Shown: one piece after another, positions 1 to 64,000 of the stretch | Position numbering within the stretch: the first letter of the stretch is position 1 | How the letters are laid out: each line of letters opens with the position of its first letter | Assembly: GCA_965237955.1 (NCBI GenBank) | Contig: OZ250169.1 | Location: 4,064,001-4,128,000 of the forward strand | DNA from: Candidatus Marinacidobacterales bacterium | Lineage (GTDB): Bacteria; Acidobacteriota; Vicinamibacteria; Marinacidobacterales; SMYC01 | Reading direction: 5' to 3' | DNA length: 64,000 nt | The notes under the pieces: generated by a model | The model's input: only the letters and a program-made list of their open reading frames with translations | What the model was told of the DNA's origin: nothing | The model's database searches: none | Made by a program: the position numbers and the translations under genes

Positions 1-501
1 CGGGCCAGCCAATCTACCGAGCCAATTCCGCCACTTGAGATCCCGGGGCTCGGGAGAAGGCATCGAGCCGTTTGAGGAGTCGATCGAATTCTCAGACGTC
101 GATACTGTTCGGTTCAAGAGAGTGGCATCCCGGGGCGGCGCCTTTCGAGGCGTGGTCTCCGTCGGAGTAGGTGTGGAGCTCGGTCCAACTGGAGCTGGTG
201 CGCGGTCGACGATCGCCTGGCTGGGATCCAACTGGACGATTTTCTTGTTGAGGGCCAAAGCTTGGATCTTGAACCCCGCCTGCGCCAGCTCGTCAGCGAC
301 CATCCGATATTGTCGGACGGCCTCATCGTCCCGCCCGGTAAGGGCCACGGCATCAGCATAACGGAGCCGGATTCGGGTATTCTTCGGATCCCTCTCGAGT
401 AGCTGCTGAAACCAACCGAGCGCGCGCTCGTAATCTCCTTTCCGAATGCACTGCAGGATTTCTGCAAACGGATCCAGTTCTGTCTTGGAAAAAAACTTCA
501 T
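1..501 (-). CDS. TPR-repeat protein, N-terminal part (runs off window edge)
   Basis: Not in the ORF track because it has no stop in the window. ATG at 501-499 reads MKFFSKTELDPFAEILQCIRKGDYERALGWFQQLLERDPKNTRIRLRYADAVALTGRDDEAVRQY, a TPR-like helical pattern followed by a Pro/Thr/Ser linker. Confidence 0.75.
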   Translation of the reverse strand, partial: MKFFSKTELDPFAEILQCIRKGDYERALGWFQQLLERDPKNTRIRLRYADAVALTGRDDEAVRQYRMVADELAQAGFKIQALALNKKIVQLDPSQAIVDRAPAPVGPSSTPTPTETTPRKAPPRDATLLNRTVSTSENSIDSSNGSMPSPEPRDLKWRNWLGRLAGP

Positions 502-760
502 CGAGACTCCCGCTTGCCAAAGGGGGGACTGGACTTCGAGGGTTTCAGACTTTATGCTATGAGAACAATTATAAAGTGTAACCGGTTCATTGCCAAGCGT
601 CGGAATCGATTAAAGATCGCAAGAAATCAATGACGGTTCGTCCGTTTTCTCTGAACCTACATGTCTTTGGCCGAGGGTCCAGCCGCCGTCTCGGTGTGGT
701 TGTTGCACTACGCCGTATTGCTACTCTCTAGTGCTTGGCCGTATCCATTCGTGTCGGTAA

Positions 761-793
761 GGGGATTCCCCCCCGAGCCATGGGGGAAACCCC
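761..793. promoter_or_regulatory. Inverted repeat upstream of the EAL gene
   Basis: GGGGATTCCCCC (761-772) pairs with GGGGGAAACCCC (782-793), 11/12 bp, 9-nt loop. Function unknown. Confidence 0.4.
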
Positions 794-847
794 GCGCTCA
801 CGGCCCCTACGATGCCGATCTTGCGGAGAGATCCTGGGGAGCGAGGA

Positions 848-862
848 GGGCACGTTTTTTGC
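848..862 (+). promoter_or_regulatory. Putative sigma54 -24/-12 promoter
   Basis: GGGCAC-GTTTT-TTGC matches TGGCAC-N5-TTGC with exact GG/GC spacing, just upstream of ATG 880/889. Confidence 0.55.
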
Positions 863-879
863 TTTGCTGACCCAGAAGG

Positions 880-2166
880 ATGAGTTTGATGACTGACTTA
901 GACGCAATATCCTACCAGGAACGGCTAGAGGAGCTCCTCGCAATCCTGGCTCAGCGTGGAAGCCTGGCGGCACTCCTCGTTGACCTAACGCAAGTCTCCC
1001 GAACAGAGCACGATTACGGCTCGAGTGCCTACGAGAGCGAGCTGGGCCGAGCGTCCGACCTCATCTTGAGGCTCATTGGGACGCAGGTGCGGACCGGCGA
1101 CATCCTTGCCACCAGCGAAAAGGCCAGAGATGCGTTCCTGGTCTTTCTATCTCCCCAGCGTATGCGGCAGGCCCTGCGCCTATCCGGGCTTCAGGCCGCG
1201 GCGGGACGCATCGAACACTACCTAAACCGATCGCTGGCCGAGCTGCCCTCACCCTACATGCGCAAGCCCTTGAATGTGACGGTCGGCTCCGCGATCGTGC
1301 TGCACAACCCGCTGGTGGCGCCGCAACGCCTCATTTCGCGTTTGGTGGACGAAGCCTGGGATTCTGTTCGTTTCCAGCGTCTTCAGCGTCAGTACCAGAA
1401 ACGTTCTCACCTCATGGAGATCCTCCTCAACCGAGAGATCACGACGCTCTATCAACCCATTGTGGACATGCGGACGGAGGCAGTGCTGGGCTACGAGGCT
1501 TTGAGTCGCGGCCCCGAGAGCACGACGATGGAAAGTCCGCTCGAGCTCTTTGAGGTAGCCGCCGAATCAGGCTTGACGTTCGAGCTCGACCAGCTCTGTC
1601 GGCGCTTGGCCCTCACCAGCTCCCGTGGCTTGCCGCCTTCAGCCAAAGTTTTCATCAACATCTTGCCTGCTACGACGTACGATCCCGAATTCAAGGCCGC
1701 GAACGTCTGTCGCGTCTTGGACAATCTAGGGCTGGCTCCTGAACAAGTGATCTTCGAGTTGACGGGGACGCACGAGATGGTGCACGACTCTACGCTCAAA
1801 AAGGCAATCGAAGACCTAGCTGAGAGCGGATTGAGCATTGCCGTGGACGACATCGGAGTTGGTGTTTCCCTGGAGAAGATCGCCCACCTGCGTCCCCGCT
1901 ATGTAAAGCCTGACGTGGAGCTCGTGCGAGAAATCCACAACGACTACGTGCGGCGCGAGACTATAAAAGCCATGAAAGTTCTCGCCGACCGGCTAGAGTG
2001 CACGATCATCGCCAAGGGAGTCGAGCGACCCGAAGAGCTCGAGACCCTGAAGGAACTTGGTGTCGAGTACGGCCAGGGTTTCCTGCTAGGTCTCCCGGAG
2101 CCTCGATTTGGTGAATCGCCCGCCGACTCCAAGAAGGTAGATTCGACCCTCCAGGAAAGCCGCTAA
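880..2166 (+). CDS. Degenerate GGDEF-like + EAL domain protein (c-di-GMP signalling)
   Basis: YQPIVD, YEALSRG, FINI, VDDIG, VKPD, AKGVE, GQGF. The GGDEF site is absent (SEKARDAF). Start may be ATG 889. Confidence 0.85.
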   Translation: MSLMTDLDAISYQERLEELLAILAQRGSLAALLVDLTQVSRTEHDYGSSAYESELGRASDLILRLIGTQVRTGDILATSEKARDAFLVFLSPQRMRQALRLSGLQAAAGRIEHYLNRSLAELPSPYMRKPLNVTVGSAIVLHNPLVAPQRLISRLVDEAWDSVRFQRLQRQYQKRSHLMEILLNREITTLYQPIVDMRTEAVLGYEALSRGPESTTMESPLELFEVAAESGLTFELDQLCRRLALTSSRGLPPSAKVFINILPATTYDPEFKAANVCRVLDNLGLAPEQVIFELTGTHEMVHDSTLKKAIEDLAESGLSIAVDDIGVGVSLEKIAHLRPRYVKPDVELVREIHNDYVRRETIKAMKVLADRLECTIIAKGVERPEELETLKELGVEYGQGFLLGLPEPRFGESPADSKKVDSTLQESR

Positions 2167-2470
2167 TGTCGAGAGAGCTGTTTCCGAGCGTGCGCCTGTA
2201 CCTGAAGAAAAGATTCTCGACGGCGCCCTGTCCGCCCTGTCCGCCCTCTCGACGATACCCTGACTCCCGCTGCCAGCCTTGGCGCCCGACTTTGCGAATC
2301 GTCTCGAGCGTCGCGTTCCGCTGCGCCCCACGTGCCCTCGGCGCCGTCCGCAGGCACCGCCCCTCGTCGAGGTGGGATCACGATCTTGATGTCCGCGGTG
2401 CCGACCTCACCGAGCAGCTCGTACACTGACCGCGTGTCGTAGGCCCCATCGGCTGTGAAACGGTCTCGAG
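2163..2470 (-). pseudogene. IS5-family transposase C-terminal remnant
   Basis: RFTADGAYDTRSVYE...IVIPPRRGA, then in another frame WQRESGY...VENLFFRYKRTLGNS. Similar to the IS5 transposase at 28572; frameshifted and truncated. Confidence 0.8.
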
Positions 2471-2481
2471 CTTGCTCAAGA

Positions 2482-3648
2482 TTACTCGTACACCATCCAA
2501 AGAGGACCGGGAAAGAGCCAGGACAGCCCCTCGCGACTCCGGTCACGCCAGTTTTCCCAGTTGTGACCGTCACGCGCTTCGACGTAGCGGATCTCCATGC
2601 CCGTCTTTTGAAGAAACGGCACCAGGGAGCGGTTCTCGTAAATATTCGCCTCGTAGGTGCCACAACTGACAAAGACTTTTTCGCTCACCGACTTCGGATC
2701 TTCACGATACGCGTTCATGAACTCCACGATCGGATCGAACGCCGGACCGCGCTGGTGCTGGCCGATATCGCTGAAAGCGAACGAGCCCGACTGCAGCAAT
2801 AGGCGTCCATAAAAACCGGGATACCGCCAGGCAGTGGAAAGCGCCGCCACCGCACCGAAGCTCGCACCCATGAGTCCCCGATGCTTGGGCGCTTTCAAGA
2901 GCGGAAGCTCGCTTTCGAGAAACGGAACGAGCTCTTCGGTGAGAAAGCGCGCATGGGGCTCATGGTTCGCATATTCCACCAACCGTTTTTCCGGATGGGT
3001 CATGGCGACGATCATCCCCGGAATCTCGAGACGAGTCATCAAATTGTCGAACACCGTCTTCAGGCCCGAGTACTTCAGGTAGTCCGGTCCATCGTGAACG
3101 ACCAGAAGCGGGTATCGCCTCGTGGTACGAAACCGAGCCGGCAAATAGAGCAACACCTGCCGTGTGCCCCCGAGGGCTTGGCTCTCGAACGCCATCTCCT
3201 TGAGCGTACCGGGGCGCGCATCGGGATCGGGCTGGGCCCATTCGGGAACCTCGTAGCCGGTCGTGTGGCACACGGAGTTCTCACCGAAAGGATCCGAGGC
3301 GCGGTGCGGATTGAGCGGGTCGAGGAGCCACTCCATCTTCCCGTGATGGGTCTGCTGAAGTTTGTACTCGATGCGAGAGTCGGGCGGAAGCTCCATCACC
3401 AAATACCACAGGTCGGTGCCCTCGACGTGTTTGAACAGCTGCGAGGAGGGGAGCCCGTAGATCCAGTGCCCGAGGTAGACCGCCTCGGCCGGCCCGCGGT
3501 ACACGAACGTCGTGTACGAACCTTCGTTCACAGGGAACTCGTGCTCTTCGATGAACGCGTCGATCTCCGCGCGGCTCGGCTTCTTGTCGGCGACGCTATG
3601 GATCGCGAGCTTGCGCTCGATAATCTGTTCCTGCTCGCGCGTTACCAC
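2482..3648 (-). CDS. Enterochelin-esterase-like alpha/beta hydrolase with N-terminal beta-sandwich
   Basis: GASFGA nucleophile elbow, HDG, DGHNWENWRDR. GTG start overlaps the upstream stop. Confidence 0.8.
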   Translation of the reverse strand: MVTREQEQIIERKLAIHSVADKKPSRAEIDAFIEEHEFPVNEGSYTTFVYRGPAEAVYLGHWIYGLPSSQLFKHVEGTDLWYLVMELPPDSRIEYKLQQTHHGKMEWLLDPLNPHRASDPFGENSVCHTTGYEVPEWAQPDPDARPGTLKEMAFESQALGGTRQVLLYLPARFRTTRRYPLLVVHDGPDYLKYSGLKTVFDNLMTRLEIPGMIVAMTHPEKRLVEYANHEPHARFLTEELVPFLESELPLLKAPKHRGLMGASFGAVAALSTAWRYPGFYGRLLLQSGSFAFSDIGQHQRGPAFDPIVEFMNAYREDPKSVSEKVFVSCGTYEANIYENRSLVPFLQKTGMEIRYVEARDGHNWENWRDRSREGLSWLFPGPLWMVYE

Positions 3649-4586
3649 GATGTCACCGTCTCCACCTCTCCGGCGGTTGCGAGGCGCTGCACCTCGTCGT
3701 GTGCCGACCACGCTTTGCCGTCCCAGGAAATACAGTCGCCATCACCCATAATGATGCAGAAGTCCGGGAGAAAACGTCTCGCGAACGACGCCACGCCGTG
3801 CCGCTCTTCGAGGTCGAGGCGTTTCCGCCCATCGGGCAGGGCGACGATACCGGGGCAGAGGCCGAGGCCTTCTTCGACGACCTCCGGGTTTCCCGGTCCT
3901 TGCGGTGGGTGATCGTGAAACAAAACCACGCGCTCGGTGAGCACCATGGCGCCCGCGGACCAGGCGATCAACGTCTTCCCATCGAGAAGCTCTTTCATAC
4001 CGAACAGCCGCAACCGATTCAATAGCACGGCGACATGCCCTCCAGTGATGACCACCGCGGGCGCGTTTGTGAGAAGACTTTTCACCTCTTCTCGTTCGTG
4101 CGCGATCGCGTCGCGCTCCACAGGCTTCCACTTCTGCTCGAACTCGGTTCGTATCTCGACGATGCGTTGTAAATGCCAGGCGTCGAGCTCGCGTAGCTGT
4201 TGGATCGCATGCTCCTGCTCGGGCTCGAGGACCTCTCGATGGCCGTCGGCAACGAGCAAGCGGCGAACGCTTTCGACGACGTACGACAGCCGCAAGTCGT
4301 AGAATCCCTCGACTTCGCGCAGCATACGCTGCATTTCGCGATGCGCTTCTCGAAACTCCGGATCGGTCCTGAACACATGATCGGCGCGCCGGTAGAGCTC
4401 CAGGTCCAGGGAGCGTCCATTCAAATAGGTGTCGAGCTCTTCATCCTCCCCTTCCCGCTCTTGCCAACCGGCAGTCACCACCGCGATGGGTCCATCGGGA
4501 AGATCGAGCTCCTCGAATCGCTCTCCGAGACTCGGAGCATGGTATTGCGGGCCGAGGAGCCAGATGGTTCGATTTTCCTTTGTCAC
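3642..4586 (-). CDS. Peptidase S51 / class I glutamine-amidotransferase-like protein
   Basis: ITGGHV and AWSAGAM motifs. GTG at 4586 overlaps the TGA of the upstream fragment. Confidence 0.7.
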   Translation of the reverse strand: MTKENRTIWLLGPQYHAPSLGERFEELDLPDGPIAVVTAGWQEREGEDEELDTYLNGRSLDLELYRRADHVFRTDPEFREAHREMQRMLREVEGFYDLRLSYVVESVRRLLVADGHREVLEPEQEHAIQQLRELDAWHLQRIVEIRTEFEQKWKPVERDAIAHEREEVKSLLTNAPAVVITGGHVAVLLNRLRLFGMKELLDGKTLIAWSAGAMVLTERVVLFHDHPPQGPGNPEVVEEGLGLCPGIVALPDGRKRLDLEERHGVASFARRFLPDFCIIMGDGDCISWDGKAWSAHDEVQRLATAGEVETVTSW

Positions 4587-4730
4587 TCTGCCCTGACCTT
4601 CACCGTCTCTCCTGTACGGTCCAACATTCGACGCAGCTGATCGTAGTCCGGATGGCGCATGCGAATCCACGCGTTCGCCATGTAACCCTCGGTGACAGGC
4701 TGGGTCGGCTCTCCCGCACGGGGAAGTTTG
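4583..4730 (-). pseudogene. C-terminal tail of a probable ATP-grasp protein, 5' part lost
   Basis: LPRAGEPTQPVTEGYMANAWIRMRHPDYDQLRRMLD resembles the tail of ATP-grasp proteins of esterase-linked operons. No ATP-grasp core upstream. Confidence 0.5.
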
Positions 4731-5405
4731 GTGGACGTTCCCGGAATCGAAAGCGCCTCTCTCACGTGGGCCGCCGGGAGGATGTGGGCTTCGACGGTCG
4801 CTTCGAGCCGATCTACCGGAAGTTTCGAGCGCAGCCAACCGACCTTTTCCGCGACCGCCCCCTCGTCCACGACCGAACCGACTTGCTCGTAATGTGTCAA
4901 CCAACGCTTGAGGTCGTCGTCGAGCGAGTCCTTCGGACGCTCACCGATGCCGGTCACGACGACGCCAACGTCAGGAGCGCGCGGGCAAACTCCCGCTGAT
5001 TGTGCGGAAACGAAGGTTCGATGAGAATGACGTGCACGGCGCTGACCCCTGAAACGTGAGACAGCCGCTAATGTATCAGGAGTCGGCGATAGATCGCGAC
5101 ATAGCGCTCCGCCTGCTGCTCCCAGGAGAAATCTTCGGCCATGCCGTTGGTCACCACCGCTCCCGAGAATGTTGAGGCAATGGTATCTGTTCCTTAAGCA
5201 TTGTACCGCAGTGAAAGACACGGTGAAGGTCGTCGGTACGGCGCGCCATTCCGCCGCCTATCATCTCCTGCGCGTCTGGCATGGTCTCCCGCCACTGCCC
5301 TACCTCGGGCAACAGCTTGCCTACATCCGAGACGATGAAAGCCTAAACCACGTCTGAACCATTCCCGCGTTGGGGTATTTTGCGCGCGGGGTTTACAATG
5401 TGCCG

Positions 5406-8048
5406 ATGTCACTTGCCCCCGACACCCGTCTGAACGCCTACCGCATCCTCAGCCTGCTCGGCAAGGGCGGCATGGGGGAGGTATATCGCGCCGATGACAC
5501 CAAGCTGAAGCGCGAGGTCGCGATCAAAATCCTTCCCGAAGCTTTCGCCCGCGACGAAGAGCGGTTGAAGCGCTTCGAGCGCGAGGCGCAGATGCTGGCC
5601 TCACTCAACCATCCCAACATCGCGTCTATCTACGGTCTCGAAGAAGACGGCGGCCGGCTGTTCCTGGTGCTCGAGCTCGTCGAGGGGCCGACGCTCGCGG
5701 AGCGCATCCAAGAAGGGCCGATTCCTCTCGAGGAAGCTCTTCGCATCGCGCGCCAGATTGCCGAAGCGCTCTTCGAAGCTCACGAGAAGGGGATCATCCA
5801 TCGCGATCTGAAGCCGGCTAATGCGAAGCTGACGCCGGAGGGTCAGGTCAAAGTTCTGGACTTCGGTTTGGCGAAAGCGTTTTCCGGAGACACCGTAGAA
5901 GGCCGGGCGTCGAGCGAGCTCTCGCAATCACCCACGCTCTCGCGCCAGGCGACAGCGGCCGGTCTCATCCTCGGCACCGCGGCCTATATGTCTCCCGAAC
6001 AAGCGAAGGGAAAAAAGTGGACCGGCGGACCGACGTCTGGGCGTTCGGTGTCGTGCTTTATGAAATGCTGACGGGAAAGCGCCTCTTCGATGGCGAGGAT
6101 GTCTCGGAAACACTCGCCGCGGTGCTGCGCGCCGAGCCCGACTGGGGTGCACTGCCGGCCGAAACACCCTCGGCGATTCGACGACTGCTTCGGCGCGCGC
6201 TCACCAAAAACCGTCGCGAGCGCCTGGGGGACATTGGTGACGCTCGCCTGGAGATTAAGGAGACCGAAACCGAGACTGAGGACGCCCCGAAAGCAGAAGC
6301 TTCCGCGCCGAGCAAGCGCTCGATGCCTCTCTTGCTCGCGGGTTTGTTCTTGATCGCGATCACCACGGTCCTCGCATGGAGTCTTTGGCGTTCCGGATCG
6401 GAGCCGGGCACCGTCACCCGCTACACGCTCGTCTTCCCCGAGACCGACCACGTGAGCATCAACAGCGGTCTCGCCTGGTCGCCTGACGGTAAGCTCCTCG
6501 CTTACCCGGCAAGTCGGGACGGTGTGGTGCAGTTGTTCTTACGGGCGCGCGACCGTCTCGAGCCGATCCCGCTCCCGGATACCGAAGGGGCGATGAGCCC
6601 GTTCTTCTCGCCCAACGGCGAGTGGGTCGGTTTCTTCACGGGCGATAGTCTCAAGAAGGTGGCGGTGGACGGCGGGCCCGTCCGTGACGCTCTGTCCGAC
6701 AAACCACAGATACGGGGCGACGTGGGGCCCCAACGACACCATCGTGTTCGCCTCGTTGAGTGCGCCCGGCCTCATGCGCGTTCCGGCGGCGGGAGGGGAG
6801 CCGACACTTCTGACAACGCCCGACCCGGAAGAGGGCCGCCACAACTGGCCCGAGTTTCTGCCGGACGGCAGAGCCGTTCTCTTTACGATCTCGAAGGGCC
6901 GACCTATCTCGGACAAGAAGATCGCGGTGTTGTCGCTCGAGTCGGGGGAAATGAAAATCTTGGTAGATGGAATGGGCCCGCGGTTTGCCGCGTCCGGCCA
7001 TCTCGTCTTCGGGCGGGAGGCATCGCTCTGGGCGGTGCCATTCGATCCCGATAGGCTCACTGTCGAAGGCACACCGGCGCCCGTCGTCGAAGATGTGCAG
7101 GTCAATGCCGGCGGTGGCAGGGCGCTCTACGACGTGGCGCCGGACGGCTCCCTTGCTTACCGATCGGGGCGGGCCTGGTTTGGGAACCTCAACGCTATCG
7201 ATCGCGAAGGAGCGTCCACGCCCCTCGTCGACGAGCCGCGCTTTTACACGGAGCCACGGTTCTCTCCGGATGGACGGCGCATCGCCGTCCGGGCGGACAG
7301 CGATATCTGGATACTCAACGTCGCCCGCGGCACCCTCAGCCGGCTCACCGTGGGGGGAGCGCGGGCGCCGGTGTGGACGCCGGATGGAGCTCGAGTCACC
7401 TTTTCAGGCAGCGCAGGAAGTGGAGCCGAGGGCGTCTTCTGGAAACCGGCGGACGGAAGCGGGGAGGCGGAGCAGCTCGCGAGCCTCGAGCATCGATCAC
7501 GGCTCGGCTCGTGGTCTCCCGACGGCGAAACGCTGGTATTCAACGTATTGCATCCGTCCACGGGATGGGATCTCTGGGTGTTGCCGCGAGACGGCCAACC
7601 GCAACCGTTCCTCGCGACACCCTTCGCGGAACGACAACCCGAGCTCTCACCGGACGGACGGTGGCTTCTCTATTCCTCGGACGAGTCCGGCCGAATCGAG
7701 GTCTATCTCCAGCCGTATCCCGGTCCGGGCCAGCGCATCAAAGTGTCGACGGCAGGCGGAACCGAGCCAAGCTGGTCCCGTGACGGCCGCGAGATCTTCT
7801 ACCGGGATGGCGCACGAGGCGACCTGATGGTGGTGTCGTTCGATGCTCGGGCCGAGCCTTCCGTGGGTCAACCTCGCTTTCTTTTCGAGGCGGGTGACCA
7901 ACTCGTCGGAACGTTCGGTCGTAGGCACTATGACATTTCGCCCGACGGACGGCGCTTCGTGACGGTTTCGTTCGGCTTACGGCTCGGAGAGATTCCCGTC
8001 GTCCTCAACTGGCACGAAGAGCTGAAAGAGCGCGTTCCCACGGAGTGA
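5406..8048 (+). CDS. Ser/Thr protein kinase - TM - PD40/TolB-like propeller (two frameshifts, ~6013 and ~6678)
   Basis: GKGGMGEVY, VAIK, HRDLKPAN, DFGLAK, YMSPEQ, then TDVWAFG, a TM helix and WSPDG repeats. Both indels lie in homopolymers (A6, CCC). Confidence 0.9.
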
Positions 8049-8252
8049 CATGGGACACTTTGACCTGGCACCCGGCACCCGACTCGGCCAGGGGAAAAAA
8101 GGGGACAGGTACTGAAGAATCCCCACCAAGTCTTTCGTAGGAACGGAAAAACGCCACAGAAGTACAGAGCCACAGAGGGCACGGTGCGCGCGTCAAGGCT
8201 TCCCTCGCCTCGCTCTGCGCTTCGCGACCCTGACACAGGGCGACACGCACTA

Positions 8253-8349
8253 CGCGCCGTGGTGATTCGATAAGTGGGCGATGTGCGGACGGGGCGCCGG
8301 CACCAGGTTGGGGCGTCGTGCTTGGGGTAACTGTGTCCGGACACAGTTG
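8253..8349 (-). repeat. Left arm of an imperfect inverted repeat flanking the HNH gene, with a 20-bp perfect palindrome
   Basis: Reverse complement of 8253-8288 matches 9731-9766 at 30/36. AACTGTGTCCGGACACAGTT at 8329-8348. Confidence 0.8.
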
Positions 8350-8578
8350 GTGTGAGCGCTTTAGAAAAAAAGTAGAACAAAACCAAAGTTTTGCTTGACA
8401 GCCTTTTGGAAGCGCTTTGGAAAAAAGCGTAGATGCGCTCTGTCGTGCGCCTGTACGTGCGTTAGAGACACGATGGTCGCCTTGTCGTCGTCGTCGAGAC
8501 TTCGAAAGAGGGTTGACGTCTCGGCGCTTCGCACACGCGAAATGCGAGCGACGAAAAAGTCCATGCTATAAGAAACAA

Positions 8579-9670
8579 ATGAACGACAAAGACGATTTGA
8601 AATCACTTTCCGACGACGAGTTGCTTCGTTGTTTGTCCGAGGTGTTGGCGCAGTCGCGGCGGTTGGAGTGGGTTCTTGTCGCACACATTGCCGAAGTCGA
8701 TGCGCGGCAACTTTATGCGAGTGAAGGATCACCTTCGATGTTTCAATACTGCCTCGAGGTTTTGCATTTGTCGGAGTCGGAAGCCTATCGACGCATCGCA
8801 GCAGCTCGTCTCTCACGCAGCTATCCTGTGCTCCTAAAGATGCTCGAGGATGGACGCATTCACTTGGCTGGTATCGCAGTACTGAAAAAGCATCTAACGG
8901 ACGCCAACTACGAAGACGTTTTGGCTCGAGCCACTCACAAGACTAAACGTGAGCTCGAAGAGCTCGTGGCCGAGCTCGCGCCGAAGCCTGATGTTGCTCC
9001 GACGATTCGAAAGCGGCCACAACGCAAAGCCGAGTCCGAGCCATTGAAATTGAGCTCGTCGACCCAACTGTGTCCGGACACAGTTGAACCAAAGGCACCG
9101 GCAGCGAAGCCAGAGCCTCGGGCGACTCGTGAGAGGCCGGCAACCGTCAAACCACTGTCACCTGCGCGCTACAAAGTGGCGTTCACGGCGAGCGAGGAGC
9201 TCCGTGACAAACTCGAGCGGCTCCAAGCACTCATACCCGGCGGCGACCTCGCTTCCATCATCGACGCAGCCGTGAGCGAGAAACTCGAACGTCTCGAAGC
9301 CAAACGGTATGGCAAGACGAACAAGCCGAGAAAAAACCTCGAAGACGCCAACACCTGACCGGGCGTGCGCGGCATCTCCGCCGCGGTGAAACGCGCCGTC
9401 TGGGCGCGCGATCGGGGTCAATGTACCTTCCTCAACGCCCGGGGCAAACGCTGCCCGGAGCGCCACCGGCTCGAGTTCCATCACGACGAACCCTACGCGT
9501 TAGGTGGAGATCGAAGCGTGAACAACGTACGACTGGCGTGCCCGGCTCATAACGCCTACATGGCTGAGCTTGACTACGGTAGGGAGAAAATGGACCGGCA
9601 CCGGCGCTCGGCCGACCGAGTCGGCGAACCTCAGCCCACGCTCGAGCTCTGCCGGGACAACGTTGCCTGA
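8579..9670 (+). pseudogene. DUF222-like / HNH endonuclease with in-frame TGA at 9356-9358
   Basis: LVAHIAEVDARQLYASEGSPSMFQYC N-domain. C-terminal RDRGQCTF..CPERHRLEFHH..GG..NVRLACPAHN HNH motif is in the same frame after the TGA. Confidence 0.85.
9065..9086. repeat. 22-bp perfect palindrome inside the HNH gene
   Basis: CAACTGTGTCCGGACACAGTTG, same core as 8329-8348. Confidence 0.9.
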
Positions 9671-9766
9671 AACACACCGCCCTCGCACGACAGCCACAAA
9701 CCGCGTGCCCGGCGCCCGCCGAAGGCCCGGCCGCCCATCGCCCACGTACCGAATCGTTACGGCGCG
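9644..9766 (+). repeat. Right arm of the inverted repeat flanking the HNH gene
   Basis: Starts with a degenerate palindrome copy (15/22) and aligns with gaps to the reverse complement of 8253-8349. Confidence 0.75.
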
Positions 9767-10017
9767 CGCGCTCCGTGGTTCACTGACCAGGCCATGGCCA
9801 CACGGACCGCTCGCCCATCCACGTCGAGACACTCCTGGCGTCGTAGTTGGGGAGAGGAGGCGCTGGCCGAATCGCTTGCCCGACATCGCGCGTCGGTGCC
9901 GACGTGATTCTCCTGGCCGGCGGGATGACTAGATCGCGACGACGAATAGACCGGCGCCAGTCGGCCGTAGCGCGCTGAGACTCGCCTTTGAAGTTCGAGC
10001 CGCGTCAGCGAGGAACC

Positions 10018-10160
10018 TCAGAGGCTGACGACTTCCATGCTCTTTTTGACTTCGTGCTTCCCCTCGAGCAGTTTGTCGATCGCGTCGAGCGTCGTGGCGT
10101 GATAGAAACGCTCTCCGCTTTGTCGGCAAACCTCGGCGTCGACGTTCTCCAGAATCCACT
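10018..10160 (-). pseudogene. YgiT/MqsA-type zinc-finger antitoxin remnant
   Basis: ILENVDAEVCRQSGERFYHATTLDAIDKLL. Second CxxC is decayed and the N-terminal CxxC is missing. Confidence 0.55.
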
Positions 10161-10252
10161 CTGCCCGTCGAATCAGATGGCTACGCAGATTGGAGTTGAA
10201 TTCAGTGGACGTCGAACCTCTTCCAGTGTGCGAGAGGGTCCAGCCGAAGCGA

Positions 10253-11581
10253 CTATGGTTCCAGGAGCTGGAAGCCCGAAAAAGCGCTCTGCGCCAGCGC
10301 CAGGAACTGATCGTCCGGTGTTGCCTCACGCGCATGGCTCACGATCTCGTAGACGTAGCGGTCTCGGATGTAAACCCAGTGGAGATACTTGAGCGTATGT
10401 CCGAGGGCATCGATCCGCGCGGAGACGAGCAGCCCGTCGTAGCCGTTGTTGGTGTAGGGTTCTTGATAGAGGATCTCGTGGGCGTCCGACGTCAACTCAA
10501 GCCGCGTGCGGATGAGCGGGACGACGTCTTCTAGGGAGAGCTCCATTCCAGCCGTATCCATGCTTTCAGCAGCGATGAAGAGATACATCTCGGGGGCGCT
10601 GCGGATGTAGCCTGCGATCGCTCCGGGGTGGACGAGCTCCGCGTGCCAGGGAGCCCAGGCCATATCGGCGGGCGCGTTGAAGCTGAAATTTCCTTTTTCG
10701 AAAAACTGCGGCATACCGGGCGGCGCGGGATCTCCCGACGCGGTCAGATACGGCCGGCCCTTTTCGCCGATGAGCCGTCCCGTCGTTTCGCAACCCGTGC
10801 GAAGGGCTTGGAGCACGGCGGGCACGAGCGCATCCATTGTCGCTTTCCCGAGCGCCGACTCCCAGAACGCCGCGTAGTCCTCGAGAGCGCTGGCAGAAAT
10901 ATTGCGGTACTTGAAGAGAAGATCCTGTCGTGTGAGCTCTGTGACGAGAGCGATCTCGTCTTGAGTGAGCCCGTAGACTTCCGATTGAGCTTGCACCGCC
11001 GGCGCGTCCGGCACCGATTGGTTCAATCCCGTGAGAATCGCGTCGCGACCGAGTGCGTAGGTAGCAAAGCCCACTTCCACGGAATCGAGTGCGTGACCGA
11101 GGCGGTCGATGAGGGCTTCCCGCTCCACGGTAGGGGGTGCCATCGTCAAGCCCTCGACGAAGGTTTCTCGTTCCCATTGGGACGCCGCGTCCGCGCGGTT
11201 TTCCTCTTGGACGATGGCTTGCACCGCTGGTGTCCGAAGCCACTCGAGCCAGGCGTCCAAGTTGGACTCGTCGCTACGCGCGGCGAATCGAGACACGCAG
11301 AGCTCGAACAGCGGGTCCGGCTCGAGTCCGCGCCGAACCGAGTCGACGAGGATGTCGTAGTATCCGGGAGCGACTTGGCCATCGAGCTCTGTCATCATGG
11401 ACAGGAGTTGAGACCGAAACGACGCGAACGCCTGTCGTCCGCCGAAAAGCTCTACAGCCTCCCGCGCCTTGTCGTATGAGTCATCGGACTGCGGCTCGTT
11501 GGAGACACTGAGAGGTGACGCACCGACAAGAAGAGGGCCGGTGCCCATGCACAGAAATATGGCCAAGACCGCGGTTCTCAT
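10253..11581 (-). CDS. Exported hypothetical protein (DUF2059-like helical region plus C-terminal domain)
   Basis: Signal-peptide-like N-terminus; LEDYAAFWESALGK motif; 442-aa ORF. Confidence 0.6.
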   Translation of the reverse strand: MRTAVLAIFLCMGTGPLLVGASPLSVSNEPQSDDSYDKAREAVELFGGRQAFASFRSQLLSMMTELDGQVAPGYYDILVDSVRRGLEPDPLFELCVSRFAARSDESNLDAWLEWLRTPAVQAIVQEENRADAASQWERETFVEGLTMAPPTVEREALIDRLGHALDSVEVGFATYALGRDAILTGLNQSVPDAPAVQAQSEVYGLTQDEIALVTELTRQDLLFKYRNISASALEDYAAFWESALGKATMDALVPAVLQALRTGCETTGRLIGEKGRPYLTASGDPAPPGMPQFFEKGNFSFNAPADMAWAPWHAELVHPGAIAGYIRSAPEMYLFIAAESMDTAGMELSLEDVVPLIRTRLELTSDAHEILYQEPYTNNGYDGLLVSARIDALGHTLKYLHWVYIRDRYVYEIVSHAREATPDDQFLALAQSAFSGFQLLEP

Positions 11582-11920
11582 GGCTCTGATCCAGAACCGT
11601 AGATTGTCGTAAAGTGGTTGTTATCCAGAATGCCGGAGCTCGCCTTAGGTTGCAAGCGCTATCGGCCCGGCACCGGCCAGGGTATCCGCAATCCGCTTGG
11701 CATTCCCCGAAACCGGTAAGCGCCATGGAGTGGACGAGCTAGCGCACAACGTCCGCGTGCCGGCGAACGGGGGGACGGGTTTGAAGGGAGCGAAGCAATC
11801 AGTTCAAGCGGAACCTGCAAAGCCGCCTGGCCATTTCTTCGCGCCTTGGCGCCTTTGCGTTAAGACGAATCTCTTGCGATTCTAGTTGTAATCCAAACGA
11901 CTCACCTCCAGGAGGCTTCC

Positions 11921-14434
11921 ATGCCCCAGACGTTCAACGGTATCGGAACGTGGTATTACGGCAAGAAGAACAAGCACGTTCGTGACGATACGTGCGAGCA
12001 TTGCGGTAACTACACCGAGCTCACGTCCTACGACACCAGGAACTTCGTCGTGCTCGTCTACATTCCGATCATTCCGCTCGGTCGTTTCCGCGTCGTCGAT
12101 GAGTGCGGTTCCTGCACCAAGCACTACGCGGTCCCGCTCGCGGAGTGGAACGAGCAGAAGAAGGACGCCGTCAGTGAAGCGGTCAGCGCGCTGGAACGCG
12201 ATCCGTGGAACAGCGAAAACGCGATGGAGTTCGTCCGAACATGTGCCGGCTACCACGCCCGCGAGAGCCTCGCGCGTCACGAATCCGGCATCGATCAAGC
12301 TCTATCCAACGACGCCTCGGGCATGGCGTTTCTCGGCTCGGCCTACGAATATTTCAAGGAACCAGAAAAGGCGGAGGGAGCCTACCGCAAGTCACTCATG
12401 CTCAAGGACGATCCAGGCGTCCGCCACTCATTGGGCATCCTTCTTATCAACCGACGCCGTCCCGCCGAAGCGAAGGAGTTCGTATGGCATCTCCTGACAC
12501 CCTCCGATGACGACGACTTCACCACACTCTACTTCCTCGTCGAGGCGTACCAGGCACAGGGGATGCACCGCGAAGCGAGTGAGGTTCTTGATGCAATGTC
12601 GCAAAACGTGGGAGGTCTCGAGAACGACGAGATATTTCAAAAGTATCGCAAGCGCGTTTCGAAGCGCGCTGGAAGCACGAGATCGCTCGCGTCCCCGCTC
12701 ATGAAGGGAAAACCGTTGGGGTACGACAACTCGCGTACGGTTTTGACGAGCGCTGCCGTGATCGTCGCCGTCGTTAGCGTCACCGGCTTCTTCCTCTTCC
12801 AAAAAACGCAACGAGTAGACGTCTACCTCGTCAACGGCCTCGACCGGGCATACAACGTACGCATTTCGGGAGAGACAAACCACCTCGCGCCGCTCGCCAC
12901 CATCGAAATCACCATCCCGCGGCGCGCCGAGCTCCTTGCCGAAGTCTCGGAGCAAGAAATCGGCTGGCCCGCAACCGTGAACCTCTCGATGGCGACGAAC
13001 TTCTGGAGCTCGCTTTTCGAGCGAAGAACGTACGTCGTCAATCCGGACCGGACCGCCGTCATCATGTGGGAACAGACGGAGTACCGCGTCAACCCAACCG
13101 ACGGCGAGAACCCCACGCGGGTGCACCTCGGGCGGGGACTGCATTCGTTCGACAACCTAGACTACGTGTTCGAGGAGTTTCCCGACGAGATCACGCTCGA
13201 CTCGGCCCAGTCGACGGAGCGACGCGACCGCATTTGGAGGATTTTCGATTTGGAGCCGACCGACGCCTATTCTGCGGCCCTCGAGCTCGGTATCCGCACC
13301 GACGGGGTCGCGTACCTCATCGCTCGGCTTCGAGCCAACCCGGGCGATGAGGCGACATTACCCCTCGCCGCGAGCGTCGTGCCCGCCAAAGAGTTTGCCG
13401 AGCTCGCTCGACCGCAGCTGGACGCGCGCCCGCTCGAGATGGAGTGGCACCGCATGTACCAAACGGCGTTGGAAGCGGCGGGGCGCGGCGGTGAGCTCGT
13501 GAACGACTACCGTGGCTTGCTGGACGCGGAGCCGGACAACGCCGACCTCCTGTATCTTCTCGCGCGCGTGACCCCCGATCCGGACGTGGCAGAACGATTG
13601 ATGCGCGCCTCGGCGGAGAGCGATCCGCCGAGCGCCTACGGCGTCCACGGTCTCGCGTACCAGCGCGTCACCGACGCTAGGTTCGAGGAGGCTTTGAAGC
13701 TCGCGCGACGTGCCCAAGACCTCGAGCCCGACAACACTCTGTTTTCCTATGCGGAGAACGAAGCTTTGCTGGCGCTTCGTCGCTTCGACGTGTTGATTGA
13801 AGAGACCGACCGGGCTCTCGAAGAGAGCCCCCACGACGGGAACAGCGTGGCTCAGGCCGTTCGACTCCACGTCGCGGCAGGCGAAAGACAACGCGCCCAG
13901 GAGATCATCGACGCGTTCGTCCAGCTACTGAAAGAAACAGAAGAAGATGCGGAATCGTGGCGAACCTACCTCGACTCGCTGTACCACCTCGGTTCCGGCA
14001 ATTGGAAGGCCTATCAGGAGAGCATGAGCTCGATCGAGGAGCCACGCTGGCAGTATCAAGCCGCTGTCGCGAACGGTGACATTGTAGCTGCTCTCGACGC
14101 GCTAGAAGCCGCGGAAAGCACGGCTTACGACCGCCTCATCGTCTACATCGCCGCGCGCCGTGCGGGCGAGCCCAACTTAGCTGAAGTGGAGCTCCAAACT
14201 GCGATCGCCGCCTTGTCCGAAGGCACGATGGACGAGAGGATTCTCGCGCGCTGCCTCGACGGCGATGCACCGCGGGACATCACGCTGAAGCTAGGATTTC
14301 AGCCAGACGCGAAAGCGATCGCGCTGGCCGCGCTCGCCGTACAATCAGGTGATGCGCGGCTGCGACAGCTAGGTAGAAAGCTCAACTACCAGCTAACATT
14401 CGAGCGCTACTACCTGGTTCGCGTTGTTTACTAG
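11921..14434 (+). CDS. Zinc-ribbon + TPR membrane protein
   Basis: SD AGGAGG; CEHC..CGSC; TPR repeats on both sides of one TM helix ([17 protein letters not shown]). Confidence 0.75.
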
Positions 14435-15678
14435 GTCACCTTGCGCAGCTCGTCGGCGAGGATCGTGATCCCTCGGCGAACGGTCTCGTCGTCCTGCGAG
14501 TAGTTCAGCCGAATGCACTCGTGCTTGTGCTGCCAGTCTTCCTCGAGTCCAGGGAAGAAGTAGTCTCCGGGAACGACCAGAACACCTCGCTCCTTGAGCC
14601 GTTGATACAGCTCTTTCGACGTGATCGGCAAACCCTCGAACCAAAGCCAGAAAAAGAACGTCCCTTCGGGTTTGTGGACGCGATAGGAGAGACCTTCCAA
14701 GTCTTGGCGGATCCGCTCGAGCGCCTGCTCGCACTTGTTTTCGTAGAACGGCCGAATAATGTCGCGACTCACTCGCAAGACTTCCCCGCTCCGGATCATG
14801 TCTCGGGTCAGCGCGGCCCCGAAGCTTCCCGGCGCAAGGCTCACGATCGCGTTGAGCGCAGAGACCGCCGACACGATTTCCTGGTTGGCAATGACGATAC
14901 CGGTTCGAACACCCGGTAAGCCGAGCTTCGAAAGGCTCATCGTCAGAATGATGTTCTCGTTCCAGATCGGCTCGATGTCCATGAAAACGATGTTCGGAAA
15001 CGGGGTCCCATAGGCGTTATCGATAATCAAGGGAACGCCGTTCTCCTTCGCCATCGCGTCGAGGCGTAGGAGCTCGTCCTCGGTGAGCACGTTCGAGGTC
15101 GGGTTGGTCGGGCGCGAGACGCAGACGGCCGCGATGTCGTCGCTTATCTCGACGGCGTTGAAGTCCACGTAGTATTTGAACAGATCGTCGCCGATGAGCT
15201 CGATCTCGGGCCGCCGCGACACGAAGAAGTCGTGCTCGATGCCGACGTCGGCGTAGCCGATGTACTCGGGTGTGATCGGCAAGAGTATCTTCTTGTGCAC
15301 GCCGTTCGGGGACGCGCCGCCAAGGAGGTTGAACAAGAAAAAAAACGACGTCTGGCTTCCGTTCGTGAGCGCGATGTTCTCGGGACCGATTTCCCACCCG
15401 TAGTGTTGTCGCAAAAGTGCGGCCGTCGCGTCGATGAGCTCACGGTTTCCCTTGGGCGAGTCGTAGCTTCCGATGAGGTTTTCGAGCTCGGACGCGTTCG
15501 TCATCATCACGTTCATGCGAGCGCGGAACTTCGCTTCGACTTCGGGAATACGCGCGGGGTTGCCACCCCCGAGCATGAGCCAGTTATCGTCGGCGGCGAG
15601 AGCCTCACCGAGGTCATCCATCAATTGAAGGATGCCGGACTCTTCGGTGAACTTGATGCCGAACTTGGAAAAGTGCAC
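14431..15678 (-). CDS. avtA: Valine-pyruvate aminotransferase
   Basis: [57 protein letters not shown]. Confidence 0.9.
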
Positions 15679-15683
15679 TACCG

Positions 15684-16157
15684 CTAGCTGGAGGAAACTC
15701 TACACCGGAGACTGCCGTCCTCCGAAGCCTGGAAGCCCCGTTTTTCGAGCCATGCTGTCGCACGGGCGGCGTCGGGATGGGTTGTCCTCACCACGTTGTA
15801 GAGGTAATTGACGCCATGTCCGCGCGCTTCTTTCTCGAGCGCACCGAGAATGAACGTGCCCACGCCGCGGCCTCGAGACTCGGGCGCGGTTGCCAAGAGT
15901 ATCTCCGCATCGCCCCAAACGATATCGAGCCATCCATAGCCGACCACGTCGCCGTTGTCTTCGGCGCGCCACCACTCGCCAGGCACGATATCTCCGATGG
16001 CGAGCTCGTCATAACGGCGATCGAAGATACCGGCCGGTGCGTCACCTATTATGCGTTTCTTACCGGGATCCCAGCTCGTCGTCCCTTCTTTGATCCAATC
16101 CATTTCTAATTTCGATCCGTTTGACCTTGGTCCATCTTCGGCATGCTCGGCGGGCAT
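15684..16157 (-). CDS. GNAT-family N-acetyltransferase
   Basis: [10 protein letters not shown] acetyl-CoA motif A; WLEKRGF. Start uncertain. Confidence 0.8.
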
Positions 16158-16316
16158 GGAGCTCAAGCACGAGCGCCATCAATCCGGCAATCATCCGCGT
16201 TCGCATCGGGCCAAAGCGTAACACGGGCCGACAGGATGTAGGAGTTCCCCTACGGGCACGGCAAGACGCCAAGAATGAACCTTCTATTTTGCAACGCGTT
16301 ACGCGGGCATGCGCGG

Positions 16317-16331
16317 TGGCACGAAGATTGA
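16317..16331 (+). promoter_or_regulatory. Putative sigma54 promoter
   Basis: TGGCAC-GAAGA-TTGA: perfect -24 element, one mismatch at -12. Confidence 0.45.
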
Positions 16332-16352
16332 ATTCAAATCGTGTTTCGAACG

Positions 16353-17891
16353 ATGGAACAAGTAGCCGAACAAGCTGGACAGGCCCGACAATGGCCCGCC
16401 AACGCCCCCATGGCCAACGTGGGCTCGCTCGCGCGGGTCGCCCTGCCCGAGATCCTCAAGCGCATCGCGTTGAACGAGCTGTCCGGATCGCTCGAAGCGA
16501 GCTCGGGAAAGACCGCCCGCACCATCTATTTCGATCGCGGCTTCGTGGTTTTTACGGCGAGCACGTCGAAGCAAGACCGCCTCGGTCAGTGTCTTCTAGA
16601 GGCGGGCAGGGTCACGGAGCACGAGCTCGAGCTGGCCGCGCGTCTGATGAGCTCACGCAGCCGCCGCATCGGCCAGGCGATCGTTGCCGCCGGACTACTC
16701 ACCGAAGAAGAGCTCGGTCGTGAGCTCGCCTGCCAGGCTCGCCGGATAGCGACAGCGATCTACGCGCTGAAGAAGGGCATGTACCGGTTCGAACAGCAGG
16801 AGTGTCCGATCCCGATGGAGCTTCGCCTCAGCCTGTCGATGTATCGATTGCAGCTCGAGGGCATTCGCAAGATGAAGAACGGAAAACTCGTCGTCGAGTC
16901 CCTGCCGCCTCTTCAAGAAGTCGTGCGAATGTCGCAGTGTCCACCGTTCAGCTTCGAAGACGTGCACTTCATGCCCATCGAGCTCCTCGTCATGGAAGCT
17001 GCGCAAAAAGAGCGTGAGCTCCGGGCAATCGTCAGGCGTGTCGGCCGCGGACCGGATGAAGTGCTGCGCGCGGCCTACGGGCTGTTGAGCGCCGGAATTC
17101 TCGAGCGCGTGGATCCCGACGAGCCGGAAGTTCCACTGAAGGTCCAAGAAGAGACGGGCACGTTTTTGCTCTCCACACTCGACGACGACGACCACGCGGA
17201 AGCCGAGAACGTCCGCCAGGAAGTGCTTCTCGAGTACGAAAGCTCGGAGCACGCTGCCGCGGAGAAGCTACTGGACGTCGAGGAGGGCGCGTCGGAAGAG
17301 GCAGTTCGCCGCGCCTTTGCCGACAAGCAAGCGCAGTGGGACGAAAAGCAGAAAGAGCTCGACAACGAAAGCACGCTTTGCGTGAAAGTCGAAGAGATCA
17401 AACGTCGGCTCGAGCGTGCTAAGGCCGCGATGCTCGAAGCCGAGGCGACCCAAGCGTCGCCCGAGCCGAAAAAGACGAAACCGGCAGGCAACAAGGACGA
17501 AGTCAAACGGCTGATGCGCGAGATCAAGCTGCGCAAAATGGTGAACGATGACGAAGGCGTGATCTCGCTTCTGTACGAGGTGGTGCAGCTCGAGTCCGAA
17601 AACGCGAAGTACGAGGCGCTCCTCGCGCAAGCGCTCGCGTCACACGACGTGATGAAGAAAAAAGCCGAACGCCACTTTCGTCGCGCCGTCTCTCTCGATC
17701 CGCAAAACGCGGTGCTTCACTACTACCTCGGGCGCTACTGCCAATCCTTCGACTTGAACGCGCGGGCGCTCGCAGAGTTCAAGACCGCGCTTCGCATCGA
17801 CCCCAAACACGCCAAAGCGCGAAGCGCGCTCGTCGAGCTCAAAGGCGACGACACCTCCCTCCAGGATCGCCTCAAGGGATTCTTTTCCTGA
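16353..17891 (+). CDS. DUF4388 (PATAN-like) + degenerate J-like region + TPR protein
   Basis: GSLARVALPEILKRI..SGSL..IYFDRG, DRLGQCLL, LLDVEEGASEEAVRRAF lacking HPD, C-terminal TPRs. Start 16353 or 16410. Confidence 0.75.
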   Translation: MEQVAEQAGQARQWPANAPMANVGSLARVALPEILKRIALNELSGSLEASSGKTARTIYFDRGFVVFTASTSKQDRLGQCLLEAGRVTEHELELAARLMSSRSRRIGQAIVAAGLLTEEELGRELACQARRIATAIYALKKGMYRFEQQECPIPMELRLSLSMYRLQLEGIRKMKNGKLVVESLPPLQEVVRMSQCPPFSFEDVHFMPIELLVMEAAQKERELRAIVRRVGRGPDEVLRAAYGLLSAGILERVDPDEPEVPLKVQEETGTFLLSTLDDDDHAEAENVRQEVLLEYESSEHAAAEKLLDVEEGASEEAVRRAFADKQAQWDEKQKELDNESTLCVKVEEIKRRLERAKAAMLEAEATQASPEPKKTKPAGNKDEVKRLMREIKLRKMVNDDEGVISLLYEVVQLESENAKYEALLAQALASHDVMKKKAERHFRRAVSLDPQNAVLHYYLGRYCQSFDLNARALAEFKTALRIDPKHAKARSALVELKGDDTSLQDRLKGFFS

Positions 17892-17894
17892 ACG

Positions 17895-18140
17895 CTACGC
17901 CCTCTTGACGTACGACAACAAATAGAGGAGCACGATCGCTCCTACGGTCGCGGTCAGGAGCGAGCCCATCGTGCCGCTTGCGGACAGGCCGAGCACGCCG
18001 AACATGAGTCCGCCGAGAATCGCGCCCACGACGCCCACAACCATGTTGCCGATGAGGCCGAAGCCCTTGCCCTTCATGATCTGGCCGGCCAGCCAGCCGG
18101 CGACGAGCCCAATGGCGAGAAATCCAATCAGTCTTTCCAC
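17895..18140 (-). CDS. GlsB/YeaQ/YmgE-family membrane protein
   Basis: IGLVAGWLAGQIMKGKGFGLIGNMVVGVVGAILGG; SD GAGGAGG before GTG. Confidence 0.9.
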   Translation of the reverse strand: MERLIGFLAIGLVAGWLAGQIMKGKGFGLIGNMVVGVVGAILGGLMFGVLGLSASGTMGSLLTATVGAIVLLYLLSYVKRA

Positions 18141-18193
18141 GCGGCACCTCCTCGTGTTGTCCAGTATCGAACGCAATATTACTATCAGGGGCC

Positions 18194-20518
18194 ATGAAAT
18201 GGGTGACCCGAGTGGGATTGTTCCTCGTTCTCGCGTTTGCCGTCGTCGGGGCTTGGATTTACTACCTTGTGAGGGCGAGCCTTCCTGATATCGACGGCGA
18301 CGTGGAGCTCGAGGGACTGTCAGCACCGGTGAGTGTCGTGCGCGACAAAAACGGCGTGGCGACCTTGCAAGCGGAGGATCGATTGGACTCGAGTCGTGCC
18401 CTGGGATTCGTGCACGCGCAAGAGCGTTTCTTCCAAATGGATCTCATGCGGCGCCGCGCCGCGGGAGAGCTCGCGGAGCTCGTAGGAGCCGGCGCGCTCC
18501 CTCTCGATCGAAAACACCGCATCCACCGCATGCGAGCGCGCGCAGATTTTAGTGTGGCCGGGTTGAGCGCGCCTGAGCGCGCACTCTTGGACGCGTACAC
18601 CGAAGGCGTCAACGCGGGTCTCGCCGCGCTCGGAGCTTCACCGTTCGAGTACCTGTTGCTTCGACAAGAGCCACGTCCGTGGGTCGTCGAAGACAGCGTC
18701 CTCGTGGTCGCGTCGATGTTCTTCGAGCTCAACGACGCCGAGGGACATTACGAATCGACTCTCGGCTTGATCCACGACGTGCTCCCGCCCGAGCTCGCGG
18801 AGTTCTTGTCGCCGCTCGGAACTGATTGGGACGCGCCCGTCGAAGGCGAGATCTTCGCAACACCGCCTGTTCCTCTTTTCCCGGGGCCCGCCGTCGTACC
18901 CGCCAAACCCGTTTCACTGAGTGACGCTCGTGTCGAGACATTGAGTGGCGGGACCCTCGGGAGCAACAACTGGGCCGTCGCGGGCACACGCACGACGCAC
19001 GGCGGAGCGCTACTCGCGAGCGACATGCATCTCGGTCATGCCGTACCCAACATTTGGTACCGCGCGGTGTTGAGCACTGGCGCGAACACCGCCGTCGGCG
19101 TCACCCTGCCGGGTACACCTTTTCTCGTAGCCGGCAGCAATACGCATGTCGCTTGGGGCTTTACCAACGCGAACGGGGACTGGAGCGACCTCGTCGAGAT
19201 CGAAAAGCACCCTGAGAGGGTCGACACCTATCGAACGACCGAAGGCTGGGCGGCCTTCGATGTGCACGAAGAAACCATTCACGTCGCGGGCGGAGAGCCC
19301 GAAGCTTTCACGGTACGAGAAACCATCTGGGGACCTATCGTCGACGAAGACCACGAAGGCACGCCGCGCGCCGCGCGCTGGATCGCGCACGACGTCGGCG
19401 GCATCAACTTGAACCTCAGCAAGCTCGAGACGGCGGCAACGCTCGACGAGGCGCTCGCCATCGCTCAGGAGAGCGGATTACCACCGCAGAATTTCGTCTG
19501 CGTCGATGCCTCGGGCGCGATCGCGTGGACGATCGCGGGGCGCATTCCTCGACGATTCGGTTTCGACGGACGACTGCCGTCGTCCTGGGCGGATGGAACA
19601 CGCGGCTGGGACGGCTGGCTCGACGCCGAGGACTACCCCGTCATCCGCAATCCCGAAGCCGGCGTCATCTGGACCGCGAACGCGCGGGTGGTCGGAGGCG
19701 AGAAACTCGAGAAGCTCGGCGACGGCGGCTACGATCTCGGAGCGCGAGCGCGTCAGATCAGAGACGATCTACTCGCGCTACAAGAAGCGAGCGAGCGCGA
19801 CATGCTGGACGTGCAGCTCGACGACCGCGCGTTGTTCATGGGCACGTGGCGCGAATTTTTTCTCGAGACGATCAAAGACGAAGGATTACGAAGCGTCATC
19901 GAAGACGAGTGGACCGGGCGAGCCTCCACGGACTCCGTCGGCTACCGCGTTGTCCGCGAGCTGAGGCTCGCTGTCTACGAAGCAGTTCTATCGACGATCA
20001 CGGCGGACGCGCGCGCGGCAGACGCGCGTTTCAACATCTGGGCACAACGCCAATGGGAAGGGCCGGTGTGGAAGCTGGTGTCCGAGAAACCAGAGCATCT
20101 GGTGCCGCGGCGGCATGAAAACTGGGACGCATGGATAAACGACATCGTGGCGCGCACGGTCGCGGAGTGGGATGAACCATTAGAGGCGCGCACATGGGGA
20201 GCCACGAGAATGTCGGACATCCGCCACCCCTTGAGCGGAGCGGTACCGTTTCTTGCCCGCTGGCTCGACATGCCGTCGCGACCGCTCCCCGGCGACAGCC
20301 ACATGCCCCGCGTGCAAAGCCCGACCCACGGCGCATCGGAGCGACTCGTGGTGTCGCCGGGCCGTGAAGACGAAGGGCTATTCCACATGCCCGGCGGCCA
20401 GAGCGGCCACCCGCTCTCCCCCTACTACGGCGCTGGCCACGAAGACTGGGAGGAGGGCCGCCCAACGCCGCTCCTGCCAGGACCCACGGTCTACACGTTG
20501 ACACTCCACTCGAGTTAG
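18194..20518 (+). CDS. Penicillin acylase family (Ntn hydrolase)
   Basis: GFVHAQERFFQMDL, GSNNW nucleophile, DMHL, PQN, PGGQSGHPLSPYY. Confidence 0.92.
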   Translation: MKWVTRVGLFLVLAFAVVGAWIYYLVRASLPDIDGDVELEGLSAPVSVVRDKNGVATLQAEDRLDSSRALGFVHAQERFFQMDLMRRRAAGELAELVGAGALPLDRKHRIHRMRARADFSVAGLSAPERALLDAYTEGVNAGLAALGASPFEYLLLRQEPRPWVVEDSVLVVASMFFELNDAEGHYESTLGLIHDVLPPELAEFLSPLGTDWDAPVEGEIFATPPVPLFPGPAVVPAKPVSLSDARVETLSGGTLGSNNWAVAGTRTTHGGALLASDMHLGHAVPNIWYRAVLSTGANTAVGVTLPGTPFLVAGSNTHVAWGFTNANGDWSDLVEIEKHPERVDTYRTTEGWAAFDVHEETIHVAGGEPEAFTVRETIWGPIVDEDHEGTPRAARWIAHDVGGINLNLSKLETAATLDEALAIAQESGLPPQNFVCVDASGAIAWTIAGRIPRRFGFDGRLPSSWADGTRGWDGWLDAEDYPVIRNPEAGVIWTANARVVGGEKLEKLGDGGYDLGARARQIRDDLLALQEASERDMLDVQLDDRALFMGTWREFFLETIKDEGLRSVIEDEWTGRASTDSVGYRVVRELRLAVYEAVLSTITADARAADARFNIWAQRQWEGPVWKLVSEKPEHLVPRRHENWDAWINDIVARTVAEWDEPLEARTWGATRMSDIRHPLSGAVPFLARWLDMPSRPLPGDSHMPRVQSPTHGASERLVVSPGREDEGLFHMPGGQSGHPLSPYYGAGHEDWEEGRPTPLLPGPTVYTLTLHSS

Positions 20519-20520
20519 AC

Positions 20521-20594
20521 CTCTCCATCCCACCTTTGCCAATTGACTCGACAATCTCGTAGTGGGCGAGACGTCGCCCTGATTGGAGAGACAC
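20521..20594 (-). pseudogene. Ser/Thr kinase N-terminal stub
   Basis: VSLQSGRRLAHYEIVESIGKGGM, cut off at the acylase stop. Confidence 0.7.
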
Positions 20595-20665
20595 GACGGC
20601 TTGATGGTAAGCCGAGGCGCAATCGTGAGCCACCGCGGACGGTGGATAGCGGATAGCGGACGGCG

Positions 20666-21649
20666 CTAGGCCGTCCCTAGCTTCTTACGTCCCTGTTGAT
20701 GGCGGCGCTCGAGCTCGCCATTCCACGGTGCGATCGCGAGAGTCACGTCGCCGTGGCACTGCGATTGGCATGAGAGGCGAATCAGTGGATGCTTGTCGTT
20801 CTCGTCATTGATGGTGTCGTAGCCAAAGTAGGCCAGACGCTCACGCTCGTAGTCCGAGATCTCCGACAACTTCTCGCGTCCTTCGAGGAGACCCACCCAG
20901 CAGTAACCACACGACCCAACACGACACTCGACCGGCACGGGTCCAGCGATGCGTCGGTAATCGAGGCTGCGAAAGTCCCCTTCCACGGCGTCGCCGGCCA
21001 TAGCGATGTCCTGGCCGGTGATGGCTCGAAACGTTCCGTTCTTCGTGCGCTCGTTCCAGCGCACATCCCAGCGGCGGTTGAGGCCCTTCAAGAACGTCAG
21101 CAGACCATCGCGGCTCTCGCGCTTTCGTCTCGCGATCACCCGCTCGGGATTCTTGAGAAGGAGCTCCCCTTCGGCCGGCTTGTCCAACGTCTTCTCGAAC
21201 GCCTCTTGGCCGAGTTGACGAAGCGTCATGAGACCGATGGCGGTGATGCCGAGCACGAGGCCGACGTCGACCTTTTCCGTCTCGGCGACCGCGTTCGCGA
21301 TCGTGCGAATCGTCTCGGCCAGAGTCGAGTTGCCCCCGTCATGGCCCAACACCGCTTTTTTGACGGGCGCCCAATAGTGCGCGCCGTACAGGAAGGCAAC
21401 AGCGGAGTCGATTTGATCCTCGAGTCGCCACTCACCCTCGAGATCCATGGCCCGGGCCATCTCGTCGGCGCCTTCCGGTGACTCGAGCGCTTCTTTCAGC
21501 TCGAGCGGCCAAAACGCGAACCAGATTCGGGTCGCATCGCGATCGACGGAGTGCATGGAAGGGCCGAGCTCATCGAGCGCGTCGAGCCACGCCCTCTGAG
21601 ATTGCCCCTCGAGAAACCCAAGGAGTTGACTTTGTTCTAGAACGGCCAT
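20666..21649 (-). CDS. Protein with C-terminal 2Fe-2S ferredoxin-type domain
   Basis: CRVGSCGYC..RLSCQ; N-terminal ~190 aa not recognised. Confidence 0.8.
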   Translation of the reverse strand: MAVLEQSQLLGFLEGQSQRAWLDALDELGPSMHSVDRDATRIWFAFWPLELKEALESPEGADEMARAMDLEGEWRLEDQIDSAVAFLYGAHYWAPVKKAVLGHDGGNSTLAETIRTIANAVAETEKVDVGLVLGITAIGLMTLRQLGQEAFEKTLDKPAEGELLLKNPERVIARRKRESRDGLLTFLKGLNRRWDVRWNERTKNGTFRAITGQDIAMAGDAVEGDFRSLDYRRIAGPVPVECRVGSCGYCWVGLLEGREKLSEISDYERERLAYFGYDTINDENDKHPLIRLSCQSQCHGDVTLAIAPWNGELERRHQQGRKKLGTA

Positions 21650-21726
21650 GATCGCTCCTCTTACGCGAGCTCCTATCCTAGCACGAGCTTTTGCCTCGCT
21701 CCTGAGCGCTGTGCTAACGTGCGCTC

Positions 21727-22338
21727 ATGTCGTTCGAGATGTATTTGAAAATTCTCGCCCACCCGGTGTTCACGGGTCTGAACTTCCACATGCCGATGGT
21801 GGTGGATCTTTCGCATCCGCTCATCATGCTCAAAGGTGAGAACGGCTCGGGGAAGTCGACGCTTTTGCACTCACTGCACTACGCGCTCCAAGGCGAGCAA
21901 GTCGATGGCTACGTCTACCGGACCGAGCTCGCCGGCATCGATCCCGAAAACATCTACTTGTTCGATGCCGAGCAGCACAATCCCAGAAACCAGCTCCACT
22001 TGTTCGACGACCAGCCGGAGATGAAGGAGTTCCTCCAGATGGCGAGCCACGGACAAGTAATGCTGACGATGTTCAAGGACAGCTTCCCGAAGCTTCCAGA
22101 CAACACGGTGCTGCTCCTCGACGAGCCCGAGATGGCGCTCAGCCAGTCCAACCAGCGTCGGATATTGAAGATGCTGATGGAGCTCGTCGATCAGAAGAAC
22201 TTCCGGATCATCACCGCGACGCACTCTCCGGTCCTCCTCGAGGCTAAAGAGACGTACGTCATAGACTTAGACCGACACATCAACAGGAACGTCGTGCCCA
22301 CGGACATGGGGATCGAAGGGCAGAGCACGCTCCACTAG
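21727..22338 (+). CDS. Stand-alone ABC-type ATPase
   Basis: GENGSGKS, SHGQ, LLLDEPE, ATHS; no neighbouring permease. Confidence 0.85.
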   Translation: MSFEMYLKILAHPVFTGLNFHMPMVVDLSHPLIMLKGENGSGKSTLLHSLHYALQGEQVDGYVYRTELAGIDPENIYLFDAEQHNPRNQLHLFDDQPEMKEFLQMASHGQVMLTMFKDSFPKLPDNTVLLLDEPEMALSQSNQRRILKMLMELVDQKNFRIITATHSPVLLEAKETYVIDLDRHINRNVVPTDMGIEGQSTLH

Positions 22339-22548
22339 CAACTGGCGCGGAATCAATTACTTACAGCCAGGTCTGGTAGTATTTCCTGAGCCGTGAGAGG
22401 CGCCCGTTCACGCCCCGATCCGGCCCAAACACCACCGGAATTGGCTAATTCGTTGATAAGTGTTGGCTTAGGGCCGATTCTGCATCTATTCTCTAGCCTG
22501 GAATCCAACCGAGGGTTCCGCGCATTCCATCTACGTCGGAGAACCCCA

Positions 22549-24603
<2,055 letters not shown>

Positions 24604-24610
24604 ATCTGAG

Positions 24611-24649
24611 AAAAAGCCCGTCCCGTCTTCGACGGGGCGGGCTTTTTTT
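24611..24649. terminator. Bidirectional intrinsic terminator
   Basis: AAAAAGCCCGTCCCGTC-TTC-GACGGGGCGGGC-TTTTTTT between convergent genes. Confidence 0.9.
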
Positions 24650-24682
24650 GTTCACCCATCGGCCATCCGCCACGCCATCGGC

Positions 24683-25084
24683 TCACCAGCTTAGAATCGA
24701 CAGACCGGGTATTTTGGCGAAGCTTCGGGTGTCTCGCGTTGCGACGTCTAGGCCGCGCGATACGGCGGTTGAGGCGATTACCAGATCGTGCTGTCCGATG
24801 GCGACTCCTTTGGCGGCGAGCTTCGCCCAGAGGCGCGCGTGAACTCTGGCGGCGACGAGGTCGAAGGAGATCACCGGCAACGAGCTCAGGAGAGCCTCGA
24901 CGAACGCTTCCCTCCTTCCACGGCGAGCCTCGCTGCGCGCGCGGTGCACGCCGTGGAGGAGCTCGGAGACAGTCATCGCCGATAGCGCAAACTCTGTCTC
25001 CCGGTGCTCGTCCAGAATGCCGGCGAGATCGAGCGCGCCGCGTTCCGCGGCGATCAGGACACTCGAGTCGATCAGCGCTCCCAT
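24683..25084 (-). CDS. vapC: VapC-type PIN-domain toxin
   Basis: LIDSSVLIAAER, SELLHG, IGQHDLVIASTA, ATRD. Confidence 0.88.
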   Translation of the reverse strand: MGALIDSSVLIAAERGALDLAGILDEHRETEFALSAMTVSELLHGVHRARSEARRGRREAFVEALLSSLPVISFDLVAARVHARLWAKLAAKGVAIGQHDLVIASTAVSRGLDVATRDTRSFAKIPGLSILSW

Positions 25085-25306
25085 TTCGATTTGGGGAGCT
25101 TTTTCTGGGATCGCGTCAGTTCTTCCACGACCTCCAGGTAGTCCTCATCGACGGCGGGGAGCGAGCGTAGAAGCGCGACCAAATCCGCGCCGGTAAACCT
25201 CTCGCGGGCGCGGCAGGGCGGACCTCACAGATGCGCTCGCCGCCGCGCTCGATAATGAACGATTCGCCCCGATACTTCACTCGATTCATGACCTCGGAAA
25301 AGTGGT
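25072..25306 (-). pseudogene. Phd/YefM-type antitoxin, 5'-truncated and frameshifted
   Basis: FSEVMNRVKYRGESFIIERGG then, shifted, FTGADLVALLRSLPAVDEDYL. Stop overlaps the vapC start. Confidence 0.7.
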
Positions 25307-25348
25307 TCTCCTGTCGTTTCGGGGGATCTGATTTGTGTTGGAGGGCAT

Positions 25349-25661
25349 GGCCTATGGACGCTGCCGCGATTGTGGAAAACGCCGGAAACTCCGGGCGAGA
25401 GAGGCGTTTAGGGAAAGGTTGTGAGCACGTACAAACGTGGAGCGGCGTTTTCCATAATCGCTTGGAAAACGCTTCGCGTTTCCCACGAGCGCCCACAGGC
25501 CCCTCCTGATATATATACAAGAAAGATTAATTCATATGGAATAAGGAAGGGGGGGCTCGATTAGTGGAGGCTATGGAAAACGCCCTTCCAGGCTTCGAAG
25601 AGAACTCAGTCGTGAGCAAGGTCTGAACGACCAGAACCGTGGGGGCGTTTCCCACAGCCTC
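25349..25661. repeat. Nested inverted repeats on T(G/A)TGGAAAAC motifs with an AT-rich spacer
   Basis: Stems 25349-25362/25488-25501, 25366-25384/25443-25461, 25463-25472/25476-25485 and 25567-25585/25643-25661. Confidence 0.8.
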
Positions 25662-27022
25662 GTCTCCCGCTGAGGGGCAGTGGCATTTGGTGAGGCCCGT
25701 GGGTTGAGAGGGTAAGCCATGTGTAGATGCGCATCGGCGAGAACGCTAGAATCTTTTTTTCCGAAAGAGAAAAGAGCGTTCCCGCGATGCGCGTTACTAC
25801 GTTAGTCAACAAGCTCATCGGATTGCAAGGCCTGTGGGTCCGAGGTTTCCACTTCCAGGCGGACAAAGCCAGAGTGGTGGTGGATGTAGTACCACGGAGG
25901 AGGAAGCCTCTGTGCGGGATTTGCGGACGAAAGGTCCGCAAGAACAAAGATCGCTACAATCGCTACTGGCGGCACTTGGACCTGTTCGGAGTCCGGACCT
26001 ATCTTCGCTACTCGATCCGACGAGTAGTATGTCGGCGGTGTGGAGTGGTCAGAGAAAAGGTGCCTTGGGCCGACAAGGGAAGCCGCTTTACCAAAAGCTT
26101 CGAACAAGAGGTAGCGTGGCTGGCACAGAGGACGGACGTCAGCGCCGTAGCGAACTATTTCCGAGTGACGTGGCGTTCGGTGCGACGGATCATCCAGCGA
26201 GTGGTTGCCGAGCAGCGGGATGAGCGGCGCGAGCTCGATGGATTGCGGGTGATTGGGATGGACGAGATCAGCTACCGCAAACGCCACAAGTACTTAACAG
26301 TGGTAATAGACCATCTCAGCGGCCGGGTCGTCTGGGCGGGAAAGGAGCGCAAGGCCAAGACGCTGCTGCGGTTTTTCCGCAAGCTCGGACCACAAAGAGC
26401 CGCGGAGCTCGAAGCGGTCAGCATGGACATGTGGGAGCCGTACATAACTGTCGTCGGCAAAAAGGCTCCTCAGGCACGGGTGATCTTTGACCGCTTCCAC
26501 ATCGTCAAGCATCTGAACGAGGCCGTGGATAAGATCCGGCGCGAGCTGGTGCGCGAGCTCAAAGGGACTGCCCGGCGCAACCTCAAGAACACCAAGTTTC
26601 CCCTTCTCAAGGCCAAACACAACCGCAGCGCGAAAGACAAACGGGTGCTCCGCGAGCAGGTGCGAGCTAATCGTCGCCTCTACCGCGCCATGCTTCTGCG
26701 CGACGACTTCATGGACCTCTACACCTACAAAACCGAGACATGGGCCAAGAAGTTTCTCCGAGGATGGCTGCGGCGCGCTATGAGCTCGAGGATAGAGCCC
26801 GTCAAACGCGCGGCGAAGATGATCCGCAGCCACTTCGATGGCGTCATCGCGTGGGTCACGTGGAGACTCAGCAACGGCCGACTCGAAGGAATGAACAACA
26901 AAATCCGGCTGCTGAGCCACCGCAGCTTTGGACTCCACTCTGCCGAAGCTCTCATCAGTCTCGTCTACCTAAACTGTGGCGGTCTCACCCTCGAGAGGAT
27001 CCACTGAAATGGCAGGAGAGGC
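25662..27022 (+). mobile_element. ISL3-family insertion sequence, copy 1
   Basis: Right end CCACTGAAATGGCAGGAGAGGC. Candidate left IR GTCTCCCGCTGAGGGGCAGTGG is in register but only 11/22. No TSD found. Confidence 0.75.
25787..27007 (+). CDS. ISL3-family transposase
   Basis: CGICG..CRRCG zinc finger, IGMDE, VSMDM, FDRFHIVK, SNGRLEGMNNKIR. Confidence 0.95.
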   Translation: MRVTTLVNKLIGLQGLWVRGFHFQADKARVVVDVVPRRRKPLCGICGRKVRKNKDRYNRYWRHLDLFGVRTYLRYSIRRVVCRRCGVVREKVPWADKGSRFTKSFEQEVAWLAQRTDVSAVANYFRVTWRSVRRIIQRVVAEQRDERRELDGLRVIGMDEISYRKRHKYLTVVIDHLSGRVVWAGKERKAKTLLRFFRKLGPQRAAELEAVSMDMWEPYITVVGKKAPQARVIFDRFHIVKHLNEAVDKIRRELVRELKGTARRNLKNTKFPLLKAKHNRSAKDKRVLREQVRANRRLYRAMLLRDDFMDLYTYKTETWAKKFLRGWLRRAMSSRIEPVKRAAKMIRSHFDGVIAWVTWRLSNGRLEGMNNKIRLLSHRSFGLHSAEALISLVYLNCGGLTLERIH

Positions 27023-28293
27023 GAATCTTTTTTTCCGAAAGAGAAAAGAGCGTTCCCGCGATGCGCGTTACTACGTTAGTCAACAAGCTCATCGGATTGC
27101 AAGGCCTGTGGGTCCGAGGTTTCTACTTCCAGGCGGACAAAGCCAGAGTGGTGGTGGATGTAGTACCACGGAGGAGGAAGCCTCTGTGCGGGATTTGCGG
27201 ACGAAAGGTCCGCAAGAACAAAGATCGCTACAATCGCTACTGGCGGCACTTGGACCTGTTCGGAGTCCGGACCTATCTTCGCTACTCGATCCGACGAGTG
27301 GTATGTCAGCGGTGTGGAGTGGTCAGAGAAAAGGTGCCTTGGGCCGACAAGGGAAGCCGCTTTACCAAAAGCTTCGAACAAGAGGTAGCGTGGCTGGCAC
27401 AGAGGACGGACGTCAGCGCCGTAGCGAACTATTTCCGAGTGACGTGGCGTTCGGTGCGACGGATCATCCAGCGAGTGGTTGCCGAGCAGCGGGATGAGCG
27501 GCGCGAGCTCGATGGATTGCGGGTGATTGGGATGGACGAGATCAGCTACCGCAAACGCCACAAGTACTTAACAGTGGTAATAGACCATCTCAGCGGCCGG
27601 GTCGTCTGAGCGGGAAAGGAGCGCAAGGCCAAGACGCTGCTGCGGTTTTTCCGCAAGCTCGGACCACAAAGAGCCGCGGAGCTCGAAGCGGTCAGCATGG
27701 ACATGTGGGAGCCGTACATAACTGTCGTCGGCAAAAAGGCTCCTCAGGCACGGGTGATCTTTGACCGCTTCCACATCGTCAAGCATCTGAACGAGGCCGT
27801 GGATAAGACCCGGCGCGAGCTGGTGCGCGAGCTCAAAGGGACTGCCCGGCGCAACCTCAAGAACACCAAGTTTCCCCTTCTCAAGGCCAAACACAACCGC
27901 AGCGCGAAAGACAAACGGGTGCTCCGCGAGCAGGTGCGAGCTAATCGTCGCCTCTACCGCGCCATGCTTCTGCGCGACGACTTCATGGACCTCTACACCT
28001 ACAAAACCGAGACATGGGCCAAGAAGTTTCTCCGAGGATGGCTGCGGCGCGCTATGAGCTCGAGGATAGAGCCCGTCAAACGCGCGGCGAAGATGAGCAG
28101 CCACTTCGATGGCGTCATCGCGTGGGTCACGTGGAGACTCAGCAACGGCCGACTCGAAGGAATGAACAACAAAATCCGGCTGCTGAGCCACCGCAGCTTT
28201 GGACTCCACTCTGCCGAAGCTCTCATCAGTCTCGTCTACCTAAACTGTGGCGGTCTCACCCTCGAGAGGATCCACTGAAATGGCAGGAGAGGC
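27023..28293 (+). mobile_element. ISL3 copy 2, tandem, lacking the left end; transposase pseudogene
   Basis: Direct repeat of 25749-27022 with TGG>TGA at 27607-27609, a 3-bp deletion near 28095 and a few substitutions. Confidence 0.92.
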
Positions 28294-28505
28294 GGAAAAG
28301 TTACGCGAAGCCTCGGTCGCCGAGAGCGTCCGTTGAGACCCGTACTCCGGAGGCGTCTCCCGAACTCGGTCCACAAGGCGTTTCTTTGATTTCATATTAT
28401 CTGATTATATGATTTTACGCAAAAAGCGTCACGACGGCAAACTAAAACCCTCTCCCCCAGCTTGTGTGGGGAAAACGGCGTTCGTGGGGTTTTCCACACG
28501 TTTGA

Positions 28506-29592
28506 TGCCTTGGTGCACAACTCGCGATCTCGGTCCACAATTGTCCTTTACTCACGGATTCGAGGTTCCCCATGAGCATTTTCAAACGCACTCAGCGGAA
28601 GTATGTGAAGAAGGCCTATCGCGTGAGGAATTGGCGTGAATATGAGGCGGGTCTACGCAACCGTGGGAGCCTGACCGTCTGGATCTCGCTCACCGCCGGC
28701 AAGCTTGTGAACTGGGACGCGCCCCGGCCGAGGAGGAGGAAACCGGGCCGTCAACGCAAGTACTCGAACCACGCCATCGAGACGGCTGTCACCCTGGGCA
28801 TGGTGTTTCATCTGTCATCTAGGCAGAGCGAGGGATTGCTGCGATCGTTGTTCGCTCTGATGAAGCTAGACAATGATGTGCCCGATCACACCACGATCTC
28901 GAGGCGCAAGGCGAAGCTGGGTAAGGTCCCCTTCTACCAAGACAAGCAGAAGACGCCGTTGCACATCTTGATCGACAGCAGCGGTCTCGCTGTCCACGCC
29001 GGCCAGCTGCGCAGAGCACCAAAGAGCAGGGACTATCGCAAGCTCCATCTGTGTGTCGACGAGCAGAGTGGCGAAGTCGTCGCCGGCGAGCTGACGAGCA
29101 AAAGAGCCCGCGATTCATCGCGGGTTGCATCGCTTGTCGGACAGATCGACAGTCCCATCTCATCGGCCAGAGCTGACACCGCATACGACGCCGGCGGCGT
29201 CTATGAGGCGATCGAGAATCACAGCGCTCATTGCTCGCCGAGGGTGCTGATACCGCCGCGCAAGGGCGCCCAGCTCGCATCGGGGCCGGCGAGCAGCCGA
29301 CAGCGCAATCGCAACATTGCAGCACAAGCTCGGCTCGGCAAACGAAAGTGGCACACAGAATCGGGCTACAGCAAACGGAGCAAAGTCGAGACAACGTTCC
29401 ATCGCTACAAGGCTATCGTGGGCTCAGCGATGCGAGCGAGAGGGTTGGCGGCACAGAGAGTCGAGGCAAGGATCGGGTGCAAGATTCTCAACACCATGAC
29501 GGCGCTCGGGATGCCTGATAGCGAGATGATCGGATGATGGGAGTCGGGGCCAAGCGAGCTCTCGGCCTCTATCGGAGTTGTGCACCAAGGCA
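28506..29592 (+). mobile_element. IS5-family (IS903-like) element, copy A
   Basis: Perfect 18-bp terminal IR TGCCTTGGTGCACAACTC; 1087 bp; no TSD. Confidence 0.95.
28572..29537 (+). CDS. IS5-family transposase
   Basis: YRVRNWREYEAGLRNRGSLTVW, IDSSG, ADTAYD, YSKRSKVETTFHRYK. Confidence 0.95.
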   Translation: MSIFKRTQRKYVKKAYRVRNWREYEAGLRNRGSLTVWISLTAGKLVNWDAPRPRRRKPGRQRKYSNHAIETAVTLGMVFHLSSRQSEGLLRSLFALMKLDNDVPDHTTISRRKAKLGKVPFYQDKQKTPLHILIDSSGLAVHAGQLRRAPKSRDYRKLHLCVDEQSGEVVAGELTSKRARDSSRVASLVGQIDSPISSARADTAYDAGGVYEAIENHSAHCSPRVLIPPRKGAQLASGPASSRQRNRNIAAQARLGKRKWHTESGYSKRSKVETTFHRYKAIVGSAMRARGLAAQRVEARIGCKILNTMTALGMPDSEMIG

Positions 29593-29646
29593 CCGAAGTG
29601 TGGGCCCTCGACAACCTTTTGACGGGCGCGGTCGCCGACGCGAGCT

Positions 29647-31653
29647 CTACGAAGGAGACAAGAAGCTCTCCATAACCCAGAGCTCGAGGCGGGGAGCACC
29701 TGCGGTGAACGTAACGCGCCGGCCGTCGGGGTGGAGCCGCAGATCCCGGAGCTCGTCCATCGCGAGTCCCGTTGGCTGAGCCGCTCCTCCGTCCAGCGGG
29801 ATGCGCCAGACAGAGGCTTCTTCTTCGGCGCGTTTCCTAACGACGAGCAACGAGCCCTCTCCACCGAACGTCTGAATGTGGACGTCGTCTTGCTCCTGGA
29901 AGACAAGGCGCGGTGCACCCCCCTCCGACGGCATGACGTAGATCCGACCTTCCTTCTGGAAGGCGAGCGCTCGGCCACTCGGAGACAATGCGAAGTCGAA
30001 GATTCCGGCACCGTCGAGCTTTCGCTCGCTTCCCTTCTCGATGTCGTACCAGAGGAGCTCGCCGCGACGCGAAAACCAGAGGCGTTTTCCGTCCGGGCCG
30101 AGCTCGAAATCGGCCACGTCGCCAGCCAGCAAGCGCTCCGTCGCACCGGTGTCGACGTCGACGCCGTAGATCCCGGCCGCCCCATGTGCGGCATCCGCGT
30201 GGATTAGAATCCGGCGTCCATTCGGAGCCCAACGTGGGCGTCCGAGCTGTCGCAGATGGGGGACGAGCTCACGTTCCTCTCCGCTTTCGAGCGCGCGCAC
30301 AATGAGAGTCTGGAAGCCGGGAACGCCGGGAAGATAGCCTCGCTGTGAAACGTAGGCGAGGTATTTTCCGTCGCGCGATCAGTCGGAGTAGCCGGCGGCC
30401 CGCATGTGCCGCTCGTCCACGACCGTCGGCACCTTTTCGATGGCCCCGGACTTCGGATCCAGGGAGGCCAGATACACCTCACTCCCTCCGGCGCTGAACT
30501 GGTAATAATAGGCGCCGTCGCGGGTGAGTCCGAGAGGGCGGCATCGACCCATATCCTTTCGCACCACGACAGGAGTCCCCTGGGGCTCGCCCTCCCGCAT
30601 GGAGAGTGCAAACACACCGAAAGTACCCGCTCGATCGCTACCAAAAACGAGGGTCTCTCCGTCACGAGCCCAGAATGGATAGACGTCGTGCGCTCCGTGG
30701 GTGACGATGGCTCGATCCTGCCCGGTTTCCAGGTCGAGAAGGTAGACATCGCGATTCGAGGCATCGGTCGGCAAATCGTAAGCGAGATAGCGGTCGTCGG
30801 GCGAAAGACTCATGCCGAGTGGGAAACACTCCCCTAGATCTCTCACAACACGAAGCGCTCCGTCCTCGACCGAGACGAGCGCGATCCGGTTCGCGACGTC
30901 ACGGCCGGATAGACCGAGCAGAATCTCTCTCCCGCGCGATGACCAGTCCACGAGCTCGATGCTTGCTCCATCCTGGGGACGGAACAAGGTCCGCTTCTCC
31001 GAGCCATCGAGGCTCACGAGCCGGAGCTCCACCCGCTCCCCTTCAGATTCGACCCATGAATAGGCAACAGAACGGCCGTCGGGAGAAACGGTCGAGCGGT
31101 AGGCGAGCCCCTGCGACCCCTCCAGGGAGCCATCGCCGGTGAGAACCTGGGTTTGTTCGGTGACGAAGTCGAAGAGGGCCAGCTCCCCGGTGTCGTCGGT
31201 AAACGAGAGATAGCGGCCATCCGCGGACGGTCTTCCAAGAAACCGGTAGCTCGAGGGCTCGACCGACCGGCGCAGCACAAGCGACGACCGATCGGCGCCG
31301 ACCGGCGATATGGGTGCGGAGAGGCGATGTGAAGCGAGAACACCCAGAAAGAGCAGGACCGCTAGAACGAGAGCAGCGAGACGACGTCGGTCATGGACAA
31401 GTGTTTCGGGTTCCGCTTCGAGTGTGGTGCGCCGGCTCTCCCACCAGCCGTCGAGCTCACTCCGAAGGGCGTAGACACTGCCTGGTCTTCCGCGATGCTG
31501 GTGGTGGACGGGCATCCCCTCGCGCTTTTCCCAGATCTGCACGGTGCGCGTCGTACGGTCGAAATAGGCGGCGATCGCCTTCCAGGAGTCCAGACGGTCA
31601 GCGGCTGGTTCCGGTAACGGAGGCTCCTCGAGCTTCTGGGGTTTCCGAGCCAC
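29647..31653 (-). pseudogene. HTH - TM - PD40/TolB propeller protein with in-frame TGA at 30381-30379
   Basis: RLDSWKAIAAYFDRTTRTVQIWEKREGMPV N-domain, TM helix, SPDG repeats. The TGA replaces the W of a WSRDG repeat and the frame continues. Confidence 0.8.
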
Positions 31654-31700
31654 GGTGACCGATTCTAGATCGCCCGCGCTTCGGTTTGGAAACGCCGAGG

Positions 31701-31903
31701 GGCGTTGGTGCATGAATCAGTTCGCGACACGCACGGATCCTATTGGCGGCCCAACTTACTCCCCGACGATCGCTTGTGATTCAGGCTTGCCCAGCTCTGC
31801 CATTCGGTTCAATACATTGCACCCGATCCTTGCCTCCTGCTTTTGCGATTCGTAGCCGCGCGCACGAAGGCTGTTTCCGAGCGTGCGCTTGTACCTGAAG
31901 AAC
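31701..31903 (-). mobile_element. IS5-family right-end remnant
   Basis: FFRYKRTLGNSLRARGYESQKQEARIGCNVLNRMAELGKPES; end GGCGTTGGTGCA resembles the IR of copy A; shares about 30 bp with the remnant at 2177-2209. Confidence 0.8.
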
Positions 31904-31995
31904 CGTCCACTTCACCCGGGTGTGGCCAGAGGGCGCCGAGATCGTTTCCGTTCCCTGAACGCCACCTCCTCGAAGATCCGGTCGGGGCTGAACCT

Positions 31996-32023
31996 CATTA
32001 TACAGCATATATACTGTATAATG
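31996..32023. promoter_or_regulatory. Palindromic operator overlapping the hicAB -10 element
   Basis: CATTATACAG-CATATATA-CTGTATAATG; TATAAT at 32017-32022. Confidence 0.8.
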
Positions 32024-32029
32024 GATTTG

Positions 32030-32224
32030 GTGCCGATATCGGGGAAAGCGATTGTGAAGCGGCTGAAGCAGAACGGATGGACGGTCAAGAGCCAGTCCGG
32101 ATCTCACGTGAAGCTCGAAAACGAATTCGCAGCAATCGTCATCGTTCCGGTCCACGGCAACAAGGACCTCGGCAAAGGACTCGTCAAGAAAATCGAGAAG
32201 GAAACGGGAGTTAGGCTCATATGA
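32030..32224 (+). CDS. hicA: HicA-family mRNA interferase toxin
   Basis: ISGKAIVKRLKQNGW..GSHVKL..VPVHGNKDLGKG. Confidence 0.92.
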   Translation: MPISGKAIVKRLKQNGWTVKSQSGSHVKLENEFAAIVIVPVHGNKDLGKGLVKKIEKETGVRLI

Positions 32225-32646
32225 TTCGTTATCAAGCTCTTATCGAGAAGGATGGAATAAGCTACAGCGTCTCATTCCCGGACCTTCCCGGGTGCTTCTC
32301 CACCGGCGACACACGAGATGACGCCGCCGAGAACGCTCGCGAAGCGCTGAGCCTCTACCTGGAGGAAGCCCGAGACCCCAAGTGGAGCGTTCCGAAGCCA
32401 AAGTCCCGCAAGAGCAGGCGTTACGTCTGGATTCACCCATTTGTGGACGTCGCTGTCCCGCTCATGATCCGCCAGGCACGATTGTCCCGCGGACTGACGC
32501 AGAACCAACTTGCCAAGCGCCTAAAAATCACCCTCCAACAACTCCAGAAGCTGGAGACCCCCGGACGATCAAATCCAACCGTCAAGACGCTTGCTGCAAT
32601 CTCGGAGGCTCTAGAAGAGGCACTTCAAATTCGGCTAGTTGCGTGA
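32221..32646 (+). CDS. hicB: HicB-family antitoxin with C-terminal XRE HTH
   Basis: YSVSFPDLPGCFSTGDT..AREAL; RGLTQNQLAKRL..LE..NPT; ATGA overlap with hicA. Confidence 0.92.
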   Translation: MIRYQALIEKDGISYSVSFPDLPGCFSTGDTRDDAAENAREALSLYLEEARDPKWSVPKPKSRKSRRYVWIHPFVDVAVPLMIRQARLSRGLTQNQLAKRLKITLQQLQKLETPGRSNPTVKTLAAISEALEEALQIRLVA

Positions 32647-32789
32647 CCCCCACCATCGAGAAAATACGGAACTCCAGGATGCACTCGGCATGGCCAGGAT
32701 GAGCACATATCGTGGTAAGGCTGCGCCCCGAAGAAGGTATGGCGATCGCGAACGATCCGCAGTACGCCTTCGCTGTATCCGACGTGATT

Positions 32790-33300
32790 GTAGTCGGGCT
32801 CTGAGCGTCGTAGTCGAACGCAACGAGGTTGCCCTGGGCGTCCAATCCTCCACGTAACCTGAAGGTATAGGCGGGACCCTTCGTATCCCAGGCGGTCTCT
32901 TCGTCCCGCATCCACTGCACGCGAACCGGCCGGCCGATCTCTTTCGCCAGAAACGCGGCATCGAAGCCGACATCGTCTGCGGCCGTGCGTCCGTAGGCCT
33001 GAGGGCCTTCCATCCATACCACGCGCACCCGATCCCTTTCTATCCCAAGAAACTCAGCGACCCCGCGCCGCATGCCGTAGGATTTCATGTCGTTGGAGTA
33101 GATCGTCATCTGACCGTCGGACGGGTCGGCCAGGGCATGGGCTGGACCGAAGGCTGTATGCCCTTGGAAAGGGAAGTCGTATTCGGCTTCGACGACCGTC
33201 GCTGCGCTCTCGAGAGCCGCCTCCGGATTTCCCACCACATCCGGATCCCAGCTCGACATGGGCGTTGCGCCGCGCATGTACCCGTACAGCTCTTCGGATG
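32790..33300 (-). pseudogene. Internal fragment of a xanthine-dehydrogenase-family molybdopterin subunit
   Basis: VEAEYDFPFQGHTAFGPAHALAD..EGPQAYGR..GRPVRVQWMRDEE. Confidence 0.8.
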
Positions 33301-33345
33301 TCGGAAACGGCGCAGCCGCTGAGCTTCTCCCAATCTATTTTGAGT

Positions 33346-33558
33346 CGCCTCGAGCGAGCGTTGACGAAACAGCGTCAGCTCGTACTCGCTCATCGTGCCC
33401 TTGAGGCCGAGCAACAGTCGGTCGTTGCTCAAGCGCGGATCGTAGACGCCCTCGGGGTCGATGAGCAACGTTCCAACCAAGCCCCACAGATCGATCAGGT
33501 GATGCCAGTCGCGGTTGTTGCGTGCCAGACGTGACGCCTCCAAGCACAAGACCGCCCC
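33346..33558 (-). pseudogene. Large serine recombinase internal fragment
   Basis: GAVLCLEASRLARNNRDWHHL..YDPRLSNDRLLLGLKGTMSEYEL. Confidence 0.85.
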
Positions 33559-33561
33559 CAC

Positions 33562-35562
33562 CGCGCCGGGATAACGGCGGCTACTATCTGGACGAAGAGC
33601 ACATCACGCTCGCGGAGACGCTGCAAGAGAACGGGTACCAGACCGGGGGCTTCGTCGCAGCCTTCGTCCTCGACTTGCGGTGGGGGCTCTCTCAAGGCTT
33701 CGATCGTTACTTCGACGATTTCGATTTCAAGCAATACGATCGGATCGCTCTCGACACGGTGCAGCGGCCGGGTGGAGAGGTGCTCGAAGAGGGCCTCCGT
33801 TGGATGGAGGACGTCAAGGATCCGTTCTTTGCGTGGCTCCACTTCTACGACGTCCACACGCCCTGGGATCCGCCCGAGCCGTATCTCAGCCGATACAGCG
33901 GCTACCGCGGGAGCCGCTACGACGGCGAGATCGCCCTATGTAGATGAATTGATGGGGCAGCTCTTCGACTGGCTCGAAGGTGCTGGACTCGAAGACGACA
34001 CCATCGTCGTCTTCATCGGCGATCACGGCGAGAGCTTGGGACAGCACCAAGAGAACACCCACGGTTTCTTCATCTACGACGCCACGATGCACGTCCCTTT
34101 CGTCCTCACAGCACCCTATCGCCAGATGCCGCGGGGGCATCGGGCGCGGGCTCAGGTGCGCACCATCGATTTGATGCCGACACTTCTGGAGCTCATCGGC
34201 TTAGAGACTCCCGAGCCGGTTCAGGGAACCAGCCTCGTTCCACTCGTGACCGGGGACACCGAGGACTTGGGTCTCATGGCGTACGGCGAGTCCTTTTACC
34301 CACGACACCATTACGGCTGGTCGGAGCTCAAGTCCGTTCGCAACGGCGCCCTCCACTACATCGATGCCCCGAATCCCGAGCTTCTCGACGTCGAGGCGGA
34401 TCCTCTTCAGAAGAACAACCTCGCGCGCCAAAGAGCCGCCACCGTCCGCCGGATGAAGACCGCACTCGGCGAGCTCGTCGAGGGCTTCGGCGCCGAGGGT
34501 ATCGACGAGAAAGGCCCCGAGACTCTCGATCAGGAAGCGCAGGCACAGCTCGCGGCACTCGGGTACCTGGGCGGCCCGTCTAAAGTGAAGATCCAACCCG
34601 ATCGACCTCTCGCCGATCCGAAGGACAAGATCGGACTCTTCAACCTCATCAAGGGTGCGGGAGTGGACTCGAGCGCGGGGAACGTCGCCGAAGCCATGGA
34701 AAAGATCGAGAGAGTTCTCATCGAAGATCCGGACATCCTCGAAGCTCGCAACATCATGGGAAACCTCCTGTCGAAAGAGAGCGAGCTCGAAAAGGCCCTC
34801 GGTGCCTACCAGGAGGCCTTGGCGCGAGACCCCGAGTACAAGCCCGCGCTCTTCGGCGTCGCTCTGACCTACAAGCAGCTCGGCCGCCCCAAGGATGCCG
34901 AGGCAGGCTTTCGGCGCATTCTCGATCTCGATCCGAGAGACAACCGTGCCTATTTCAACTTGGCTCGGATTTATGCCGATCGTGATGAGTTCGCCGACGC
35001 TCTGGATTTACTGAAGCAGGCCGCCGACACCGGGAGCGAACGGGCTCCCCTTCACAACCTCATGGCGGAGTGCTACATCGGCTTGAAGGAGCTCGACAAG
35101 GCGGAGGAGGCGGTCCACCGCGCGCTCGAGATCAACTCCGAGCTCGCGACGGCCCACTATAACCTCGCCCTCATTCACGAAGAGCGCGGCGACGTCGACG
35201 CCGCCATCCAGGCTTACGTCAAGGAAGTCGAGATCGTACCGAAGGATTTCAAAGCCCACTTCAATCTGGCGAAGCTCTACGGGAGTGTTGGAGAACCTCG
35301 AAGCATGAGAGATCACTTCGAGAAAGCCATCGAAGTGAACGAGGAGTTTGCGATCGGCCATCTCTATCTTGCAAAATTCTACCTCGACGCCGAGAACCTC
35401 GAAAAAGCGCAAGAGCTCGCCGAGAAAGGCATTGCCCTCGGCCCCGAGCCCTCGATGGCGCCGCTCGGCCATTACATCCTGGCCGACGTGTACAACCGCC
35501 TCGGCCGCTACCAAGACGCCGAGCGCGAGATCCAGACCGCCACGCGGCTCGAGGGATCTTAG
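33562..35562 (+). pseudogene. Sulfatase-like hydrolase + TPR, 5'-truncated, frameshift ~33936
   Basis: TLAETL..GYQTGGFV, WLHFYDVH, YDGEIA, GDHGESLGQH, QLAALGY, then TPRs. The N-terminal active-site motif is missing. Confidence 0.85.
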
Positions 35563-36364
35563 ACCGGTCTTCCATCCTATCGATAGGCTTGCCGTCGCTG
35601 AGCGGTGTGGCCGCCGCCTGATCGTGCGCGTGCTCGTGGCCGAGGGGATCGAGTGGTTCCTCGGGTACCCGCTCCGCCGGGTCGATGCGCCCGGCTAAAG
35701 ACGGCGGTCCAGAATCGCTTCGATGCCAACATTCGGCGGAACGCTGGTCGAGGTTGTGGCGGCGAGTGTTACCTACCTACCTTCCGTTGATGAAGGAGCT
35801 CATTAATAGTGATGCCCAGACCCGGCACCAGCTCACGGGAGCGTTTGGATCACGTTTGTCGAGAGGGTGTTCGCGCTCGAGTTGATGGAAGAAAGGCGGT
35901 GCTCTAGTCCCCCGGATCTTTGATTAGTGACAAAAGTCTAAACTAGCGTGCGTGGTCAAGGTTCGCTGAAAACAGAGGGAGAAGAGCTCACCGAGCTCGT
36001 TTGACTCCGGAGTGCCCCAGTGAAGCAGTGAAGCATGCGATGCTCGCCCGGCGCTCTCGTTTTTCCTCCGTGTGCAATACAGCTAGCAGCAAGCAATTCG
36101 CAAACTCCACGCCGTGGCGATCCCTCTGGTCGGGGCTCCGGGGTTGGAGACCGCGGGGGTGGCTGGGTGGCGGTGGAGTTCTACGCGACTCTGGACGTGA
36201 GAAAAAATCGCGTTTCCCAAGGGAGATGGGGATGGTTGGTCCACACTTCTGTCAACTAGGGGGTCGGGTCCGCGCGGTACGGATTCACCCGATATCGTAT
36301 CGGCGTTTCGTTGGTGCTCTATGACTAGCGCTTTAACAAGTCGGGCTGCGTGTGCTCAACGCGC

Positions 36365-37931
36365 TCACGTCGGCACGAGTGTCGATACCATCTTCGGCCT
36401 CCAGCGGAGGCGAATCCACTGCAAGATATCGTAGGTGAGGGCGACCCACAGAGATTCAGTGCGCACTTTGGCGACTCCGCGCACGCTAAACTGCCGCAGG
36501 CCGAACTTGGTTTTGATCCAGAGATTCGGAAACTCGGCCACCTGCGAGCGTGTCTTATAGATGGCCTTGGCTTCGTCGGTCTGCATCTTCTTCCGGAACG
36601 CGGCTATGTCGGGCAAGAGTTCGCGCCGCTCGATCGAGCGGCCGTGCTGCGTACGAGGACAACACTGCTCTTTGGCCGGACACGTCTGGCAGTCTTGCTT
36701 AGACGCCTTATATCGATAGCGCATCGTGCCATGGCTTTCCTGCTTGGCGTCGTAGCGTAAGTGCTTGCCCTGCGGGCACACATACGTGTTGGTCTGCGTA
36801 TCGAAGACAAACTTCGACGCCTCGTATTCCGCTTTCACGCCGTGGTGCTTATACGACTTGCGCCGATTGGCCTCTGCTGCCTTGTTCTCGTGGTCGGGGC
36901 CGACGAGATCGATGCCGCGCTTCGCCATCTCCGCGATGTTGTTGCTACTTAATGTAGCCTCCATCTACGACCATCTGCTCGGGCGCACGCTGCATGCTCT
37001 GCTCAATCCGTTCTATGGCCGGCGTCAGCTGCTGATAATCGCTACCGGCCTGCGTGGCATCGATGTCGACAATCAGGCCGTGTGCGGCATCCGTTGAGAC
37101 TTGGACGTTGTAGTTAGGTGCGGAGCCGCCCTCGGCTTGCTTCATCACCCGCGCGTCGGGATCGGTCGTGCTCACGCGGTCTATGCGGCTTTTCGCGGCT
37201 TTCAGCTTGTCATACTCCTTCAACGCTGATTCTAGACGATCCTGTCTCTCTCGCCTGGCGCGTTGCTGCGCTGCCTGCATCTGCCGGCTCGATTCCTCCT
37301 CCGTCTGGGCGTTGAGAGTCTCTACCGCCTCACGCGCCTGCTCCAGACACTCTTCGACCGTCGGCTTGCGGCGAAATCCACTCGACGAAGCGTTCGCGCG
37401 CACCTTCGTCCCATCCAGCATGACTCGCTCGAGCGTGATCAATCCGTCCGAACTCAGAACTCCCAGAGCTTGCACAAACAACTCGTCCAGGATCTCCCTA
37501 TGAATCATCCGAAAGTCCGACAGCGTGTGCGCACTGATGCTCTGCATTCCGCTGAGCCATTGATACGCCGGATGATGTTCGCACAGCCGCTCAACCGCGC
37601 GGGCCGAACTCACGGCTTGGCTGTAGCTGTAGACCCACAGGCTCACCAGTAGCTGAGGATCAAACGCAGGCCGGCCTGCGCCACCCGCGACCGAGCGGAC
37701 TTGATCCGTGTACCCGCTGAGATCCAGCCGACCCACGAACTCCCAGATCGCACGCGCTGGGTGATCCTCTGGGATCAAACGCTCCACGTCGACCGTCCGC
37801 AGCAGCAGCTGCGCCCTATCGACCACCTTCAACCGAGCTTGTGTCACGCGCGCTCCCTCATCGCCGTCATCACCATCGCTGCGTTTTCGCGGACTCGGAA
37901 AGCCTGGAAGTGACGTTTGCTTATCACCCAC
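36365..37931 (-). pseudogene. IS1182-family transposase, frameshift ~36949
   Basis: LIPEDHPARAIW, GRPAFDP, DGTKVRANAS, STTDPDARVMK, YNVQ, VDGGY, CPQG, YKTRSQVAEFP. Confidence 0.9.
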
Positions 37932-38127
37932 GTTTACCCCGCTTCCTCCCACGCTTTGCCTTAGGCGTCCGACGCACAATCAGTGTGTTTCGATCCTCCA
38001 CCACCCACTCCAGCTCCTCGCCTGGCTCCATCTCTAGCGCCTGGGCTAAAGGTGACGGGCAAATCACATAGAACTGACGGGTGTCGTTGGCTCGCTTGAT
38101 CACCTGCAGCTTTGTCACGTATCCCAT
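37924..38127 (-). CDS. AbrB/MazE/SpoVT-like small DNA-binding protein
   Basis: QFYVICPSPLAQALEMEPGEELEWVVED pattern, basic tail; stop overlaps the transposase GTG. Confidence 0.7.
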   Translation of the reverse strand: MGYVTKLQVIKRANDTRQFYVICPSPLAQALEMEPGEELEWVVEDRNTLIVRRTPKAKRGRKRGKRG

Positions 38128-38233
38128 GCTGGTCACTCCATAACATAGCTGTACCGCTAGTCGAACTTAATTTTTTCTCACGTCCTCCGTCTAGACGGAG
38201 CTCGTTCATCGGAGAAAGTCGAGCTGTGTGCCT

Positions 38234-38286
38234 TGACTCATGTGAGTCATGAGCTGTGGAAGAAATGTGGAAAAACCTGTGGATAC
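38234..38286. promoter_or_regulatory. Palindrome plus three DnaA-box-like 9-mers
   Basis: TGACTCA-TG-TGAGTCA; TGTGGAAGA, TGTGGAAAA and TGTGGATAC at 38255, 38266 and 38278. Confidence 0.45.
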
Positions 38287-38348
38287 CGGCGCACACTTGC
38301 GCGCCGAGGAGGATAGCGGTCGCCATCGCCGGCGGCCGTCGGCAGGTG

Positions 38349-39107
38349 TTAACCGTCGAGCCCCGCGGGATCGCACGCGCTCTGGATGAGCTCCTTGACC
38401 CGCGCCCAGACCTCCGGGTCACGGTCCATCCGGGCGTGGGGAATCCTGAAGGCGAGCTTCCACCAGGGGACACCGTCCAGTGGGATTTCGCTTCCGGGCG
38501 GCTCCGAGTAGTCGAAGCGCCAGTTTCCGAGGATACGGGTCGCCTCCGGATCTTCAGCCCGGATGGGGTGCTCGCCGTCGAGAAACCATCCGTCGGTCTG
38601 ATAAAGGTTCGCCGCGCTCCGCACGTTCGGAGGAATGAGCGCGTCGTCTCGCCCGACGCTGTCGACCTGGACGGTCAGCTCGATGGGGACGTCGAGCTCG
38701 TTCAGCTCATGTGCGAACTTGACGACGGCGGCGCCGCCGAAGCTCTGGCCGTAGACGACGAGCCGGACATTCTGGCCATTCTGGACTGTTCCGGCCTCTT
38801 GCACGTCGATCGCGCCGTCGCCGTTCCTGTCCAGAGCATCGCGAACGGCCTCGAGGGCGACGCTACGTCGTCGGTTCTCGAACGTCTCGGCGAGGCGGCC
38901 TTCCGAACGGAGCTCCAAGGCGAGCTGCCGCACGCCCTTGCTCGAGTCGTCCCAGGCGTCGCGTCCTCCCAGAAACCCGATCACGAGACAGGAGTTCTCG
39001 GGGACCGGTCTTGGAATCTCGATGTCCGCGATCTGGATGCCGCCTCCACACCCGGAGGCCACTAGAAGCGCGATGGAGGCCACAGCACGTCGCGGATGGA
39101 AGCTCAC
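38349..39107 (-). CDS. Putative lipoprotein, alpha/beta-hydrolase-like
   Basis: ASGC lipobox-like, YGQSFGG elbow, VQVDSVG, EF-hand-like DRNGDGAIDVQE. Confidence 0.65.
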   Translation of the reverse strand: MSFHPRRAVASIALLVASGCGGGIQIADIEIPRPVPENSCLVIGFLGGRDAWDDSSKGVRQLALELRSEGRLAETFENRRRSVALEAVRDALDRNGDGAIDVQEAGTVQNGQNVRLVVYGQSFGGAAVVKFAHELNELDVPIELTVQVDSVGRDDALIPPNVRSAANLYQTDGWFLDGEHPIRAEDPEATRILGNWRFDYSEPPGSEIPLDGVPWWKLAFRIPHARMDRDPEVWARVKELIQSACDPAGLDG

Positions 39108-39220
39108 GGCCTCTATGTTAGCGTCGGCCCCCTGCTCGAGGCGAGACGGAATTCACTTTGGCGGTGTCGCCCGTTGTATGCCGACTAGAATCGGACGTTT
39201 CTAAACGACAAGGACGTCCG

Positions 39221-39490
39221 ATGTTTTCGAAGACCGCTTGCACCTGCCTGCTTGCGAACGGGTTCTCACTCGCTGCCGCGGCGCCCGCCGTTGCGCAGAA
39301 ACCCAAGATCGCGGTTTTCTCGGGCCCGACGGCCACGATCCAAAACAGCGAAGCACTCGTGTTGATGGCTTGCCTCATGAAGTTCGGTAGCCTGCCGGTC
39401 CCGTCGGACCCGGAGCATCCGACCGAGAGAGAGCTCGGCGCCATTCGGACGACGGTCACGTTATATCAAGCGGTGTTCGACTCGCACTGA
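39221..39490 (+). pseudogene. Asparaginase-like gene reduced to its N- and C-termini
   Basis: Signal peptide and KPKIAVFSGPTATIQNS fused in frame to LMACLMKFGSLP..YQAVFDSH. Confidence 0.55.
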
Positions 39491-39509
39491 ACGATACCGC
39501 TCGAATCCG

Positions 39510-41072
39510 TTACGGTTCGCCGGCAAGCGCGGGGGTTGTCGCCGGTGGACGGCGGCGGTGCGTCCCCTGCTCATACGCGTACGCGTACCGGATGAGCAGC
39601 CCTTCGGTAAACGGCCTTCCCATTAGCTCGAGCCCTACGGGAAGTCCAGCGCTGGTGAAACCCGCGGGTACAGTCAGCGCGGGGAATCCGATGACCGGGC
39701 TCAGATAGCGGTTGTTACCGATGCCGTAAGCGTCTTCGGTGTTGGCGTTCGTCGTCGCATCCGGCGCAATCAGACTCGTCTCGTGATCGAACGTCGCGTA
39801 CACGAGCACGTCGAGATCGTGGTCTGCCATCACCATCAGGATGCTACGTCGAAGCTCTTCTTTTGCCTGAAGCACTTGAAAATGTTCGTGTTCATCGGCC
39901 GCTCTTCCAACCACGTTCATCAGACCACGGGCGCGCCAGGGTGTGACCTTGCCGATCAGTAGGATCTCCTGAAGCGTTTTGACCGGCGCGTTGGAATGAT
40001 CAGCCAGATACTCGTCCATGGCGTGCTCGGTGGCGAAGTTGTCGCTGACATAGGTTGGGTCGGCCAAAGCGAGTTGGGGGACGGTCAGTGGATCGACCAC
40101 GTCAGCCCCGAGTGATCTCAGATCGCCAATGGCTCGATCGATGACCGTACGAACCCTCTTGTAGTCTTCGGAAGCGGGGTCCGCCTTTGGATCCATCGGC
40201 TCGCGCACGACCCCGATGCGGGCACCGTTCAAGCCATCCTCTCGGAGAAACGCGGTGTACGTATCGGGCACGTGGTTCACCGAGTACGCGGTGATGGGGT
40301 CGTTCGCATCGTAGCCAGCGACAACATCTAGAAGAATCGCGGCATCTTGGACCGTGCGCGTCATCGGTCCCAACGTGTCGTTTGCCGGGTTTGCCGGCAT
40401 CATGCCGTAACGGCTCACCAGCGGCGTAGTGGGTCTCAAACCGACCAGGCTATGGACGGCTGCAGGACCACGGATCGAACCGCCGGTATCTTCTCCAATG
40501 CCGATCATCCCGAAGTTGGCAGCAACCGCCGCACCGGTGCCACCCGAAGAGCCGCTCGGGTTGCGAGCCGGATCGTAAGCGTTTCGAATCATCCCGTAAG
40601 CGGAGCCAACGTAGCGAGACGCAAACTCACCCATTGCGGTCTTGGCCAGAATGATGGCGCCAGCGTTTTTCATGTTGATAACGATGGTGGCGTCCCTTTG
40701 GGGGACGAAGTCCTCGAAGATGGCCGAGCCGTACGTCGTCGGCATGTCGCTCGTCTCGACCTGGTCTTTGAGGAGAACCGGGATGCAGTGCAACGGCCCA
40801 GCGAGTCCCGACGACTCGAAGGCCGCGTCGAGCGCGTCCGCCTCCACGAGTGCGCGCGGGTTGATGAATTGAACCGCGTTCAGATTGGGCCCCTTGCGGT
40901 TGTAGGCCTCGATGCGGTCCAGGTAAAGCTGCACGAGCTTGCGGCAGGTGATGTGGCCCGCGCTCAGCGCCCCGTGGACGTCGTCAATGGTCGCCTCGGC
41001 AAGACGAAACTCCTGCGCGCTCGCGACGCTCGCAACCAGAAGCCCGGCAACGATCCATGACCGAAAACGCAT
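39510..41072 (-). CDS. Exported amidase-signature enzyme
   Basis: LLKDQ, PSGSSGGTG, GEDTGGSIRGPA; signal peptide. Confidence 0.92.
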   Translation of the reverse strand: MRFRSWIVAGLLVASVASAQEFRLAEATIDDVHGALSAGHITCRKLVQLYLDRIEAYNRKGPNLNAVQFINPRALVEADALDAAFESSGLAGPLHCIPVLLKDQVETSDMPTTYGSAIFEDFVPQRDATIVINMKNAGAIILAKTAMGEFASRYVGSAYGMIRNAYDPARNPSGSSGGTGAAVAANFGMIGIGEDTGGSIRGPAAVHSLVGLRPTTPLVSRYGMMPANPANDTLGPMTRTVQDAAILLDVVAGYDANDPITAYSVNHVPDTYTAFLREDGLNGARIGVVREPMDPKADPASEDYKRVRTVIDRAIGDLRSLGADVVDPLTVPQLALADPTYVSDNFATEHAMDEYLADHSNAPVKTLQEILLIGKVTPWRARGLMNVVGRAADEHEHFQVLQAKEELRRSILMVMADHDLDVLVYATFDHETSLIAPDATTNANTEDAYGIGNNRYLSPVIGFPALTVPAGFTSAGLPVGLELMGRPFTEGLLIRYAYAYEQGTHRRRPPATTPALAGEP

Positions 41073-41130
41073 CGTTCACCTCCCGGTGGAACCGTGCCAT
41101 CTTAGGGGTAGCGAGGAGGGGAGGCAACCT

Positions 41131-41380
41131 CTAATAGACGACATCCATCACCCAGATATCGCCGAGGTTTTCTTGCCAGACGAAGTAGAGGTAGTTCCGT
41201 CGGTGGCGAGCGCACTCCGGCCCATCTGGCCCATACGGCCGCTGAGATCGGCCATGGGTTGCTCGGAACCGTCGTCGAGCGAGACGGCCCAGATGTCACC
41301 GGCGCGATCGTCCGTGGCGATGAAGTAGAATTCATCCATCTGAATTCCCATGAGCTGGCTCTGGTCACCATGTAGACCAA
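41131..41380 (-). pseudogene. C-terminal remnant of a PD40-type propeller protein
   Basis: GDIWAVSLDDGSE..ALATDG then, shifted, YLYFVWQENLGDIWVMDV. Confidence 0.5.
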
Positions 41381-41539
41381 GCCAGCTCCATCCGGAAACC
41401 AAATGGGAAGGTAATCTTCGGTTTGCGTCGAACGTTAGCTGTTGGGCGTTCGCGAGTCGGGTGAGAGGTTAGTCGCGTGAGCTTACCTGGACGAACAACT
41501 CGCCAGTTTTAGGACTCAGCTCAGGAAGCCCAGGGTGCG

Positions 41540-41893
41540 CTTGGATTCTCTCGTCGCCGGAGACGCGAGCTTCATCGTTAGAGGATATGACGAGTACTCG
41601 GGTGGCCTCACCGAGGCGCATCCCGGCCTCGTTCGTACCGAGCACGAAGTCAGGATGACGACGGACCCACGCACCAAGGGTAATGACGACGTCCAGTCAC
41701 CGTGTCTTGTTGGAAGTCTCCGCCAGGTGGCATGAACAGAAGCCTCCCGTCGACATACTCGAGGCTTCCTGCGACCTTCGGCCAGGTTTCGAGCTTGTTG
41801 GCGTCGAACCGGGCGGGAGGCACCATCTCTACCGGGAAACGGACGGCCCTCGGCAGCGAGATGACTTCGTCATAGCGTGAAATCGTCGACATT
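41540..41893 (-). pseudogene. Uma2-family endonuclease remnant
   Basis: LEYVDGRLLFMPPGG..QQDTV, shifted GTNEAGMRLG; internally deleted. Confidence 0.6.
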
Positions 41894-41958
41894 TGAGTAG
41901 ATCTTGGCACGGTCGGGAGCTTACGGCAACACGGTGACGCTGGTGACGGCGTCTACGT

Positions 41959-42182
41959 TCACGGGGCCGTATATGTGCGGGAACATCTCGCCCGGCTCTC
42001 CCTCTTCGTAGCGTATTTTTCGCTCGTTAGCCGTTCGACGTTGATCTCGAGGATGATGAGGCCGGAGTTGCCTGGCCTTCGTTCGAGCAGTGGATGAATC
42101 CCTCCGTCTCGAGAGATTCGTGTCGGTACGAGCCGGTAGCCTTCTGCTGCTCCCAAACCTGGAGCGTGGTGATGTGAAACAT
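41959..42182 (-). pseudogene. DUF952-family remnant
   Basis: FHITT..W..SLETEGFIHCS, later FPHIYGP in another frame. Confidence 0.7.
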
Positions 42183-42190
42183 TCGTGCGT

Positions 42191-42685
42191 TCATTCGAGC
42201 TCCCGTGGGCGCCAGAGGTTTTTGAGCTTCACCTCGACGCCGAGCTCGAGCTTGCGCCAACTGTCGATTTTGAGCTCGAATGCGGCGAGCGCGGCGGTGG
42301 GGAAGGGCTCCTTCTGTCCCGACAGCATGTTCACGAGATCCTCCATGCCGGGGTTGTGACCGATGAGCATGATGCGGCCCAGTGTCTCCTCGGTCCGCTC
42401 TTGCGCGTATCGCAAGATCTCACCCGCCGTCGCGAGATAAAGCTCGTCGGTCAGAGTAATCTCGCCGGCGTAGCCACAGGCTTCGGCAGCGGCTTCCGCC
42501 GTACTCCGCGCACGCACGGCCGTCGACGACACGACGAGGTCAGGCACCATGTTTTTCTCGCGCAGCAGGTGGCCCATGAGCGGCGCGGTCTTCTTGCCGC
42601 GCTTGTTCAGCGGCCGGTCGTGGTCGGTGAGACTCTCGTCCTTCCAACTCGATTTGGCATGTCGCAGAAGCAAGAGCGTTTTCAT
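42191..42685 (-). CDS. SixA-like histidine phosphatase
   Basis: LLRHAKSSW..DHDRPLNKRG, SSTAVRARST, IGHNPG. Confidence 0.9.
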   Translation of the reverse strand: MKTLLLLRHAKSSWKDESLTDHDRPLNKRGKKTAPLMGHLLREKNMVPDLVVSSTAVRARSTAEAAAEACGYAGEITLTDELYLATAGEILRYAQERTEETLGRIMLIGHNPGMEDLVNMLSGQKEPFPTAALAAFELKIDSWRKLELGVEVKLKNLWRPRELE

Positions 42686-43573
42686 GCAGCCCATCTTTTC
42701 TTCGCGGACGACACGATCTTCGGGACGAGAAAGCTCACCCAAAGTCCAATCGCCGCGAAACGCGCCCAGAGGTAGAGATGATAGTAAAAGGATTCGCTCC
42801 CGGGAGAAAGTAGCCGTAGGAGAAAGTAGAGAACCGGCAAGCCGAGAAGCCCCACGATGAACCAAGACCGCCGGTTGTGAGATCGCTCGCCCTCGGGGTA
42901 GAGGCCCTTGTGGTAGGCGAACGCAAGACCACCGAGCGCCCCGGCGAGACCGCCCATGGCGATGGCGGCGTTTCGCGACGGATGGATGAGCGCTAGCAGC
43001 GCCGGCGCCCCGAGTGAGAGGAGCGTTTGCGAGCTGAGCTCGAGTCGACTCGCCCAATCGGCCACCGGCCCGAACCAGCGCGCGTAGCTCCACGCGATCG
43101 CGGCGCCGAGTGTCCAGCCGACGACAACGTCGCTCGGGAAGTGAACGCCAAGGTAGACCCTCGAGAACCCGATGAGGAAGACTATGGTGGCGGCGAGAGC
43201 ACTGAACCATCGTTTTCGAAAGTGAAGCGCGAGAAGCCCCCAGAACATCGCCGCCTGCTGGGCGTGGCCGGCTCGGGAAGCTGTACTCGTTCGGGGTCCT
43301 GAGATTCGATACGTCGTCCGTGTACACGAAGGGACGCGGCAAAGCCGCGACGTCCTTGATGAGCGAGTTCAAATAGACACTGAGAACGAGCGCGACGAAG
43401 ATCCTCGCGCCGAGCTTCCACGAAAAGCCCCACCAGATGATGGGCAATATGAGCAAGTAGCCGACCGTCGAGCCGAGATCGGTCACGACCAAGAGAAAGC
43501 TCGTCAGAGCGGGAGAGCGGTACGCTTCGAGCCAGTGGATGATCTCGACGCCGGCGTCCAGGATCTCAGTCAC
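42682..43573 (-). CDS. PAP2-family membrane phosphatase (frameshift ~43270)
   Basis: K..LPRP, FPS/GHA split by an extra C, SRVYLGVHFPSDV. Confidence 0.85.
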
Positions 43574-44495
43574 CGCTCAGGATTCGCCGGTAGACTTCGG
43601 GGTCGACGTTGCCGCCGGTCACGACACAACATACAGAGCGATCGCGAAAGAGCTCCGACTGCGTCAGAAGAGCTGCCACCGCGAGCGCGCCCGTCGGCTC
43701 GGCTTTGAGGTTGGCTCGGACGAAAAGAAGCCGCACGGCCTCCTCGATATGCTCGTCCGGCACTTCGACAATCGTCTCGATGCCGTCCTTCAAGATGGCC
43801 CAGTTGTGCTCACCCAGGCTTACCGTGCGAGCGCCGTCGGCGATGGTGAGTGGCTCCGTTTCGTTCTTTACGATGTGACCGGCCTTTAGCGAGCGCGCTG
43901 CGTCGTTTCCCAGGAGCGGCTCGGCGCCGATGACTCGAGTCGTGGAGTTGCCGGAATCGCGAAGCCCTTGAATGAGGCCGGAGCTCATGCCGCCCCCGCC
44001 GACGGGCACGACGATGGTGTCGAAGTCGAGCGATGCGAGCTCCTCGCCCAAGGTCGCGTTCCCGTCGATCACCCTGGGGTCGTCATAGGCGCTTACGACC
44101 ACCGCATCGGGGTGCTTCTCAGCGAGCTCGTCTACTTTCTCTGCACGGCTTTGGACGGTGACGTCGACCGGCTCGACGCGTCCGCCGTGCTCACGGACGG
44201 CGTCCATCTTGACTTGGGCCGACGTCTCCGGCATTACCACGATGGATTTCTTGCCGAGAAGCTTGCACGCGTAGGCGAGCGCTTGTCCGAAGTTGCCGGA
44301 CGACGCTGTCAGGATCGTGTCTCTTTCGATGTGGGCCACGAGGTTGTAGGCGGCTCGGAACTTGAAGCTCCCGGTGTGCTGGAACGTCTCGCTCGCGAGT
44401 CGGAGCGAGACGCCTAAATGCGTTTCGAGGCGGCGCGGCTCGATGAGGGTCGTCGGGCGGATGACATCGCGTACATTCTCGGGTTTCTCGGTCAT
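43566..44495 (-). CDS. PLP-dependent threonine/serine dehydratase-like enzyme
   Basis: TGSFKFRAA, SSGNFGQA, PVGGGG, TIADGA, TGGN. Confidence 0.9.
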   Translation of the reverse strand: MTEKPENVRDVIRPTTLIEPRRLETHLGVSLRLASETFQHTGSFKFRAAYNLVAHIERDTILTASSGNFGQALAYACKLLGKKSIVVMPETSAQVKMDAVREHGGRVEPVDVTVQSRAEKVDELAEKHPDAVVVSAYDDPRVIDGNATLGEELASLDFDTIVVPVGGGGMSSGLIQGLRDSGNSTTRVIGAEPLLGNDAARSLKAGHIVKNETEPLTIADGARTVSLGEHNWAILKDGIETIVEVPDEHIEEAVRLLFVRANLKAEPTGALAVAALLTQSELFRDRSVCCVVTGGNVDPEVYRRILSGD

Positions 44496-44523
44496 CGCGG
44501 TGCAATCTTATACTATGGCCGCG

Positions 44524-45378
44524 ATGCGCATAGACGCCCACCAGCACTTCTGGGTCTACCGCCCGGAGGAGTACGGCTGGATCGACGAGCGCATGGACGT
44601 CATCCGTCGAGATTTCGCTCCGAGTGATTTGAAGCCGCTTCTGGACGCGAACGGCTTCGATGGGTCGGTGGCGGTGCAGGCCCGCCAGCACCTGGCGGAG
44701 ACGGAATACCTGCTTCGGCTCACTGAGGAAGACGAAGACGAAGACGACATCGTCCGCGGCGTCGTAGGCTGGGTCGATCTCCGCGCGGCGGACGCGGAGC
44801 GGCAACTCGATCGCTTCCGCTCGCACCCGCGGTTCGTGGGCGTCCGCCACGTCGTCCAGGACGAGCCCGACGACCGATTTCTGATGCGCAAGGATTTTCT
44901 GCGGGGCGTGGCGCTTCTGGGCGAGCTTACCTACGACATCCTTGTCTATCCGAAACAGCTACCCGCCACGCTCGAGCTCGTCGAGCGTTTCCCGGACCAT
45001 CGCCTCGTCCTCGACCACATTGCGAAGCCGCACGTTGCACGCGGTGAGCTCGAGCCGTGGGCGTCTCAGATTCGAAAGCTCGCTGAAGCTCAGAACGTCT
45101 TTTGCAAAGTCTCGGGGATGGTCACCGAGGCGGATTGGAAGGGATGGAAACGAGACGACTTCACGCCTTACCTCGACGTCGTGTTCGAAGCGTTCGGCCC
45201 GAGTCGCATCATGGTCGGCTCGGACTGGCCCGTGTGCACGTTGGCAGCGAGCTACGACCAGGTGATGGACGTCGTTTCGTCATATATCGAGCCCCTGTCC
45301 GAGGGCGACAAGGCCGCCGTTTTTGGGGGCACTGCCGAGAAGTTCTACAAACTGGAGGCATCTACGCATGCGCACTAA
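44524..45378 (+). CDS. Amidohydrolase, L-fuconolactonase-like
   Basis: IDAHQHFW, VAVQA, GVRH, LDHIAKP, GSDWPV; operon context. Confidence 0.8.
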   Translation: MRIDAHQHFWVYRPEEYGWIDERMDVIRRDFAPSDLKPLLDANGFDGSVAVQARQHLAETEYLLRLTEEDEDEDDIVRGVVGWVDLRAADAERQLDRFRSHPRFVGVRHVVQDEPDDRFLMRKDFLRGVALLGELTYDILVYPKQLPATLELVERFPDHRLVLDHIAKPHVARGELEPWASQIRKLAEAQNVFCKVSGMVTEADWKGWKRDDFTPYLDVVFEAFGPSRIMVGSDWPVCTLAASYDQVMDVVSSYIEPLSEGDKAAVFGGTAEKFYKLEASTHAH

Positions 45379-46360
45379 AGCCGTACTCGCCGTACTCATT
45401 GCACTGTTTCTGGGAGCCTGTGGCGGGGAATCGACGGACACCGCGAACGAAACGATCACTATCGCTGTCATTCCCAAGGGAACAACACACTCGTTCTGGG
45501 TCGCCATCCATGCCGGAGCGATGAAGGCAGCCCAAGAGCTAGGCGTCAAGGTGATTTGGAAGGGGCCGGGGCGCGAGGACGACCGCGAGGCGCAGGTCGC
45601 CGAAGTCGAGACGTTCATCAGCCGCGGCGTCTCGGGTATCGTGCTGGCGCCGACGGACGACAAAGCGCTCCGCATCCCGGTGATGAACGCGGCGCGCAGT
45701 GGCATTCCGGTCGTGATCATCGATTCCGCGCTCGACAGCGAGGACTATGTCAGCTTCGTCGCCACGGACAACTACAAGGGCGGCCGGCTCGCGGGCGAGC
45801 GTATGGTCGAGGTCTTGGGCGGCGCAGGGCGTGTCATCATGCTCCGCTACATGGAGGGCTCGGCGAGCACGATGAAGCGCGAGGACGGCTTCATGGACGT
45901 CATGGCCGACAACCCGACGATGGAAATCGTGAGCTCGAATCAACACGCAGGCGCCACCTCGGAGCTCGCGTACCAGGCGAGCGAGAATCTTTTGGGACGT
46001 TTCAAGGACGCGGAAGGGAATCTCGAGGTCGACGGCATCTACTGTCCGAATGAAAGCACGGCGTTCGGTATGCTGCGAGCGCTTCAGGATTCGGGCCTGG
46101 CGGGCACGGTGACGTTCATTGGCTTCGACGCGTCGGAGCAGATGGTGCGTGGCCTCGAAAACGGCGAGTTCGACTCCCTGGTGCTGCAGGACCCGGTGAA
46201 CATGGCCTACCTCGGGGTCAAGACCATAGTGGCGCACCTCAGGGGCGAGCCGGTCGAAGAGCGTGTCGACACGGGCGTGACGCTCGTGACCGGGGACAAC
46301 ATGAACGAGCCACGGATGCAGGAGCTTCTCAGACCCGATGTGGACAGGTGGCTGCAATAG
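45368..46360 (+). CDS. Sugar ABC transporter substrate-binding lipoprotein
   Basis: LGAC lipobox, IPKGTTHSFW, VATDNYKGG, GFD. Confidence 0.9.
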   Translation: MRTKAVLAVLIALFLGACGGESTDTANETITIAVIPKGTTHSFWVAIHAGAMKAAQELGVKVIWKGPGREDDREAQVAEVETFISRGVSGIVLAPTDDKALRIPVMNAARSGIPVVIIDSALDSEDYVSFVATDNYKGGRLAGERMVEVLGGAGRVIMLRYMEGSASTMKREDGFMDVMADNPTMEIVSSNQHAGATSELAYQASENLLGRFKDAEGNLEVDGIYCPNESTAFGMLRALQDSGLAGTVTFIGFDASEQMVRGLENGEFDSLVLQDPVNMAYLGVKTIVAHLRGEPVEERVDTGVTLVTGDNMNEPRMQELLRPDVDRWLQ

Positions 46361-46406
46361 GTGCTGCCATCAGCCGTCGGCCATCGGCCGGGACTGAGGA
46401 CTAAGC

Positions 46407-47873
46407 TTGTCATCGAGTCGGATTGTCGCGCGCGGGGTTCGTAAAGCCTTCGGTCCCACCGTTGCCGTCGACGGGGTCGACTTTTCGGTTGCGGCCGGTG
46501 AGGTCCGGGCGCTCGTTGGGGAGAACGGGGCGGGGAAGAGTACTCTCGTCAACGTCCTCTCCGGCGTGTTCTTGGCGGACGCCGGGTCCATCTTGCTCGA
46601 TGGGGAGCCTTACGAGCCGTCGAGCCCGAAAGATGCTCGTGATCGTGGGGTCGTCATGGTGCATCAGGAGCTTGCGCTTGCATCGCACCTCACCGTTGCC
46701 GAGAACCTATTTCTCGGGATCGAGCCCGTTCGTTACGGGCTGCTCCGGCGTGCCGAGATGCGCGAGCGCGCGTCGAACGCGCTCCGAGAGATCGAGCACG
46801 ACGACATCTCTCCGGATGCGCGCGTCGATTCGCTTTCGATCGCGGCCCGTCAGATCGTGGAGATCGCGCGGGCGCTGATCCTGGAGGCCAAGGTCCTCAT
46901 CCTCGATGAGCCCACGAGCAGCTTGTCCCGGCCGGACGTGGAGAAGCTTTTTCGCCTCATCGGTCGGCTCAAAGAGCGCGGTCTCGCCATCATTTACATC
47001 TCGCACTTTCTCGAGGAAGTCTGGGAAGTGGCCGAGACCTTCACCGTGCTGCGCGACGGACGCTCGGTGGACGAGGGCGTTATTGCCGACGCCTCGGTCC
47101 CTGGCATCGTCCGCTCGATGGTGGGGCGGGATATCGACGACCTGTTTCCGAGGTCGCAACGGACGAAAGGCGAGCTTCTTCTCCAGATCGACGAGCTCGC
47201 TGGAGCGACGCTTCCGCTGACGGCTAGCTTTAAGCTTCACCGTGGCGAGGTGGTCGGCATCGCCGGGCTCATGGGCGCGGGGCGCACCGAGATGGCGCGC
47301 GTGGTCTTCGGGCTCGACCCGGTTCGACGCGGCGACATCAGAGTTGGTGTGTTCGAAGGTCCGGCCACTCCGCGGGATCGCCTTGCTCAAGGCGTCGGGC
47401 TTTTGAGCGAGGACCGGCAAACCGAAGGTCTGGCCACGTCGAGGACCATCGGTGAGAACGTGACGCTCTCGCGATTGCCGCGGTGGGTCCAGCCGCGACG
47501 CATCGACGCCGCGGCGCGCCGGTGGATCGACGAGCTCAGCATCGCGTGCCGAGGGCCGCGTCAACGAGTGTCGGATCTCTCTGGAGGCAATCAACAGAAG
47601 GTCGCTCTAGCGCGTCTTCTCTACCATGCGCTCGACGTCCTTCTCCTCGACGAGCCGACGCGAGGCGTGGACGTCGGCAGCAAAGCGCAAATCTACCGGC
47701 TCATCGATGAGCTCGCGGCGAGCGGCAAAGCGGTGCTCCTCATCAGCAGCTACTTGCCGGAGCTTCTCGGGATGGCCGATCGCGTGGCGGTCATGAGTCG
47801 AGGGCGTCTCGGTGCGGCGCATCCCGTGGCCGAGCTCGACGAAGAGTCCATCATGCAGGAGGCGGTGTCGTGA
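46407..47873 (+). CDS. Sugar ABC transporter ATP-binding protein
   Basis: GENGAGKST, LDEPT, LSGGNQQK. Confidence 0.93.
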   Translation: MSSSRIVARGVRKAFGPTVAVDGVDFSVAAGEVRALVGENGAGKSTLVNVLSGVFLADAGSILLDGEPYEPSSPKDARDRGVVMVHQELALASHLTVAENLFLGIEPVRYGLLRRAEMRERASNALREIEHDDISPDARVDSLSIAARQIVEIARALILEAKVLILDEPTSSLSRPDVEKLFRLIGRLKERGLAIIYISHFLEEVWEVAETFTVLRDGRSVDEGVIADASVPGIVRSMVGRDIDDLFPRSQRTKGELLLQIDELAGATLPLTASFKLHRGEVVGIAGLMGAGRTEMARVVFGLDPVRRGDIRVGVFEGPATPRDRLAQGVGLLSEDRQTEGLATSRTIGENVTLSRLPRWVQPRRIDAAARRWIDELSIACRGPRQRVSDLSGGNQQKVALARLLYHALDVLLLDEPTRGVDVGSKAQIYRLIDELAASGKAVLLISSYLPELLGMADRVAVMSRGRLGAAHPVAELDEESIMQEAVS

Positions 47874-48853
47874 CCGAAACATCAAAATCGGCGCGCGAGA
47901 GGACGGCGTGGCTCTCCGCTCTCGGACCCCTCATGGGTCTCGCGCTCGTCTATCTCTTCTTTGCGCTCGCCGGCCCCGACAGTTTCACGTCGGTCCGGAC
48001 GCTCGAGACGATCGCGCGGCAAACGGCGATCGTCGGCACGGCCGCCCTCGGCATGACCCTGGTCATCATCCTCGGCGGCATCGACCTGTCCGTCGGCTCC
48101 ATCGTTGCCATGACGTCGGTCATCGTTGCCTTGGTGCTCGCTGGGGGGAGTGGACCGCTCGTCGCTATCCTGGCCGCGACGGCTGCCGGAGCGCTCACCG
48201 GTTTTGCGAGCGGGAACCTGATCACGCGTTTGAAGGTCGCTCCGTTCATCGTCACCCTCGGCATGCTGCTGATCGTCCGAGGCGCCGCCAAAGGGCTTGG
48301 CAAAGAACAGAAGGTGGACGCGCCGATGACGTGGCTCGTGGAGCTACTATCGTCTCTGCCGGCGGATCGACAGTGGATGATCGTGCCGCCGGGCGTGTGG
48401 CTTCTGGCAGGGCTCGCGGTCCTCACGGCGGTCGTCTTGAAGTACACCAGGCTCGGTGCGCACATCTTCGCGATAGGCTCGAACGAGAACACGGCGCGCC
48501 TTTGCGGTGTTCCGGTCGAGCGCGTCAAGATCGCGGTCTACATGCTCTCGGGCGCGCTCGCCGGTTTGACCGGCGTGTTGCAGTTCTCGCGATTGACGGT
48601 GGGTGATCCCACGGTTGCCGTCGGTCTCGAGCTCGACGTGATCGCGGCGGTCGTCATCGGTGGCGGTAGTCTTTCCGGCGGAGAAGGTACCGTTCTCGGG
48701 ACACTTGTTGGTGCCTTCATCATGACCGTCATCCGCGCCGGGACGTCGCAAATGGGTCTCCCAAATTGGGTGCAGGAGATCGTGACCGGTACGATCATCG
48801 TTGTCGCCGTCGCCATCGACCGTTGGCGCCACCGACGGCTGGAGAAGACTTGA
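47870..48853 (+). CDS. Sugar ABC transporter permease (RbsC-like)
   Basis: GGIDLSVGS, ELDVIAAVVIGGGSLSGG. Confidence 0.93.
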   Translation: MTETSKSARERTAWLSALGPLMGLALVYLFFALAGPDSFTSVRTLETIARQTAIVGTAALGMTLVIILGGIDLSVGSIVAMTSVIVALVLAGGSGPLVAILAATAAGALTGFASGNLITRLKVAPFIVTLGMLLIVRGAAKGLGKEQKVDAPMTWLVELLSSLPADRQWMIVPPGVWLLAGLAVLTAVVLKYTRLGAHIFAIGSNENTARLCGVPVERVKIAVYMLSGALAGLTGVLQFSRLTVGDPTVAVGLELDVIAAVVIGGGSLSGGEGTVLGTLVGAFIMTVIRAGTSQMGLPNWVQEIVTGTIIVVAVAIDRWRHRRLEKT

Positions 48854-50145
48854 TGCAGATCACCGGTTTCGAAACTCAGGACATTCGCTTCCCGACGTCC
48901 CGTGAATCCGACGGCTCGGACGCGATGAATCCGGACCCGGACTACTCGGCGGCCTACATCATTCTCCATACCGACGACGGGCACGAAGGGCACGGCCTCA
49001 CGTTCACCATCGGCCGCGGGAACGATCTGTGTGTCGCCGCTATCGAGCAACTCGCCGAACGTGTTTCCGGCCGTAGTCTCTCCTCCATCACGTCGGACTG
49101 GGGTGCCTTCTGGCGCGAGCTCACCGGCGACAGCCAATTGAGATGGCTCGGGCCCGAGAAAGGTGTCGTCCACCTCGCCACCGCGGCGGTCGTAAACGCT
49201 TTGTGGGACCTCTACGCGAAGGCCGAAGGGAAGCCGCTATGGCGGCTTCTGTGCGACATGAGCCCGGAGGAGATCGTGCGCTCCATCGATTTTCGTTACA
49301 TCACGGACCTCGTCACGCCCGACGAAGCGCTCTCGATGCTGCAAGAGCTGGAGCCAACCAAAAACACTCGCATACAGGATGTCCTCGAGCGGGGCTATCC
49401 CGCGTACAACACGTCGGTCGGGTGGATCGGCTATAGCGACGAGAAAATACGCGGACTGTGCCGCGATGCGCTCACGCAGGGATTCACGGCGTTCAAAATG
49501 AAGGTTGGCCGCAACGTCGATGACGACGTCCGCCGCGCGGCTCTCATGCGTGAAGAAATCGGCCCGGATAACGCGTTGATGATGGATGCGAACCAGATAT
49601 GGGATGTGGACGAAGCCATCCACTGGATGGAACGTCTCTCCGAGTTTCGACCGCTATGGATCGAGGAGCCGACGAGCCCGGACGACATTCTCGGCCACGC
49701 TGCCATCGCAAGGGCGGTCGCACCCATCGGGGTCGCGACCGGAGAGCACGGTCACAACCGCGTGATGTTCAAACAGCTCCTTCAAGCAAAAGCGATCGCG
49801 TTCTGCCAGATCGATAGCTGCCGTCTCGGAGGGGTGAACGAGGTGCTCGCGGTGTTGTTGATGGCGGCCAAGAGCGGTGTTCCCGTCTGTCCCCACGCAG
49901 GTGGTGTCGGACTGTGCGAGTACGTACAGCACCTGTCGCTCTTCGATTACGTTTGTGTCAGCGGATCGATGGACGGACGCATGATCGAATACGTCAACCA
50001 CCTGCACGAGCACTTCGAAGACCCCGTGGTCGTCACCGAAGGCAGGTATCGCGCACCCGAACGTCCGGGTTATGGCATCACCATGAAGAAGGCGTCGCGA
50101 GATGCGTTCTCATTTCCGAATGGTGATGCGTGGCAGCACCACTAG
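48853..50145 (+). CDS. L-fuconate dehydratase (enolase superfamily)
   Basis: DIRFPTS..GSDAMNPDPDYS, WLGPEKG, KMKVG, DANQ, WIEEP, ATGEH, CPHAGGVGLCE. Confidence 0.88.
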   Translation: MQITGFETQDIRFPTSRESDGSDAMNPDPDYSAAYIILHTDDGHEGHGLTFTIGRGNDLCVAAIEQLAERVSGRSLSSITSDWGAFWRELTGDSQLRWLGPEKGVVHLATAAVVNALWDLYAKAEGKPLWRLLCDMSPEEIVRSIDFRYITDLVTPDEALSMLQELEPTKNTRIQDVLERGYPAYNTSVGWIGYSDEKIRGLCRDALTQGFTAFKMKVGRNVDDDVRRAALMREEIGPDNALMMDANQIWDVDEAIHWMERLSEFRPLWIEEPTSPDDILGHAAIARAVAPIGVATGEHGHNRVMFKQLLQAKAIAFCQIDSCRLGGVNEVLAVLLMAAKSGVPVCPHAGGVGLCEYVQHLSLFDYVCVSGSMDGRMIEYVNHLHEHFEDPVVVTEGRYRAPERPGYGITMKKASRDAFSFPNGDAWQHH

Positions 50146-50160
50146 ATCACCAAAAAACGC

Positions 50161-50231
50161 TTGACAGGTGTGGCAGACGTCTTTACCCTACATCTAGTGT
50201 TAAACACTATTCCTCAACCCACATTTTGTTT
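50161..50231 (+). promoter_or_regulatory. Sigma70 promoter overlapped by tandem NrdR-like boxes
   Basis: TTGACA-17 bp-TACCCT; boxes ACCCTACATCTAGTGT (50185) and AACCCACATTTTGTTT (50216), 31 bp apart. Confidence 0.65.
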
Positions 50232-50291
50232 TCGCACGTCTTCATCGGGGCGGTTTACCGCTCTAGTCCGTGAAGAGAGGAGGTGATTCGA

Positions 50292-50366
50292 GTGGCGAAG
50301 AGGAAAAAGAAGGCTGCCAAGAAGGCTGCAAAGAAAACGAAGAAGAAGGCTGCAAAGAAGAAGTAG
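50292..50366 (+). CDS. 24-aa Lys/Ala-rich histone-H1-like microprotein
   Basis: SD GAGGAGGTGA; GTG start; MAKRKKKAAKKAAKKTKKKAAKKK; below the ORF-track cutoff. Confidence 0.8.
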   Translation: MAKRKKKAAKKAAKKTKKKAAKKK

Positions 50367-50382
50367 CGACTTCCTCAGGGGT

Positions 50383-50416
50383 AGAGGGGGGGTGAGGATT
50401 CCCCCCCTCTTTTTTT
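50383..50416 (+). terminator. Intrinsic terminator
   Basis: AGAGGGGGGG-TGAGGATT-CCCCCCCTCT-TTTTTT. Confidence 0.9.
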
Positions 50417-50772
50417 GTCTAGTCACTTCTTCTCGCCGATGACGCCCATTGCCACGGGTGCGATGGCACACCGGCCGGGAGGCATGCGACGAGAAAAGCC
50501 CCCACGCGGCGTGACCCAGCTTGGCAACGTCAGTGCCGCTCGCTTCGGCCGTGTTTCGCGCGAGCGTCTCGATTCTGCCGCGGAGCTTTTCCACCGTCTC
50601 GCGGTCCCGGGCATGGATGAAGTAACCACTGGGTGGCTCGCTCGGGAACGATGGATGGGATGGTGCCACCTTCGACGAGGATGTGATTCATGACGACCAG
50701 AGCCAGCACGACGGCGCCTATATAATAATGTAGTAGAAGTACCCGATTGTCTCATCGACATACCTTCTTTTC

Positions 50773-51681
50773 TCAAAGCTGTGCCCACAGGTCTTCTTCG
50801 GGCGGAAGCGGCGCGCGTCCGGTCATTCCCTCGCATTTGCGTGCAGCGGTGAGGTTTGCGAACCGCGCCGCGTCGCCCACCGACTTCGTTTTCAAAAACG
50901 CATGGGTGAAAGCCCCGTGAAACACGTCGCCGGCACCGGTCGTATCCATTGCCTCGACCGCGACTCCCGGGAGTTGGAAAAAAGGCTCGTCCCGGCTCAT
51001 GAGAGCGCAGCCGTCGGCGCCCAAGGTCACGCCGGCAATGGCCGGACCGTTGGCCGGGAGTTTGTCGACGATTTGGCGGACAAAATCTTCCACGTTATAG
51101 CTCGGGCCCAGAAGCGCCGATGGATACGTATGGGAGAAGATGGCGACGTCGCTGAGTGTGATGAGATCATCGACGCCATCGCGCGGGTGGCCGCAGTCGA
51201 GGACGACGAGGCCTCCTGCTTCGCGCACGCGCTCAGCCGCTTGGAGCTGCACGTCGATCTTTCTGGCGTCGAGCAGGAGCGCGCGGCAATCGTCGAAAGG
51301 CAGAGTGCGGACGTCGTCCCACGTCAGCGGAAAACCGACACCTCGCGGTGCTTCCAGGATCGTGCGGCGGCCGTTCTCGACGACGATGACGCTTGTCTGC
51401 GATTCGAACCCATCGCGGACCGCGATCGCGTCGGTGTTGATGTTCTCGCGCTCCAAGCCGTCCACGAGGAAACGGCCTCCGATGTCGTTGCCTATTAGCC
51501 CCGAGATCGCGGTCTTGCGACCGAAACGCGCCATGGTGACGAGTGCCGTCGGCACCGGACCTCCGCCGGACTCGTGCATCTCGCGGGCGGGGAGTTTTTC
51601 GTCGGAGTCGGGATAGCGATCCATGAGAACGGTGAAATCGCGGACCACGAGTCCCACACCGATGGCGTCCCATTGGGTCAT
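50773..51681 (-). CDS. PfkB-family carbohydrate kinase
   Basis: GGGP, DTTGAGDVFHG. Confidence 0.92.
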   Translation of the reverse strand: MTQWDAIGVGLVVRDFTVLMDRYPDSDEKLPAREMHESGGGPVPTALVTMARFGRKTAISGLIGNDIGGRFLVDGLERENINTDAIAVRDGFESQTSVIVVENGRRTILEAPRGVGFPLTWDDVRTLPFDDCRALLLDARKIDVQLQAAERVREAGGLVVLDCGHPRDGVDDLITLSDVAIFSHTYPSALLGPSYNVEDFVRQIVDKLPANGPAIAGVTLGADGCALMSRDEPFFQLPGVAVEAMDTTGAGDVFHGAFTHAFLKTKSVGDAARFANLTAARKCEGMTGRAPLPPEEDLWAQL

Positions 51682-51698
51682 TGAGGTAGTTTAATGCA

Positions 51699-52742
51699 GT
51701 GAAGCACAAGGGACGTGGAGCGACGAGCAATGCCTCGGGCCGGTTCGAGCGGCTTCGGTACGTGCCGCTGGTCGAGCGCGACAAGATCGAGACCGTCGTG
51801 TCTCCCGACCACACGCGGTCGATCATCGCGAAAAACGATTCCCCGGAGGTGCCGTTCTCGCTTTCGATCAACCCTTACCGCGGCTGTGAGCACGGGTGCA
51901 TCTATTGCTTCGCACGGCCGAGCCACGCCTTCCTCGGCCTATCGCCCGGTCTCGACTTCGAGACCAGGATCTTCTCGAAGCCGAAGGCGGCCGAGCTTCT
52001 GAAGAAGGAATTGGCCAAGCCCGACTACCGCGCCGAGACGCTCGCTGTCGGTGCCAACACCGACCCCTATCAACCCGCGGAAAGGGAACACCGCATTACC
52101 CGGGGCGTGCTCGAAGTGCTCGCGGAGCACGATCACCCCGTCGCGATCGTGACCAAGTCGAGCCTCGTCCTGCGAGACCTCGACCTCCTGTCGCCGATGG
52201 CGGCGAAGGGACTCGCCCACGTGCTGGTCTCGATCACGACGCTCGATGCCGAGCTCGCCCGGAACATGGAACCGCGTGCGTCGACGCCGGAAAAACGCGT
52301 CGCGACGCTCCGAGAGCTCCGGGATGCGGGCGTACCGTGCGGCGTGCTTGCATCTCCCATGATCCCGGCCCTGAACGATTCGGAGCTCGAGCGTATCTTG
52401 GAAGTGTGCGCGGCCGCCGGCGCCAGCTCGGCAGGTTACATCCTGTTACGCCTACCGCTAGAGCTCAAAGACCTCTTCACCGACTGGCTCGAGACGTACT
52501 ACCCGGACAAGGTAGACCACGTTCTGAACCTGCTGAGAGAAACGCGCGGAGGCGCCCTCTACCGCTCCGAGTTCGGCGAGCGCATGCGCGGAACAGGCCC
52601 ATACGCCGACCTACTAGAAAACCGCTTCCGCATCGCCACAAAAAAATACGGCCTAGACAAGCCCCTAGAACCCCTCGACACAACGAAGTTCACCCCCCCC
52701 GTACTGTCCGGCAAGCAGTTCGAGCTGTTCACCAGCGACTAG
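51699..52742 (+). CDS. PA0069/Rv2578c-family (SplB-like) radical SAM protein
   Basis: SINPYRGCEHGCIYCFARPSH, NTDPYQ, LRLP. Confidence 0.92.
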   Translation: MKHKGRGATSNASGRFERLRYVPLVERDKIETVVSPDHTRSIIAKNDSPEVPFSLSINPYRGCEHGCIYCFARPSHAFLGLSPGLDFETRIFSKPKAAELLKKELAKPDYRAETLAVGANTDPYQPAEREHRITRGVLEVLAEHDHPVAIVTKSSLVLRDLDLLSPMAAKGLAHVLVSITTLDAELARNMEPRASTPEKRVATLRELRDAGVPCGVLASPMIPALNDSELERILEVCAAAGASSAGYILLRLPLELKDLFTDWLETYYPDKVDHVLNLLRETRGGALYRSEFGERMRGTGPYADLLENRFRIATKKYGLDKPLEPLDTTKFTPPVLSGKQFELFTSD

Positions 52743-52755
52743 CGTCTCCCCCTAA

Positions 52756-53111
52756 CTACCCGAGGCTCTGTTGCACCAGTTCTTCGGTGAGCGTCAATAC
52801 GTACCGCCCATCGTCGAGCTTCTCGAGATGCCCCTCCTGGAATGGATCGAACTCGAACGACTTGATGACGCGGTTGTAGACGTCCTTGAGCGCACGGGCG
52901 CCGACGCGCGGTTGGAGAGCCGCCTTTTGCGCGATGAGATTCTTCGCGCCATCGGTAATCCGGATCTCGATCTTGAAGCGCTCGAAAAAGCGCTTCGAGG
53001 CTTCGAAGATCGAGTCTTTCGTCCCCACGAAGATCGTCTCCAGGATTTCCGGGGTGAGCTCGCCGAGCACGAGGGTCGTATCGAACCGCGACAAGAACTG
53101 CGGCATCATCC
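52756..53111 (-). pseudogene. ClpX-like AAA+ ATPase C-terminal fragment, cut by IS5
   Basis: GMMPQFLSRF..VGARALK; begins at the IS end. Confidence 0.75.
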
Positions 53112-54198
53112 TGCCTTGGTGCACAACTCCGATAGAGGCCGAGAGCTCGCTTGGCCCCGACTCCCATCATCCGATCATCTCGCTATCAGGCATCCCGAGC
53201 GCCGTCATCGTGTTGAGAATCTTGCACCCGATCCTTGCCTCGACTCTCTGTGCCGCCAACCCTCTCGCTCGCATCGCTGAGCCCACGATAGCCTTGTAGC
53301 GATGGAACGTTGTCTCGACTTTGCTCCGTTTGCTGTAGCCCGATTCTGTGTGCCACTTTCGTTTGCCGAGCCGAGCTTGTGCTGCAATGTTGCGATTGCG
53401 CTGTCGGCTGCTCGCCGGCCCCGATGCGAGCTGGGCGCCCTTGCGCGGCGGTATCAGCACCCTCGGCGAGCAATGAGCGCTGTGATTCTCGATCGCCTCA
53501 TAGACGCCGCCGGCGTCGTATGCGGTGTCAGCTCTGGCCGATGAGATGGGACTGTCGATCTGTCCGACAAGCGATGCAACCCGCGATGAATCGCGGGCTC
53601 TTTTGCTCGTCAGCTCGCCGGCGACGACTTCGCCAGTCTGCTCGTCGACACACAGATGGAGCTTGCGATAGTCCCTGCTCTTTGGTGCTCTGCGCAGCTG
53701 GCCGGCGTGGACAGCGAGACCGCTGCTGTCGATCAAGATGTGCAACGGCGTCTTCTGCTTGTCTTGGTAGAAGGGGACCTTACCCAGCTTCGCCTTGCGC
53801 CTCGAGATCGTGGTGTGATCGGGCACATCATTGTCTAGCTTCATCAGAGCGAACAACGATCGCAGCAATCCCTCGCTCTGCCTAGATGACAGATGAAACA
53901 CCATGCCCAGGGTGACAGCCGTCTCGATGGCGTGGTTCGAGTACTTGCGTTGACGGCCCGGTTTCCTCCTCCTCGGCCGGGGCGCGTCCCAGTTCACAAG
54001 CTTGCCGGCGGTGAGCGAGATCCAGACGGTCAGGCTCCCACGGTTGCGTAGACCCGCCTCATATTCACGCCAATTCCTCACGCGATAGGCCTTCTTCACA
54101 TACTTCCGCTGAGTGCGTTTGAAAATGCTCATGGGGAACCTCGAATCCGTGAGTAAAGGACAATTGTGGACCGAGATCGCGAGTTGTGCACCAAGGCA
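53112..54198 (-). mobile_element. IS5-family element, copy B (transposase 54132-53167)
   Basis: Same 18-bp IR and 1087-bp length as copy A; protein differs at S/T in EQxGE; no TSD. Confidence 0.95.
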
Positions 54199-54273
54199 GC
54201 CCATCGCGACCTATTCTGCGTTCTGGTTCGCCTGGGCCGCCTTCAACCGAGACACGGAGATTTATTCCCCGTC
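54196..54273 (+). repeat. 3' end of a DUF3179-like gene; exact 78-bp inverted copy of 63303-63380
   Basis: Base-by-base identity; encodes QPIATYSAFWFAWAAFNRDTEIYSP. Confidence 0.92.
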
Positions 54274-54369
54274 GACCGCCGCTTCCCCATAACCGGCGAC
54301 GCCGCTTCGCCTCGCCACTTGCAACCCAATCGCTCTCGGCACTCGGCGGGCGTTGCGGCCGTCGCTTTC

Positions 54370-55170
54370 ATGCTGAGTGGAATGGCCGCTTCGGCCGAGG
54401 CCGGCGCCTGGACGCTCCCCAGGGGACAGAACTGGCTTCAGCTCGGTTTCATGTTCCAGGACACGAGCGAGCGTTACTTCTTGGACGGCAGCCGCATCCC
54501 CTATTTCTTCGACGGCAGGAATCGAACCCAGGCCTTGTTTTTCGACTACCAACGAGGCCTCACCGATAGGCTCGACGTTAAGGTACAGTTTCCCATCTTC
54601 CGCATCTCCTTCGACGACTTCAGCGACGATCGCACCAGCACCGGCCTGGGTGACTTGCGGCTGGAAGCCCGCTACAACTTCGTTAAATCTCCGCTGGTGG
54701 CCGCCGTGGGAGGCACCATCAAGTTTCCTACCGGGGAGTTCGTCAACGATGCCGAGATCGTTCCCGTGGGAGAAGGCCAATACGACTTCGACCTCTTCGT
54801 CGAAGTAGGCCGCTCCCTCTGGCCGAAGCCGGGCTACGTCACTGGCAAGATGGGTTACCGCTGGCGCGCGAAGAACCAGGAGACCGGCATTGATCAGGGC
54901 GACGAGATCCTCTGGCACATCGAGCTCGGCTGGCAGTTCCATCCGCGAGTGACGGTGAAGGGGCTTTTCCGGGGTCTCTACGGTCTCGACTCCACCAGCT
55001 TCGACCTCATCATCGAATCGCTTCGTCGCGAGGTCGTCTACTTCCAACCAGGAGTCACCTTCGCGGTCACGGAAGCTTCAGGCATCGAGCTCACCGTCCC
55101 CATTTCTCTCCGCGGTCGCAACTGGCCGGCGGGCCCGGTTCTGGTTATCCTTTTCACCCAAAACTTCTAG
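54370..55170 (+). CDS. Putative outer-membrane beta-barrel protein
   Basis: AEA signal cleavage site, AWTLPRG, GLGD, KFPTG, amphipathic strands, C-terminal Phe. Start uncertain. Confidence 0.65.
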   Translation: MLSGMAASAEAGAWTLPRGQNWLQLGFMFQDTSERYFLDGSRIPYFFDGRNRTQALFFDYQRGLTDRLDVKVQFPIFRISFDDFSDDRTSTGLGDLRLEARYNFVKSPLVAAVGGTIKFPTGEFVNDAEIVPVGEGQYDFDLFVEVGRSLWPKPGYVTGKMGYRWRAKNQETGIDQGDEILWHIELGWQFHPRVTVKGLFRGLYGLDSTSFDLIIESLRREVVYFQPGVTFAVTEASGIELTVPISLRGRNWPAGPVLVILFTQNF

Positions 55171-55305
55171 GAGCGCACCGGCATTTAACGTGTTGCGATC
55201 TACCAGGGGATGCCGATTCTTACAGCCGGCGAGACTTCTCGTTCTACATAACTCGTTGCAATTCTATGAATGGACGTCGACCTCAAAAGGAGAGGATGGT
55301 AGTCA

Positions 55306-56475
55306 ATGTCGAGATGCAAGCTAAGCCTTCGACTGTGTTCCTTGTTCAGTCTCGCTCTATGTGGGTTAGACACGTCGACCGCTTTGGGCTCAGCCCAAGA
55401 AAACGTCCGATCGTTTCAGGTCACCGCTTCTAGGTTCCAGTTCCAGCCTTCCCGCTTGGAAGTCAACCTGGGCGACCGAGTACGCATCATCTTGCGCTCG
55501 ACGGATGTGGATCATGGATTTGGTCTGCCCGTTTTCGACGTCGAGGCAAACATCCCAGCAAGTGGTGAGCCCGTCGCGATCGAATTCACCGCCGACAAGC
55601 CGGGTACCTTTCCCTTCGGCTGCACCACCTTTTGTGGAGATGGACACTTCGGCATGGTGGGTGAGCTGGTGGTACTCTCCGCTGAAACTGTAGGAGTGGA
55701 CGCGGTAGAGGCCAACTTAGTGGAGCCGAATTTCACCTTGATCAATCTCCCCACCACTCGGCGGCTTCCCCGGAACCGGTTTGCCTTCCGCGTCACCCAT
55801 CGCTTCCGCCGTCCTCTCAGTCAAGGAAGTCCTACGAATCTTTTCGAAGATCTGTTTGGCTTGGATGGCGGAGCCGAGATAGGCCTCGAGCTCCGCTATG
55901 GGTTTTCGCCGAGGACGCAAGTGGGATTCTACCGCACAAGCGATCGAACCATCGAGCTTTCGGGACGGCACAATCTGTTTGAACAGGGAGGGAGTCCGAT
56001 CGGAGTGAGTATTGCCGTGTCGATGGAGGGAATGAATAATTTCCGAAGCGAGCGCTCGGCATCGGTGGGCGTCGTTGTCTCCCGTAGGTTCGGGGGTCGC
56101 GCCGCCGTCTATTTGGTGCCTCGCTGGGTTAGCAATACCAATTTGCTAGAATTACCAGGCGAGCACGGAGGAACGAATCGTCTTCTAGACAGCTCCACAC
56201 TCATCCTAGGTGTTGGCGGGCGGCTATTGCTTTTCGATATGGTGGCCTTGGTCGGAGAGATTTCACCCCGACTAGCTGGATTTGACGAAAGCATTTTCGG
56301 AGGAGGCGAACCCGATTTTAGCGCTAGCTTCGGCATCGAGAAGGTTTTCGGCGGTCACGTATTTCAGGTCAATTTCTCGAATCACTTGGGTACAACGTCC
56401 GCTCAACTTGCTCGTGGGCAACAAGGTCCTGAGGACTGGTTTATTGGATTCAACATTTCGAGAAAATTCTTCTAG
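55306..56475 (+). CDS. CuA-type cupredoxin fused to a DUF5777-like beta-barrel
   Basis: Signal peptide; DVDHGF..CTTFCGDGHFGM; then LINLPTT..FRVTHRF..FGLD..GFNISRKFF. Confidence 0.75.
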   Translation: MSRCKLSLRLCSLFSLALCGLDTSTALGSAQENVRSFQVTASRFQFQPSRLEVNLGDRVRIILRSTDVDHGFGLPVFDVEANIPASGEPVAIEFTADKPGTFPFGCTTFCGDGHFGMVGELVVLSAETVGVDAVEANLVEPNFTLINLPTTRRLPRNRFAFRVTHRFRRPLSQGSPTNLFEDLFGLDGGAEIGLELRYGFSPRTQVGFYRTSDRTIELSGRHNLFEQGGSPIGVSIAVSMEGMNNFRSERSASVGVVVSRRFGGRAAVYLVPRWVSNTNLLELPGEHGGTNRLLDSSTLILGVGGRLLLFDMVALVGEISPRLAGFDESIFGGGEPDFSASFGIEKVFGGHVFQVNFSNHLGTTSAQLARGQQGPEDWFIGFNISRKFF

Positions 56476-56626
56476 ATTCATCCCCCGGCCGCCCGTCGGG
56501 GCTTACTTTACAATTGGACATTATTAGGCCTGTCGGAGCTTGTGGGTATGAAATCAGCATCAGGACTCTCTAAACAGAGAAGCCAGCGAGCACTGCACGG
56601 TCCGTCTTCGATTAGGAACCGGCATC

Positions 56627-58006
56627 ATGTGCAAACATGACATTCGTTCTGCAATAGCGATAACCGTCCTTATAGTCTTTCTGTGTGCACGGAGTCTTAG
56701 CAGTGCGCAGACTAAGGATGGCTCCACACCGATAGTTGAAGAATTTGTTCTGCTTCTGGTCGAGGATACAGCGCGTCGTGAGCAGGCCTTTGCTGTCATT
56801 GACGAGCAGTGGCAGGATACTTTCACACCCATGTTGTTGGAGGTTCTCAACTTGACTCGCGATCCGTCATTTGCCGTGCGCCTGAGGCAACTCCTAGAAA
56901 CTAAGACCAAAAAAAAGTACCAATACGATGTCAACAAGTGGTACGAGTGGATCTGGAGTCAGGAACCGCAAGTTCATCCGCGTTACGCCGATTTCAAAAG
57001 TAAGTTATACGGCCGGATCGACCCGAAGTTTGAAGACTATTTCAGCAATGAACGCACCGCGAAGATCCGACTAGATGAGGTGCGTTGGGGGGGGGTACGC
57101 CAGGATGGCATCCCGCCGCTGCGCTATCCCAAGATGATCGCCGCCAAGCAGGCCGATTATCTGGACGATGACGGGATCATCTTTGGTCTCGAGGTCAATG
57201 GTGATGCGCGTGCCTACCCCAAGCGCATCCTGGGTTGGCACGAGATGTTTGTCGATGATGTGGGTGGCGTGCCGGTGGCCGGTGTTTATTGTACCCTGTG
57301 CGGGACCATGATCCTGTACAAAACGGTTCACCAAGGGGTCAACCACGAGTTAGGTACCAGTGGATTCTTGTATCGTTCCAACAAATTGATGTATGACCAA
57401 AAGACACAGTCGCTTTGGAATACGATCTGGGGACAACCGGTGATTGGGCCACTTGCGGATCGGGACATCACACTGGAGCGGATGAGTGTCGTGACGACGA
57501 CCTGGGGTGAGTGGCGTCGTCGACACCCCGACTCACAAGTGCTTTCCATAGATACGGGATACGAGCGCGACTACTCCGAAGGCGCCGCCTACCGGGACTA
57601 CTTTGCCACGGACAAGCTCATGTTCAGCGTGCCCAAGCTGGATAAACGCTTAAAAAACAAAGATGAGGTCCTGGGTCTGATCTTTAGCCGGCATCCGGCT
57701 AAGCCTCTCGCTATTTCGGCGAAATATCTGGCCAAGAACACCCTCTATCACGATCGCGTAGGCAATCTACAATTCGTGGTGCTTACAGATCCGTCCGGCG
57801 CCAATCGGGTTTACGAAACCAAGGGGATCACTTTCAAGAAGTGGGATCTCGAGAGAACAGCAGTGGACGAGGACGATGGGCGTTGGACGCTGAGCGAAGA
57901 CCAACTCGAGTCTTCCGACGGCCGCGTGCTTTACCGGCTACCTGCCCATCGCGCGTTCTGGTTCGGCTGGTATTCGGCTTACTCGAACACACGGTTGGTC
58001 CGATAG
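56627..58006 (+). CDS. DUF3179-family exported protein
   Basis: GGVRQDGIPPL, RAYP..WHE, YCTLCGT, GTSGFLYRSNKLMYD, AFWFGW. Confidence 0.88.
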   Translation: MCKHDIRSAIAITVLIVFLCARSLSSAQTKDGSTPIVEEFVLLLVEDTARREQAFAVIDEQWQDTFTPMLLEVLNLTRDPSFAVRLRQLLETKTKKKYQYDVNKWYEWIWSQEPQVHPRYADFKSKLYGRIDPKFEDYFSNERTAKIRLDEVRWGGVRQDGIPPLRYPKMIAAKQADYLDDDGIIFGLEVNGDARAYPKRILGWHEMFVDDVGGVPVAGVYCTLCGTMILYKTVHQGVNHELGTSGFLYRSNKLMYDQKTQSLWNTIWGQPVIGPLADRDITLERMSVVTTTWGEWRRRHPDSQVLSIDTGYERDYSEGAAYRDYFATDKLMFSVPKLDKRLKNKDEVLGLIFSRHPAKPLAISAKYLAKNTLYHDRVGNLQFVVLTDPSGANRVYETKGITFKKWDLERTAVDEDDGRWTLSEDQLESSDGRVLYRLPAHRAFWFGWYSAYSNTRLVR

Positions 58007-58048
58007 CGAGCGGACGACACGTCCGTGAAGTGCTTACACATAGAGAAC

Positions 58049-61000
58049 CTATCGCGGCGGACTCGAATCGAGCGTCAGCGGCTCCTTAGCCGGGAAGAAC
58101 TCCACATCGAGCGCCGCCGCCACCTGGTCCCGGAAGCGCCCCACCTCCTCCGCCAAAACCAGGTTCGTTTGCTCGATTGCTTGCTCTAGATCCTCTTCGG
58201 CTGCCTGCAGATGCAGCCGCTCCGCCTCGGTGGGCGCGTCGCGTGACGGCGTGAACGTGCCGAGGGCGCCGTCGCCGGTGAGGTCCAAAAGCTGCGGTAG
58301 CACGTCGTCGGGCCAGCTCTCCATCCCCTGAATCCGCTGGGGCCCTCCGTCGAGATAAAAGTTCATCGTGTCTCCGGTGAACAGCACCTCCACGTCGGTG
58401 AGCGCCTCCTTGAGGTCGCCACCGGCCGATGCCAGCTCCTTGGCGGTACCGTCGCTCGCCCCGCGGTTGGCCTGGACTTGTTCGACCACGCGGTCGACGG
58501 CACGTTTCGCGTATCGCAGACGATTGACTGCTTCCGTGGCGACTTCCACGCGCTGGCCCACGGTGATGAGGAAGTCCAGCTTCTCGCGCTGGGCCGCGAT
58601 CGGGACGTCGAATCTCGGATCCTCGCGGACCTCGACCGCCGCGCTCACTTCCTCGCCCGTGAGCTCGATGCGAACGGTGTAGCGGCCGGGCAGCACTTGC
58701 GGCCCCGGGTGGAGCGACGGGGCCGATGTCACTTCCGCAGGAGGCAGGCGGATCGAGTCCCGACGCAAGTCCCACGCGGTCCGGTTGATGCCCGGCTTGG
58801 CCGGAGCCTCGAACGTGCGAATCGTGGCACCCGCCTCGTCGAGGACTTCGATGGTCACCTTCGCGGTGTCGCTTGCTACGGACTCGGTAGAAATGGAGTA
58901 GGTCACGAGCGCCCCGTACGGCCGATTCTCCCCAATGAACATTCCATCCCCGTTGCCACGGGTCATATACCGGCGCCACAGAAGATGGCGAGTGGTCACC
59001 GGAACCTCGAACAAGTGTAGCGGCCGGTTTGAGATCGCCGGATCGCGCGCCAGCGCGCGCAGCGGCCCCACGTCGTCCAGGATGTACACCGAGCGCCCGT
59101 GGGTCGCGATCACCAGGTCGTGATCCCGAGGATGCACGACGAGGGCCCGGGTCGGAGCACGCGGGAGTCCGTGACGCCACAGATGCCACTTCTGACCTCC
59201 GTTCAGCGAGACGTACATGCCGTATTCGGTGCCGAGAAACAGCAAATTCGCTTCGACGGGATCCTGCTCGATCACATGAACGAAGTTGAATGGCTCGATG
59301 TCCGCGGTGACCAGGCTGGTCCAGGTGGTGCCGTAATCCATGGTCTTGAAGACGTAGGGCGTGTTGTCGCCCCGACGGTGATCGTCGAAGGTCACGAAGG
59401 CCGTGCCACCCTCGAACTTGGAGGCCTCGATGTGCGGCACCCAGCTGTTCGGGCGCACGCCGCGGATCCGCTCCACCACGTTGACCCAGGTGCCGCCGCC
59501 GTCACGCGTCAGCTGCACGTTGCCGTCGTCGGTGCCGACCCAGAGCACCCCACGCTTGACCGGCGACGGCGCGATGGTGAGGATCGCGGTGTGGTTTTCC
59601 GCTTCGGTGTCGTCGCGCGAGAGCCCGCCGGATTGGTCCGCCATCTGCTTCTCGGGGTCGTTGGTGGTGAGGTCTGGGCTCAGGAGGGTCCACGTCGTTC
59701 CCATGTCCGTGCTGCGGTGGACGAACTGGCTCCCGAAGTAGAGCGATCCATCGTGGGGATCGATGGCCATCCCCGGGTTCCAGTTGTAGCGGAGATCGAT
59801 CCCCTCGGGATGGGCGGGCCCGATCGTGTGGCGCTCACCGGTTTGAAGATCGGATCGGACGATGTAGCCGGCCTCCCTCGTGGAGTAAACGTAGCGCGGG
59901 TTTCCGGGAACGGCGAGCGTCGCGAAGCCGTCGCCGGATCCCACCTCCTTCCAGTCGGAGAAGCCGATGCCGACGTTGTTCCACACCGAGCTCGGTCCGT
60001 GCCACATGCCGTTGTCCTGGAGCCCGCCCATGACGTTGAACGGCGTCGCCAGGTCCACGTTGATCTTGTAGAACTGGCCGAGCGGCAAGTTCTCGATGAA
60101 GCGCCACGAGGCACCCCGGTCATGTGAAAGGGTGACCCCGCCGTCATTGCCGTCGATCAGGATCTTGCCGTCGAGGCTCACCCAGAGCGCGTGGTGATCC
60201 CCGTGCACCCGCCCGTTTTGGAGCCTGCGAAAGTTCTTGCCGCCATCCTCCGAGAGATTCAACGTCCCCACCAAGTTGTACACACGGTTCTCGTTGACGG
60301 GGTCCACCACCAACCTCGCGAAGTAGAACGGGCGTCTCGCGATCGATCGCAAGCCGCCTCTATCGCTTACGACCTTCCACGTCTCGCCGCGGTCGTCGGA
60401 GCGCATCATGACGCTGTGTTTGGCCTCGACCACCGCATAAACCACCTTGGGATTCCCCGGCGCGAAGGCGAGCCCTATGCGACCGAGCTCGCCCTCCGGG
60501 AGACCTTCTCTCGGACTCAGCCGCTTCCAGCTCTCGCCGCCGTCGTAGGTGACGTGGAGCCCGCTTCCCGCTCCACCCGAGCGGAAAAACCACGGCCAGC
60601 GACGGTGATCCCACATGGCGGCAATGACGTGGTTAGGGCTCCCGGGATCCATGACGAGGTCCGCGGCACCTGTGGTTTCGTTCATGTAGAGCACGTTCTC
60701 CCACGTCTTGCCGCCGTCGGTGGTCTTGTACACGCCCCGGTCCTCACTCTCCTTCACGTGTTGCCCAAGGCGCTCACGTAGGCCACGTCCGGATTGCTCG
60801 GGTGCAGCACGATGGCGGCGATCGCCCCCGTCGACTCGAGCCCCACATGTTGCCAGCTCTTGCCGCCGTCGAGCGACTTGTACACCCCGGTGCCGACCCC
60901 GGCCGAGTTGCGGCGGCCGCGCTCACCGGTGCCGATCCACACCAGCTCGGGCGCCGCCTGGTAGATCGCGACCGCTCCGATCGACGTTGCAGGAATGCCG

Positions 61001-61260
61001 TCCGTGAGCGGTCTCCACGTCACGCCGCCGGAGGTGGACTTCCATAGACCGCCCGTGGCCGAGCCCACGTAGATAATGTTGGGGTCGGTGTCGACGGCAT
61101 CAATGTCGCTGATACGGCCGCTCATCCCGGAGGGGCCGATGCTCCGAATTTTTAAACCGCTAAGCTGGGTAATGTCCACCGTCTGGGACTGCGCTGTGGA
61201 CGCCGCGACAAGGATAGTGGCGAGGAAAACTGTGAAAGAGGCGAGAAAACCAGCGTACAT
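58049..61260 (-). CDS. VPS10/BNR-repeat glycosyl-hydrolase-like protein (frameshift ~60755)
   Basis: RSIGPSGMSGRI, repeated S/TxDGGxxW, GGLQDNG, ATHGRS. Confidence 0.88.
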
Positions 61261-61548
61261 GGCGGCCTACTCCGTGAAGTCAGGATAAGGGATGGTCGAT
61301 CCCGTGCGGCACTGAGCGTAGCCGCACGGGATTATCACACTTTACATGAGCGCCGATCAACTTTTGGACAGCTGTCATGCCGCTTTGGAGGCATGGCTCT
61401 CCGAGCACAAAGAGGACTCGAGGCTCGACTCGGTTTACAGCTTCTCAAAAGGATAGTACATTTCATACGCTGCGGGACGTTGCCGCACGGCGGGCGCGAA
61501 GCGAGCGGACATAGAGCGGGCGGCTAATCGATCGGGAGGAGAAACGTA

Positions 61549-63302
61549 ATGGATGACCAAAGATTCACCATGAACCGCCGTCGCTTCATGGCCTTGTCGG
61601 CAACAGGCCTCGGTTCGCCGTTGATGCCGGGCGCGCTCGCTGCCGTGGCTCAAGACGCGGAGACCATCACCATCGAGATGATCGAGGCCGCGCAAAAGAT
61701 CGCGGGGTTGTCCTTTACGCGCGAAGAGCAACAGTGGATCCTCGAGAGGCTGAACGGAGAGAGAAGCCCGCTCGCGGCTTTCGACACGCTCAGAGCCGCC
61801 AACCTTGGCAACGCCACCCAGCCGGCCACCGTCTTCAATCCCGTCCCTCCCGGCAAGGAGCTCCCGAGCGAGCGAAGACCTCTGAAGCGACAGGAGATCG
61901 ATGTCTCGATGCCCGCGACGGACGAAGAGCTGGCGTTTCTCCCGGTGACCCATCTAGCCAAGCTGGTGGAGAGCCGTCAAATCAAGCCCACCGAGCTCAC
62001 CGAGCTGTATCTCGCGCGCCTGAAAAATCATGACCCCACGCTCCACTGCGTCGTCAATCTCACCGAGGAGCATGCGCACCGGCAGGCGAAGCGAGCCGAC
62101 GAAGAGATTGCCGCGGGGACTTATCGAGGCCCCCTTCACGGAATCCCCTGGGGAGCGAAAGACTTGCTTGCCGTTCGGGGGACCAAGACGACGTGGGGTG
62201 CCTCACCGTACAAGGACCGGGTCATCGACACCGACGCCACCGTGTACCGGCGGTTGACGGAGGCGGAGCGATACTGATCGCCAAGCTATCGACGGGTACG
62301 CTGGCCGACGGTGACCGATGGTTTGGAGGACAAACCCGAAACCCTTGGAACACCGAGCAAGGATCCAGCGGCTCTTCCGCCGGGCCCGGCTCGGCGACGG
62401 CGGCCGGACTGGTGGGCTTTTCCATCGGGACGGAAACTGGAGGATCCATCATGTTCCCATCGGCTCGAAACGGCGTCACCGGTTTGCGGCCTACCTTCGG
62501 ACGGGTCAGCCGCTACGGAGCCATGGCGCGTGCGTGGACGATGGACAAGATAGGACCGATGTGCCGCTCGGCCGAGGATTGCGCGCTCGTGTTCGACGTC
62601 ATTTACGGACCCGACGGGAAGGACAATACAGTCCTCGACGTGCCCTTCAACTGGGATGCCACGGCCGACGTGACCAAGCTGCGCGTGGGCTACCGGCGCT
62701 TGGCGTTTGAAGGTGAGATCCCTGAGGATCCGGAAAACCCAGAGAGCGCCGCACTACGACGCCAGACCCGCAAGAACAACGAAGAAGCGTTGCGAGTCAT
62801 CCGCTCTCTGGGCGTCGAGGTGGTACCGTTTGAGCTACCTGATGTGCCTACCGAAGCCCTCGGCTTCATCGAGAATACGGAATCGGCTGCGGCCTTCGAT
62901 GAGCCGACACGAAGCGGAAAGCTCAACCTTATTAAAGAGCTGCCCGAGATTAAAGAGCTGCCCGAGGAGAGCCACGGGCCGGCGGACCACTTCCGCACCG
63001 CCAATTTCATTCCCGCCGTCGAGTACATCCAAGCCAACCGCTTACGTATGCAGGTGATGGAAGAAGTGGATGAAGCCATGTCCGATCTCGACCTCTTCAT
63101 CTCAGCGGTCGGTCAAGGAAGCAGTGTCTACTTGACCAACCTCACCGGTCATCCGGCGATCAGCATGCCCAGTGGCTTTTTTCAGGGCTCACCCACGAAC
63201 CTGATGTTTACGGGCAAGCTCTTTGGTGAGCCGGAAATCCTGCTGCTGGCACATGCGTTCCAGGCGCAGACCGATCACCACTTGAAGCATCCCAAGCTCT
63301 AG
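61549..63302 (+). CDS. Tat-exported amidase-signature enzyme (frameshift ~62265)
   Basis: NRRRFM, GIPWGAKD, GSSGSSAG, IGTETGGS; internal 18-bp tandem duplication at 62931-62966. Confidence 0.88.
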
Positions 63303-63545
63303 GACGGGGAATAAATCTCCGTGTCTCGGTTGAAGGCGGCCCAGGCGAACCAGAACGCAGAATAGGTCGCGATGGGCTGCAACCTGGCCCCTTCGAGCTC
63401 GCCCGTGAGAGCGATGCCCGTCAAGCTCCACACCGTGCCCGTCTCTCTATCTTTGAGGTTGAACGGGAAGCTCCCCTCCTCGATCACATCGAAGGTCAGG
63501 AGCCGGCCGGGCGCATCGGCACCTGCGGCGAGATCTATCAACCTT
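63299..63545 (-). pseudogene. DUF3179-like C-terminal fragment
   Basis: LKDRETGTVWSLTGIALTGELEGARL..AFWFAWAAFNRDTEIY. Confidence 0.8.
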
Positions 63546-63561
63546 CGGTTCACCACCCATT

Positions 63562-63591
63562 CTGAATCCTCAATCCTGAATCCTCAATCCT
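63562..63591. repeat. Heptamer tandem repeat
   Basis: CT(G/C)AATC x4. Confidence 0.7.
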
Positions 63592-64000
63592 TCCCCCGCG
63601 GCAACAAAGTCCGCGGGTTCTCCACCACCCCCACCGGGCGGCAGTTCGGGCAGTTGTCCGGACCATCGCCCAGCTCCGCGCGGGCGTCGTCGAGATACCC
63701 CGACAACCGCGCCACCACGTCGGGGTTTCCCGCCGCGACGTCGGTCGTCTCCCCGATGTCCGCTTCCAGATCGTAGAGCACCCCCGTCTTTCGCGTCGAG
63801 CTTCCATTGCCCCGAGCGGACGGCCCGCAACTCGTAGCCCGCGTAATAGTAGAACGCCTCGTGCGGCGACCGCGCGCCTTCCTCCCCGAGCAACAGCGCC
63901 GAGATGTCCTTCCCATCGATGATCCGCTCAGCCGGAGCCTGGCTCCCCGCCAGTCCGGCGAGGGTCGGCATCAGGTCCATCGTCGTGGCCATCTCGTCGA
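63584..64000 (-). CDS. Sulfatase-family protein, C-terminal part (frameshift ~63790)
   Basis: MDLMPTLA, IDGKDI, AVRSGQWKL, LYDLEADIGETTDV. Confidence 0.85.

Follow-up and report, generated by a model that had tools for sequence, protein, structure and literature searches.

Positions 50161-50416 of the window, by which we mean the whole 64,000-nucleotide stretch analysed, hold a unit of about 220 nt on the forward strand, composed of a sigma70-type promoter, a Shine-Dalgarno (SD) sequence, a very short open reading frame and a terminator. The −35 hexamer TTGACA (50161-50166), of which TTGAC is invariant in a 10-unit alignment and present in 42/42 units of the set described below, is separated by a 17 bp spacer from the −10 hexamer TACCCT (50184-50189), and transcription presumably starts at about 50196. 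The −10 is overlapped by NrdR-type box 1 (50185-50200), which covers 5 of its 6 bases together with the putative start and matches the NrdR consensus at 13 of 16 positions, with all six core positions matched. TACCCT departs from TATAAT at the position where the box needs a C; it has only three of six matches, and a consensus promoter scan thus called no promoter at the unit. NrdR-type box 2 (50216-50231) follows 31 bp after box 1, i.e. with a 15-bp spacer, and matches 10 of 16 positions, again with all six core ones.

Further downstream, the leader hairpin (50239-50276) appears in the minimum free energy fold and, with a covarying inner helix, in the consensus fold, where an alternative pairing of its 5' arm with the SD is predicted. 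Five of the 15 consensus pairs are changed on both sides among 11 leaders. By its stability alone, the hairpin named in the preliminary description is unexceptional (z −1.0). The SD GAGGAGGTGA (50277-50286) is complementary to the 3' end of the 16S rRNA in the genome. The micro-ORF of 24 codons (50292-50366) runs from a GTG start to a TAG stop and encodes a peptide of 24 aa with the starting M, 14 K, 7 A, 1 R and 1 T, a pI of 11.65 and a charge of about +14.5. It is followed by an anti-SD-like 3'-UTR motif, GACTTCCTCAGGGGTA (50368-50383), conserved among paralogues and relatives, and by an intrinsic terminator (50383-50416) with a 10-bp stem (50383-50410) and a U tract. The promoter, the two 16-mers 31 bp apart with their 13/16 and 10/16 matches and intact cores, the strong SD, the GTG ORF with its 14 K, 1 R and 7 A, and the terminator had all been described earlier at these places and are confirmed; the conserved 3'-UTR motif and two paralogous units of the genome were absent from that description.

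The upstream neighbour is a gene for an enolase-superfamily sugar-acid dehydratase on the same strand, which has its own operon, and the downstream neighbour is a PfkB kinase gene (50773-51681) on the opposite strand. Hence, the unit is not the leader of the downstream gene, and a leader-peptide attenuator was rejected, as no co-oriented gene follows the terminator. The best downstream frame, called heuristically, is on the opposite strand in most units. At 53167-54204 the window contains a transposase-like ORF with copies elsewhere in the genome, which we take to be of IS5 type.

The genome of 8.13 Mb and 60% G+C holds two further units with ORFs of 22 and 83 aa. Both share TTGACA, the SD, the 3'-UTR motif and the terminator with the unit in the window, and in both a box lies across the promoter region. 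The combined promoter and box pattern is found in 26 of the 55 genomes of the order, namely in 18/18 genomes of its own family (f1), 7/8 of a second family (f2) and the source genome itself. None of the 28 genomes of a third family (f3) matched with this pattern, and a reversed control pattern gave no match across the same genomes. All 30 matches that were fetched out of 41 lead to a Lys-rich micro-ORF. With one near-identical unit merged and one chance motif match without an ORF dropped, the unit set comprises 42 distinct units; they stem from two families and 26 genomes, and 17 are of the short-leader type, to which the unit in the window belongs, and 25 of the long-leader type. The reading frame is kept in all 42 units at ORF lengths of 14-62 codons, and the composition across units is 61% K, 25% A and 8% T. 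The ORFs draw on both Lys codons and all four Ala codons, and they differ in length by gain or loss of KKKAA or KKKAT units. GGAGG lies 7-11 nt ahead of the start in 41/42 units, and a G/C stem with a U tract follows every aligned unit. The 3'-UTR motif is present in 3/3 paralogues of the genome and in 18/18 f1 and 6/8 f2 genomes. The stand-alone micro-gene proposed from the single sequence is thus conserved, jointly in ORF, SD and boxes, and it is covered by RNA contigs.

In one paralogous unit (L072, G000:C1:1834955-1835330, where G000 is the source genome) the leader, about 207 nt long, folds strongly, and the 3' motif is predicted to pair over the SD; this unit diverges from what is presumably a tgt-like gene. 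The third paralogue (L243:1221-1469, G000:C1:6941721-6941972) encodes an 83-aa product with a basic, probably helical insert; it has promoter, box pair and 3' motif in common with the other units and gave no NCBIfam match. ORFs or N-terminal tails that are rich in Lys and Ala but lack the promoter and the 3' motif are also located at G000:C1:1976391-1976837, 7004870-7005622, 6699894-6700361 and 1902766-1902837.

Near-identical contigs over 50212-50380 are present in seven RNA runs from four studies; the contigs carry neither strand nor level. Those of three studies begin at 50223-50226, and the DNA-like run X11 continues further upstream, which gives a weak hint that these contigs start with the gene's own transcript at this promoter. 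Strain variants in the RNA contigs comprise R to K, K to R and A to T exchanges and one in-frame extra AAG. The shared 3' contig ends at 50377-50383 reflect an assembly break, because the DNA-like run X11 breaks there too. The flanking genes have no near-identical RNA contig in the seven runs; these runs were chosen with this stretch, contig gaps are uninformative, and depth does not rank the genes.

The regulator presupposed by the boxes is encoded in the genome, where nrdR (C1:4717793-4718260), with Zn ribbon and ATP cone, is intact and full-length (TIGR00244, 191 bits with a cut-off of 124.65, positions 1-147 of 147), and it was found in 6/6 genomes tested, five of which are other Acidobacteriota carriers of the micro-ORF. 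NrdJ is the only PF02867 match, i.e. the genome has one ribonucleotide reductase (RNR), and the nrdJ promoter contains a 32-bp box pair with boxes of 17.2 and 19.3 bits. Of 30 nrdJ promoters of the order, 20 provided the 26 sites for a symmetric box matrix, and the other 10 gave no pair. Scored with this matrix, box 1 of the micro-gene reaches 19.3 bits, rank 3 in the 8.1-Mb genome, and it is the only one of the eight genomic 13/16 sites that has the full core; box 2 scores 10.2 bits. Pairs with both boxes of at least 10 bits at 31/32 bp occur five times in the genome, at nrdJ, this micro-gene, lexA, BFN-parA-parB and a lytic-transglycosylase-like gene, with 0.02 expected under independence. 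Spacings of 33-34 bp also hold six pairs, which come from a repeated element. In the accessible text of PMC12051234, spacers of 15-16 bp are described as common and best-binding, the optimum for four NrdRs.

Box 1 scores 10.3-19.3 bits in 42/42 units, and its positions 6, 8, 11 and 13 are invariant in all of them. The offset of +31 averages −0.7 bits, whereas the averages of the 44 others range from −11.9 to −38, and box 2 is above 0 bits in 21/42 units, at or below 0 in the other 21 and lost in at least four. Of the tandem NrdR-like boxes described before, box 1 thus matches the nrdJ operators and is conserved, whereas box 2 is weak. The box lies over −10/+1 here and upstream of −35 in L131 and L140, two micro-genes of other lineages; as its position relative to the promoter varies among lineages, the box follows the operator and not the promoter core. 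Judged by its sequence features (nrdR in the genome, a box, a second box at 31-32 or 42 bp and promoter overlap), the micro-gene would belong to the NrdR regulon.

The same boxes are found at other genes. Upstream of smc (L233), box pairs are found in 5/5 near relatives, and smc of distant genomes has a box of at least 11.7 bits in 5/5 cases, two of them paired. BFN-parA-parB (L234) has pairs in 4/5 cases. A pair precedes one lexA of the source genome (L235), strong pairs occur at 2/10 lexA loci of relatives, and recA (L256) has a weak box of 12.5 bits. HU/IHF genes had a box at 0/20 loci. The genome background for boxes is 44 of 6834 crudely called genes. The boxes common to smc and parAB would fit a chromosome role of the micro-gene. 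NrdR-type boxes are also seen upstream of mraZ (L236) and at L232.

The known NrdR regulon has operators at nrdAB, nrdDG and nrdJ and single boxes at topA (Pseudomonas) and dnaA (Shewanella). The micro-gene resembles it in the 16-bp consensus, the two boxes three helical turns apart, the overlap with the RNA-polymerase site and the presence of nrdR. It differs in that the target is not an RNR gene, that micro-gene, smc, BFN-parAB and lexA are paired and that box 2 is weak. In E. coli and P. aeruginosa, as far as the available text of 10.1101/2025.03.28.645925 goes, box pairs are confined to the operons of RNR, and single boxes at other genes leave expression in nrdR mutants unchanged by RNA-seq; the same text cautions about false-positive boxes. 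An earlier study reports, in its accessible part, that NrdR acts on topA through one box (PMC4409342).

The ORF is a member of a widespread MAK..KKK micro-gene class. A GTDB pattern scan, from which 80 loci were taken of at least 120, contains among the matches listed 65 loci that are in-frame ORFs of at most 21 aa; as the pattern fixed both ORF ends, the scan yields neither the frequency of the class nor its full length range. The matches listed come from Planctomycetota, Alphaproteobacteria, Actinomycetota, Bdellovibrionota, Rokubacteria, Armatimonadota, archaea and others. Removal of 3 own-lineage, 6 archaeal and 2 short-flank loci left 54 micro-ORFs of other bacteria, of which, among the matches listed, 9 have a box of at least 12 bits within 300 nt. 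In the same listing, such a box occurs in 0/53 regions further upstream, 1/54 downstream, 0.7% of shuffles, 0/15 long ORFs and 0/6 archaeal micro-ORFs. The Fisher p of 0.0002 for these 9/54 listed matches is overstated by kinship, because four of the positives come from related alphaproteobacteria. Pairs at 31/32 bp make up three of the nine (L131, L140, L169, again among the matches listed), and one positive (L170) sits within an upstream open frame. Since 45/54 micro-ORFs elsewhere are without a box, NrdR control does not define the class. Among 301 sampled Acidobacteriota genomes, 10 matched a similar micro-ORF pattern; 9 of these 10 further micro-ORFs have a promoter box of at least 10.5 bits, and 3 have a 31-bp partner. 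NrdR-type boxes on micro-genes of other lineages are new here.

The neighbours of the micro-ORFs are heterogeneous among 109 flanking frames, many of which are heuristic and unnamed. L170, from a Brocadiales record, is an 11-aa member immediately upstream of smc, and the frame upstream of it has no Pfam match at 1e-5. L167 and L181, from Rokubacteria records, are tandem pairs of 11-12-aa micro-ORFs, and the frame upstream of L181 matches AbiEi_2.

The micro-gene lies outside every profiled protein or RNA family searched. Pfam (24-, 41- and 62-aa members) and NCBIfam gave no match for the peptides, the best NF038053 score being 9.9 bits with a cut-off of 80 (62-aa member), and PDB gave none at E 10. 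In Rfam, the best E value for 49800-51000 of the window is 0.81, and 20 loci of other phyla have no match. An exact look-up in a protein collection found 0/10 reference peptides, of which seven are informative, as L250 is off-frame and two GTG-start references may mismatch a stored Met. The ESM Atlas returned unnamed hypothetical clusters with low recognition (1066), a weak result. The literature searched, mostly outside subscription papers and supplements, has no description of the gene class or of a link to NrdR. The accessible text of PMC5082802 holds nothing on such peptides.

Among known systems, chlamydial Hc2 (HctB, PF07382), Bordetella BpH1 and the Burkholderia H1-like proteins are similar in their Lys/Ala/Thr pentamer repeats, and HC2 is the nearest named Atlas cluster in 17% of members, a weak lead. 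Hc2 varies in length through in-frame gain and loss of repeats, according to the available part of PMC2848022, and in-frame length variation by Lys/Ala pentamers is found in these micro-ORFs too. However, the micro-gene has 14-62 aa vs 149-237 aa in those proteins and three lysines per pentamer vs two basic residues, its product has no other domain, and neither the PF07382 nor the NF038053 profile matches. The KPAA tail of AlgP (AlgR3) has a similar H1-like Lys/Ala composition, and HupB and HupS carry H1-like tails. In AlgP and HupB/HupS these tails sit on folded domains, whereas the micro-protein is free-standing and without proline. The ribosomal proteins bS22, eL41, bL37 and bTHX are likewise small (24-33 aa), very basic and often unannotated, with a GUG start in Borrelia; unlike the micro-protein they are fixed in length and sequence, and no profile or PDB match connects it with them. 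For bTHX the genome has a gene of its own, at another locus that TIGR04560 matches. The rreB/rreR genes of alphaproteobacteria are also small stand-alone mRNAs with a strong SD and a GTG start, and their product is an unstructured peptide of 14-18 aa, but their SD has 17 nt vs about 10 nt here (PMC5711450, text seen in part). The accessible text of that paper, whose peptide sequences are in figures, never contains the words 'lysine' or 'charged'.

We suggest, with about even confidence, that the micro-gene, NrdR-repressed and replication-coupled, encodes a short, unstructured Lys/Ala polycation like an H1 tail, which would cover DNA and neutralise it. To begin with, the sigma70-type promoter, SD, ORF and terminator make up a unit that RNA contigs cover. 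NrdR loaded with dATP/ATP would then bind box 1 over −10/+1 together with the weaker box 2 and dampen initiation, and when dATP is low NrdR would be released and the micro-gene would rise together with nrdJ; this step combines the sequence with established NrdR biochemistry.

The micro-gene would in this way join a module of chromosome-handling genes that is switched on when DNA synthesis demands precursors, since smc, BFN-parA-parB and one lexA, which presumably are regulated alike, have these operators upstream too. The peptide itself would act by charge alone, with its length free (14-62 aa) and its composition fixed. The combination of free length and fixed charge argues for a charge-only polycation rather than a pocket-filling ribosomal protein, and the operators common to nrdJ, smc and parAB make DNA the candidate polyanion. 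Composition alone picks no target, as any polycation binds DNA in vitro. We infer that the peptide works like a free H1 tail, and the chromosome compaction suggested in the preliminary description is a candidate role. The leader and the 3' UTR contain anti-SD-like stretches, which are predicted to limit translation.

The proposed DNA-coating polycation has to be weighed against four other explanations. A small ribosome- or RNA-binding protein of the bS22/eL41/bL37 kind, which would fill a basic rRNA pocket while the boxes only tune its expression, is unlikely in our view. Borrelia bS22 does resemble the peptide in size, basicity (61% K/R), GUG start and missing annotation (PMC10618245, accessible part), and PF08213 had no match in 5/5 genomes tried, so that the bS22 pocket may be empty. 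Yet this silence is weak, as the profile matched in only 2/14 controls. A length of 14-62 aa set by repeat gain and loss and two to three coexisting paralogues are unlike a pocket-filling protein, the peptide has no PDB match, and the Pfam-named neighbours among the 109 flanking frames include no ribosomal-protein gene. We also hold it to be rather improbable that the peptide serves as an unspecific counter-ion of polyphosphate and other polyanions, or as a bridge from them to the chromosome, a function proposed for the KPAA tail of AlgP. According to the available text of PMC9239181, polyphosphate granules are evenly spaced only if AlgP has its H1-like tail; the compositions of tail and peptide are similar, and evolution by charge alone would suit any polyanion. 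This reading leaves the operators common to nrdJ, smc and parAB unexplained, however, and no polyphosphate gene is found among the named neighbours in those 109 frames.

The RNA instead of the peptide might be the main actor, as an abundant small mRNA or dual-function RNA of which the strong SD holds ribosomes in the manner of rreB or the invariant 3' motif pairs with SD regions, and little peptide is made; we give this the same low probability as a polyphosphate counter-ion. The 3' motif is conserved more than the ORF, is complementary to the SD and can close a small hairpin over the stop codon. It pairs with its own SD region at −15.7 and −19.2 vs about −10 ± 3 kcal/mol for shuffles, and its predicted pairing with the 5' UTR averages 0.72 in the long-leader paralogues; the rreB precedent combines a long SD and a GTG start with weak translation (PMC5711450, in part). 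In the type of the window, though, this long-range pairing is predicted to be weak (0.15). Cognate pairs of 3' motif and SD region have no advantage over permuted pairs (p 0.38 and 0.61), a cross-phylum signal is absent (p 0.10), and with no covariation to support it we treat the pairing as a hypothesis. Moreover, what persists from phylum to phylum is the reading frame and the amino-acid alphabet, not the UTRs, and the RNA has no Rfam match. The stop-codon hairpin gives −2.98 at 72 micro-ORF loci vs −1.65 ± 0.14 in the control, where kin are not independent. At these 72 loci the bases past the stop often pair back onto the last Lys codons. The least probable explanation is that the boxes are not read by NrdR and reflect promoter conservation or another regulator, e.g. 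the lexA paralogue that has such a pair, with the peptide constitutive or stress-controlled. The overlap of box 1 with the −10, the pairs at lexA loci of the source genome and its relatives, the weak box before recA and the motif in repeated elements of the genome would agree with this. Against it, the invariant box positions reach past the −10, the matrix from nrdJ promoters agrees with the known NrdR consensus and spacing, the placement of the box varies between lineages, and nrdR was present in 6/6 genomes tested.

In a wider sense, we put forward tentatively, with less confidence than in the polycation itself, that in Acidobacteriota and several other lineages NrdR may run a replication-coupled chromosome programme of RNR, SMC, ParAB, LexA and an H1-tail-like micro-protein, and that orphan MAK..KKK micro-genes may be overlooked minimal nucleoid proteins. 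Such an NrdR programme, if it exists, would be the bacterial counterpart of the S-phase co-expression of histones and RNR. Gene callers miss the poly-lysine micro-genes, which are spread over many bacterial phyla and also present in archaea, and from their composition trypsin-based proteomics would hardly see such peptides. The class had no functional clue, and the conserved NrdR-type operator links it to DNA metabolism. The pairs before smc, parAB and lexA challenge the view, based on E. coli and P. aeruginosa, that pairs are found only at RNR operons.

We also note 13 elements of 88-108 bp in the source genome (see also L237 and L241), which are bounded by inverted repeats that contain TTGACA; their sites include G000:C1:411312, 591234, 749372, 806798, 1070330, 1785329, 2664088 and 6445820. 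An internal NrdR-like box pair at 32-34 bp is present in 11 of the 13. The elements are possibly MITEs or IS ends carrying operators, and one of them adjoins an ORF which we take to resemble IS21 istA.

Follow-up and report, generated by a model that had tools for sequence, protein, structure and literature searches.

We analysed a 64,000-nucleotide window of contig OZ250169.1 from a Candidatus Marinacidobacterales bacterium. At the locus of interest, a gene joining a CuA-type cupredoxin to a predicted outer-membrane barrel lies among barrel and DUF3179 genes, with the following features:

53112..54198, minus strand: IS5-family element of 1087 bp with terminal inverted repeats (NF033579 above cut-off; inverted repeat)
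54197..54292, plus strand: 3' remnant of a DUF3179 gene, truncated by the IS5 element (identity to other copies)
54319..55170, plus strand: barrel gene of the COG4313/Phenol_MetA_deg type (PF13557, E 5.8e-13)
55306..56475, plus strand: fusion gene, 389 aa, with signal peptide, CuA-type cupredoxin, linker/plug and predicted 12-strand DUF5777 outer-membrane barrel
55402..55680, plus strand: CuA-type cupredoxin domain of the fusion, about residues 33-125 (Foldseek, ligand tally, dN/dS)
55735..56472, plus strand: DUF5777 barrel of the fusion (PF19089, 12-strand model, VIA, 15-sequence alignment)
56483..56501, plus strand: terminator-like hairpin in the gap between fusion and DUF3179 gene (weak; the scan gave 3 sites against 4.4 expected)
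56627..58006, plus strand: intact DUF3179 gene with YCTLCG (PF11376, E 7.5e-72)

The preliminary description of this DNA had read four co-oriented ORFs, and all four are present: the DUF3179 remnant, the PF13557 barrel, the fusion and the PF11376 gene. It had also noted a lower GC content between 55200 and 58000, which we confirmed (0.539 against 0.602 +/- 0.023, within the lowest 1.4% of 2.8-kb windows). Across the genome we counted 80 full-length copies of the IS5 element. The identity of the remnant rests not on a Pfam match of its own, but on near-identical copies elsewhere in the genome and on a 78-nt stretch that is a 100% inverted copy of 63303-63380, whose ORF matches PF11376; in the genome G009, a whole gene of the remnant's type sits ahead of the fusion. 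For the upstream barrel, which belongs to PF13557 (COG4313/MetA type) and not to DUF5777, we placed the start at the TTG at 54319, since this yields a plausible signal peptide; an ATG first occurs at 54373. Scans for sigma-70 promoters and terminators remained at chance level. An assembly artefact behind the gene order was rejected because other contigs reproduce the series barrel-fusion-DUF3179: one contig of run X13 covers 54244-56625, and contigs of several other studies tile the series, although most of these overlap the junction near 56600-56625 by no more than 25-30 letters.

The fusion gene was called from Pfam, an AF2 model (pLDDT 80.9), Foldseek and VIA matches, and 56 aligned fusion homologues. 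Its sequence reads H70-x35-C106-x3-C110-x3-H114-x2-M117 ahead of a barrel with a C-terminal Phe, just as described earlier, and thus falls within the spacing that we used to define CuA sites (H-x34/35-C-x3-C-x3-H-x2-M). The profile search proposed in that description matched DUF3179 in the downstream gene and, within the fusion, Cupredoxin_1 (residues 26-123, E 2.4e-8, exceeding the cut-off) and DUF5777 (PF19089; residues 144-388, E 1.5e-29, 103.5 bits against a gathering score of 23.1), with COX2 marginally sub-threshold on residues 49-117 (21.3 bits against a cut-off of 22). All five ligands are kept in 54 of the 56 aligned fusions (H70, C106 and C110 in 56/56 each, H114 and M117 in 55/56 each). 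Position 108, which supplies a backbone carbonyl, is Thr here and Glu in 34/56. The top Foldseek match of the cupredoxin domain was 2cua, the CuA domain of ba3 oxidase (E 1.5e-8), and VIA aligned 94 residues with 1ehk at Z 14.0 and rmsd 1.3, tied with nitrosocyanin (Z 14.4). Ligand conservation and fold match both uphold the CuA-type assignment made earlier, and the domain has a dN/dS of 0.15 relative to G009. With 56 homologues aligned, the CuA-barrel fusion is real and recurrent, and not peculiar to this assembly.

The CuA domains of oxidase subunit II (Thermus ba3) and NosZ share the cupredoxin fold and the His/Cys/Cys/His/Met spacing with the fusion. In contrast to these, the fusion has no membrane anchor, adjacent subunit I or NosZ propeller and is tethered to an outer-membrane barrel. 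That the fusion is an orphaned oxidase subunit II or a piece of NosZ was ruled out by sub-cut-off scores, a distant COX1 and the absent NosZ propeller. The COX2 and NosZ NCBIfam scores of the fusion all fell far under cut-off (TIGR02866, oxidase subunit II, 46.6 against 147.7), and the NosZ profile matched at profile positions 487-576 only. The sole COX1 match in the genome lies ~2 Mb away, and a NosZ catalytic domain was sought without success (0/5 genomes above the NosZ cut-off), which agrees with the earlier remark that neither is nearby. A six-frame scan of the 8.13-Mb genome found C-x3-C-x3-H-x2-M four times: once each in the fusion and in the gene for oxidase subunit II, and in two further stretches, which have stops close by. 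One RNA run gave short pieces over the fusion at depth 4-5, as at other places, and so does not count as a sign of transcription.

Structure prediction, likewise suggested at the outset, returned a barrel of 12 strands for the C-terminal domain. Its best VIA matches were KdgM (Z 18.8), FapF (Z 17.7) and COG4313 (Z 16.8), with further matches to EstA (Z 16.2), NalP (Z 15.6), LpxR (Z 15.4), OMPLA (Z 12.8) and PcoB (Z 12.1), the last ranked below six other barrel types. The COG4313 channel Pput2725, FapF and KdgM/NanC have 12 strands, as modelled for DUF5777, and the alignments of 4rl8 and FapF with the fusion include a segment before strand 1 that we read as a plug. These proteins are only 10-13% identical to DUF5777 and, in the source texts available, no fused redox centre is described for them, whereas DUF5777 has its own invariant residues: H165, R166, G185, D187, R210, H351, F353, G381, F382 and R386 in a 15-sequence alignment, the charged and histidine positions (His, Arg, Asp, Arg, His, Arg) being net basic. 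According to the available text of PMC4493636, a plugged 12-strand barrel is narrow and the COG4313 plug enters from the periplasmic side. In the AF2 model of the fusion, no helix spans the pore, and the linker, with ~30 residues from cupredoxin to strand 1, has a pLDDT under 50. The CuA domain is predicted to lie on the periplasmic face. The clue is indirect: in four VIA cupredoxin superpositions the stray aligned residues (264 and 310-311) belong to short turns that we assigned to the periplasmic side. A complex prediction of barrel (136-389) and cupredoxin (30-127) scored 0.01 and speaks neither for nor against this placement.

DUF5777 is present in 47 of 151 sampled genomes of the phylum and falls into about 2,900 clusters when grouped at 50% identity; we found no paper on it by name in the literature searched. 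Among the 150 best DUF5777 representatives, the N-terminus carries a haem motif in 43, CuA in 6, a ligand-less cupredoxin in 1, another long extension in 8 and a short extension in 92, which places a haem or CuA motif in 49/58 long extensions. Haem c is the commonest fused partner across the family, in domains as different as class I cytochrome c, PSCyt-like, choice-of-anchor V and a mini-domain similar to the haem region of Cyc2. In a phylum-wide sample, haem fusions occur at 13/36 DUF5777 loci against 2/267 random anchors in G000, and a haem motif, either within the DUF5777 gene or in a neighbour on its strand, at 24/36 (two of them not cytochromes) against 9/267; both contrasts are overstated, since the sampled genomes are related to each other and a single genome served as background. 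A multihaem cytochrome with 29 motif matches adjoins DUF5777 at two phylum loci, and a CxxCH lipoprotein at one Bacteroidota locus, the sole one seen. A search for longer DUF5777 fusions gave only 2 proteins, which is weak evidence. We built a FastTree phylogeny from barrels with >200 aligned residues and every third unfused match, excluding P0242 and other partial barrels. On this tree the CuA-fusion label changes at least 14 times (6 forced by starred branches) and the haem label at least 22 times (14 forced), revealing repeated fusion or fission. DUF5777 barrels share their chain or their neighbourhood with haem c, CuA or cupredoxin proteins, and the family therefore looks, from sequence comparison, like a type of outer-membrane barrel on which the one-electron centre can be exchanged.

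Unfused Vicinamibacteria DUF5777 barrels mostly lie in a putative sigma-54 operon in which CuA, monohaem or cupredoxin lipoproteins have genes of their own. A metal-site partner is found at 58 of 65 well-flanked GTDB loci (CuA at 28, PSCyt-like at 29, cupredoxin lipoprotein at 43, His-rich lipoprotein at 8, all of which also carry CuA), and none of the four at 7/65. An upstream kinase is present at 52/65 and a sigma-54 regulator at 54/65. Sigma-54-type sites were detected in 25/61 loci against 0.66 expected, using a pattern refined after a first, stricter one had given 8/61. The recurring neighbour of intact CuA-barrel modules in other genomes is a His-x-His-rich or cupredoxin lipoprotein, and the partner lipoproteins bear long Gly/Ser/Pro linkers. 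The listed clusters of recurrent neighbours contain no copper ATPase or multicopper oxidase; inspection by eye showed ORFs of heavy-metal-ATPase or HMA-like type at no fewer than two phylum loci.

Comparison with relatives of the barrel strongly supports the idea of a copper analogue of Cyc2, raised from the DNA sequence of this locus: several unrelated haem c domains occur fused to barrels of this one family. Cyc2 and the fusion both have a signal peptide, one N-terminal electron-transfer centre and a C-terminal outer-membrane barrel (10.1101/228056; PMC13741234), and in both the centre is predicted at the periplasmic mouth, so that the substrate must enter the pore. Moreover, one subgroup of DUF5777 haem fusions and the genome's Cyc2-like ORF have CxxCH...N-x-F-G-x-x-F-x3-G in common (hhalign 90.8%, 29 columns). 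Cyc2, however, has a haem and 16 strands of an OprO/P-like barrel, whereas the fusion has CuA, 12 modelled strands and a KdgM/FapF/COG4313-like fold. The fusion sequence contains neither CxxCH nor the upstream Cyc2 motif AXPXFAR[Q/K][T/Y] (10.1101/228056), and the proposed Fe sites of Cyc2 are Asp and Tyr, while the invariant barrel residues of DUF5777 are mainly basic. By analogy, DUF5777 would work like Cyc2 without being Cyc2 itself, given its different barrel and the missing motif.

We put the chance at slightly better than even that the fusion, with its five CuA ligands and its outer-membrane barrel of 12 predicted strands, is a redox port. A small reductant dissolved outside would pass into the barrel and give up an electron to CuA at its periplasmic end; from there the electron would flow inward via a c-type cytochrome towards the aa3 oxidase. 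CuA would take the place of the haem found in most other fused members. An aa3-type oxidase and PCuAC are present in the genome and no Sco match was found in G000; copper loading of CuA would fall to the general machinery. Barrel size and periplasmic CuA position are model predictions, and we infer substrate, direction and topology. The net basic character of the invariant barrel residues tilts the choice of substrate somewhat towards anionic solutes, for example chelated metals or small shuttles of the quinol type, and away from bare Fe2+. A direct wire to solid minerals was rejected in view of the single centre and the small 12-strand barrel, an argument made as in 10.1101/228056. Among the points against the port are the 92/150 representatives with no fused domain, the 7/65 GTDB loci that lack all four partners, the indirect topology clue, the narrow bore of a plugged 12-strand barrel and the signs of decay in this strain given below.

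A Cu-uptake pore, also raised in the preliminary description, ranks second, as part of a possible though rather unlikely system for copper acquisition or homeostasis, in which the barrel would pass copper, CuA, cupredoxin and His-x-His lipoproteins would bind it or change its oxidation state, and a metal-sensing sigma-54 two-component system would exert control. The His-rich lipoproteins confined to CuA loci, the frequent cupredoxin lipoproteins, the upstream kinases, sigma-54 regulators and sigma-54-type sites, the PcoB match and two invariant barrel His all fit such a system. So does the copper-induced curA operon of Myxococcus xanthus (CorSR), which in the available text of PMC3707914 places a PF13473 cupredoxin, a PF13442 cytochrome c and lipoproteins under a HAMP kinase and a sigma-54 regulator, much as DUF5777 operons do; that text also names CopA and the multicopper oxidase CuoA, neither of which recurs beside DUF5777, and mentions no barrel. 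PcoB and OprC/NosA are copper-linked outer-membrane barrels, OprC being TonB-dependent with a CxxxM-HxM site; the available text of PMC7558416 describes no CuA domain in them and knows CuA from respiratory oxidases and N2O reductase. Against copper homeostasis, the commonest fused partner is haem c and not copper, copper ATPases and multicopper oxidases are missing from the listed recurrent neighbours, and PcoB ranks low. CuA is known for stable electron transfer and is not known as a trafficking site, which also counts against this reading. Less probable still is that an autotransporter-like or FapF-like barrel displays the redox domain or neighbouring lipoproteins on the outer surface for electron exchange. 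The FapF, EstA and NalP matches, which include residues before strand 1, the passenger-like variety of N-terminal domains, the Gly/Ser/Pro linkers and the ~30-residue spacing would suit display, but the helix-free pore, the periplasmic placement of the cupredoxin and the periplasmic entry of the COG4313 plug oppose it. That the barrel is non-redox, an outer-membrane enzyme or plain solute channel with merely co-regulated redox neighbours, we hold to be the most improbable reading of all: sugar-acid porins top the fold matches, the 12-strand enzymes LpxR and OMPLA also match, the invariant His-Arg-Asp set might be catalytic and many members are unfused, yet repeated fusion to unrelated one-electron domains is hard to square with co-regulation.

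The four genes had also been taken for one system, with the CxxC DUF3179 protein as thiol or metal chaperone that would reduce the CuA cysteines or deliver copper. We consider this very unlikely. A DUF3179 gene does immediately precede the fusion in G009 and G013, and here the fusion is flanked by DUF3179 on either side; YCTLCG is kept in 120/120 close homologues, the family includes selenoproteins with UxxC/T (available texts of PMC9312934 and PMC13188914), and G000 lacks a Sco match. This adjacency, however, is restricted to this family, with no DUF3179 match at 80 GTDB or 36 phylum-wide DUF5777 loci; intact CuA-barrel modules of other genomes have the lipoproteins noted above as their recurring neighbours. 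The intact DUF3179 is 62-79% identical to proteins in the databases, several of them assigned by their labels to other phyla, but at most 56% identical to any copy in 40 relatives, and no barrel or CuA occurs within 1.5 kb of its homologue in 13/13 relatives' loci; it was probably acquired separately and horizontally. At least five DUF3179 paralogues of G000 lie in unrelated contexts, and the hairpin between fusion and DUF3179 weakly opposes a joint unit. The usual DUF3179 neighbour is the COG4313 barrel and not DUF5777, on the opposite strand in 9/10 relatives' loci examined; this barrel normally pairs divergently with DUF3179 and has probably become a neighbour here by rearrangement. For the DUF3179 fold, nothing was returned at E <= 0.001 (Foldseek) or Z >= 8 (VIA), and no thioredoxin-type match is listed; the best matches of residues 354-445 are weak and Rieske-type (Z 7.3, rmsd 2.8, 88 aligned). 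By comparison of gene orders, the four genes are not conserved as one system, and rearrangement driven by IS elements has probably brought in the DUF3179 and COG4313 genes as passengers.

The copy in this strain may be losing function. Its barrel is under weak constraint (dN/dS 0.60 against G009), the strain differences listed comprise at least 17 non-synonymous and at least 9 synonymous changes, and the fusion copies of G013 and G015 are broken. The sigma-54-type site and His-rich partner are absent at the locus, and no PSCyt-like partner was found in G000.

We found no description of CuA on an outer-membrane barrel in the literature searched. As one 389-residue chain whose coloured, EPR-active centre (the predicted CuA) would report its own reduction, the fusion makes a convenient test object. 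Tentatively, and at a little under even odds, DUF5777 would be an unrecognised, widespread outer-membrane redox-port family with interchangeable centres (haem c, CuA, possibly type 1 copper), the fusion here giving Acidobacteriota a haem-free way to feed respiration with electrons of reductants dissolved outside the cell. If the redox port is correct, a common, mostly uncultured phylum would have an outer-membrane electron route that Cyc2-motif screens miss, and the family is likely an unstudied bacterial route for taking electrons from small molecules arriving from outside.

The reading frames on which the preliminary description was built were all recovered on the plus strand at the positions given there:

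54197-54292, + strand: remnant of a DUF3179 gene
54319-55170, + strand: COG4313-type barrel
55306-56475, + strand: fusion protein of 389 aa with a signal-peptide-like start, a cupredoxin and DUF5777
56627-58006, + strand: intact DUF3179 gene

In profile searches, the cupredoxin of the fusion matched PF13473 above the cut-off and PF00116 just below it, while the barrel domain was assigned to DUF5777 (PF19089, 103.5 bits). The claimed CuA ligands could be read from the sequence as H70, C106, C110, H114 and M117, and the DUF5777 domain ends in Phe, as had been noted. Based on a 56-sequence alignment, AlphaFold2 predicted a cupredoxin plus a barrel of 12 strands (mean pLDDT 80.9, pTM 0.66; linker 127-136 below 50), in agreement with the proposed fold. 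The top Foldseek match of the model was the ba3 CuA domain, and the closest barrel by VIA was KdgM (Z 18.8, rmsd 2.1, 166 aligned), with NanC, FapF, COG4313 and autotransporters as further best matches. The gene order is matched by contigs from other studies (96-99% identity), and the low GC content remarked upon earlier was borne out by a value of 0.539, among the lowest 1.4% of windows. As also stated earlier, neither oxidase subunit I nor a NosZ catalytic domain is nearby: the sole COX1 match lies ~2 Mb from the fusion, and NosZ was not found in any of the five genomes tested. Identities as oxidase subunit II and as NosZ were rejected.

The 18 family genomes compared include three in which a full-length fusion was found (interrupted by an internal stop in one of them), two with pieces of the barrel alone and one with an IS-cut start of the fusion. 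Rough NG86 estimates of dN/dS against G009, a genome of the same family, were 0.15 for the cupredoxin and 0.60 for the barrel. At least 26 codons of the fusion differ in other strains, and among those listed 17 changes are non-synonymous, 9 are synonymous and none hits a ligand. One IS has 80 full copies in the genome, and several genes within the window are split. The window copy of the fusion may be drifting, and the locus is less coherent than originally proposed; given the state of this copy, our family-level reading is made independent of it. Window block 54196-55496 (1.3 kb) recurs with 98% DNA identity in G015, assigned to another genus of the family (L111:8103-9405). There the block has nearly the same starting point within the DUF3179 remnant and breaks off inside the fusion, which suggests a recent transfer. 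Nearby, the C-terminal fragment of a ClpX-like ATPase (52756-53124, - strand) is cut by the IS5 element, and a BNR/Vps10-repeat protein gene (58049-61260, - strand) falls into two ORFs whose frames differ.

The fusion is not unique to this assembly, as the full CuA motif is present in 54 of the best 120 protein hits, which include two additional full-length fusions each deviating at one ligand. The ESM Atlas contains two clusters with the CuA-barrel architecture (52 and 91 members, Acidobacteriota commonest). It also contains a type-1-copper cluster from Gemmatimonadota, 13% of whose members match DUF5777 as well. Named loci of fusion homologues belong almost all to Acidobacteriota, for the most part Vicinamibacteria, and the organism of the window would accordingly be placed in this group. 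The architecture is already in databases under automatic names. In the openly accessible literature, a full-text search of main texts found no paper naming DUF5777, searches by listing on CuA and barrel terms found no description of a CuA-barrel fusion, and these searches found none of a redox association of the family.

The usual context of the DUF5777 barrel is an operon different from the window's arrangement. Among the best 80 GTDB loci, four encode fusions and 29 a separate secreted CuA gene immediately upstream of the barrel. In the 65 of these loci with enough flank, a HAMP kinase (52/65) and a sigma-54 regulator (54/65) lie upstream of the barrel, and the partners are a cupredoxin-like lipoprotein (43/65), a PSCyt-like monohaem lipoprotein (29/65), CuA (28/65) and a His-x-His-rich lipoprotein (8/65, all eight with CuA); seven loci have none of these four types. 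With a pattern refined after a first scan, a sigma-54-type site was detected downstream of the regulator in 25 of 61 loci, versus 0.66 expected and none on the other strand. The same site precedes the three other well-flanked fusions, each then followed by the His-rich lipoprotein. The site is absent in the window, and no clear copy of the operon partner genes was found in the window's genome, G000. The pair of kinase and sigma-54 regulator found ahead of DUF5777 operons in other genomes does have a close match at G000:C1:1365087-1369960, in which the kinase is split and which has no DUF5777 operon downstream. The small His-x-His lipoprotein (L002:9180-9557; also at loci L018, L074 and L059) has a twin-arginine-like leader, three His-x-His motifs and no Pfam match, and was seen in CuA loci only; it is a better candidate copper chaperone than DUF3179.

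The view that the four genes form one system is not supported, since DUF3179 was matched in none of the 80 GTDB or 36 phylum loci, its matches being confined to loci of the window's family; nor does anything link it to CuA assembly, as its proposed role of dedicated chaperone would imply. DUF3179 and the COG4313 barrel are probably passengers beside the fusion. In G009 and G013, of the same family, the fusion is directly preceded by a DUF3179 gene whose 3' end is similar to the remnant in the window. The COG4313 barrel is paired with a divergent DUF3179 match in 9/10 relatives' loci; loci L149-L156 and L158 show this divergent pair of barrel and DUF3179 gene, conserved in this order and possibly a separate uptake-plus-redox module. 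The intact DUF3179 shares 62-79% identity with database entries, some of which bear the label Pseudomonadota or Thermodesulfobacteriota, and at most 56% with copies in 40 relatives, and 13/13 relatives' loci of its type have no barrel or CuA within 1.5 kb. PMC9312934 and PMC13188914 list DUF3179 as a selenoprotein family with UxxC/T, and it is therefore probably a thiol redox protein. As PCuAC is encoded in G000 and Sco was not matched there, DUF3179 might still act as a thiol reductase. Two paralogues, at G000:C1:2330749-2331630 (L162) and about 5874200-5875136 (L163), have TGA in frame in place of the first Cys codon (W-TGA-PLT and W-TGA-PLS, respectively), apparently in agreement with the UxxC/T form. 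Three copies exist of an amidase gene that converges on the 3' end of a DUF3179 gene, in the window at 61549-63556 (amidase split across two frames) and in the genome at 115152-117322 and 4129304-4129590.

Across the phylum, PF19089 was matched in 47/151 genomes, usually once per genome; 36 of these 47 loci were analysed (G063 belongs to the 47 but not to the 36), and a few are shared with the GTDB set. The barrel gene has an N-terminal haem motif in 13/36 loci, and the barrel gene or a close same-strand neighbour has one in 24/36, two of which are not cytochromes, versus 2/267 and 9/267 random anchors by the same rule in G000. Two Rieske-type ORFs were read by eye among the neighbours. In two phylum loci, L138 and L140, the DUF5777 gene adjoins a ~1200-aa multihaem cytochrome, which has 29 motif matches and is hit weakly by an MtrC/MtrF domain. 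The gene lies between this cytochrome, a monohaem one and a CxxCH-containing membrane protein resembling DUF2231, so that the arrangement is a candidate for a porin-cytochrome conduit whose barrel is small. A DUF5777 profile search over all 50% clusters returned 2,905 members; the best 150 have before the barrel a haem motif (43), CuA (6), a ligand-less cupredoxin (1), another long extension (8) or a short one (92). The fused haem domains include class I cytochrome c, PSCyt-like, choice-of-anchor V and a mini-domain. In the one Bacteroidota locus examined, DUF5777 stands in a row with a CxxCH lipoprotein, YceI and a further small gene, which come before it in that order. The proteins P0127 and P0006 each contain two DUF5777 matches in one chain. 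When a tree of 216 barrels was built with FastTree, the CuA fusions, 60 in all, fell in one strongly supported clade, interspersed with unfused barrels (14 label changes, 6 forced), with haem fusions outside it (22 changes, 14 forced).

The proposal of a copper analogue of Cyc2 holds for the layout, a barrel with a fused electron-transfer centre, whereas the fusion lacks the defining motif of Cyc2 and differs in cofactor and barrel size. A search with the haem mini-domain ranked a Cyc2-like ORF top of 93,752 G000 ORFs (E 0.0017; hhalign 90.8%), a match in part due to CxxCH. G000 encodes a Cyc2-like cytochrome-porin of 499 aa with a Phe at its end (C1:7433566-7435062, - strand; L161:5567-7063; AIPAFARKY...CQTCH...PKL). 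Next to it come a gene for a secreted protein and one for a cupredoxin, the latter giving way abruptly to ATPase-like sequence. The Cyc2 motif also occurs in another ORF, at 7017807-7018517.

On balance, we read the fusion as a likely redox port, its barrel being taken as a redox partner mainly because DUF5777 is fused to several unrelated one-electron domains, related members not being independent of each other. The same fusions speak against a non-redox barrel, the least credible alternative, and the missing DUF3179 matches in the GTDB and phylum loci make a dedicated DUF3179 system highly improbable. Surface display is improbable as well, and a role in copper homeostasis is unlikely, if less so.

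For the redox port, a dissolved substrate would enter the pore of the barrel, by analogy with Cyc2, for which 10.1101/228056 argues that a single centre would be unable to span the membrane. For COG4313, PMC4493636 describes a plug that leaves only a narrow channel, and bound amphipathic molecules. The invariant DUF5777 residues are H165, R166, D187, R210, H351 and R386, whereas the Asp/Tyr sites proposed for Cyc2 in PMC13741234 are less basic. The mainly basic set in DUF5777 hints at an anionic solute. The AlphaFold2 barrel has long loops on one face and short turns on the opposite one, and in four cupredoxin superpositions stray aligned residues (264 and 310-311) fall in turns read as periplasmic, an indirect sign that in the model the CuA domain would sit at the periplasmic side. 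As CuA usually serves as an electron entry site, electrons would flow inward to the aa3 oxidase.
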